Numbered from the stretch's first letter, positions 1-53,252 are shown. The stretch is DNA of 53,252 bases from Mayamaea pseudoterrestris (GCA_027923505.1 BROI01000020.1:620001-673252), one strand, 5' to 3'. Notes: generated by a model from the sequence alone, not told the origin. Numbers and translations are program-made.

Positions 1-221
1 AACGACGCGCTAGTCTAAGCATTCATGTTGCATCAGTCCTCGCTAGCGCTGAGTAGCAACTCGATCAGGTAGTAGACTATTAACTGACTATCCACACTAT
101 TTACATCGTCGGCGAGCATTGTTCGCATCATTGTCGAGCCGATCGGGCTAGCATCCAAAATCGCTTCGACCAGCAGGCCACTACCAACTTGCTTGAGTCA
201 CTTCCATCATACTTATCGCTG

Positions 222-725
222 CTACTGCCCTCGCAGTGCTTGTCGTTGACGTCTCCTGGTTCTCGTCGAATGTTTTCGCTCATACTCATAGTACTCCTTC
301 AACTGCTCATCATACACTTGCGTTTCTCGTCGCAGCTGCTCCACCATGGCGCGCACCACCGTCAGTTGCGCTTTCGTTTGCCGCGTCTCCTCCAGTTGGT
401 CGTCCATTTCTTGACTCAAGCTTTGGACGCGCTGACGAACCATGTGCATGCGACGAAACACGTCATTGACCTTGTCGTACATGATTTGGAGACGAAGTGT
501 TGTCGTTGCAGCTTCTGGTGGTTGTAGTTGCTGGTGATGGTAACCGTTTGCTGATGCGATTGGTAGCGAGTAGCTCTGGACTGATACGGCAACCCCTTGG
601 AGCGTAATCTTTGGCTCGACTTGCTCTGATGGAGACGCTGTCGAAAGAACATTGGATGGAATCAAGTTCGGATCGTCGTCGTACCAATGGACGCGCTTCA
701 TTATTGATGGTTGAATACTTGACAT
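222..725 (-). CDS. Hypothetical protein with C-terminal coiled coil
   Basis: Open frame from ATG 725 (MSSIQPSIMKRVHW...). The C-terminal half is a charged heptad-like run (RQRVQSLSQEMDDQLEETRQTKAQLTVVRAMVEQLRRE). No recognised domain. Confidence 0.55.
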   Translation of the reverse strand: MSSIQPSIMKRVHWYDDDPNLIPSNVLSTASPSEQVEPKITLQGVAVSVQSYSLPIASANGYHHQQLQPPEAATTTLRLQIMYDKVNDVFRRMHMVRQRVQSLSQEMDDQLEETRQTKAQLTVVRAMVEQLRRETQVYDEQLKEYYEYERKHSTRTRRRQRQALRGQ

Positions 726-1148
726 TTCGATTCCCAAGAAGAATACCCGACGATTAGTTCAATTGGATGCTTTTTCAAACTATTCGAGTGTCCACTTGTT
801 GCTTTGGGAAGCAAAACGGCCTCATCCATCTTCACGGATCCGAGGCGTTGAAAAATGCGATGCGGCTTGCTTGTCGATCGAGCAAGCATGCCCTGTCACA
901 TACGGTGCCCTTGCGAGCCAGTCCTGTTGTATCCGTTGAACGTTCGAATCAGAATTTCTTCGACCGAAGAATGACGAGCGAACGGCCAATGAGCGTGTCG
1001 TATCGTTACAAGATTAGTCATTGTGACAACCTCGCGGAGTAATCACAATGACCCAGTCAATTTTGTGATCGTGTCAAAATCGATCGACTGACTGCTCTCG
1101 ACGATCAATCGATCGATCCGACACCAGTCGACAATTCCTACGGCAAGC

Positions 1149-3603
1149 ATGAAACATGCTGTGCTGCGGCTGGTCCTGCTGCTTTGTTCCGGGGCAACTT
1201 TACTTGCTGATGCAGCTCGAGATCCAAGAAAGCAGTCGGATGCAGTCGATGACGAGTCGGAAGTGCGAGTCGTTCCAAGCAGAAGCGCAATATTGACGAC
1301 ACAACGCTCCTCGTCGCTAGCAACTGACGATGGCGTTCATAATGGTCAATCGGCAGACGTATTGCCGTCATCGCAGATGCCTTCCAAGTTATCTGATCCA
1401 TTGTCTGATGAGCAGACTCGAATTATGCGGCAAAAAGTGAAGACACTGCCCGACGACAAGAAGCTTAATATTCTCATCATTACGATGGATCAGCTACGAT
1501 ATGACTACTTGCAGTTCATTCAAGAAAGTATGCCGATATATAAAGACAAACTGAAGGTGAAGACTCCCAATATTGATCGCCTCGCCAAGGAAGGGGTTTG
1601 GTTTCGAAATGCCTACGCCCAATTCTCCAGCTGCTCGCCAGCCCGAGCAACCCTACGGACCGGATGCACCATTGAACGACACGGAATTGACGGCAATCAA
1701 ATGCTTCCAAACTATATGAATGATCCGCTGGCCAAGCGCAAAGTTGACTCCGCTCGCACATATGACCAGCTGCTTTTCGAGCAAGGATATCAAGCGGAGA
1801 GTTACGGCAAGTTTCACCTTCCTGAACGATGGTACAGAAACACCAACGACACCCAAAATGCCATTATGTACAACTCGTATGATCTGGAAATGACGACGCC
1901 AATCTTTGTGGCCGAAACACGCAGTGTTGACGGGTATCGCAGTCAGGTTGAGTATTGGATTGCTCAAGACAATATCACACAAAGCCGCCAACCAGGCATG
2001 CAGAGAAACCCTCGATCCAAAAACTTGTACACACCATTAAAAATGGATCCACGCTATGGTCAGCCATATAGGAAAGCGACATCCAACGCTAACGTTTATG
2101 GCGTTGACTCTTTGCCAGCATTATACTCGCAAGCAACCTACACTGGGCTGCAAGGGCAGCTGGCCATGCAGAGACTGGCGCAGCAACCAAAGCCGTGGAT
2201 CTTAACTGTTTCTTTCGAGCCTCCACGTAAGTGATTATCGGGTGTCGTCTTGCGTGTATGCAAAGTGGTGAGTGTCTCACGACCTTCCGCCTCCATTGCT
2301 CACGTCGTCAGACCCTCCAAGGGTTGCGAGCGAAGAGTATGCCAGATACTACCTTGAAAATAAGGAACATATCCTTATTCCGCCAAACATTAACAACAAG
2401 TTTGACAATCCATGGTACCGAAAACAGCAAGAACAGTCTATGGCAGTGGGATTTCGAAACCCAAAACGACTCCAGGAGGCGTCTGCCATCTACATGGGAA
2501 TGATTGAGCAAGTGGACAACTGGATTGGCGTCTTGTTGGATGAGCTGGAAACTCAGGGTGTGGCCAATAATACACTCGTCGCCTTTACATCGGATCATGG
2601 CGAATTTCTGGGCGCTCACGGGTAAGTCACATATATGTCGACCGCAGACGATTGTGTTGCTTCTGCTAATTCCCGCCTTGTGCTGCTCATTTCTAGTATG
2701 GGTGGCAAAATGGGACTCATGGAGGAAGCGCTTCGAGTCCCGTTTATAATGAGACTGCCTGGTAAAATCAAGCAAGGTACAATTGTCGAAAGACCGGTCG
2801 GGGCTCATTTAAATCTTGTGGCTACCCTATTGGATTATGCAGGCTTGTCTAGCATAGACGTGAGTGACGGCACAAGCCTTCGTTCTTTGATAACTGGTAG
2901 GAGTTACAATGAGTTTTACGATGACGACTTTTGCGTTTCCGAAGACACGGAAGTTAGCGTGCTTGGTGAGTTTCCCAATTTTATGATTCGGCAAGGAGAC
3001 TGGAAGTTGCTAATTGCCAAGAAAGCGGACATCAATTCGCCAGACATGCTGTTCAATCTTGCGGATGATCCATATGAAATGGATAATTTGCTATCAAGAA
3101 GGTTTTTAAGTATGCAGGTGACTGGAAAGGTGGAGCATTTGAAGTGCTTACTCCTTGAGTGGATGAGCCGCAACGACGGCGGCGCCGCAAAGTACTACTC
3201 ATCCCCGCGGAACAACCATGGACAAGGTGACGGTGACATGCAAGAAGTGACACACCGGCGGTCTTGGAACGAGGTTCGCCAGTGGATCAGTGATTCCAAA
3301 CTCACGTTCAATCCTCCAGTCCTGGTGGATGGCGTTTGGCGGTCGAATGCATTCTTGTACATTGGACGGACAACTGGCGGTACATTGAGAGTCAAAAGCA
3401 TTTCATTGAGTGGCACTGGTCAGCAATATTTCTCGCTCAGTCAAACGAAAGGAATTGTCAAGATTAACGGGCATTTGCGCATCCAAGTTTCGTTTGCATC
3501 GGAAAGTCCCGTTGACCCGTCCACACTTGACGTAAGTATAGTCGTTAGCAGTAACGTTTCGACCCGGAAAGTGATAATTGTGCCATGGGCCGATCCAATA
3601 TAG
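1149..3603 (+). CDS. Secreted formylglycine-dependent (S1) sulfatase, copy 1; 3 exons (1149-2226, 2312-2621, 2697-3603)
   Basis: Signal peptide MKHAVLRLVLLLCSGATLLA. Sulfatase motifs NILIITMDQLR, TPNIDRLA, CSPAR (CxPxR), YGKFH, TSDHGE, LFNLADDPYEM. Removing GT-AG introns 2227-2311 and 2622-2696 restores FEPPHPP and GAHGMGGK in frame. Confidence 0.92.
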
Positions 3604-4312
3604 AATTGTTGCGCGTGTGTAGTAACAAAATTGTCTCTACCGTAGTTCGTTCGTTCGTTCGTTCTAGATGAACTGGTAGCCAGCGCGAGACTGGAAAAGC
3701 TCTTGGCATTTGCTGCATCCGCTACAGTACCTGGTGCAATGTCTCACCTGATTCGAATAGAAGCTAAAAAGCGTGCTAATAATCGCTCGTTAGCGGCTTG
3801 CACGAGATTGACGCTTACTATACTGGAACAAATTCATGGCAATCCCCGACGACTGTGACGACGTCGCATCGCATTCACGCACGCGCGCCATGCGCTTGGG
3901 ATCACTACGCAAGTGACTTGAGAGCAACATTGGTCTCTGACACTACAGTAGCGCTAGCGGAAATACCCTTCGCTTGATGAGACTATGTCAATAATGGCAA
4001 CCTTGCTCGAAGGTCAAATTGGCGAGTCGAATGCGTACGGTAGCTGCCGCGATCGCGTCGCAGCGCAACTGAAAATGAGTCATTTGAAAGTCATTTTGAC
4101 TTGATTCGCGAAGTATTCAAAATGACTGGCGCGAGCGTTTGGATCGTGCCAAATTCGACGCGTTTGACCCTTCATCAAACTTGTCCTTCTTCCAAAGCTT
4201 GCCGTCCATCAAGGTTGCAGCATTGACTTGATAGACTGCAGCTGCGCTAAAAGACTCGCCGAGCAACGTTTCGATTGAAAGTTAAAGCAGCTTCTCGTTC
4301 GCGCCTCTTGCC

Positions 4313-6777
4313 ATGAGGATTCAATTTTGCATCATTCGTCGCCGCAGTCACTTGCCGTTGGTTCTTCTGCTGCTCCTTTGCTTGCAGTCCAAGACTGACA
4401 GTCTACTTGGTGAGCTGGAGGAGACTCTATATGACAGCAATAATGCGAAATCAGACAAAGTCTCCGATGAGTTGACCTTGCAGCTGTCGAGGAGACGAGC
4501 CATGCAGAACATGCAATTCACGCGGTCCCCAAGTCGCTCCGCAAGAACAAGAAATCGATTCAATTCCAACATTGACATTGAGACTCCATCATTGTCGGAG
4601 ATTCCATCCGCTGGACCTTCGTTACCAAGTATCAATCACGTCAATCTACTCGTCATTACCGCCGATCAATTACGCTACGACGCCCTCGCCTTTATTCAAA
4701 ATCGCATGAGCATTTACAACTCGTCGCTCAAAGTCAAAACCCCCAACATTGATCGTCTGGCGTCGCAGGGAGTACACTTTGAGACGGCCTACTGCCAAAC
4801 CAGTAGTTGCGCGCCGGCGAGAGCCACGCTGCGGAGCGGCTGCACCATTGAACGCACCGGCGTGCAATCGAACGACAATGTTCGCGTCAAGCACTCGCCG
4901 GCATCATTCAAGTACGCGCAAGTACTTGCGGACAAGGTGGACGCCGTTCGCACCTACGACCAAGTGCTGCACGAGGCAGGCTACCAGGTGGAATCCTACG
5001 GCAAGTTTCACCTGCCGCAGCGATGGTACTACGATGTGAACAACACGCAGCGGGCCATTCGTTACGACACGTACTCGACCGACATGAAAACGCCCACCTT
5101 CACCGGCGCCATACTCACGGATCCATTGTACGTGGCGCAGCTGCTGGCGTGGCGCAACAATACTCCGGCGAAACGATCCGACCACGACGACGGCCAGTTG
5201 ACGAACCCGCGCTCGGGCTTTCCATACACACCCATTCGACTGGACCAAAACTATGGCAATCGCAAACCATCTGGACGTGACGACGACAAGGACGACTCCA
5301 ACTCGTTGGTCATGGGCGTGGACACGTTTCTGCCGCTGAATCAGTCGCTGGCCGCCTACACTGGCACGCTGGGTTTGCTGGCGCTGCAGCGACTCGCCGC
5401 GCAGCGTCAGCAACCATGGGCACTGACGGTGAGCTTTGAGAATCCGCATCCGCCCTATGTTGTTTCGGAGGCGTACGCGTCGTACTACTTGGAGCGGTCC
5501 AAGCAAATATTGGTGCCGCCGAGCAAGTATCAAGTGATTCAAAACAAGTATTACGCCAGTATGCAGCGCGCGTCGCGACTCAAGGGATTCACCGACACCA
5601 GGGCCGTGCAGGAGTGGACGGCGGTGTACTACGCCATGGTGGAGCAGGTGGATGTTTGGGTGGGGCGCATACTGGATGAATTGGAAGCGCAGGGGCTGGC
5701 GGAACATACGTTGGTGGTCTTGACGGCGGATCATGGCGAGTTTCTGGGAGCACATGGGTACGTTAATTGTAGTGTGTGTGAGTGGGAGCTGATTCTTTGA
5801 AAGTTGACTTTGAATCCTTACAATGTCATTTCTCTTCTTACAGACTCCAAGGAAAGTCCACGTTTTTGGAGGAGGCAACGCGCGTGCCGCTAATCATGCG
5901 CCTACCAGGCATCATTACCGAAGGAACCGTTGTTACGCGACCAGTCGCTCATTTGGATGTTTACTCGACGATTCTCGACTACTTGGAGCACTCGGAATAC
6001 GACAGTAGCGACGGCAACAGTCTACGCCCTGCCGTTACCGGAACAAGCCTTCGGGAATTGTATGAGGATGAGTTTGTCGTAGGCGAGATGGACACGCAAG
6101 ACGTCGCCGACAAGACAATCAGTGGGTTTCCAAACTTTATGGTGCGACATGGTGGATGGAAACTGATGATTGCCAAGTTTGTGGAAAGCAAATCGGAAGA
6201 CCTGCTGTTTAATGTTGCGGAGGATCCGTTTGAAATGAACAATTTGCTGTCGAAAAGGAAAAGTGACATGGAAGTGATTGGCAAGGCTGAGCATCTCAAG
6301 TGTCTACTCCGTGAGTGGATGGCACGTAACGATGGCGGTAACATGGGATACTACTCGCGTCCAAAGTATAACGGGAATGAAGGGCAAGGCGACATGGCAG
6401 AGATACGTCGGCGACGCTCCTGGGACGCTGTCGATCAGTGGATCAGTGATACCAAACTTTTCTTTAACCAACCAGTCTTTAGCGACAACAAGTGGCGGTC
6501 GAACGCCTGGCTGTACATTGGACGCACAACTCCAGGTGCACTAACAATTTTTGGCGTCAATGTGGTGGGTACTGGAAGTCAATTTTTTGAAGTCAGCCAA
6601 ACGAGTGGCAGGATCCGCCGCAATGGCTACATGCGTATCAAGATTTCTTTCGTCGCCGACGATCCTGTCAACTCCGACATGATTGGTGCTAGCATAGTTG
6701 TGGAGAGTAGCGCATACAGAAAGAGAATTGTCCGCATCGTTCCTTGGAATTGGCCAGGCAATATGCCCAATCCATAG
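4313..6777 (+). CDS. Secreted S1 sulfatase, copy 2 (tandem paralog); 2 exons (4313-5757, 5844-6777)
   Basis: Hydrophobic N-terminus; motifs NLLVITADQLR, TPNIDRLA, CAPAR, YGKFH, PHPPY, TADHGE, DPFEMNNL. Intron 5758-5843 (GTACGT...TACAG) restores GAHGLQGK. Collinear with copy 1. Confidence 0.92.
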
Positions 6778-8266
6778 AAGCAATCATCGAAAGCTCCGAG
6801 CTCTCTGCCATCCATAGAATTTCGCTTTCGGCCGACAACGTTCATACATTCGTTTCGTCACCGGCGTGTCAAGATGTTGGTAAACGCTGCAAAACTGAAT
6901 GTACACACCTCCTGCGCCTGCAGCATTAATTTAGAGCTAATTACGACGATTATATCGTTGACTACCTTGAGATTGACGTATTTTTTTTATTTGGAATCGC
7001 AGTCATCGGTGATAAACGTTGTCTTTGGATGCTTGTTGCGAACTAAAATGAGACGCAATTGAAACGCTGCCAAACGCATGATGCAGTAAAGTAGACGTGA
7101 ACACATGCTTGAGGACGAGGTAGCGAGATCCGATGCATGACCCGACTACCTGCTTGAAAATTAGCTCTGTGCGCATTATGTCTTGCATCTGAACAGTGAA
7201 TGAACGCGATGTCGCGCTGCTCCCGCTGGCTCAAGGCATTTGACTCCCCGTTGGTCTGTACTCCAAGCCCAGGACAAATCCAGCGGCTCTAGTCACACTT
7301 GAATCCTCGACATGGGTCAACCATCACCATTATAGCTACTAACCATCTCGAGCCATGCCTTCCAGACGGACATCGTCATTCCGCGATTGTGAAGATATAG
7401 CGATACGCAGTGCGTGCAAAACACCGAAAAAGTGGCTCTTGGCATCAAAGCAGGAAGAGCGCGGGCCAGCTTGTCACCCTCGTCGCTTTAAGCGAATGAT
7501 ACAGCAAAGAAGAGAGTCAAACTTGCGCAGTAACAGGAGCTTGAAAAGAAAATTGACGCGTCTCGCTCGATAAGCATCGCACTCGACAGTTTGCCGATGG
7601 AATCGAAGCGAACAGAATGTCGATGATACCTTCAACACCGTTGGAAAGCTCGCTTGTTCAAGCTGCGACGGAAAGGCATTGGCCAATCAGTTTGTTTGGA
7701 CAGTGCAGTTGCTAAAGCAAAGCGGAGTTTGGTTTGTAATCGCTTCGACGACGGCAGTATCGTGAATCGTTGAGTACAAGGTGCGACAAGCAGTTGGAAG
7801 TTGGAAATCGTTAGTCTTCCAGAACTACTGGCAGGGATATAGCTTACAAATCACAATGCATCTTCATCTCATGTCGAGAGACCTTAAATGTAGAGTGCAG
7901 CGAGGCCGCGTCGTTGATTGTCGGCAAGGAGAAACGCGTCGTCTGCTGCATCTGCGGCAGAAATGAAATGCGTGTCGCAGCGCAATCGAGGCGACGATTC
8001 TGGCGATCGGTTTCCGCCGCGCCAGCAATGGAAATTGAAACAAGCCGCATCCATGATCCCGGGCTCATTTATTATATTCGGCTCATCGATCTAGGTATGT
8101 TTGTGGTGCAGAAGACAATGTGACAATGACAATGGAAGCCATGGGTGACGCGAACCCGTCTCTTCGTCGCCAAGCGATGCGCTTGGATATCCATGCGAAT
8201 CCTGGGTAGTACGTCAAAATCCTCGCGCACAATGATTGCAAGCAAAGAACGCCTATAGCTATTACA

Positions 8267-9097
8267 ATGGTTGTCCGCAGTGGCTTTGAAGTGCAGCTTG
8301 TTAATGCCGTCTCCAAGGTTTCTTTCAAGGAGCATGACAAGGATGGCGAAACATACGTGGAGGTGGAACCGGATGTCGACTACTTCGTTGCGATTCGTCG
8401 GATCAACGCTGGGCCATTAATGGTGGCATATATCATCGTTGATGGGAACAACCTTGGCTATAAAATTTGTTATTTAGAGTATAAACAAGTGATTACGTCA
8501 GAGCCTGCTTACTGGTATACAGGAATCTGGAGTCGAATTGACGGCGAAGAGAAGAGGTCAGCGTTGCGTTTCGTCAAGCCAAATTGGACCAAGGAAGACA
8601 CGGGGTACAAAGAATTGACCGGTTATGTGGAAGTCGCTCTTTATGAAGGCGTTGCGAATGATGCCAAGTCGGTAGAACCAACTAATTGCATCTCTAAATT
8701 CAAGCCTAACCTGATGATGAAGGTAAATTTCGAATGTGAGTGTGCGTGTATGAGCAAGAAAAAATATCTATTGTCGGCACCTGGATCGACTACACCACCT
8801 GCTCCAGTTAAAAGTGGAGCAAAGGGAAACGAAAATGGTGGTACTTATTCCACCTCATACACTCCTGGAGCACTAATTGACCGAATCAAGTTGCATTATT
8901 GCACTGCTGTTGGATTAACAGAGGTCGGCATTCTTCCTAAACCACCTTTGTGGGAATATCAACGGCTGACTCATCCTGTTGCTTCCGGGCAGGAAAGGGC
9001 TCGGCATGATGTGATGCGTCATCCGAGTGTAAAAGACAAGTTGATTGAAGTTGTCGATATGACAGATGAGATGCTACCTCCGCTATTTACGTGGTAG
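8267..9097 (+). CDS. Hypothetical protein, probably beta-rich, resembling a family I recall from diatoms
   Basis: Uninterrupted 276-aa ATG ORF with protein-like composition (FEVQLV...FKEHDKDGETYVEVEPDVDYF...IKLHYCTAVGLTEVGILP). Function not recognisable. Confidence 0.75.
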   Translation: MVVRSGFEVQLVNAVSKVSFKEHDKDGETYVEVEPDVDYFVAIRRINAGPLMVAYIIVDGNNLGYKICYLEYKQVITSEPAYWYTGIWSRIDGEEKRSALRFVKPNWTKEDTGYKELTGYVEVALYEGVANDAKSVEPTNCISKFKPNLMMKVNFECECACMSKKKYLLSAPGSTTPPAPVKSGAKGNENGGTYSTSYTPGALIDRIKLHYCTAVGLTEVGILPKPPLWEYQRLTHPVASGQERARHDVMRHPSVKDKLIEVVDMTDEMLPPLFTW

Positions 9098-9235
9098 GCG
9101 AATTCTGCGGATGCAAACTGCCTGCCTTAACGTCTCTTCGCATAAAATATAAATATGATACTATTTTGTAATGGTATGTTTAACGCAAATCTGGTTGCAC
9201 GTCAATTGATTCATCGCAAAGGAACACTTCGCGAA

Positions 9236-12205
9236 CTAAAAGTCCAAAGGCTCTTGATAACGCCTCGACGACTGTAACGGAGTCTCGTTTCCGTCTGCAT
9301 CGATCTCATCAAGCTCCTCGTCCCAATCACCGGGCTCGTCGTGGACAGTAATCCATCGTAGACAATTCTGCTTCGTCCCATGTATCGCCATTGTAAACTC
9401 GTCTTTAGCGTCCTCCTCCGAGCTCGTTGATCGAACTGACCTATCGTCGTCATCGTCGCTTAGCCGCTTCACAGGAGAGACAACATACGAAGCCTTGTCT
9501 TGAAACGTGTCCTGGTCCGTCACGCCGTACAAACCTAGCGCGCGGCCACGAGCCAGTCGTCGCTGCAACGACTTTGGCAGGCTACGTGGGTCGGTATCGA
9601 CAAACACAAACAATGGATGTTTGGACATGCGACATTGCTCCAAGTGCTCACGCAACCACGCCATTTGAGGTGAATCTCTGCCGAATGCTTCCTCGCTAGA
9701 TGTTAACGCAATGCACTGAATGCCCAAGATCCAAAACGAAAAGAACGCAGACCCGTCATGACATACTACTGGAATCGTTTCGCTAATCCGGGACAAGAGC
9801 TTGCGACACTTTTCATCAAGGTAGCCAGCGGCAACGCAAAGCTTGGGTCGCTTTCGGTTCACTGCAGAAATAGACTTCTTGAGCAGTTTGATCCACTCCT
9901 TTCGCTGCTCTTCCAAGCATGATTCGTTCAATTGTCTTACGAACAATGGATTCGTCATGTGCACAATACGAGTCGCTCCCAAATCGACGGGCTTACCGTG
10001 TGGATCATTTACGGTTGCTCGCGGCGCCTTGCCTTGATCATCCGTCATTTGCGTCAAACCGACAAAGTCGCGCGAAATAGGACGAACTCTGTCAAGCCGA
10101 CACAGATATTGATCTTCAAAAAACCGGGCATACAATCTAGGCTCTCGTAACAGTTTCATGCGCTCCAGTATGTGCATCACTGCAGCTCGATCGTCAGGGT
10201 TGAGTCGCATCATGTCGTGACTAGAGCCATCGCCGGGTGGATGCTCGTCGCATACCTCCAAACTGAGAGAATCCTCATGCGCCAGCTCGGCAACGGCGCG
10301 AATGCACAAGTCGCGAAGAGATGGTACTGGCGTTACATGCAAGGCTCGAGGAAGCTCCTTGCGGACCGACTTGAAGTATGGATGATTACGAATCTCGTCG
10401 TAGCCGCCTGGTTTGGCTTGCATACTTCGCTTGCCGTCGCTTGATACACAAAGACTGAAAGCATCGGCTCCGATTCGTTTGGTAGGATCAAGCTGCAGTA
10501 GCTTTTGAATCAAGTCCCAAGCATTGTCATCGACAATTCCTGGCGCTCGTACCAAGTTGCACCGCTTAATTTTCAAAAACGCCAGATATGGTGATGGACA
10601 CCAAAAGGGAGTGCGGCCCGCCTGCAAAATATACAAGACACATCCAAGCGCCCACAAGTCACTCGTGTGCAGTGCTCCAACCTCATCAGCGCCACTCTTT
10701 TGCTCGTCACCCTTGCCTTCGACTGACTCTGGACTCATAAAGTCCGGCGTTCCAACAAACTCGGGTCCATTCAAGTCGGTTTCAATCAAGTCCTTGGCCG
10801 TTCCAAAATCAAGGAGGACAATGTGACCGTGCCGATTCAGCATGACTGTGCGAAACAAGGAGAAAGCAATGTGTGAGTACAACATTGGCTGCACTGTCGC
10901 TCTCGCATTATATAACGTGAGAAAACAAATAGCGCCACTATCAATATACTCACTATTCTCCGGCTTGATATCTCGGTGCACAATGCCGCGCGAGTGAATA
11001 AACTCCAGCGCCGCCACGAGCTCGTACATCCATATTTTGGTTTGCGACGGATGCGCGCCCACCATGAACCGCGTAATGGTCGGTTGCTGCGCATGCTGCT
11101 GCTCGTCATTCTTGGCGTTCCATGCGGCAATGCGAAGCTCGCTCCACAAGTCGCCCCATTGATGGTGCAGCTCCATGAGGTAGTAGAGGCTATTGTAGTC
11201 TTGAAAGGTGGCGTACATTTGAATGACAAAGCGACGCCCCGCGTCAAACTGATTGTTTTCATCGCCATGATTGATAGTCAATCGCTCCATGAGTACTCTT
11301 CGCTCCATTTGAATCTCGTTCCAAACGTTTGGGTGCTGTCGCTTGGCCAGGTCGGCCGCCTGCTGCTTGGAAATTTGCTTGAGGGCAAACTGTTTGCCCG
11401 TCGTCTTGTGCGTCACCAAGTACACTTCGGTAAAGTTGCCGCTTCCGAGTGACACGTTGGGGTCTTTGATAAAGTCCTTGATGGAGAGCGACGCGTAATT
11501 GACAGTTCTCGAATTATTGTCAGCAGCTGGTCTCGCCACCAAGGCAGCCTCCAAGCAATGGTTCCAGAGCGACTCGAAGGCCTTGCGCTGGCCGTCAACG
11601 GAAGAAGGAGCAGCAGCAGTAGTCGCTTCCAAAGTAGTATCTGCTACCGTAGCATCACCTTGACGTTCAGTTACTGCATTCGCATCACTTGCTGCTGCTG
11701 CATCCGCAACAGAATCCATTTGCTCCATAGCGGATTGAATCACTTGTTTGGCCACTTCGTAATCATGGAGCGCCAAAAGCGCACTCACCAAGCGAAAGGA
11801 CGCCTTGAGATTGTGCGGATCCAAATGTAGCGCCCGCTGCGCGTTACTCTTGGCCTCGTCGTATTCCTGCATTTTGGCGTGGCAGGCGGATCGGTTGCAG
11901 TAATTGACAATGAGGAGTGACTGAATTTGCGACTGCTGCGATGGATGCGCTGAATGTTCCGTCTGCTGCTGCTGCGCGCTGCCGTTTGGCATTGTCTCCT
12001 CACTGTCATGCTCGACAGTGTTATTCGTTTCATTCAGTAACGCTTGCTCCAATGAATGAATCGCCAGCGAGTACAGTTGCACCGCCGTTTCGTAGCGTTG
12101 CAGTCGAAACTGATGGTTTCCCTGCTGCCGCCACTCGTCCACTTGCTCGAGAAGCGAAAGAGAGTTTTCATTGTCGTTTGATGTAAGCGTCTCCGCGTCG
12201 TTCAT
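9236..12205 (-). CDS. TPR + PDK1-like AGC Ser/Thr kinase + degenerate CPPED1-like metallophosphoesterase fusion; one 108-bp intron (10846-10953)
   Basis: TPR motifs: WRQQGNHQF...AVQLYSLAI, NRSACH...EAKSNAQRALHLDP. Kinase motifs: LGSGNF, ALK, HRDIKPEN, DFGTAK, FVGTPDFMSPE, DLWALGC. Removing the GTGAGT...CACAG intron restores DIKPENIML. Likely start is ATG 12205 (MNDAETL). Confidence 0.9.
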   Translation of the reverse strand: MNDAETLTSNDNENSLSLLEQVDEWRQQGNHQFRLQRYETAVQLYSLAIHSLEQALLNETNNTVEHDSEETMPNGSAQQQQTEHSAHPSQQSQIQSLLIVNYCNRSACHAKMQEYDEAKSNAQRALHLDPHNLKASFRLVSALLALHDYEVAKQVIQSAMEQMDSVADAAAASDANAVTERQGDATVADTTLEATTAAAPSSVDGQRKAFESLWNHCLEAALVARPAADNNSRTVNYASLSIKDFIKDPNVSLGSGNFTEVYLVTHKTTGKQFALKQISKQQAADLAKRQHPNVWNEIQMERRVLMERLTINHGDENNQFDAGRRFVIQMYATFQDYNSLYYLMELHHQWGDLWSELRIAAWNAKNDEQQHAQQPTITRFMVGAHPSQTKIWMYELVAALEFIHSRGIVHRDIKPENSEYIDSGAICFLTLYNARATVQPMLYSHIAFSLFRTVMLNRHGHIVLLDFGTAKDLIETDLNGPEFVGTPDFMSPESVEGKGDEQKSGADEVGALHTSDLWALGCVLYILQAGRTPFWCPSPYLAFLKIKRCNLVRAPGIVDDNAWDLIQKLLQLDPTKRIGADAFSLCVSSDGKRSMQAKPGGYDEIRNHPYFKSVRKELPRALHVTPVPSLRDLCIRAVAELAHEDSLSLEVCDEHPPGDGSSHDMMRLNPDDRAAVMHILERMKLLREPRLYARFFEDQYLCRLDRVRPISRDFVGLTQMTDDQGKAPRATVNDPHGKPVDLGATRIVHMTNPLFVRQLNESCLEEQRKEWIKLLKKSISAVNRKRPKLCVAAGYLDEKCRKLLSRISETIPVVCHDGSAFFSFWILGIQCIALTSSEEAFGRDSPQMAWLREHLEQCRMSKHPLFVFVDTDPRSLPKSLQRRLARGRALGLYGVTDQDTFQDKASYVVSPVKRLSDDDDDRSVRSTSSEEDAKDEFTMAIHGTKQNCLRWITVHDEPGDWDEELDEIDADGNETPLQSSRRYQEPLDF

Positions 12206-12491
12206 GTTATTGTTACGTCGCGCACGAGTTAGCTTGTATCTTACAGTTGATCCCGAAAGGAAAGGGTGCCGAGATGCTTGCTTTTGCGTGGTGATTGTCC
12301 TGCTTGCAAAATGTCGCATGAGAACCGATACGACTGATTTTGCGTCAGAAATGACTCCTCTTGCAGTCATTTCAGCTTCTTTTCACGACGTGAATCACAT
12401 CCACAAAAGCTTGCTCGTCGCCATGATAAGTTGTTGATCCCACGAAGCCTGCACAAGCCGAGAGAGAGCTAGCATAATACATATATAAATC

Positions 12492-14210
12492 ATGGCATTA
12501 ACGGAACGAAGGAGCAGCGTCGTTCGATCCATTGACGAGGACGACGGAATCATTTTGCTCGACGACTCGTTCATTCGTAACGATTTCAGCAGTAGAAGTT
12601 GGAACGATGAGCCAGCGGGAGAGTTTATCAATTTAAAGCAAAGTAGTCAGAAGAGACGGAAACAAGTGATTAAAAGCAGCAAGTCGAGCAGCAGCGACGG
12701 GGCGACTTGTCGAGACGGCATGATCATTTGGTCCATTGTTTTCATATTAGCTGGATTCGTCGTTGGAATTCTAATGGAGCGGCGCAATCCAAACATTTTG
12801 ATCAAAACCATGGTCAAGGATACTACGAGTCAAGTAACTGGAGGAGGCATGACGAGTGAAAGCAGTAATGGCGTTCCGCGTAAGTATTATGTTGAAGCGA
12901 GAGAAACAGAATTTGTGTTTCACTATTGAAACATGCTTGGATCTCCTGCTTATCATTCATTATGCGATTCAATTGTCGCAGAAATTATTGCGACCGATGC
13001 ACCGTATCCGGCTCCTATTGCGCCTCCTCCTGCTCCCGTTACTGTTGCTTTGCCGGCTCTTGAACCGGCAGTCGTTGCACCTCCAGTTTCGCAACCAGCT
13101 ATCGAGACTGATACAGCAACAATAGCATTATCCGCCTCGACGCGCTGGCCGCAGCGCGACTCTCGCATTCGCGACGCCATGACGCAAGGAACCCGCATTG
13201 CGTCCAACCAACATGAAGCCTTTGCAGCTGGTCCAAACGATCCCTACTACACGTTTAACAACGTGCGATACGAGGCTCCGCCACCGAAACTTGCGACTGT
13301 TGTCACGGCAATGTACGACTTGGCGAGCAACAGCAAGCACACGCGACAAGAGTATGAAACGTGGCTTGACCTGCTGCTCGTGTGCACCAGTCCCATGGTC
13401 ATTTTCGTGGACGAGCAATACTTGGAATACGTGAAGGAGCGTCGCCAACACGCGCCGACTCTAGTGGCATTACTTTCGTTTGACGCCATCACCATGGCGA
13501 GTACATTCTCCGACGATTTTTGGAAGAACGAGGTGCTGCCGCTTGACGGTGATCCAGCCACGGCGTTGATTGACGTTTACAAGATTCGCAACGAGCAAAT
13601 GGTGCGTGCGTCGGGAGCTAAAGTAGTTGTTTAGGTCGATGAATGCAGGAGGAGGCGACTCACATACTTCTTCACTTGCGCACAGATTTTCATGCACGAG
13701 GTGGCGCTTTACAATCCATTTGAAACGGAACTATTCTTCTGGTGCGACGCTTCCTACTTCCGCCACAATCACTGGCATTCACGAAACATTCCGGTGATTC
13801 GCAACAACATTACGGCGCACAACGTTCCATTACATCAAGGACTCTTTCTCAAGCCGTATCCCGAGCACAATCAACTTGGCGGAGGCCTCTGGGGTGCGCA
13901 CGGCAAGGCCATGCCTGACTTGTACGAAGCTTACTTTGAAACGTTTTGGTACATGGCAAAGCACAAGCTACCATTCATTGGCAACGACGACAAAATCATG
14001 ACGTTCATGTGCCAGAGCTTTCCAGATCTTTGCAAAGTAGTTGTTGGTAATGGCGACTTGAGGCTGTTTGGACATAACTTTTTGCGGTCTGTCACACTTC
14101 CCTTTGACCCTGCACCAGTGTCGCTGCAAGTGGAGGGTCAAGCGCTCGTGGAACTGCCAGTCGATTTTCCGACGTTGACGAATGTCATTACGTCGAGCGA
14201 GGCAGTGTGA
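12492..14210 (+). CDS. Type II membrane protein with HtrL/YibB-like (putative glycosyltransferase) domain; 3 exons (12492-12879, 12982-13601, 13686-14210)
   Basis: One TM helix (MIIWSIVFILAGFVVGILM), a Pro-rich stem, then TVVTAMYDL...PMVIFVD...NPFETELFFWCDASYFR, as in HtrL-family proteins. Introns 12880-12981 and 13602-13685 join three ORFs in frame. Confidence 0.8.
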
Positions 14211-15057
14211 TAGCCTTTTCATCCGTTCGAATAAATTCTGTGATTGACGCCGCCGGCGGAGCGGCTTCTCCCGAGTTCCGCCGCGATTGGCAAAACTACT
14301 GCTAATGCTGCCGATGAAAGTAACCTCCATTCGGTACTATGACGATACCGTGACCCGGTTAACCTATTTTTAAGACGCTCATTGCTTTTTAGTAAGAATC
14401 GACAGCTTTTTTCTGCCTCACGTGACAGCATAGCAAAGGATACCTACCGACATGGTCCCTGAGCTGCTGGTGGCTGGTAATTAATATTCAGGCATACTTT
14501 CTCAACGTGCCGTCGTCTCCAAATAGCAGGAAGTCAATGCAGCTCGTTAGGTATAACGAATGAAGCTTCTACATGTACATCAAGTCGCAAGGAGCTAGTT
14601 CAGGTTCAGTAGTTGTTGGCACGTTTGGTGGAAGAAGCCTCATCGGAACTTACGAGCTCCTTTCGAGTTCCGAGGAAGGGTCATTAAAGGTCATTTCGAC
14701 ATGATTATGACTATCTGGCGCAATAGATCCATCGAAGAACAGCAACAAAGGAATGCTCAAGTCACAATTGATGAAAATGACTCACTTGTAGACGCTTGAA
14801 TGAAGCGCAGGAAGCCGTCGCAACTCAACTTCTACCATCAGTTACTGCATCGAACAAACCCTTGTTCGCCGGAGACCATGTTTGGTTGCAGCTGTGGCGT
14901 ATGGAATTGGCATTGCAGGTTCTCTGAGACGGGGAGCGTCTGATTTTAAAAGTTTGGCAAAGATCGCATGTCGCATGTTTGGCATGCTCACTTTTTGTCA
15001 TCTAACACTTTGTCTCATTATTTTACAACGCTTCTACTCCAAATTTGCACAAACAAC

Positions 15058-15688
15058 ATGCTCTGCAATCTCAGCTGTAAGTGATAGCACCGTGACAGAC
15101 ATTGCGCTTGGCCGATGACAATGAACGAGTGGCTCGTCTATCTTCTGACCAGCAATTTATTGCAGTAAACTCGCCGCAAATCTCACTAATACTTCTTCCT
15201 CAATCATTACAGACAATACTATTACGCAAGTCATGGACTCGTGGGAGGAGCTCCGCAAGATAAAGCGATACGAGGAGGTGGCTGGAAGTAAGCTCTTTCA
15301 AACCTTTTTCGTCCGCTGCCCCCAAGCCAAAGTTTTGTTCGGATTAGCGTACGATGCCGACATGACTAGCGAAGATGTCTTGAATAGCAAGCCATTCTTG
15401 ATGCATGCGTCGTATCTTATTGAAATGTTTGATACGGCGCTCAACATGCTTGGGCCCGACATGGACCTGCCATCAGCCGTTATGGCGGATCTTGGTGCTA
15501 AGCATGTTCGCTATGGCGTTAAGAGCCATATGTTTGAAGTCATGGGTTCATGTCTAGTGCTGATGCTGATTGATATCTTGGGCGTCAAAGTCATGACTCC
15601 AAAAGTCCAGCAGGCTTGGAAGGAGACGTATGGCGCTCTCTCGGGCGACATGATTAGCGCGCAAAAGGCGCTCAGTGCGAGCAACTAG
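15058..15688 (+). CDS. Single-domain globin; 2 exons (15058-15076, 15213-15688)
   Basis: Spliced N-terminus MLCNLSYNTITQVMDSWEELR (intron 15077-15212, GTAAGT...TACAG). Globin hallmarks: A-helix SW, CD1 Phe (PQAKVLF), distal His (FLMHA), proximal His (LGAKHVRYGV), H-helix QQAWKETY. Confidence 0.9.
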
Positions 15689-16077
15689 CAGCGTCTTTAA
15701 TAAACCTTTTATTAGCAGCCACTTTAATATTGAACTTGTTGTTGTTAACCGTATAGAATCGCGCGACTAGGTAGTGCGCGATACCAGCAGGTTATGGGCC
15801 TTATGCAGTGCTTTAGGTTTTCCCGGCGCTTCAGCGGACACGCTCCAACCCACCAAAATAATGGTCTCTTGTAAGTGCTCCGTTAAAGATCCCGTGAAGC
15901 ATTTTCCGGCAACTCCGACTTTTACGTCGGGAATGTTCCGCGATATTTAGCACCTTTCCGCCGCTCGCAAATATTTCCAATGCGCTCGGCGGCGTCAAAA
16001 TCTCAGCATTACGAGTGTAGCACCGCCATAGCTTACTCGACTCCCTCTTTCGTCTTTTTTTATAACTGTGCATTACC

Positions 16078-17859
16078 ATGACGACACATCGAGACTCTTC
16101 TGCGATTGATTTGCGTGAAGCAAACCCGTTTGAAGCGCAGTGGCTGGCTCTGGGACCCCAGGAAGCAAATCTTGCCAAGCTGTTCAAGATAGTTCTTGGT
16201 TTCAGAGTTAGTGCTGGCCGACATTGGCAGCATCCTCTCATAACTGACGCAAACATATCTACCGCCTTAACTGATGTGCAAGCTGTTTTGGAGTTCATGG
16301 CCAAGCATGGCATACCCAACGAAGACAAGATTAATAAGGTCGATAAGGAGTTAATAACCTGGTATGTGCGCTCCTGCCACATGGACCAGGCCGCATTCAA
16401 AGCAGCAAGTAACTCCAAACTTGAGCATGAACGACAACTTGCAACGCGTATCGCTACGGATGATTGGGTCAAAGGCATTCTCACACAGCAAAAGGTTCTC
16501 TTTATGACTGATTGCTGTCTTTTGGCAGGTGCAGACGGCCTGCCCAACCTATTGGAAGGAGTGCATTATGCAAAAAACCTCGAACAGCTGCGCGCAATGA
16601 TTCGAAACACGGGCTGCTGGAATGTCCCCGGCAGGGGTGATCGCTGCGCGAGGCTTGATCGTATGCAAAGACTTGCGCTGCAAGCTTGGGCCGCTACATG
16701 CCCGGCTCCATTGAATTCCTTCCACTCAGCAGCAGTGAGATTGGACCAACATCCATCTTTGTCAACTGCCTGTCCGGAAGCCCTTTATCTCCAAACGATC
16801 GAAAGCACATTGAACGCCTCGGTGGCGAGCATGCCCAAGTAAGTCTAGCGTATCTTTGTTAAAATGACGTTTTTGGATCATGATCTAATTGTTTAACTAT
16901 TTTCTTGCAGAGAAACAACAAGCATGGATGGCACGGGATTGTTAGCCCACGAAGGCGCGTCGGCCAAGCGCCACAAGAGAAATGAAAAGCCCGCCGCACT
17001 CGACGAGCAGCATTTAAAGGTCAAGCTGGACGATGGTCACCACGAAGAAGCTGCATTCGAGGAGCAAGACTGCAACATTGACCACGACAACGATTTCGAG
17101 CAACTCCACATGGAACAGAGCGCTTCGAACAGTGGAGGTGCAGTCAACAGCACGGAATGGGAGGTAGGTCAAGAGTGTGCATCAGACGAGAATGAATATC
17201 CCGAGCTCCAAAAGCTCCATACTTATCAGGACGAAGACATCTTCATCGTCAAGCTGCTTGGAAATGAATTTTGGTGCAACGATGCGTCAATTATTAAACA
17301 TACCTTGGGCGTACTGCTTGCTCTCCAGCAACGTTCCATACAAAGCGCTCTCACCTTTGCGCATTGGAATGGATATGCACTGTTGAGAGGGTTGATGAAA
17401 AAGTGGGACAAGTTCGAGTTTGTGCAGCTGGCTGCCTTGACGCTTCTCGGCCACACGGCGGGAAACGATGATCAAATCGCTGAACGTCTTCTCGCTGAGC
17501 AAGGCTTGTTCGAGTCGGTATTTTCGGCACTCCAGCAACACGACAATAAGTACATGGCCGAGGCGGTTTTTTGCGCGGCTGCTGCCATGGCAATTGGGAA
17601 CGGAAATGTAAAACACATCGTAGAGGAACATGAAGGAATAGAGAAGGCTGTCGCTACGATGGAGGAATACCCGAATTGTGAGCCCGTACAGTCAGCTTGC
17701 ATCACCTTCCTTCACGCTATCAGTGAAGACGGACAGTTTCACCAACGGTTTCGCAAATGCAAAGGAGGCAATATGCTACTGAGAGCCATTGACCGCTTCT
17801 CTGGAAATGACGCTCTGCGCAATGAGGCCTTGGCAGTCATTGCCCCTCTCCTTTTGTAA
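16078..17859 (+). CDS. Hypothetical protein with C-terminal armadillo-like helical repeats; 2 exons (16078-16838, 16911-17859)
   Basis: Intron 16839-16910 (GTAAGT...CTAAT...TTGCAG) joins the 254-aa and 311-aa ORFs in frame. The C-terminus has ARM-like repeats (VQLAALTLLGH, GIEKAVATMEEYPNCEPVQSACITFL). Confidence 0.7.
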
Positions 17860-18170
17860 CGGTACTGTTCTTCCCGAATTTCTTGCCTGAGACGGAAAGT
17901 TATTAAGCTGTTGCTGTTATTGCAAGTATACATAAAGTAGCCTTTAAGTTTATCATGAGTAATAGTTCATCGTAAAGCTTATTGGTTCAATATTTGCTCG
18001 CCACCTTTCAGACGAGTTTGGAAGCAAGTCGTCTCGCCCCATTCATGCCTCCGCCGCCACCATTTACACGCAACCAAGCCTTGATTCTTCGTCGCTTTCG
18101 TCCCTTCGTTACCTGTGCTTGGTCGGCAGTCGCGCTTTCCTTTCTTCGTCGCTTTCCTTTCTTCGTGACG

Positions 18171-18983
18171 CTATTGCTTGGTCGGCAGTCGAACGTATAC
18201 ATTGTACGACGCTCCACCACTCGCCGCACCAGCATTTTCAATCCAAATGGATTCGTCCATATACGCCGTCGCCATCACATTGCTTCGTCCCTGGAGCAGT
18301 CCAAACATACCAATGGGAAACTGCTTGATAATCTTAAAGGCGTCGAAGGACACCGACTGGTAAATCATGGTGAGTTCGTTGACGTCATTCGTTTCGTAGC
18401 TGCACTTGGCCGCAATCTGCTCCAAGCCCGCCGCCGCGCCCGCAAAGACGAGCGAGTATGTGAGTGTGTCGGCCGATGTGACATCGATGCGAATCGTGGC
18501 TCCCTTTGGTAGTGCAGCAGCAGAGTCACTTGTCTGTTGACCATTGTCAACGCTGGCGCACAGCACCCACGACGAACCAATCAAGTCGGGTGAAACATTC
18601 ATTGTTGCCGCTCGACTGTTTGCCAACGTTTCCGCATACTGAAACACTTGTGTTCGCTTGGCTGGTGCCAGTGCCGATGGTAGCAGTGGCGCGTTTGACA
18701 GGACGGATTCGGGAACGAGCTGCGCGCGAAGCTCCTGCAAGGCGAATTCCTCGGCGCGGGATAATGAATTAGATGCTGATGTATCTGTAGTTGTAGATAG
18801 TCCATTGGATGAACCTGCATGTAGTATGGTAGTCTGATGGAGTCTCTTGCTGGAATGACTCGAGTCTGGTTTTGGTGTTGATTGCTGACGCGACGAAACT
18901 CTGGGAGCTACAAACGCGTCTGAAAGACTCGCCGCGAGCAGCCAAACAGCGAGACTGGTTCGTTGACTTATAGTTGAATGCAT
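18171..18983 (-). CDS. Plastid-targeted protein, probably PAP/fibrillin-like
   Basis: Start MHSTISQRTSLAVWLLAASLSDA|FVAP (signal peptide plus ASAFAP-type motif), then a Ser/Thr-rich transit peptide. The mature part has LIGSSWVL and TAYMDESIWIE, resembling fibrillin G-x-W and T-Y-x-D motifs. Confidence 0.65.
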   Translation of the reverse strand: MHSTISQRTSLAVWLLAASLSDAFVAPRVSSRQQSTPKPDSSHSSKRLHQTTILHAGSSNGLSTTTDTSASNSLSRAEEFALQELRAQLVPESVLSNAPLLPSALAPAKRTQVFQYAETLANSRAATMNVSPDLIGSSWVLCASVDNGQQTSDSAAALPKGATIRIDVTSADTLTYSLVFAGAAAGLEQIAAKCSYETNDVNELTMIYQSVSFDAFKIIKQFPIGMFGLLQGRSNVMATAYMDESIWIENAGAASGGASYNVYVRLPTKQ

Positions 18984-19236
18984 AATGATTGATTTGTAAA
19001 ACTTGTGACTGGATGTATACAGTAAGTAGTGAGTTGTGGAGGTGCATGACGAGCGACAGCAGCTCATGGTTGATGGAATCGAAACGTGACGGATGACTCG
19101 ATCCGACACGACTGAGTCGTTCTTTTCATAACTACGTCATAACCGCTCCGACAAAGCGTGACTGCGACCTCGACTCGTGTCTTGGCGCAACGCCTCCCTC
19201 CATTTCGTTTCCCTTGAAGCTTTCACATTGATCGTC

Positions 19237-20721
19237 ATGAACTACTACAATTACAGCAGCAGCAGCGCTAGCAGCAACCAGCAGAGCCTCCTGATTGTCT
19301 CTGGCATTAGCTTCGTCCTTGGCGCCTGCAGCATTTACTTGGCGTCGCTGGCTCACGTCAAGCAGCAGCAGCAGCAGCAGCAGCAACTATATGACAACCA
19401 CGACTTGGAACTGCGAGAAGATAAAGACAGCAGCAACGATGCTAATTCCATCATTTACATGGACTACAATGGAACGACTCCAGTGACTCCCAGTGTACTG
19501 CAGGCCATGACTCCGTACTTTACCAAGCACTACGGCAATCCAAGCAGTAGTCACGTCTTGGCGACTGCACCAAAACAGGCCATGTCCAAGGCGCGCTTAC
19601 AAATTTTGACGCATCTACTTGGTGTGAGCAACGAGGCAGCTGAGTCCATGGAGTCATCCATTGTGTTCACCTCGTGCGGCACCGAGTCGGACAATCTTGC
19701 CATTCAGCTCGCGCTGCAGCTGCATCACGCCAAGCGAAGCAGGGAGGCAAACGAGTCGCAGCAACAGGACAACAATGACAACGAAAATACATCATTTCTT
19801 CCACACATTGTCACTACCAACGTGGAGCATCCCGCCGTCGAACAATACTTGCAGCACTTGGAGCGCCGCCACGAATGCATCGTCTCGTACGTGCCAGTGC
19901 AATCAAACGGTTGCGTCCGCGCCAGCGACGTGATTGCTGCCATGACGCCTCGCACCATTCTAGTCACTCTCATGCACGCCAACAACGAGTCGGGGGCGCT
20001 GCAGCCAGTGGCGGAACTTTGCGACTATATACGCAAAAACCAGCTACCCATCTTGGTGCATTCCGATGCGGCCCAGTCGGCGGCTAAAGTTTCCGTCAAA
20101 CTACGCGACCTCAAGCAGCCGCACATGGTCAGTCTGGTCGGACACAAGCTGGGAGCGCCAAAGGGAGTGGCGTGCTTGTACATGGATGCAGAGTTGGTGG
20201 CGGACATTCAAAAGTGCGGCGTGAACAAACATGGTGTTTCTACGATTGGCGGCGCCCAAGAGTTTGGTCTACGTGCCGGAACACCCAATGTTCCATACAT
20301 TGTCGGCATGGGCCAGGCAGCCGAGGAGGCGGCGAGTCATTTGCAGCAGCATGCCAGTCATTTGGAGCAGCTGCGTAGTCGACTCTTGGCGCAACTGATC
20401 AAGCACCTTGGTTCTGACAATGTGCGAGCCAATGGACCCGACGAAGCTTCCTTGCGACTCCCAAACACGCTGTCGGTTGGTATTCGCAACGTTCACAGTG
20501 GCGACTTGCTCCAAGCCATTGGCCACCAGGTCGCGGCATCGGCGGGCGCCACTTGTCACTCAACACAAGGCGTCTCCAGCGTGCTGCAAGCCATGCGAGT
20601 GCCAATCGAGTTTGCGCGCGGCACCTTGCGACTGTCACTGGGACCGTTTCTGACGGAGCGAGACGTTGATCGAGCGGCGGAAATCATTGCGGCGCAAGCC
20701 AAGCGACAAATGGAAGACTGA
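19237..20721 (+). CDS. Class V PLP enzyme: cysteine desulfurase / selenocysteine lyase-like
   Basis: Motifs YMDYNGTTP, GNPSS, TSCGTESDN, VEHPAV, HANNESG, HSDAAQS, VGHKLGAPKG (PLP Lys), RAGTPNV, SAGATCHS (catalytic Cys), LRLSLG. N-terminal hydrophobic segment and polyQ. Confidence 0.92.
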   Translation: MNYYNYSSSSASSNQQSLLIVSGISFVLGACSIYLASLAHVKQQQQQQQQLYDNHDLELREDKDSSNDANSIIYMDYNGTTPVTPSVLQAMTPYFTKHYGNPSSSHVLATAPKQAMSKARLQILTHLLGVSNEAAESMESSIVFTSCGTESDNLAIQLALQLHHAKRSREANESQQQDNNDNENTSFLPHIVTTNVEHPAVEQYLQHLERRHECIVSYVPVQSNGCVRASDVIAAMTPRTILVTLMHANNESGALQPVAELCDYIRKNQLPILVHSDAAQSAAKVSVKLRDLKQPHMVSLVGHKLGAPKGVACLYMDAELVADIQKCGVNKHGVSTIGGAQEFGLRAGTPNVPYIVGMGQAAEEAASHLQQHASHLEQLRSRLLAQLIKHLGSDNVRANGPDEASLRLPNTLSVGIRNVHSGDLLQAIGHQVAASAGATCHSTQGVSSVLQAMRVPIEFARGTLRLSLGPFLTERDVDRAAEIIAAQAKRQMED

Positions 20722-21086
20722 ACGGTGAACGATTATCAATACCAGTAATGAGGGTCGTATGGTGTTTGGGCCAACATGTTGCGGACCAATCGTAAGTGTT
20801 ACTTTTGGACTTGGGAAGTGGAACGGACCAGTGCTCCAACAAGGTTGCCTATATGACCATTATACGTAATGAGACATTGTTTGCTTTGGAAAACATGACT
20901 GTGGCAACGCAAGTGCGATAGATAGATGCTTTTGCGTGTATATATGTGAGATTCTATTTTTGCATTTTACTCGCATTGCAAACTAAAACATTAACGTTGA
21001 ATTGTTGGAATAACGCCGTACGGACGATGACAGCGATGGTCGCCCCATCGGATTTCGTAGAGGGCGGCAACGAAAGACTCCGCAAG

Positions 21087-23097
21087 CTATCGTTCCGTCT
21101 CTCTTCGATACTGCGCAATGTCAACAATACTCGTCATGACGAGCCCATGCCGTATGCAGAATCGTTTCAGTTCGGGTAGTCGCATCATTTCCGTCGGATG
21201 CTCCTCGGAAACTATTTCGCACAAGACGCCGACGGGTGCTCGACCAGCTAGTTTCGAAAGGTCCACGGCAGCTTCGGTATGACCGTCTCGTTCCAATACA
21301 CCGCCAGCCTTGGCCCGGAGTGGAAAAATGTGACCTGGTCGAGAAAAATCCGACGCGTCCGTCGAGGCATCCGCCAAGAGTCGAATCGTCTTGGCTCGGT
21401 CAAAGGCGCTAATGCCGGTCGATATTCCATGCTTCTTGTGAGCATCAACAGTCACACTAAAGGCAGTGCCCTTTGGATCTTGATTGTTTATCACCATGGG
21501 CGGCAGCTCCAATTGCCTCATGCGTTCCTCCTCCATGGCCACGCAAACCACGCCGGAACTATATCGAACGATGCGTGCCATGTCAAGGTCGCTACATTGA
21601 TCCGCCGCCATGATAAAGTCGCCTTCATTCTCGCGATTCATGTCGTCAACAACAACCACCATGTTTCCGCGTCCAATGGCGTCTATTGCATCCAGTACGC
21701 TTTGCTTGCCAAAGCAGTAACCATCCTGCGCCGCCTGCACGCCCTCGGCTATTGCCGCTATGTCATTGGCTGAAGCAGGAGCAGCGTTATCCACCAACAC
21801 TGATACTTGCACCGACTCGGTGTCTGCAGCAGCACTGCCATTGACACTTGTTGGTACCGCATCGGCCTGCGCGTCGACGACTCGCCGCGGCACCATGCCG
21901 CCATTGACTGGAATTACGTTCATCATGCTCATGGCGGCAGTGTTGGCACCTGCACCATCATTACTTGCAACACTCTCCGCAACAACATTGGCATCACTCC
22001 GCAGCAAGACACTCGCTAGATTGTCATGGTTCATGCGCCTTTGCTTGGTTTCCATGTACTTGACATTGTACTGATTGGTGCTTGGCACCACCATGGGTAG
22101 CGTTCCATCCACGCGCACGCCCAAGTCGTGTAGCAGTTTCACCTTGCGTGGATTGTTGGTCATTAACTGAATACTAGATATTTGCAAATCTGCCAGTATG
22201 GATGGCACGACATTGTACTCGCGCATGTCTTCGGGGAATCCTAGATGGAGATTGGCGTCGACGGTATCCAAGCCCAAGTCCTGGAGCGCGTAGGCGGCAA
22301 TCTTGTTGGCCAAGCCAATGCCTCGTCCCTCCTGCTGCAAGTATATAATGCAGCCGCCGTGTTTTTGAATATGTTTGAGCGCCATTTGCAGTTGCTCCTT
22401 GCAGTCGCAGCTGTTGAACAAAAGATAGAAGTGAGTAAGTGAGTGAGGGGAAAAGGTTTTTGCAAGAGGCAGCAGATTCCATATGCAACACATACCGCTG
22501 ACTCCGAAAGACTTCACTCGTCAGACACTGATCATGGATGCGCACCGGAAGACTGGATTGCCGAAAGGGCGGATGATTCGTGGCGTAAATGACGCAGGGG
22601 TCGCCGCCCAGCGCCGGCAGTAGCTTGCGACTCGCCACGGAGCCATCGTCGGGAACACGATAGGCGCGCAACTGAAACTGCCCCAAGTCGGTGGGGAGTT
22701 TCGTTTCGGCGACGAATTCAACAATCGTTGGTAGCTGCGGCTGCTGCTGTGAATCGTTTTGAATGATGCGAGGGAGTTTTGCGTAATTCGTTGGCTTTTT
22801 CTTGTTCGGCAGAGGTGCTGCATCGGACGACGACGATGCCAGGAGTGAATCATCCTTTTGTTGTTGCGGCTCGTTTTCATTCACGTCATTATTATTACTG
22901 TGACTCTCATCCAGCGACCCTCCACTACTGCTGCTGCTGCTACTACTCGTCTTTGGTGCCTGCAGTACGTTTCGTCGGCTGCTTTTCACGTCGCCTCCTC
23001 GCGCAAAGAGTGGATGCGGCCGGGCAAAGGCTTCCGTGCAACTCAAAAGCAGCAGCAGCAGCAGACATTGGCGCTTGATGGACATTGGAATTAACAT
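21087..23097 (-). CDS. ribA-ribB: Plastid-targeted bifunctional GTP cyclohydrolase II (N-terminal) / 3,4-dihydroxy-2-butanone-4-phosphate synthase (C-terminal); 2 exons (23097-22496, 22410-21087)
   Basis: GCHII motifs: LPTDLGQF, VRIHDQCLTSEVFRSQRCDC (spliced across intron 22411-22495), QEGRGIGLANK, LMTNNPRK. DHBPS motifs: VVVVDDMNRENEGD, GISAFDRA, RPGHIFPL, GHTEAAVDL. Signal peptide ending TEA|FARP. Confidence 0.93.
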
Positions 23098-23745
23098 GGT
23101 AAATGTATATAAAAGATGGTAGCAGTGAAGCGAATAATGTAGGGTAGTCGGAATGGACAGTAGAGTCAATTGTTCGCCTTCGATTGAGTGATGGCTCGTG
23201 GCGCGTTCTCGCTGCTTTTATATCGCTTGCAGTCTGCTGCTTGCAAGTCTTGACTGCTTCTAATGATTATTGATCTATTTGTATTCCCTCTTGCTTGTCG
23301 TATTGCAGTAAATCAATCGTTTCTAGTGACAGTGATGGCATGCATGCGATGCAAAATCAAATTGTTCCATGAAGCGTCGTCGAAAAAGCATCACTCGCGC
23401 GCCGCCCGTGCGTGTGGCCGAAGCGTGACAGGCTCAGAACCAGATGATAACTAACCGTAAGTGAATGAAGATGTAGTTAAGGATATTCTTGATCGCGCGC
23501 ACGATAAAGCGGCATGCCAAATGTACGGTACAAGCTATAGTACTTAGCCGTTAACAAAAAGTATTTACTACTTTGTTCATTATTGTACAACAACAGAGGC
23601 TGATGTTGATGGCAACAAGGTAAATTTGGGTGTGTGTTGTGAGAGAGTGTTTGTGTGGGAAAGCATTGGTCCGCTGCGTGAGAAAATGGTGCAATCATTG
23701 ACCGCCAAATGCCCCAGATTATCTTAACGTTTTACAGGTGATCAA

Positions 23746-26106
23746 TTAGGTTGACACAGTCTGCGGAATGGGAGCTCGACTCGCCGCCGCACCAATGACA
23801 CTGGAGGTTGGACTGCTTCCAAACAAGCTGCTGTTCTCGGACGCCAGTGACGCCGAAGATACGGAGTGAGCATGCGACGCTTGCGCCGCAATGGGACCTA
23901 GACCAGACATGACGGCGCCCATGTCCATTTTGGCATCGTCGCCCGTCGAAAAGCCCTTGGCGCGGTCGGCCAAACTGGAGCGCTTGTCCGCGTCGCGAAT
24001 GGGTTCCTGGTGGTCAGTGGCGGCACCAGCACCTGACTTTGTTTCGTGCTGCTGCTGGGCACGGCGAAAGCTAATTTGAGCGGCAGTGTTGGCATCCAGC
24101 TTGGCGCCACTTGTGGAGACTGACATTGTACCGCCAGCGCTTTGACTCGACTCCTTGCGCGGCGACTGCATGAACTCGGGTAGTCGGCGTCCATTCAACA
24201 TGGTCTTGTCAGTCGTTTTGACTGCCATCTTCAGCAAGTAAAACTCACGACTCTTGCGATCCTCGGCAAAGCTACTTCGCACGGCATCCGCGTCACTTTC
24301 ACCAGCCGCCAGCGCCAAGTCACGCGCCCAGTTGGTGTGATTCAACGAAACAATCCTCAACTTTTCCGGATCCACGCGATTATACCTCGCCTGCCGCGCT
24401 TGCTCCTCGACGACGCTGGCAATGGCCGTGCGCACGTTTTGCTGCCGCTGCTTGCCTTCGTCAAAGCTAACCACATGCTCCAGGCCGCGACGCGAGTGAC
24501 CAAAGCGGTGCCACCACTTGTCGCCCTTTTTGAACGAGGTGGGACTCTTGTTGTTAATACTCAAACCGGCAGCGGCAAGCGAATTATGACTGTGGTTATT
24601 CGGCGCGGCCTTGCTATCGGCCAACCATATTTCGGATCCGCCCTCCATCATGGCCTTGGTGATCATGCGACCCGTCCTTCGAAAGGATTCATAGTCTGTC
24701 TTGGTCCACCAAATGTCCGCCTTTTGCGAATTCATAATAGGAGGAATCGTCACCACGCGCGCCATAGGCGCAAAATGCACGGAGCACTGGTTCGTCTTGG
24801 ACTTGTTCGTTGGTGCGTACTGCGGAAAGAGTGAGCGGCGACGGGCTGATGAAACAGCTGCAGTCGTATTAATGGATGTTGCCGCCGTCCCTCCGTTGGT
24901 CAAGCTGGAATGCTCCGCCTTGCTCGTTTCGAAATTGCTACCATCTAAATGTTCTGAAGCAGCCGCCGATGAAACCATGGAATGCGTCATGTTGGAAGCA
25001 TTTTCGTCATGCGAGTCTTGCTTCAAAACAATGGCCCGGCGTAGAATGGACTTGAGTGGTTTCTTGCTGGATGCACTTGACGCGTCACTGTTCAACGTGG
25101 ATGATTGCAAATTGGCAATGCCATTCAGTAAACTCTTTGGATGATGCTGCTGCTGCATTGACGGAGACGACTGCAACGAAGGAATCACATTTGTTGCTGT
25201 CGGTGGCGGCGACGACGAGACTGGTGGAGTGTTGTTATCTGGCGCATTATGATCCGGCAGTCGCAACCTCGCCAAGACGGCCTGCCGCTCCTTCTCCGAC
25301 AATCGTTCACCCAGCACCTCGGAATTGTTGCTCATGCTGTCGTCATTAGCATTGTTATTATTGTTGCTATTGCTAGCAGGCTCCACTTCATCCTTTGCGA
25401 CCGTTGCTACTGCATTCGCTGCACTCTGTTGCGCCGCCGCCGCTTGCGAAGCGTTTGAAAACTCCCTCGCACTCTCTCGCTCCGCCTCTTCATCGTCCCA
25501 CTCAATGGCGTCATGTTCGTCGTCATTGCCTTGCACGAGCCACGGAAATAAACAGCACTGCCACAAGGCTGGCTTGCCTTCATGCGTTGTCAAACCGAAA
25601 CTACTACTGCTCCGTCTATTACTGCCGGACGACCAAGTGGTAACGTCGCTAATGTTGCTCAAGCGTTCGGATTGCGTGTATACTTGCTGCTGCGACTGAC
25701 TCTTGCTGCTACCAATCACTTCTGGAATAGCAGTCTTGGTGGTTGCAGCAATAGCAGTAGCATCGGCGTACGAGTAGTCTTGGTAGTAAAAGGGAGTGTA
25801 GAGCGACGAGTCTGGCGGGGCCTGCTGCGGATTGGCCTGTCCTTGCTGCTGCTCGAGTTGTTCCTGTTGCAGTCGCGCCATGTTATTTCTCTTCTTGTCG
25901 TCACTTTTGCTAGCAGCATTCTTTTTCCTCGCCCATGGCAACTGAAACTGCTGCACCGATCCCGACGTTTGCTCGACTCGCTTGCTGCTACTATTCCTAT
26001 TGCCATTGCCGTACGACTGATCCATCGTTAGCAAGGAACCATTCTCGTCTCGCATGGACGACAAGTCCTGCGCAATCGAGTCGCGCGCCAAGAGTCCGAG
26101 CGGCAT
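23746..26106 (-). CDS. Large low-complexity protein with an 'RGLE' motif domain
   Basis: Long uninterrupted ORF. Conserved-looking block SVHF...IWWTKTDYESF...RRGLEH...VVEEQARQ...ARDLALAAGESDA within disordered S/Q/N-rich sequence. Start uncertain (ATG 26106 chosen). Confidence 0.8.
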   Translation of the reverse strand: MPLGLLARDSIAQDLSSMRDENGSLLTMDQSYGNGNRNSSSKRVEQTSGSVQQFQLPWARKKNAASKSDDKKRNNMARLQQEQLEQQQGQANPQQAPPDSSLYTPFYYQDYSYADATAIAATTKTAIPEVIGSSKSQSQQQVYTQSERLSNISDVTTWSSGSNRRSSSSFGLTTHEGKPALWQCCLFPWLVQGNDDEHDAIEWDDEEAERESAREFSNASQAAAAQQSAANAVATVAKDEVEPASNSNNNNNANDDSMSNNSEVLGERLSEKERQAVLARLRLPDHNAPDNNTPPVSSSPPPTATNVIPSLQSSPSMQQQHHPKSLLNGIANLQSSTLNSDASSASSKKPLKSILRRAIVLKQDSHDENASNMTHSMVSSAAASEHLDGSNFETSKAEHSSLTNGGTAATSINTTAAVSSARRRSLFPQYAPTNKSKTNQCSVHFAPMARVVTIPPIMNSQKADIWWTKTDYESFRRTGRMITKAMMEGGSEIWLADSKAAPNNHSHNSLAAAGLSINNKSPTSFKKGDKWWHRFGHSRRGLEHVVSFDEGKQRQQNVRTAIASVVEEQARQARYNRVDPEKLRIVSLNHTNWARDLALAAGESDADAVRSSFAEDRKSREFYLLKMAVKTTDKTMLNGRRLPEFMQSPRKESSQSAGGTMSVSTSGAKLDANTAAQISFRRAQQQHETKSGAGAATDHQEPIRDADKRSSLADRAKGFSTGDDAKMDMGAVMSGLGPIAAQASHAHSVSSASLASENSSLFGSSPTSSVIGAAASRAPIPQTVST

Positions 26107-27328
26107 GGTGGCGAGAGAATCAAGCAGCCCGAGATTAGTTTGCGTGAAGAGAGAGTCTGTCACTTGACTCAGTCGGTACTGACAGTAATGAGTATTGCTT
26201 GCGTCTCTGCTCGTTTATTCCAATTCTTTTGTTCCTGGAAGAGAATGGAATCTTTTTCAGCCTCGTTTCAGCGATTGTCTCCAACGCAGACAGGGCGGTT
26301 AATGATGGTGGATGGAAGGCGCAAGTGACAAAATGATCAACTCAACAGTCTCCCCTTGGCTCGTCTGAGTAAAACAGAATCAGTGGCCAAAGACGAGAGA
26401 CTTGCGTTACGCACGACCTCTATTTTCTCCTCTCGTCGGAGTACTGCTGTTAATGCTCTCCGTTTCGACAAGTGAACGAGACGAGATTCCGCGTGACGAA
26501 AGGCTGCTGATGCTGCTGCTGCTTATTCGTCGTCGTCGTCAATAACTAAACGATTTATACACAAGTTCGTCAGAGGTAGGAATCAAGGGCAATCGCAGCC
26601 AGCAACGCTTGCTGACTCTTGCAATGGTGGTCCATGTGTTTACCGCGACGACACCACACATGGCGCGGCCCGCGCCGCGCCGGCTGCGCAACGTGACGTG
26701 TTGGCAAGCCACGTTGCGTTTCGCGGTTGATGGACGGATGGACGGACGAATGACGTCATGAGCTATCGTAGTCGCAGCGAGAATGAAATTTTAGCTAATG
26801 ATAATGATGTTGCAACGAACGATGCCGGTATGATAGGAAGGAGCGAGGCCGCGCGACTGCAGCTCCTACCGGAAAACATGTATATATGATGTAGAAGTTC
26901 CATCTACCGGCTACCGGTAGATTTAGTATCTTCCATTTTATAATGTGCCGCAGCTATGGAGCCGCGGCGGTGGCAGCCAAATGAAACTCTCTGGGTGCGG
27001 CGGTACCCAAGCCATGGCAGACTGACATGAGTATATAGTATGATATTTGTCGCTGTAGAAAAATTGAATCGCATTGTATATTGTCTATAGCAATGCATCA
27101 TTGCATGTTGAGAAATTACAATTGACAATGATTACTGGCGCACTCATAAATCGTCTCTTTCGCTACTAAATCTACTACGCTCAAGTGGCGGCATCGTATG
27201 TATTTCGCAACGTAGCAGAAAGTTGGAGCACGAAACGATAGCCACGTTACGTCGACCCTCCGTTTCACTTTGGCAAGCTTGCAGCTGCACTCTCACCAAT
27301 TTCGTCATCACGTCTCTTGTATCACATT

Positions 27329-27718
27329 TCAAATTTCATCGTCTCGATTTTGTTGCAAATGTTGCGATTGTTCCAGCAATCGCCGCTGGTGCTCCTGTTG
27401 CATCTTGTACAGCTTTCGCCGCTCGGCCATTTCGAATAGACTCGGAATATTGTTTGGAACGCAGGAGCATCCGTAGACACAATTCGTCTCATGCATCTGC
27501 TGTAGATTCACTGCTGCTCCAAATGTCGACGACGGCAAGGGAGGCATGGACGAGTTGTAGACGTCGTCGTCTTGTTTCGTCGTCGATGATTCAATGACGG
27601 AGCAATACATGTTGCTGCTGTTGGTATCATCAGATGGTCGCTGCTGTTGCTTCTCTTGAGATTCCGCGTCTGCATTGCTAGTAGTTGTGACTGTAGTCCT
27701 TACTGGAGCTGTCTGCAT
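27329..27718 (-). CDS. Small hypothetical protein
   Basis: 129-aa ATG ORF with T/Q/S-rich composition like neighbouring genes and a CVYGCSCVP...PSLFEMAERRK core. No independent support. Confidence 0.45.
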   Translation of the reverse strand: MQTAPVRTTVTTTSNADAESQEKQQQRPSDDTNSSNMYCSVIESSTTKQDDDVYNSSMPPLPSSTFGAAVNLQQMHETNCVYGCSCVPNNIPSLFEMAERRKLYKMQQEHQRRLLEQSQHLQQNRDDEI

Positions 27719-27988
27719 GTTCGTCGTCGTAGCAATGGATTGATGAAGGCCTCGTCATTGCGGCGATCTGGCCGCGCCCGCGCCCTAACAATGCGTTTTC
27801 ATGATGCCTCCACGTCACTTTGACACGATCGTTTCACCGTGCGTTCGTTCCACCGCTCGTTGCATGCCAGCACCCCAACTGGATGGCCCCTTTTGTTTTC
27901 CTTCAACCTCTTGCGATCAATACTGGATCAAACAATCATATGAGAGCATGACAACGACGACGAAACAAACCCTTTCGTTGGTTTGATC

Positions 27989-29482
27989 ATGTGCAATAGG
28001 AAACGACGTTTCATTGAATCAGAGAGTAACAGCAGTCATAGTAATATGGAAACGATGCATGTCATGAGCAAGCAACCAAAGAATTTCACAGCGCCAAGTC
28101 TTTCGGATGCTGCTACTAGTGCTAGTGCTCCTACAGCTACTGCTACTACTCAATCTACCAGCAGTAGCAATAACAAAAAGAGCTGGAGCATGATCATGGC
28201 CAAGACCTTCTTCCCCGCTCTATCGCGAAGCTCCTCCAAGTCATCCCTTCCATCCGCTGCCACCATTAGTGATGATGACGACACTGACGAAACGCATCAC
28301 GAAGACCAAGACGACCACAACGAAGATCAAGACGACGAAGACATTCATCCCGACTTGCTCCAAGTCATGCACGCCAAGTACGCCACGCCGCAGGACCAGG
28401 ACGTGGCCGTCTTTTTGCAGCTCACGCAGCAACTGTCGCTGCAGAGCACGCTCTTTTTGCTGCAGGGACACGCCAGAGCCCTAAACTTGGAGCAGCTGCA
28501 GCAAAATCAAGCGGAAAGTCTCAAACTGCTGGGATTGAATCAAGCGAGTAACAAGGCAGTAGCAGCAGCAAGTGCAGCTGCTTCAAATGAATCAACCTTG
28601 CCGTCCAAACGGAAAAAGCTCAAGCAGTTTCGCTTCGCCGAGATTGCCAACCAAAAGGTGCGAACCGTCGTTCACAACTACGACTATGGATCCGATGATT
28701 GTCACGTTTATGAAGATGACGAAGATGAATCAGAAGAAGGAGAAGAAGACTCGAACGCCGAGGCATCATCATCAACATTGTCGTCCGCCGCAACGCCAAC
28801 AAGCATTTCCTCTGATGCAAGTGCAGCATCACCACCAACATCCATCAAACCAACCGACGCGGAAAAGGATCTCATGTGGTGGTCACTCGACGACTTGAAG
28901 CAGTTTCGCGCCGAAGCCATTGAAACGGTTCACTACTTTAAGCGATACAGGCCCGACTACGTGCAGCTTGTGGAAACGGTGGCGGCATGTTCGAGTTCCA
29001 ATTCGTCGAGTCTGCAGCAGCAGAATGTATCGACGAAAACTACTTCAATTGCAGCAGGCCAAGATGCAAGCTCGACCAGTCCTTCCACTACCAGTTGTAC
29101 TACTCAACAGCCCTCTACTTCATCACCGCCATCATCATCACCACTCTCCGCCCTCGAGCAGCTCCAGGAGCAGCTACTACAAAACGCCATGAAGAGACTC
29201 GTGCAAGACTCTTACGCCCGCGGCTTGGAGATTCACATTTGCAGTCAGCTTGGCCGTCGTCGCAAGGAAACCGTTCAAGCCGTACTGGAGGAGCAGCAGG
29301 ATTGCTGGGCGTCGAGCGATAGCTACGAAACCACCTCGCACTGCCTGCGCGAGCAAAGCTTGGCCTACAGTCAGTGGAGCAGTCGGTTCGCATTGAAAAT
29401 GGCCGAGTGTGATACCATTGATGCGCTGCAGGCAGCCATGAGTCGGTGGCAGGCGACGGATCAGGAGCGTATGGAAATGTAA
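27989..29482 (+). CDS. Hypothetical 'RGLE' motif protein, same family as 23746-26106
   Basis: Uninterrupted ORF. KQFRF...LMWWSLDDLKQF...ARGLEIH...VLEEQQ...SRFALKMAECD parallels the motif order of the upstream divergent gene. Confidence 0.82.
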   Translation: MCNRKRRFIESESNSSHSNMETMHVMSKQPKNFTAPSLSDAATSASAPTATATTQSTSSSNNKKSWSMIMAKTFFPALSRSSSKSSLPSAATISDDDDTDETHHEDQDDHNEDQDDEDIHPDLLQVMHAKYATPQDQDVAVFLQLTQQLSLQSTLFLLQGHARALNLEQLQQNQAESLKLLGLNQASNKAVAAASAAASNESTLPSKRKKLKQFRFAEIANQKVRTVVHNYDYGSDDCHVYEDDEDESEEGEEDSNAEASSSTLSSAATPTSISSDASAASPPTSIKPTDAEKDLMWWSLDDLKQFRAEAIETVHYFKRYRPDYVQLVETVAACSSSNSSSLQQQNVSTKTTSIAAGQDASSTSPSTTSCTTQQPSTSSPPSSSPLSALEQLQEQLLQNAMKRLVQDSYARGLEIHICSQLGRRRKETVQAVLEEQQDCWASSDSYETTSHCLREQSLAYSQWSSRFALKMAECDTIDALQAAMSRWQATDQERMEM

Positions 29483-30545
29483 CAGGATGATTTTGTAGTC
29501 ACTATTTTGATGGCGACTTGCTAGCACTAGTCGCTTTTACCAATCGCGCGAGCTTTTCGCAACACCAACACTCGTAGCGGAACACGGACCCTGCTACCGC
29601 TCATACATTCACTCTATTAGCACACAAATTTTTTCACGTCAACATGTTAGAGTATAGTCGGGAGATGAATAGGTATACACAATTGCTCCAGGCGACTCTG
29701 ACTTGGTTCGTCGTCCATCAATATACTTACGCCATTCTAGAGCAGCTGCCTGCAAAAAACAGACGGAGTTGCGAGCGTCTTCAATAGAGTAGAGTCAAAC
29801 CGGGATGATACTGCCTAGAAAGCAACTGTCATTTTGACGGTGACCAAGCCATCTTCATCTTCGTCTGCGTTGAAAGCGTAATCCAGCCACGTCGCATCCG
29901 CGACAACGATATCATAAAGTAATTATAATCTCGAATGTTTTACGTATGCAATGCTGTCACTGATTCATCCATTGTTGCTCATCTTTGTAAAGTTCAACAT
30001 CATGGTGTATTGTTCCATAGACCAGTACATACATAGCTAACAACGTTCCGATCCGTTTCCAAACTACGTCGCGGTTAACTGAGCCGTTATTTGACCCGTT
30101 GCTTTGCCAAATGTGGCGCGCCAGTCGAGCCCACCACGTGAGGTTCGTTCGCCGCTTTTTTCCGCATCGTCGGCCATGACGAATCCATTGCCAATGAATT
30201 GTGAGATTTGGAGCCACGAGCCTGCAACCAACCAACCGAATCCTAGTTACTGTCCATTGCAGCGTCCCAGCAATCACTCGACGATACGAAAAATCCCATT
30301 TTTACTGCAATCGCTGAAGCTTTGCTCGCTCTCTCGCTTGCTCCTCGGAAGAAACGGCTTGGAGACTTGCAAAGGAGGAACGAGTGAAAAACTCTTTTCT
30401 TGCCATTGTGAAACGTTGCAGACAAGCTAATTTCATCAAATAAGGAAAGCTTGACTACTGAAGCGATTCGTGCAGCCAGCAAGAGGATCTTCATTTACAG
30501 CGATAGCCGCTCAGCTCGACGCGACGCAACAATCTACACATCATC

Positions 30546-33500
30546 ATGACGAGACAATCATCACTATTGTTACTGCTCCATCAAAATCACGGACGGCGGA
30601 GACCAATGGTTCACTTTTCCATGCGCCTCCAGTATCTGCTTCTTCTTGTCGTACTCACGACTCACTGCAGCCACGCCATTCTCATGACGGATGCATCATT
30701 GATCATGACCCAGGACGATTTGGACGCTTGCTTGGACGCGTTAGCGGCAGCCGATGAGAACAATGATTCGTCACTGAATCGCGACGAGTACGCCAGCTTT
30801 GCGTTACACATGGTGCCGCCGGAGTACAACGTTTCGAGTCTCACTGAGAATACGAATTCATACGCGAGCCTTCCCGCGTCGCTGCAGGCTTCCTTTCTAT
30901 CGACAGCTTGTCTCTGCAGCAGCCATCAGCAGCAGCAGCAAGATGGAAACGACTCGGCCGCGTCGGCGTGCTGCCTGGGAACGAATGCAAACGTCAGAGT
31001 GCCGACGGCAAGTGACGGAGAAGACAGCAATGAGCAAGCCTACTTGTACGCCACCTGCAGCATTACCAGGAGTGCCATTCAAGCGGAATATTTGGCGTCG
31101 CGACCGGCGGCTTCGGAGCCGCCAATGCCAACGACTAGTAACAGTCCAGTGGCGGCGCCGTCAGCCTCCGTGACGCCGAGTACGACACTTGCTCCAAGCT
31201 TGTCAGTCAATCGCTTGCCTCTGAATCAAGGATTAACCCTTTATCCAACGGCACCACCAGCCAGTCACGGAAGCACGCTCGCGCCAACGAGCGTCAATGA
31301 AACAACGACGGAAGAGAAACCGCCCGCAAGTGTCACGACGCGTCGGATCGAAACGAGCGTGTCGTATGTGATTGCCGTCCAGTCGCAGCCAACAGGCGAG
31401 GCGAACCGTAGTAGCAACAATGACACTGCAGCATCCTTGCCATTTTTGAATGATTTGCAGACAGCAATGGATCAGCTGGCGCAAGTGGTGGTGGGAGCGG
31501 TGCGCGTCCGGCGACGGCGACTGGCAGCAACCACGACGACGCATAAAATGCCATCCATCAGGCGACTCAAGGTTGGCGTGTTGCTGCCCACGCAGTTGCA
31601 ACCAATGTCAGATATAGGTATGTCATGCTGTTGTTGCTGCTTACCATGTTCATGCATTAATACGCTAGTCGCATGAAACGTTTCTTGCTGCGTTGCTGTA
31701 CATTGCTCACGCATTCATGTTTGTATTTTCCCAGACTGTCCGTCAAGCACCGAATTCCCTTCATCCAATTACACATGTCACAAAGTGACGAGCATTATTA
31801 CGCTACTTAATATTGACGCAAGTCAAGATGCTAATGCCGTCAAGGTCGAGTTTGAGCATGCCATGGGCAAATCGATCGACGGAGGGCGCCTCCAAGCCTT
31901 GCTGGACATTATCAATTCGCAAACGCTGATTCGAATCGTCGGCGAAAAGAATGTTGGCGAGCCAAACGCCAATAGTGACGGCGGCGATACTAGCAGCGGG
32001 CCAACCCAAACGGGGCAATCAACAACGTCGGAAAGCAGCGAGGCGAGATTGTCAACGGCCGCTATTGTTGGAGCGTCCATTGGATGTCTCTTGGTAATTC
32101 CGGCATTGATATTACTGGTGCATCGTTACAGCAAGGGCGAAACGTGGCGGAGTGTCAAGCACAACAAGGAAAGTTACGCTGTTGCTGCTAGCGGAAGCGA
32201 CTTGGACGGGCGCATTCATGGTGGCATTGGACATGTGGAGCGTGACGACGAAAATGACAATGACGTTGAACAACCAACGACAAGCATGACAAGTAGCAGT
32301 GAGCGCATCATGATTGATACGAGCAGTGAGACTAGGTCGTCACCATCAACTGCACGTTCAAGCAAGGAGCAAATGTCGTCACCAAGTTCTTCTTCTTCCT
32401 CGTCGAGTTCATCCTCATCGTCCGAGGACTTGCCAGCGCAAAAGTTGCTAACAAAGGATCAGAGCTACACCAACATTCTAAAAGCTGCACCTGTTGGTTC
32501 CGGAGCTGCTGCTATCAATGAAAACGATTCCAAGGGTGTTTCAACCTGCGATAGCATCAATACACAGGAGAGTAGCTCATCCTCGTCCAACTTTTTGCCG
32601 CACGTTACGCTGAGTACTAGCACTCTGGACATTGCATTTAATGCCGAGCCGCTACACGACATTCACCTTTCTACATCATCGGAAACCGTCGAGGCGACGC
32701 GCGATCAATTGGAACGGGCACTGCAGACGCGTGATTGGGCAGCCGTTGGTGATGCTGCTGCAACTTTGGCACTGATGTTGGAACAGGATGACGATCTAGT
32801 CGTCGAGGCACTGCATTCCCAACAAAATCGATATGTTATCCAGCGTTTGGAGTCCAGCGCAACAATTAACTCAATTCAAGTCAAACAGCTTGACAGACTA
32901 GTGGCTGCGCAAGACTGGAATGCTTTGGTGGACTTGGCCGCCCGATTCGAAGCTGAGGAGTTTGAGCTCCGAAGTATCCAAAGCAGTGGCGCAGATTCAT
33001 CATCGGGATCTCGCACAAGTGAATCGTCAGCGACTGGGTCAAACGATCGCGGGTCGGCTGCATCTGGGTCAGATGTTCATGGTTCTCATACATCGTCGTC
33101 GGTTTTCGACGGAGGCACGCCTTCTACAAGCGTTTCTGGCAGCACTCACCGGCATCAAACGAGTGCCGAACTTCGCGGGCAAGTCATAGCGCTGGTGCGT
33201 CGAGTGGTTCCGGAAGAGAATGGCAATGTCGAGGAGATGCTCCAACAGTTTTGTGGTCGCGAGGAGGATTTGATAGAAACGCTTCGTAGCATGCATGAAC
33301 GATCCGTTGCACAAAAGGCACGGACAGCAAAGCAAAAGGCGGCGAAAGTGGAAGCACGACGGAAAGTGAAATCACAACGGACAAGTAACACCGAGACGAC
33401 TTGTTTGGTCACGATTCACCCAGATCCTGACGTGCCAACTGTTGCCTCAGCCTTGACCGCATCTCCTTGTGGTACTTTCGATGAGATTTACCACAATGTT

Positions 33501-33986
33501 GGCACATCAAACGATGTACATTGGATGCCAAAGAGTCCCTCAAGTAGCTCACAAGAATATATGAGTGCTTGTGGATCTGACACAGAAACCAACTTAACCT
33601 ACATTCAGACAAGGGTATTGGAGCACGCCATTGAAATTGGTGATTGGCAAACGGTCGCTGAAGCAGCAGCCTTTTTGAGTGATTCGTCTGGTGCCGGTGG
33701 CGAAAATCCATTAGCGCCTTTGTCACATTTCAGCAATCAAGGCACGGATTTATTCACGGATGGCTTGATATATCACAGTATTGACCCATCCCGGATACGA
33801 GAGCTTGACAAAATGATTATGGTGGGTGACTGGAATGGTGTATTGGAAGCATCCCAGCGATATAGCAAGGAGGAAAAACATCCATTGCAGGCCAAATGGA
33901 GCAAGGAAGAAGAGGAAGCCTTACAGAAGGCGGCTACTTGGGAAACAATTGCCGCAAAATCAAATGAAGGAGCAGCAGTAGACTAG
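30546..33986 (+). CDS. Type I membrane protein with EF-hand-like/Cys-rich ectodomain and cytoplasmic 'DW' helical repeats; 2 exons (30546-31617, 31735-33986); C-terminus probably truncated by a nonsense codon
   Basis: Signal peptide (best from ATG 30621, MRLQYLLLLVVLTTHCSHA), EF-hand-like DENNDSSLNRDEY, ACLC...CC, PTS stalk, TM AAIVGASIGCLLVIPALILLV. Intron 31618-31734 (GTATGT...CCAG) joins the ORFs in frame. The frame stays open after TAG 33984-33986 to TAA 34100. Confidence 0.8.
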
Positions 33987-34117
33987 GGTGCAGCTGACGC
34001 TGCTGAATGGGCAATCAGGCGGAGCTTGTCGCAACTGAATGAACAAGAGCTGGCACGGAACCAGTATGATAATGAATGTGGCAGAGACCAGGAAATGTAA
34101 TCAAAATGCTTTGTATC

Positions 34118-34405
34118 CGTACCAGTGTCTGTAGCAATGTCAAACCCAGTGCCAGTATCCATACCAATGTCCATACCAGTGTCCGTACCAGTGTCAGACC
34201 AGTACAGGTACCCATACCAGTGACAGATCAGTACCAGTGTCCGTACCAGTGTCAGACCAGTACCAGTATCTGTACCAGTATCCTTACCAGTGTCTGTACC
34301 AGTGTCAGACCAGTACCAGAATCCGTACCAGTGACAGATCAGTACCAGTGTCCGTACCAGTGGCCATACAAGTGTCAGACCAGCACCAATAATTGTACCA
34401 ATGTC
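34118..34405. repeat. Degenerate 6-mer-based tract (ACCAGT / TACCAGTGTC variants)
   Basis: Repeated taccagtgtc, accagt and cgtaccagt units with internal block duplications. Confidence 0.85.
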
Positions 34406-35446
34406 CATGCATTCCCGCATTCACGCATTCCCGCATTCCCGCATTCACGCATTCACACATTCCCGCATTCCTGCATTCACGCCTCCTGCATTCATGCATT
34501 CACGCATTCATGCATTCCCGCATTTCTACATTCATGCATTCCTGCATTCCCACATCACACATTCACGCTTTCACGCATTCCCGCACTCACGCATTCACGC
34601 ATTCACACTTTCACACATTCTCGCATTCACGCATTATTCACGCATTCACACATTCACGCATTCACGCACTCACTCATTCACGCATGCACGCATTCACGCA
34701 TTCATGCATTCACGCATTCACACATTCATTCACGCATTCACGCATTCCCGCTTTCCCCCATTCATGCATTCATGCATTCACGCATTCACGCATTCACGCA
34801 TTCCCCCATTCATGCATTCACGCACTCACTCATTCACGCATTCCTGCATTCACGCATTCATGCATTCACGCAATAATGCATTCACGCATTCACGCATTCA
34901 CACATTCCCGCATTCACGCATTAACGCATTTACGCATTCACACATTCACACATTCACGCTTTTACTCATTCACGCATTCATGCATTCACGCATTCACACA
35001 TTCCAGCACTCACTCATTCACACATTCACCCATTCCCACACTCACGCATTCGTGCAATCACACATTCCCGCATTCCCGCATTCACGCATTCACGCATTCA
35101 CGCATTCACGCATTCATTCACGCATTCCCACATACCCGCATTCACGCATTCATGCATTCACGCATTCATGCATTCACGCATTCCCGCATTCACACATTCC
35201 CGCATTCCCGCATTCATGCATTCATGCATTCATGCATTCACGCATTCATTCACACATTCACGCATTCACGCATTCCCCCATTCACGCATTCATGCATTCC
35301 TGCATTCCCACATTCACGCATTCATTTACACATTCACACATTCACGCATTCATTTACACATTCACACATTCATGCATTCACACATTCATGCATTCACACA
35401 TTCCAGCACTCATGCATTCACACATTGACGCATTCACGCAATAACG
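34406..35446. repeat. ~1-kb degenerate octamer tract (CATTCACG)n
   Basis: Continuous units cattcacg, cattcatg, cattcaca, cattcccg, cattcctg. Confidence 0.95.
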
Positions 35447-36101
35447 CATTGGTTGGATGTGCCAGTAAGTCACCTTGTCTGGCTACAGGGATCATCAGTA
35501 CAGCCTTCTGAGCCCTTCAATCCTTCTCCATTCATGTTCGTTGTCATGACGGGCCAATGCTTTGGTCAGCTGCACCCATTCCAGTCTTGGGTCATGTAGT
35601 ATGCCACGGTGAGACTCAGCAGATCCAAGAACTTGTTGGTGGTGCAACTCAAGTGGCACTTCAGACTGCCAGAATGGCCCACCAATCCTGGAAAACAAAG
35701 CTCATGGTGTTTATACTTGATTAGAATGCAAAGGCTTGTCATTTCAGGTGTGGAACCCTTCCCCCTGCCGCGAGACTCCGCACATTCAACCATTGGTTGG
35801 ATGTGCCAGCAAGTCATCCTTTCTGGCTACAGGGACCATCAAAACAAATTCTGAGCCCTTCAATCCTTCTCCATTCATGTTTGTTATCATGACGGGCCAA
35901 TGCTTTGGTCAGCTGCACCCATTCCAGTCTCGGCCACCATGTAGTATGCCATGGTGAGACTTAGCAGATCCAAGAACTTGTTGGCAGTGCAACTCAAGTG
36001 GCACTTCAGACTACCAGAATGGCCTGCCAATCCTGGAAATCAAAGCTCATGGTGTTTTTAATTGATTAGAATGCAAAGGCTTGTCATTTCAGGTGTGGAA
36101 T
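35447..36101. repeat. Tandem duplication with 344-bp period (about 1.9 copies)
   Basis: cattggttggatgtgccag starts at 35447 and 35791. Both copies run collinearly to tcaggtgtggaa. Confidence 0.9.
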
Positions 36102-36129
36102 CCAAAACCTCCCCATACAACAATGCCCA

Positions 36130-39100
36130 TAGCTGGCTGCCAAGCCACTCCAAACGAATTTGTATGAATTGATAGCTGGCAGTTGACAGGCATTGTTTCA
36201 TGATGTCAATTGTGTAATGCATTCATCACCAGCCCATGTAGTCTCCAAGTTCTGTGACAGGGACTGCCAGAATTTCGTGTCCCCAGGCTTGTCCACAGTA
36301 GCTGGCTGCCATAGCCCACTCCAGCAGCCATAGAGGTATAAATTGATAGCTGGCAGATGACAGGCATTGTTTCATGATGTCAATTGTGTAATGCATTCAT
36401 CAGCAGCCAATGTAGTCTCCAAGTTCTTTGACAGGAACTGCCAGAATTTTGTGTCCCCAGGCTTGTCCACAGTAGCTGGCTGCCATACACCACTCCAACA
36501 GCATGAGAGGTTTAAATTGATAGCTGGCAGATGACAGGCACTGTTTCATGATGTTAAAAGTACAATGCATTCATCACCAGCCCATGTAGTTTCCAAGTTC
36601 AGTGACAGGGACTGCCAGAATTTTGGGTCCCAGGCTTGTCCATAGTAGGTGGCTGCCATAACCCACTTTGACAGCCAAAGATGTATGAATTGATAGCTGG
36701 CAGTTGACAGGCATTGTTTCATGATGTCAAAAGTGCAATGCATTCATCACCAGCCCATGTAGTCTCCAAGTTCTTTGACAGGAACTGCCAGAATTTTGTG
36801 TCCCCTGGCTTGTCCACAGTAGCTGGCTGCCATACACCACTCCGACAGCCAGAGAGCTATAAATTGATAGCTGGCAGTTGACAGGCATTGTTTCATGATG
36901 TCAATTGTGTAATGCATTCATCACCAGCCCATGTAGTCTCCAAGTTCTGTGACAGGGACTGCCAGAATTTCGTGTCCCCAGGCTTGTCCACAGTAGCTGG
37001 CTGCCATACACCACTCCAGCAGCCAAATTTGTATGAATTGATAGCTGGCAGTTGACAGGCATTGTTTCATGATGTCAATTGTGTAATGCATTCATCACCA
37101 GCCCATGTAGTCTCCAAGTTCTGTGACAGGGACTGCCAGAATTTCGTGTCCCCAGGCTTGTCCACAGTAGCTGGCTGCCATAGCCCACTCCAGCAGCCAA
37201 ATTTGTATGAATTGATAGCTGGCAGTTGACAGGCATTGTTTCATGATGTCAAAAGTGTAATGCATTTATAAACAGCCCATGTAGTCTCCAAGTTCTGTGA
37301 CAGGGACTGCCAGAATTTCGTGTCCCCAGGCTTGTCCACAGTAGCTGGCTGCCATACACCACTCCGACAGCCAGAGAGGTATGAATTGATAGCTGGCAGT
37401 TGACAGGCATTGTTTCATGATGTCAATTGTGTAATGCATTCATCACCAGCCCATGTAGTCTCCAAGTTCTGTGACAGGGACTGCCAGAATTTCGTGTCCC
37501 CAGGCTTGTCCACAGTAGCTGGCTGCCATAGCCCACTCCAGCAGCCAAATTTGTATGAATTGATAGCTGGCAGTTGACAGGCATTGTTTCATGATGTCAA
37601 AAGTGTAATGCATTCATCACCAGCCCATGTAGTCTCCAAGTTCTGTGACAGGGACTGCCAGAATTTCGTGTCCCCAGGCTTGTCCACAGTAGCTGGCTGC
37701 CATAGCCCACTCCAGCAGCCAAATTTGTATGAATTGATAGCTGGCAGTTGACAGGCATTGTTTCATGATGTCAATTGTGTAATGCATTCATCACCAGCCC
37801 ATGTAGTCTCCAAGTTCTGTGAAAGGGACTGCCAGACCAGGCTTGTCCACAGTAGCTGGCTGCCATAACCCACTCTAACAGCCAGAGAGGAATAAATTGA
37901 TAGCTGGCAGTTGACGGGCATTGTTTCATGATGTCAATTGTGTAATGCATTCATCACTAGCCCATGTAGTCTCCAAGTTCTGTGACAGGAACTGCCAGAA
38001 TTTTGTGTCCCCAGGCTTGTCCACAGTAGCTGGCTGCCATAGCCCACTCCAGCAGCCAAATTTGTATGAATTGATAGCTGGCAGTTGACAGGCATTGTTT
38101 CATGATGTCAAAAGTGCAATGCATTCATCACCAGCCCATGTAGTCTCCAAGTTCTGTGACAGGGACTGCCAGAATTTCGTGTCCCCAGGCTTGTCCACAG
38201 TAGCTGGCTTTCATAACCCACTCCAACAGCCAGAGAGGAATCAATTGATAGCTGGCAGTTGACAGGCATTGTTTCAAGATGTCAATTGTGTAATGCATTC
38301 ATTACAAGCTGTGTAGTCTCCAAGTTCTGTGACAGGGACTGCCAGAATTTCGTGTCCTCAGGCTACTCCACAGTAGCTGGCTGCCATAACCCATTCCAAC
38401 AGCCAGAGAGGTATAAATTGATAACTGGCTGTTGCCAGGCATTGTTGCATGATGTCAAATGTGCAATGCATTCATCACCAGCCCATGTAGTCTCCAAGTT
38501 CTGTGACAGGGACTGCCAGAATTGCGTGTCAACAGGCTTGTCCACAGTAGCTGGCTGCCATAGCCCACTCCGACAGCCAGAGAGGTATGAATTGATAGCT
38601 GGCAGTTGACAGGCATTGTTTCATGATGTCAAAAGTGCAATGCATTCATCACCAGCCCATGTAGTCTCCAAGTTCTGTGACAGGGACTGCCAGAATTTCG
38701 TGTCCCCAGGCATGTCCACAGTAGCTGGCTGCCATAGACCACTCCGACAGCCAGAGAGCTAGAAATTGATAGCTGGCAGTTAACAGGCATTGTTTCATGA
38801 TGTCAATTGTGTAATGCATTCATCACTAGCCCATGTAGTCTCCAAGTTCTGTGACAGGGACTGCCAGAATTTTGTGTCCCCTGGCTTGTCCACAGTAGCT
38901 GGCTGCCATAACCCACTCCAACAGCCAGAGATGTATGAATTGATAGCTGGCAGTTGACAGGCATTGTTTCATGATGTCAAAAGTGTAATGCATTCATCAC
39001 TAGCCCATGTAGTCTCCAAGTTCTGTGACAGGGACTGCCAGAATTTTGTGTCCCCAGGCTTGTCCACAGTAGCTGGCTGCCATAGCCCACTCCAGCAGCC

Positions 39101-42100
39101 ATAGAGGTATAAATTGATAGCTGGCAGATGACAGGCATTGTTTCATGATGTCAATTGTGTAATGCATTCATCAGCAGCCAATGTAGTCTCCAAGTTCTTT
39201 GACAGGAACTGCCAGAAATTTGTTGCCCAGGCTTGTCCACAGTAGCTGGCTGCCATAGCCCACTCCAGCAGCCAAATTTGTATGAATTGAAAGCTGGCAG
39301 TTGACAGGCATTGTTTCATGATGTCAAAAGTGCAATGCATTCATCACCAGCCCATGTAGTCTCCAAGTTCTGTGACAGGGACTGCCAGAATTTTGTGTCC
39401 CCAGGCTTGTCCACAGTAGCTGGCTGCCATAGCCCACTCCAGCAGCCAAATTTGTATGAATTGATAGCTGGCAGTTGACAGGCATTGTTTCATGATGTCA
39501 AAAGTGTAATGCATTCATCACTAGCCCATGTAGTCTCCAAGTTCTGTGACAGGAACTGCCAGAATTTTGTGTCCCCTGGCTTGTCCACAGTAGCTGGCTG
39601 CCATAACACACTCCAACAGCCAGAGATGTATGAACTGATAGCTGGCAGTTGACAGGCATCATTTCATGATGTCAAAAGTCTAATGCAATCATCACTAGCC
39701 CATGTAGTCTCCTAGTTCTGTGACAGGGACTGCCAGACCAGGCTTGTCCACAATAGCTGGCTGCCATAACCCACTCCCGCAGCCACATTTGTTGGAATTG
39801 ATAGCTGGCAGTTGACAGGCATTGTTTCATGATGTCAAATGTGTAATGCATTCATCACCAGCCCATGTAGTCTCCAAGTTCTGTGACAGGGACTGCCAGA
39901 ATTGCGTGTCCCCAGGCTTGTCCACAGTAGCTGGCTGCCAACTAGCCCACTCCAACAGCCCAGAGGGTATAAATTGATAGCTGGCAGTTGACAGGCATTG
40001 TTTCATGATGTCAAATGTGCAATGCATTCATCACCAGCCCATGTAGTCTCCAAGTTCTGTGACAGGGACTGCCAGAATTTCGTGTCCCCAGGCTTGTCCA
40101 CAGTAGCTGGCTGCCATAACCCACTCCAACAGCCAGAGAGGAATAAATTGATAGCTGGCAGTTGACAGGCATTGTTTCATGATGTCAAAAGTGCAATGCA
40201 TTCATCACCAGCCCATGTAGTCTCCAAGTTCTTTGACAGGAACTGCCAGAATTTCGTGTCCCCAGGCTTGTCCACAGTAGCTGGCTGCCATAGCCCACTC
40301 CAGCAGCCAAATTTGTATGAATTGATAGCTGGCAGTTGACAGGCATTGTTTCATGATGTCAATTGTGTAATGCATTCATCACCAGCCCATGTAGTCTCCA
40401 AGTTCTGTGACAGGGACTGCCAGAATTTCGTGTCCCCAGGCTTGTCCACAGTAGCTGGCTGCCATAACCCACTCCGACAGCCAGATATGTATAAACTGAT
40501 AGCTGGCAGTTGACAGGCATTGTTTCATGATGTCAAAAGTGCAATGCATTCATCACCAGCCCATGTAGTCTCCAAGTTCTGTGACAGGGACTGCCAGAAT
40601 TTCGTGTCCCCAGGCTTGTCCACAGTAGCTGGCTGCCATACACCACTCCAACAGCCAGAGAGGTATGAATTGATAGCTGGCAGTTGACAGGCATTGTTTC
40701 ATGATGTCAAAAGTGTAATGCATTCATCACTAGCCCATGTAGTCTCCAAGTTCTGTGACAGGGACTGCCAGACCAGGCTTGTCCACAGTAGCTGGCTGCC
40801 ATAACCCACTCCAACAGCCAGAGATGTATGAATTGATAGCTGGCAGTTGACGGGCATTGTTTCATGATGTCAAAAGTCTAATGCAAGCATCACTAGCCCA
40901 TGTAGTCTCCAAGTTCTGTGAAAGGGACTGCCAGACCAGGCTTGTCCACAGTAGCTGGCTGCCATACTCCACTCCGACAGCCAGCGAGGTATGAAATGAT
41001 AGCTGGCAGTTGACAGGCATTGTTTCATGATGTCAATTGTGTAATGCATTCATCACCAGCCCATGTAGTCTCCAAGTTCTTTGACAGGAACTGCCAGAAT
41101 TTTGTGTCCCCAGGCTTGTCCACAGTAGCTGGCTGCCATAGCCCACTCCAGCAGCCAGAGAGGTATAAATTGATAGCTGGCAGTTGACAGGCATTGTTTC
41201 ATGATGTCAAAAGTGCAATGCATTCATCACCAGCCCATGTAGTCTCCAAGTTCTGTGACAGGGACTGCCAGAATTGCGTGTCCCCAGGCTTGTCCACAGT
41301 AGCTGGCTGCCATAGCCCACTCCAGCAGCCAATTTGTATGAATTGATAGCTGGCAGTTGACAGGCATTGTTTCATGATGTCAATTGTGTAATGCATTCAT
41401 CACCAGCCCATGTAGTCTCCAAGTTCTGTGACAGGGACTGCCAGAATTTCGTGTCCCCAGGCTTGTCCACAGTAGCTGGCTGCCATACACCACTCCGACA
41501 GCCAGAGAGGTATGAATTGATAGCTGGCAGTTGACAGGCATTGTTTTATGATGTCAATTGTGTAATGCATTCATCACCAGCCCATGTAGTCTCCAAGTTC
41601 TGTGACAGGGACTGCCAGAATTTCGTGTCCCCAGGCTTGTCCACAGTAGCTGGCTGCCATAGCCCACTCTAGCAGCCAAAATTTGTATGAATTGATAGCT
41701 GGCAGTTGACAGGCATTGTTTCATGATGTCAATTGTGTAATGCATTCATCACCAGCCCATGTAGTCTCCAAGTTCTGTGACAGGGACTGCCAGAATTGCG
41801 TGTCCCCAGGCTTGTCCACAGTAGCTGGCTGCCATAGCCCACTCCAGCAGCCAAATTTGTATGAATTGATAGCTGGCAGTTGACAGGCATTGTTTCATGA
41901 TGTCAAAAGTGTAATGCATTCATCACCAGCCCATGTAGTCTCCAAGTTCTGTGACAGGAACTGCCAGAATTTTGTGTCCCCAGGCTTGTCCACAGTAGCT
42001 GGCTGCCATAGCCCACTCCAGCAGCCAAATTTGTATGAATTGATAGCTGGCAGTTGACAGGCATTGTTTCATGATGTCAATTGTGTAATGCATTCATCAC

Positions 42101-43313
42101 CAGCCCATGTAGTCTCCAAGTTCTTTGACAGGAACTGCCAGAATTTTGTGTCCCCAGGCTTGTCCACAGTAGCTGGCTGCCATAGCCCACTCCAGCAGCC
42201 AAATTTGTATGAATTGATAGCTGGCAGTTGACAGGCATTATTTCATGATGTCAGAAGTATAATGCAAGCATCACCAGCCCATGTAGTCTCCAAGTTCTGT
42301 GACACGGACTGCCAGAATTTCGTGTCCCCTGGCTTGTCCACAGTAGCTGGCTGCCATAACACACTTCAACAGCCAGAGATGTATGAACTGATAGCTGGCA
42401 GTTGACAGGCATCATTTCATGATGTCAGAAGTCTAATGCAAGCATCACTAGCCCATGTAGTCTCCAAGTTCTGTGACAGGAACTGCAAGAATTTCATGTC
42501 CCCTGGCTTGTCCACAGTAGCTGGCTGCCATAAGCCACTTCAACAGCCAGAGATGTATGAACTGATAGCTGGCAGTTGACAGGCATTGTTTCATGATGTC
42601 AAAGGTGCTATGCACTCATCAGCAGCCCGTGTAGTCTCCAAGTTCTGTGACAGGGACTGCCAGAATTTCGTGTCCCCAGGCTTGTCCACAGTAGCTGGCT
42701 GCCATACACCACTCCAGCAGCCACATATGTATGAATTGATAGCTAACAGTTGACAGGCATTGTTTCATGATGTCAATTGTGTAATGCATTCATCACCAGC
42801 CCATGTAGTCTCCAAGTTCTGTGACAGGAACTGCCAGAAATTTCGTGTCCTAGGCTTGTTCACAGTAGCTGGCTGCCATAGCCCACTCCAGCAGCCAAAT
42901 TTGTATGAATTGATAGCTGGCAGTTGACAAGCATTGTTTCATGATGTCAAAAGTGTAATGCATTCATCACAAGCCCGTGTAGTCTCCAAGTTCTGTGACA
43001 GGGTCTGCCAGAATTTCGTGTCCTCAGGCTAGTCCACAGTAGCTGGCTGCCATAAGCCACTTCAACAGCCAGAGATGTATGAACTGATAGCTGGCAGTTG
43101 ACAGGCATTATTTCATGATGTCAGAAGTATAATGCAAGCATCACCTGCCCATGTAGTCTCCAAGTTTTGTGACAGGGACTGCCAGAACTTCATGTCCCCA
43201 GGCTTGTCCACAGTAGCTGGCTGCCATACACCACTCCGACAGCCAGAGATGTATGAACTAATAGCTGGCAGTTGACAGGCATTGTTTCATGATGTCAAAA
43301 GTGCTATGCATTC
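36130..43313. repeat. Satellite A: 174-bp tandem array, about 41 monomers
   Basis: gatagctggcag recurs at 36171, 36345 and 36519 (period 174) and onward to ~43260. Monomers are highly similar; four carry the same 11-bp deletion. Confidence 0.97.
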
Positions 43314-43704
43314 ACGAGCGCTGATGTGAAACATGCATTGTTAGGAGGCGTCACTAGTGGAGTCTTCAAAGGGCACGTGGCGACTCACGTGCAAGACTCA
43401 ATCTTAGCACTCCCTCCTCCTGTTGGAGTGCAAATGTTCCTGAGCTCAGTGGTCGACCGGACTGCGAAAGGTCTATCATGCGCCACCCCTTTGAACAAAC
43501 AAGAGGAGCTGATCTGTCCAAACCAGTTGAGCGAGCGATACGTAGTGCCTTCCGTGTTCTCAAACCGGCAATGCATTCACACCAGCCCATGAAGTGTCCA
43601 AGTTCTTGACAGGGACTGCCAGAATCGTCTTCCATTAAGTCCCCAGGCTTGTCCACAGTAGCGTGGCTGCCATAGCCCACTCCAGACAGCACTGTGTATT
43701 GCTA

Positions 43705-45837
43705 GCTGCAATTGGGCATGCACTTGGCTCAGACTGGTGGGAATGGAACGCAGGCTCCGCGGTTTTCTTCTGGCGGTGGCCAGACGCTTTCAGCCGCCAA
43801 CAAAAGCCTGAGTATGCCATAAGTGGTGCTGTCATAAGCAAAGTCAACAAGAACTTGTTGCGCCAGTTCAATCGTCAAGTGGCACAGGAGACTCAGATAT
43901 CTGTCTTGTGTTTGATGCAACAGCAAGTGGGTTGAATGAAGTACTCTTTTCGCCTTGGTTCGCTCTGCCGACAGTGAGCCAAATGGTGCACACAGTCGAC
44001 GTGGGCTACTTCTGTGCCGACAATGACTTTGGTGAAATGTTTTACAACTTCTGGCTCCATAAAGACTTGCGGCACGCATTCAACCACTTGGTCGGAGGAG
44101 CAGCGGTGGCCAGCGGAAGGTCTCTTTACGCTGACTACAGGGACCACCGTCAGCACAGCAGCTTGGCTGAGCCCTTCAAACGTTTTCCATTGGACACGTG
44201 TGAAGCTAAACGTTCCTGGGATGTCGGATTACAACCCAGGCAAACCTTGGATCTGCAAACTGCGAGCAAATGGTGACATTGCAGCAGACATGCATTTGTT
44301 TGTGGATGACGGTCGCACCACTGGGCCCACGGAGGAGGATGCCTGGCAAGGAGGCAGCAAGGTAGCCAAGATGTCAGCCTGGTATGGCTTGCAAGATGCA
44401 GCCCGAAAACGGCGGCCTCCAAGCCAGACTCCAGGGGCCTGGTCTGGGTCAGTTGTGGCGACAACGGCCGATGGGGTCTTTCTGTCAGTGTCGCAGGAAC
44501 GGTGGGACAAGACAAAGACTGCAGTGCAGTGGATTGCGGCGCAGTTGGGAAACAATCCGGTCGAGATTGAATTCAAGCCCCTCGAGCGCTTTAGGGGTTT
44601 CCTGGTGTATGTGGGTCAGACATATCGAGCAATGGTTCCTTACCTTCAAGGAATACATTTGACATTGGATAGCTGGAGGCCAAACCGAGATGACAAAGAA
44701 TGGCGGTTGGCAAGGAGTGCCTGGCCCGAGGAACTGGACAGCGCAGTAAACTTGAGTGTGGAAGATCCAAAGGCTCCTGAGCGCGTTAAAACAGTTGAGT
44801 GTCTGGCGTCGGATGTAGATGCGCTACTGCACTTGACACATTACAAGAAGCCACCTCAAGTGACGGCTCGGCCAAGCAGTTGTGCGCGAGTGGTGATTGG
44901 GTTTGGAGACGCATTGGGCAATGGATTTGGAGTGTCAGAGGCAGACAATAAAGGAGGTTATCAAGCAATTTGATACGTCTATGGCGTGTGAGAGAAGGAA
45001 GTCAGCCAGGAGTCGTCAAATTTTTTGGGAGCTTAACTACTTTGTCATCCGTGTCGAGTCAGGACTAAGGAACGGTGACATTAAACCTGGAACTGAGTTC
45101 TTTCTTTTCACAGACAACTTTGTGACCGAGCGTGCCTTCTACAAGGGTACGAGCAAGGCCAAGGTTCTTTTAAGCTTGGTACTCCGGCTCCGAAAGTTGG
45201 AAATGGAAGGAAGCATATTCCTCCATATCATCTGGTGCGCTGGCAAGCGAATGATTGCTCAAGGAACCGATGGGCTATCTTGCGGTGACTTGGCTAATGG
45301 AGTGCTTATTGGGCAGTCCATGCTTGATTTTGTGCCCCTCCACTTGTCGGCTTCCCAGCACGCTCCACAGCTCCACATCTGCAGAAATGGATGCTGACAT
45401 GGTGCCCTGACAATGCCCAATTTCTCAGTGCTCCAGAGTGGTTTGATAGCGCTCACGTCAGCGAGTGTCCGATGGTTTGGATTCCGCCGCCAGCTCTCTG
45501 TGATGTCGCCGTGGAACAGTTGTGTGAAGCGCGACACACCCGGCCAAATGTTTTCCACTGCGTGGTTGTTCCCAACTTGATGACAAGCCGGTGGAGGAAG
45601 CAGTTGCGGAAGGCTAGCAACGTCATGTTCACCATTCCCATAGGAGTGGACTTTTGGGGAGAGGAGATGTTTGAATCGCCAACACTAGCACTTGTTTTCC
45701 CTCTTCTTCCTCAAAGCCCTTGGCAGATGCGGCATTTGGAATCGGTTAGAGAGGCGGAACGCGAACTGTCAGGAGTGTGGAAAGGACTTGAAGACCAGCG
45801 AAGCGCTGAAGTGTGCAAACTTTGGCTTCAGGCGTGA
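43705..45837 (+). pseudogene. pol-like ORF remnant: reverse transcriptase, RNase H and MT-like domain
   Basis: WWEWNAGSAVFFWRWP; DICLVFDATASGLN...WFALPT...DNDFGEMFYNF (RT motif A region); LFVDDGR (YxDD equivalent); GFLVYV. RNase H: GFGDALGNGFG, SSNF-x-EL, FLFTDN, TDGLSCG. VWIPPP...VVVP. Stops at 44971 and 44989; frameshifts near 44170, 45021-45026 (T run) and 45362-45377 (8-bp duplication gctccaca). Confidence 0.88.
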
Positions 45838-47234
45838 ACAATGGCACGACTGTGAGGGTGTGTGGCATTGGAGCTGCTATCGAGCGTCGGGAGACGATGA
45901 TTACCCACGACAGCACTTGCTTGGAGATGAAGGCAGTTTTGAGGAAGACGAGCTGAGGGAGGAGGACCGTTTCCAAGTGGCAAGGCGCGGGGATCATTTA
46001 CTGTGCCCTTTTCAGTGTGATCTTTGCCACTTTCGAAACTTGCGGGCGAAGGAACCGGATATTTGGAAGGAGACAGATGCGAAACTTTTAGTTGCTTTGC
46101 GCCAAGCAATTTTGGATTCCTTCTGGTCAAGAGAGAAGTCAACGGTGGAGTCCAATTGGCGAGAGAGAAATCATGTAGCGAAGGCGATGACAGCGTTTGG
46201 TTTCGAGCAAGAGCCTGTACAAGCCGAGGTTAAGCCGTACCCCACATTCGACAGCTGGGGCATGTTTCAAGCAGTTACCCTGTTACACCGCTCTTTAGAC
46301 GCGGGCAAAAATTCTGCGACTATCCAATTTGGGACAATGCGACGCTTGCGGACGCACTTCACTAACCTGGCGCTCACGAAGCCGGATGGCGTTCAATTGA
46401 CAAGCATCACTGGAATGCAAGGAGCGCAGCATTTCAGTGACAGTCCTACGCACTCGTATTGGTTCAAGCGTTTCCTTGAAGGGTGCCACAAGCGCATGGG
46501 AGATAATGTGCAACCTGATCGAGGGGTAACGATAGACATGATGCTTAAGTTGCAGGTGGTCTTTGAGGAGGACTGGTCCTCGGGCCAGGGTGCGGAATGT
46601 CTGGAATTGGCTCAACTGGCGTGTTTCATTTTGGCTGGTTTTGCTGGGGGCCTGCGAGGGGAAGAAGTTCTAAAGGCCGAGCTTTCCCCCACCCTGGAGC
46701 ATCTGGACGAAAGCCTTACTCATCCAAGAAAGAAGCACTTCACTCTGGGACTGCTTGGACGGGTCAAGGGAGAGTGAGGCGACCAATGCCATCTCCTTCC
46801 GCTCACTCTGGTGACACACTCTGGGCTACAAAATTGGACATTGGTTCTGCCGGTTATTGAACGAGTACGCCACCATTGGAGTGTCCAGTGGACCAATGTT
46901 TTGGGTAGACAGACGAGGAAAGTCAAGCCGAGGGTGCGTTGCGGATTACAACCCACGTTTCCATGAGTACCTGCGAATGATCCAAGGCCGGTGGCCGGAG
47001 GTGCTCAGTACTGGAGTTGACGTGACGGAGTTTGGACTTCTGCGCTCACTGCGAAGAGGTTCTACTGCTCAAGCAAGGAACCGGAAGGTAAAGGACAGTG
47101 TTATTGAGAGTAACAACCGTTGGCGGAAAGTGGAAAGGGCAAAAGGAAGGCAAGTTCACGTTGGAATGATGGAGCACTACTCCGACGTGACTGCATCAAT
47201 TGAGACCCTATTGATTTACTCGGAATCGTTGTAG
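45692..47234 (+). pseudogene. Tyrosine recombinase with Cys/His-rich N-terminus, interrupted by one stop and one frameshift
   Basis: GGLRGEE (Arg I), GRVKGE (Lys), RSLRRGSTAQA (HxxR equivalent), NNRWRK (Trp), MMEHY (Tyr nucleophile). TGA at 46775 and a +1 shift near 46823. The ORF overlaps the pol 3' end in another frame, as in DIRS-order elements. Confidence 0.88.
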
Positions 47235-47324
47235 CAGCAGTGCCCACTGACAACGCGGGCACTGTGGGACCAATACATGATCACAAGCGATTGCCGAGTA
47301 AGGGAGAAAGCAGAGACCAAGGGG

Positions 47325-47780
47325 GCAGGAAAGCGGAGCTTTATTCTATTTTATGGAGTAAGGTTCTGACCCGCTTCTTTTCATTCAGACCGTTCGGGAG
47401 AGCTACAGCGTTTACCTTATCGCGTCACCGCGCTTTGTGGGGCAGCCACAGAGCGTTGGAGATCCTCACTGGCTTGTCCATCAGCGCGGCCATAGGTTTG
47501 ACTCACGAGTCGAGGTCGACTAAAGTCCTCGCTGGAGTTTCTCGTGAAGGGAACGAAGCCACTACAGAGTGGTGAAGAAGGGGGCTCACTGAACGAATCC
47601 CAGAGGGATTCCGAAAGGAATCGCACTGGGTCTCGCGCAGGGCGCTTTGCTTGCAGGGCGGACCGGGGAACCTGATCAGTAGCACCAGGTGCAAATGGTA
47701 TATGTTACGAAAGTCGTTTCGTCTTCTAAGAGAATGAAGTAGTAAAGTGTCAACATGGACTGATGAAAGAAGTACCACCA
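47325..47780 (+). repeat. Split direct repeat B1 of the YR retrotransposon
   Basis: gcaggaaagcggagctttattc... matches 47990 onward at an offset of 665 bp. Nearly identical for ~330 bp, then indel-rich up to the shared end gaagtaccacca. Confidence 0.9.
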
Positions 47781-47989
47781 CAACAGCCAAGCTACGAGCG
47801 TCACAACGGAACCACGAGTCAACGGATTTGGGGGCAATTGAATAGCATTGGAGGCCATCCAAGTTGCAAGGAGACGAAACGATCAGTTGTTGCAAGTGGA
47901 GCTTGATTGCTGTCGACCCAAGAATTAACGAGATCTCTCTTGGGAGCAGTATAAAGGCTTGATTTGTTTAATTTTCCCACCCACCCACC

Positions 47990-48467
47990 GCAGGAAAGCG
48001 GAGCTTTATTCTATTTTATGGAGTAAGGTTCTGACCCGCTTCTTTTCATTCAGACCGTTCGGGAGAGCTACAGCGTTTACCTTATCGCGTCACCGCGCTC
48101 TGTGGGGCAGCCACAGAGCGTCGGAGATCCTCACTGGCTTGTCCATCAGCGCGGCCATAGGTTTGACTCACGAGTCAAAGCCGACTAAAGTTTTTGCTGG
48201 AGTTTCTCGTGAAGGGAACGAAGCCACTAGAGAGTGGTGAAGAAGGGGGCTCACTGAACGGATCGCAGAGGGATTCCGAAAGGAATCGCACTGGGGCTCG
48301 CGCAGGGCGCTTTGCTTGCAGGGCGGACCAGGGACTTAACCTACCCCCAACTGGGTGCAGTAGCACTAGTGGTCAAATGTTATATGTTACGAAAGTCGTT
48401 TCGTGTCTAAGAGAATGAAGTAGTAGTTCAACATGGAGTCATGACTAAGCGAGAAGAAGTACCACCA
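47990..48467 (+). repeat. Split direct repeat B2 (3' terminus of the element)
   Basis: Second copy of 47325-47780. Similarity ends at gaagtaccacca (48467). Confidence 0.9.
47994..48420 (+). ncRNA. Candidate ~430-nt structured cis-acting RNA of unknown class (also present in B1)
   Basis: Several hairpins and nested long-range stems found by eye, many with G-U pairs, which favours + strand RNA. Details in findings. Confidence 0.55.
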
Positions 48468-48667
48468 TGGATACGGCCTCCACTGTGGGTATGGCCAACA
48501 CCACAAGTTGTAGATTCTGACCTGTCAAACGTCCCATGCCCTGGCCTCCCAAATACCCAATAAGTCAGGCAAATCATGTCCAGCGTATGCCATTGACAGG
48601 TGCAGAGTCTCAAATGGTGCAAAAAGGACTGCCTGGAGGCTGACACCATGGGTACAGCCTCCACTGT
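48463..48667. repeat. Single ~181-bp unit bounded by direct repeats (possible third satellite monomer)
   Basis: accatggatacggcctccactgt at 48464 and accatgggtacagcctccactgt at 48645 (period 181). Confidence 0.6.
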
Positions 48668-51600
48668 TTGGTGACAAGTTGTCACCAAATACATTGCCAT
48701 CCCCTGAGACACCAGCCAAGCCTACCATCTTGTAGCGCAGCCTGATTAAGGATGTTGGCACCATTCTGGTATATTTTGAGCACCAACAGGGCTTGCTGAA
48801 GGGGCGTTTAAATGTCATGGCATCTGCGGGCTGAGACTGGTGACAAGTTGTCACCAAATACATTGCCATCCCCTGAGACACCAGCCAAGCCTACCATCTT
48901 GTAGCGCAGCCTGCATAATGATGTTGGCACCATTTTGGTGTATTTTTAGCACCTACAGGGCTTGCTGAAGGGGCGTTTGAATGTCACGTCATCTGTGGGC
49001 TGAGACTGGTGACAAGTTGTCACCGAATACATTGCCATCCCCTGAGACACCAGCCAAGCCTACCATCTTGTAGCGCAGCATGATTAAGGATGTTGGCACC
49101 ATTCTGGTGTATTTTGAGCACCAACAGGGCTTGCTGAAGGGGTGTTGAATGTCACGGCATCTGCGGGCTGAGACTGGGGACAAGTTGTTAGCAAATACAT
49201 TGCCATCCCCTGAGACACCAGCCAAGCCTACAATCTTGTAGCGCAGCCTGAATAAGGATGTTGGCACCATTCGGGTGTATTTTGGGCACTTACAGGGCTT
49301 GCTGTAGGGGCATTTAAATGTCACGGCATCTGCGGGCTGAGACTGGTGACAAGTTGTCACCAAATGCATTGCCATCCCCTGAGACACCATCCAAGCCTAC
49401 CATCTTGTAGCGCAGTCTGAATAATGATGTTGGCACCATTCGGGTGCTTTTTGGGCACCTACAGGGCTTGCTGGAGTGGTGTTTGAATGTCACGGCATCT
49501 GCGGGCTGAGACTGGTGACAAGTTGTCACCAAATACATTGCCATATCCTGAGACACCAGCCAAGCCTACCCACTTGTAGTGCATCCTGAATAATAATGTT
49601 GGCACTATTCTGGTGTATTTTAGGCACCTACAGGGCTTGCTGTAGGGGCGTTTGAATGTCATGGCATCTGCGGGCTGAGACTGGTGACAAGTTGTCACCA
49701 AATGCATTGCCATTCCCTGAGACACCATCCAAGACTACCATCTTGTAGCGCAGCCTGAATAAGGATGTTGGCACCATTCGGGTGTATTTTGGGCACCTAC
49801 AGGGCTTGCTGTAGGGGCGTTTAAATGTCACGGCATCTGCGGGCTGAGACTGGTGACAAGTTGTCACCAAATGCATTGCCATCCCCTGAGGCACCCGACA
49901 ATCCAAAGGGGCATTTAAATGTCACGGCATCTGCGGGCTGAGACTGGTGACAAGTTGTCACCAAATGCATTGCCATCCCCTGAGACACCATCCAAGCCTA
50001 CCATCTTGTAGCGCAGTCTGAATAATGATGTTGGCACCATTCGGGTGCTTTTTGGGCACCTACAGGGCTTGCTGGAGTGGTGTTTGAATGTCACGGCATC
50101 TGCGGGCTGAGACTGGTGACAAGTTGTCACCAAATACATTGCCATATCCTGAGACACCAGCCAAGCCTACCCACTTGTAGTGCATCCTGAATAATAATGT
50201 TGGCACTATTCTGGTGTATTTTAGGCACCTACAGGGCTTGCTGTAGGGGCGTTTGAATGTCATGGCATCTGCGGGCTGAGACTGGTGACAAGTTGTCACC
50301 AAATGCATTGCCATTCCCTGAGACACCATCCAAGACTACCATCTTGTAGCGCAGCCTGAATAAGGATGTTGGCACCATTCGGGTGTATTTTGGGCACCTA
50401 CAGGGCTTGCTGTAGGGGCGTTTAAATGTCACGGCATCTGCGGGCTGAGACTGGTGACAAGTTGTCACCAAATGCATTGCCATCCCCTGAGGCACCCGAC
50501 AATCCAATCATCTTGTAAGACAGTCTGTAAGACAGTCTGAATAATGATGTTGGCACCATTCGGGTGCTTTTTGGGCACCTACAGGACTTGCTTTAGGGGC
50601 GTTTGAATGTCAAGGCACCTGCAAGCTGAGACTGTTGACAAGTTGTCACCAATATCAGTTCTGAGACACCAGCCAAGCATACCATCTTGTAGCGCAGTCT
50701 GAATAATGATGTTGGCACCATTCGGGTGCTTTTTGGGCACCTACAGGACTTGCTTTAGGGGCGTTTGAATGTCAAGGCACCTGCAAGCTGAGACTGTTGA
50801 CAAGTTGTCACCAATATCATTGCAGTCTTCTCAGATCCCAGCCAAGCATACCATCTTGTAGCGCAGCCTGAATAATGATGTTGGCATCATTCTGGTGTGA
50901 TTTGGGTGTATACATGGCTTGCTGTAGGGGCGTTTGAATGTCAAGGCACCTGCAGGCTGAGACTGGTGACAAGTTGTCACCAATATCATTGCAGTCTTCT
51001 GAGACACCAGCCAATCATACCAGCTTGTAGAGCTGCCTGAATAATGATGTTGGCATCATTTTGGTGTGATTTGGGTGTATGCATGGCTTGCTGTAGGGGC
51101 GTTTGAATGTCAAGGCATCTGCGGGCTGAGACTGGTGACAAGTTGTCACCAATATCATTGCAATCTACTGAGATCCCAGCCAAGCATACCATCTTGTTGC
51201 GCAGCCTGAATAATGATGTTGGCATCATTCTGGTGTGATTTGGGTGTATACATGGCTTGCTGTAGGGGCGTTTGAATGTCAAGGCTGCATCTGCAGGCTG
51301 AGACTGGTGTCAAGTTGTCACCAATATGATTCCAGTATTCTGAGACCCCAGCCAAGCATACCATCTTGTAGCGCAGCCTGAATAATGATGTTGGCATCAT
51401 TCTGGTGTGATTTGGGTGTATACATGGCTTGCTGTAGGGGCGTTTGAATGTCAAGGCATCTGCAGGCTGAGACTGGTGACAAGTTGTCACCAATATCATT
51501 GCAGTCTACTGAGACACCAGCCAAGCATACCATCTTGTTGCGCAGCCTGAATAATGATGTTGGCATCATTCTGGTGTGATTTGGGTGTATGCATGGCTTG

Positions 51601-53252
51601 CTGTAGGGCGTTTGAATGTCAAGGCATCTGCAGGCTGAGACTGGTGACAAGTTGTCACCAATATCATTGCAATCTACTGAGATCCCAGCCAAGCATACCA
51701 TCTTGTTGAGCTGCCTGAATAATGATGTTGGCATCATTCTGGTGTGATTTGGGTGTATACATGGCTTGCTGTAGGGGCGTTTGAATGTCAAGGCACCTGC
51801 AGGCTGAGACTGGTGACAAGTTGTCACCAATATCATTGCAGTCTACTGAGACACCAGCCAAGCATACCATCTTGTAGCGCAGCCTGAATAATGATGTTGG
51901 CATCATTCTGGTGTGATTTGGGTGTATACATGGCTTGCTGTAGGGGCGTTTGAATGTCAAGGCATCTGCGGGCTGAGACTGGTGACAAGTTGTCACCAAT
52001 ATCATTGCAGTCTTCTGAGACCCCAGCCAAGCATACCATCTTGTTGCGCAGCCTGAATAATGATGTTGGCATCATTCTGGTGTGATTTGGGTGTATACAT
52101 GGCTTGCTGTAGGGGCGTTTGAATGTCTCGGCAACTGGGGGGCTGAGACTGGTGACAAGTTGTCACCAATATCATTGCAGTCTTCTGAGACCCCAGCCAA
52201 GCATACCATCTTGTTGCGCAGCCTGAATAATGATGTTGGCATCATTCTGGTGTGATTTGGGTGTATACATGGCTTGCTGTAGGGGCGTTTGAATGTCAAG
52301 GCATCTGCGGGCTGAGACTGGTGACAAGTTGTCACCAATATCATTGCAGTCTACTGAGACACCAGCCAAGCATACCAGCTTGTAGAGCAGCCTGAATAAT
52401 GATGTTGGCATCATTCTGGTGTGATTTGGGTGTATACATGGCTTGCTGTAGGGGCGTTTAAATGTCATGCGGGCTTGAGACTGGTGACAAGTTGCACTCT
52501 GAGACAATAGCTAAGCATACCATCTTGTTGGGCAGCCTGAATAATGATGTTGGCATCATCTGGTGTGATTTGGGTTGTATACATGTGTGTCAAGGCATCT
52601 GCGGGCTGAGACTGGTGACAAGTTGTCACCAATATCATTGCAGTCTACTGAGACATTATCCAAGCATACCATCTTGTTGCGCAGCCTGAATAATGATGTT
52701 GGCATCATTCTGGTGTGATTTGGGTGTATACATGGCTTGCTGTAGGGGCGTTTGAATGTCAAGGCTGCATCTGCAGGCTGAGACTGGTGACAAGTTGTCA
52801 CCAATATGATTGCAGTCTTCTGAGACCCCAGCCAAGCATACCATCTTGTTGCGCAGCCTGAATAATGATGTTGGCATCATTCTGGTGTGATTTGGGTGTA
52901 TACATGGCTTGCTGTAGGGGCGTTTGAATGTCAAGGAACTCCGGGCTGAGACTGGTGACAAGTTGTCACCAATATGATTGCAGTCTTCTGAGACCCCAGC
53001 CAAGCATACCATCTTGTTGCGCAGCCTGAATAATGATGTTGGCATCATTCTGGTGTGATTTGGGTGTATACATGGCTTGCTGTAGGGGCGTTTGAATGTC
53101 AAGGCATCTGCGGGCTGAGACTGGTGACAAGTTGTCACCAATATCATTGCAATCTACTGAGATCCCAGCCAAGCATACCATCTTGTTGCGCAGCCTGAAT
53201 AATGATGTTGGCATCATTCTGGTGTGATTTGGGTGTATACATGGCTTGCTGT
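48667..53252. repeat. Satellite B: 169-bp tandem array, about 27 monomers, two subfamilies, continuing past the window end
   Basis: ggtgacaagttgtcacc recurs at 48670, 48839 and 49008 (period 169). Subfamily 1 runs to ~50510 and subfamily 2 from ~50800. Confidence 0.97.

Follow-up and report, generated by a model that had tools for sequence, protein, structure and literature searches.

A Truncated Retrotransposon Between Two Satellite Arrays

The window, by which we mean the whole stretch of 53,252 nt from Mayamaea pseudoterrestris that was analyzed (GCA_027923505.1 BROI01000020.1:620001-673252), contains the remnant of a retrotransposon that sits between a 174-bp satellite and a 169-bp satellite. 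The features that can be delimited in this remnant are listed below by their positions in the window, and all of them lie on the + strand.

43700-45837, +: pol remnant (RT-RNase H), missing its 5' part and spread across four or more reading frames
43812-44276, 43978-44973 (with an FVDD motif), 44897-45397, and 45328-45837, +: pieces of the pol ORF, from the ORF list
45689-47234, +: tyrosine recombinase (YR) gene, frameshift-broken into 45689-46777 and 46815-47234, with its stop at 47234
47300-47324, +: purine-rich tract with a G-run end, polypurine-tract-like, directly 5' of B1
47325-47780, +: B1, the 5' copy of B, a split direct repeat
47781-47975, +: A2-type spacer between the B copies, holding TATAAAGG at 47950-47957 and ending T-rich
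47976-47989, +: C-rich motif CCCACCCACCCACC, directly 5' of B2
47990-48467, +: B2, the second (3') copy of B, which contains the region 47994-48420 of the initial annotation
48463-48467, +: CACCA, common to the end of B2, the B1/A2 junction (47776-47780), and the uninterrupted 169-bp satellite (copy near 48648)

As far as identity alone is concerned, we are nearly certain that this remnant is an old, dead, 5'-truncated copy of a Ngaro-like (DIRS-order) tyrosine-recombinase retrotransposon. In its complete form, such an element is laid out as A1-gag-pol-YR-B1-A2-B2; A1, gag (ORF1), and half of pol are gone from the window copy, which begins at approximately residue 600 of pol. The two B copies are spaced 209 nt apart, and the A2-type spacer between them has no second copy within the window; A1 is not visible there because this copy is truncated at its 5' end. 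In the relative L060, which encodes ORF1 (877 aa), pol (1370 aa), and YR (522 aa) in this order, an A-type segment is repeated upstream of ORF1. The L060 proteins gave no Pfam match to a methyltransferase, the domain whose absence sets Ngaro apart from PAT and DIRS-1, in a search where Pfam recognizes none of the domains of the family either. Split direct repeats are seen in the window as B1 and B2, and B1/B2 pairs likewise follow the YR stop in nine relatives. Given this B1-A2-B2 tail after the YR stop, we assign the element to the Ngaro/PAT layout A1-[ORFs]-B1A2B2, which is described for Cafeteria Ngaros in PMC8547959.

The 174-bp satellite occupies 36130-43314 with 41.6 copies and degenerates up to ~43690, whereas the 169-bp satellite extends from ~48463/48669 to the end of the window (53252) and is also scored as a 338-bp higher-order period. 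An array of (GCATTCAC)n is present at 34409-35450 (132 copies). The stretch occurs in five sequencing runs from two studies, all of them contig-stored and none listed as RNA. In runs X1 and X2, depth rises ~1000-fold or more at 48463, and loose ends show satellite context. A comparison of four runs revealed that the element family is multi-copy and is accompanied by a diverged subfamily, which differs at 19 positions and has 5 gaps across 47990-48116 and is unalignable at 80% beyond that point. From the three contexts in which it is found, CACCA is likely to be the crossover core of a recombinase insertion into the satellite, and this insertion would have taken place without target duplication.

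Proteins Encoded by the Element and Its Relatives

Homologs of the YR protein number 160 at E<=0.001 and include entries named Attheya sp. and a Pseudo-nitzschia gene model, names that may point to diatoms. The AlphaFold model of one YR homolog, P0001 (pLDDT 85.2), matches Cre, lambda integrase, and Xer by fold, with 12 PDB chains at E<=0.001 and a best value of 8.7e-05. By fold, the family pol model matches the RTs of MMLV, CaMV, foamy, HIV, and Ty3 together with RNase H, in a search that returned 260 chains at E<=0.001 from a model whose pLDDT is only 64.7 and whose TM-scores are 0.13-0.33 for full-length RT chains. Y(V/I)DD is conserved without exception across an alignment of 12 pol ORFs, the Atlas lead for pol is RVT_1 at 0.92, and the window piece 43978-44973 shares 49% identity with the intact pol of L060 (1370 aa) over residues 754-928 of the latter. 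Sequence searches of PDB returned no match, and a PDB profile search with pol returned only the Ty3 RT at an E of 0.28, which is not significant. Neither Pfam nor NCBIfam matched the ORF pieces of the window or the proteins of intact relatives; therefore, RT and YR are recognizable only by fold. By these fold matches, the element encodes an RT with RNase H and, in place of a DDE integrase, a tyrosine recombinase.

The family of YR retroelements in marine and freshwater metagenomes is large, with at least 261 loci (tblastn) and 160 proteins, and the N-terminus of its YR protein carries a conserved cysteine/histidine motif, FQCDxCHF. Among viral contigs, 121 pattern matches included no relative of the element. 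The comparisons described later use 79 related loci taken from metagenome contigs with a YR alignment, and the lineages whose B repeats were compared have YR proteins 33-43% identical to the YR of the window.

Some of these contigs have further properties. L016, L037, L041, L059, L075, and L079 (and also L018), which are 6.2-8.9 kb long, have identical ends of 97-174 nt, and the ends of L065 (4.9 kb) are alike over 86 nt at 93%. The identical ends look like assembly circles formed from the split repeats, as is expected when repeats of this kind collapse in assembly, or possibly like circular or tandem forms of the element. In L055, L057, and L054 there is ~1.4 kb past YR that is 73% conserved between L055 and L057, and this segment resembles coding sequence when read on the opposite strand, so that it may be an additional gene of that sub-lineage.

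The Two B Copies and Their Edges

The initial annotation had described 47994-48420 as the B repeat of a retroelement that folds into a large multibranched RNA of unknown class. That the region is such a B repeat is borne out by the comparison of its two copies, which keep an offset of 665 over the first ~345 columns and are 96% identical over 300 nt and 89% identical over the 482 aligned columns to the end of the repeat. The first 110 columns are identical (47325-47434 vs 47990-48099), and this identical start ends within the 5' arm of H2, one of the hairpins described later; columns 111-345 contain 15 substitutions, mostly transitions, and indels come after these. We considered the identical 110-nt start as a mechanistic landmark and rejected it, as it does not recur in L066. 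In this relative, the sole one whose B copies have diverged, the first difference falls at column 51 and the remaining differences are evenly spread. From the start of B, an open frame of ~85 codons runs in both B1 (47204-47575) and B2 (47929-48240), with five amino-acid differences between the two and without sign of constraint.

Several B1/B2 differences had been noted initially to exchange Watson-Crick for G-U pairs. Approximately five substitutions of this kind do occur in the listed stems, along with one that breaks a terminal pair, but they provide no evidence for selection. Half of the transitions in Watson-Crick pairs give G-U, so ~5 swaps against one broken pair are what chance would produce. 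In addition, the two copies had one template at insertion and were therefore identical at that time, which means that their differences say nothing on selection. We thus rejected these differences as covariation evidence and, with a common template at insertion and a copy that is dead, regard them as post-insertion noise.

A purine tract that ends in a G run is located directly before B1 in the window (47300-47324) and in 9/9 relatives with a defined B1. Its position is that of a polypurine tract, which makes it a candidate site for priming of the plus strand. Before B2, a C-rich motif of the CCCACCC type is found at a distance of 0-38 nt in 9/9 relatives with a defined B2, and a T-rich stretch precedes this motif (47972-47989 in the window). 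L060 carries the C-rich motif between A2 and B2 and lacks it at the A1/ORF1 junction. The purine and C-rich flanks pair with each other in the MFE structure of 7/9 units, and in L031/L079 the pairing partner of a G run is a C run located ~290 nt further downstream. Lineage-specific pairing of the flanks was tried and rejected: cognate duplexes reach -18.1 kcal/mol vs -16.9 kcal/mol for non-cognate ones, and 1793/20000 permutations were as good. Because flanks of one unit do not match each other significantly better than flanks of different units, their complementarity is the generic one of G with C.

The A2-type spacer also contains a TATA-like box, TATAAAGG (47950-47957), which lies 26 nt upstream of the C-rich motif and 40 nt upstream of B2. 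In the context of A1, such a box would make transcription begin close to the A/ORF1 edge. An ATG is located 28 nt beyond this edge in L060.

Predicted RNA Fold of B2

When compared with shuffled sequences on both strands, the region proves to be better folded on the + strand and not on the - strand. For 47990-48425, the MFE of the + strand is -165.6 kcal/mol vs -144.35 +/- 5.73 kcal/mol for 100 dinucleotide shuffles, giving a z of -3.71 with 0/100 shuffles as good, whereas the - strand has a z of -1.00 with 15/100 shuffles as good. The first 300 nt of B1 give a z of -3.36 on the + strand and -1.79 on the - strand, and the 300-nt window of B2 gives -3.76 on the + strand. For the 22 coding 300-nt windows of the element, z ranges from -2.36 to +1.03 on the + strand (mean -0.14), and one of them reaches -2.85 on the - strand. 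In 6/7 of the 300-nt windows starting at 47150-48050, z is <= -1.96, and the last ~150 nt of B2 are no better than shuffles (z -0.37 and -0.38 in the last two windows). Five of the local hairpins can be listed with their predicted pair probabilities.

48000-48032, +: H1, 14 bp (five of them G-U), 10 nt into B; 0.93-0.97
48096-48120, +: H2, 10 bp, G+C-rich; 0.99
48162-48179, +: H3, 7 bp with a CACG loop; 0.87 in B2 alone
48272-48287, +: H4, 6 bp, GAAA loop; 1.00 in each of the three contexts
48389-48404, +: H6, 6 bp near the 3' end of B, ambiguous; 0.15-0.43

All of the stems drawn in the initial annotation exist in the sequence where they had been placed. H1 has 14 bp (five of them G-U), H2 has 10, H3 has 7, H4 has 6, H5 has 8, and H6 has 6 bp; of the long-range stems, L1, L3, and L4 have the pairing that was stated, and AGAC/GTCT and CAGCG/TGCTG each occur once in fitting places. 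With respect to predicted formation, the hairpins H1-H4 were recovered (0.87-1.00), H6 is ambiguous, and H5 (8 bp, 48308-48325) fails, as it has a 2-nt loop when written in this way, is sterically impossible, and has a probability of 0.02. The probability of H3 falls to 0.04 when B1-A2-B2 is folded jointly. The first 60 nt of B have a z of -3.04 on the + strand, with 3/200 shuffles as good, and of -0.12 on the - strand. Conservation of H1 in the diverged subfamily was not counted, because either 11 bp or 8 bp are kept depending on the placement of a 3-nt gap.

The nested long-range stems that would join these hairpins into one multibranched architecture did not hold up. Their mean pair probabilities are 0.05 (L1), 0.00 (L2), 0.04 (L3), 0.01 (L4), and 0.00 (L5), and 0/30 of their pairs are part of the MFE structure. 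The best structure with all of the pairs initially proposed, calculated after removal of one pair from H5 and one from AGAC/GTCT, has an energy of -154.7 kcal/mol, which is 10.9 above the MFE. By the measure of these folding models, the local hairpins H1-H4 and the overall excess of structure are real, and the long-range multibranch drawing is one among many poor alternatives. What remains of the large multibranched RNA is a terminal repeat whose local hairpins are real.

Structure in the B Repeats of Relatives

Among the 79 related loci, 9 have a B1/B2 pair, which begins 53-406 nt past the YR stop (L007, L021, L023, L040, L046, L056, L060, L066, and L078). For the first 300 nt of B in these nine relatives, the + strand z values are -0.81, -1.70, -3.98, -2.81, -1.93, -4.24, -0.37, -2.31, and -4.12, resulting in a mean of -2.47 (range -0.37 to -4.24), and the mean on the - strand is -2.0. 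Coding controls at the same nine loci have means of -0.45 (+ strand) and +0.38 (- strand). The z of B is below that of the coding control in 8/9 loci, and it is near zero in 2/9 relatives (-0.37 and -0.81). A universal hairpin at the 5' end of B was also considered and rejected, since only 5/13 tested loci had <=7/200 shuffles as good; in 3/13 loci the z of this hairpin test was positive.

Five pairs of relatives are alignable in the post-YR region and were analyzed using alifold with column shuffles. The alifold z of L031/L079 is -7.0 for the + strand, where the coding control has -0.8, and -4.7 for the - strand, where the control has -1.1; for L010/L018 the two values are -5.3 (control +1.5) and -5.2 (control -0.6). 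No conserved fold was detected in L028/L045, L005/L012, and L053/L065 (alifold z -1.2, +0.3, and -1.0, respectively). The two conserved folds are located directly after the YR gene, at L031:2690-3040 / L079:7660-8010 and at L010:3005-3330 / L018:8701-9026, and the latter consists of a ~195-nt hairpin module repeated in tandem. In counts that are biased towards structure, because there are two sequences in each pair and the structure was derived from the same two, L031/L079 keeps 99/99 pairs with 6 changed on both sides (7/500 shuffles as high) and L010/L018 keeps 91/91 pairs with 7 changed on both sides (0/500 shuffles as high). G-U pairs are kept in L031/L079. Two of the five alignable pairs therefore keep their fold via compensatory changes, and the structure is conserved and covarying in two sub-lineages. 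For the family as a whole, there are hints that structure is selected but lineage-specific.

Searches for Known and Shared RNA Families

We searched 43000-48800 against Rfam 15 at E<=10 and obtained four chance (snoRNA-like) matches, the best of which scored 20.4 bits against a gathering score of 42; the same search of 20 relatives at the gathering threshold gave 0 matches. The initial annotation was thus correct in recognizing no known RNA family, with no Rfam match beyond chance in the window or in the 20 relatives. ARAGORN found no tRNA gene in the element.

For comparison between lineages, a covariance model (R1) of the 5' domain of B, with 136 nt and 45 pairs, was trained on B1 and B2. 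At E<=10 over the window and the 79 loci (441,590 bases), R1 gave two matches, both of which are its own training copies. When the 3' region of the window was compared with the 79 loci by blastn and nhmmer, only the short C-rich motif was found in common. Because R1 finds only itself and neither blastn nor nhmmer detects similarity within B, we conclude that there is no conserved RNA class across lineages. The designation of B as an RNA class was accordingly abandoned, as the B repeats of different lineages have neither sequence nor covariance-model similarity to each other.

Interpretation of the B Repeat

We propose, with a probability of roughly 0.55, that B is the terminal redundancy of a Ngaro-like element and at the same time a lineage-specific cis-acting RNA region of it, and that it is neither a conserved class nor a ribozyme. 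According to this proposal, the genomic RNA would run through B1-A2 into B2, and B would be transcribed twice near the 3' end. The B copies would supply the homology for template switches that rebuild the full element, the purine/G tract abutting B1 would prime the plus strand, and the B hairpins would be lineage-specific signals that are read by the element's own RT during initiation or strand transfer. A role of B in RT recognition, priming, or packaging, which had been suggested from the outset, is what we infer here. Counted against the proposal is that the support for the window's own B fold comes from folding statistics of this one family copy. Far more tentatively, and with the odds clearly against it, the B+A unit bracketed by the purine/G and C-rich motifs could be a selected lineage-specific multibranched domain for RT initiation or template switching. 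L031/L079 and L010/L018 may be instances of such a domain, and the window's B would be another.

The self-complementarity of B could instead act in DNA or cDNA, or be a by-product of recombinase arm sites or of a promoter or terminator, without any selected RNA fold, and we regard this as a serious competitor that nevertheless falls well short of even odds. The - strand of the relatives is nearly as structured as the + strand, both in the nine loci with a defined B (mean z -2.0 vs -2.47) and in L010/L018 (-5.2 vs -5.3), so palindromes in the DNA, or the cDNA strand, could be the source of the signal. Inverted repeats such as those of Cre/loxP and the lambda att sites are binding sites of tyrosine recombinases, the A2-type spacer contains a TATA-like box, and DIRS-1 makes single-stranded cDNA intermediates (PMC7192593). 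In the window, however, the signal is strand-specific, with z values of -3.71 (+) and -1.00 (-), and it depends on G-U pairs, five of them in H1, which argues against an action in DNA because the opposite strand would have C-A mismatches in their place. L031/L079 similarly folds better on the + strand (-7.0 vs -4.7) and keeps its G-U pairs.

It is improbable that B is simply a G+U-rich noncoding stretch of a dead element that folds well by chance, without selection. The statistic for the window concerns one sequence and 100 shuffles, two coding windows reach z values of -2.36 (+) and -2.85 (-), and the differences between B1 and B2 are uninformative; yet 0/100 shuffles reach the MFE, B1 and B2 are both below all 22 coding windows, 8/9 independent relatives have the same tendency relative to coding controls, and there are compensatory changes in two pairs of relatives. 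Least probable by far is that B represents a new self-cleaving ribozyme or an autonomous ncRNA class that defines the transcript end, as had been suggested initially. No known family explains B, we found no paper describing RNA structure in these repeats in the literature surveyed, and the TATA-like box 40 nt before B2 could conceivably give rise to a separate B transcript. Ribozyme classes such as hammerhead, HDV, and twister keep their catalytic cores over far larger distances, whereas the B repeats of lineages with 33-43% YR identity share no sequence or model similarity. B is also without a ribozyme signature and has no Rfam ribozyme match at E<=10, and the long-range helices that were proposed for it have probabilities of <=0.05.

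Comparison with Known Retroelements

Structured RNA in a terminal repeat is an idea familiar from retroviruses and from LTR and non-LTR elements. Hairpins have a role in the R/U5 RNA of retroviruses, and the B+A unit resembles an LTR in that it acts in an LTR-like manner, has a purine tract abutting its 5' edge, and forms a terminal repeat with stable predicted hairpins. It differs from LTRs in that the repeat of the window element is split, integration is by a tyrosine recombinase and not by a DDE integrase, and ARAGORN finds no tRNA gene in the window element. Non-LTR RTs, for example that of R2, recognize structures in 3'-UTRs, and retroelement ribozymes include HDV-like ones in R2 and hammerhead ones in Penelope-like elements and retrozymes. 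B has in common with these elements a cis-acting RNA structure in a terminal region, but it has no Rfam match to a ribozyme or UTR, and its element has another mode of replication.

The closest resemblance in layout is to Ngaro/PAT-like elements, which have the organization A1-[gag, RT/RNase H, YR]-B1A2B2 with B1-A2-B2 after the YR stop, as given in PMC8547959. The window element is also like them in having been inserted without evident target duplication at a short core (CACCA) that is common with the target, and unlike them in that the RT and YR of its family have no Pfam or NCBIfam match and are recognized by fold only. In titles and abstracts on Ngaro polypurine tracts, we did not find the purine/G tract and the C-rich motif described. 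For DIRS-1, no primer for reverse transcription is known, and how elements of the DIRS order start is an open question according to PMC7192593, which also quotes the suggestion of Poulter and Goodwin that a 3' fold-back hairpin is the primer. Like that hairpin, those of B are stem-loops at the 3' end of a YR retroelement, within its terminal repeat; in contrast, DIRS-1 of Dictyostelium has a single short hairpin in an inverted-repeat element, and the window has several hairpins in a direct repeat. Structured repeat RNA or ribozymes were not found described for Ngaro/DIRS YR elements with split direct repeats in the literature surveyed. We therefore regard the element as a further Ngaro-like member with a structured terminal repeat of a kind that we did not find described for such YR elements.

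Implications for Tyrosine-Recombinase Retrotransposons

Because its copy is dead and truncated and its own B is without usable relatives, the window alone leaves the question of priming unanswered. The family as a whole, a large marine group of YR retroelements that is invisible to Pfam and recognizable only by fold, offers cis elements that bear on this question, namely the purine/G tract at the edge of B1, the C-rich motif at the edge of B2, and the + strand hairpins inside B, and the covarying folds in two sub-lineages are further concrete targets. If the B+A unit is indeed a selected domain for RT initiation or template switching, these elements would constitute the first concrete cis-element map for the priming and completion of reverse transcription in tyrosine-recombinase retrotransposons.
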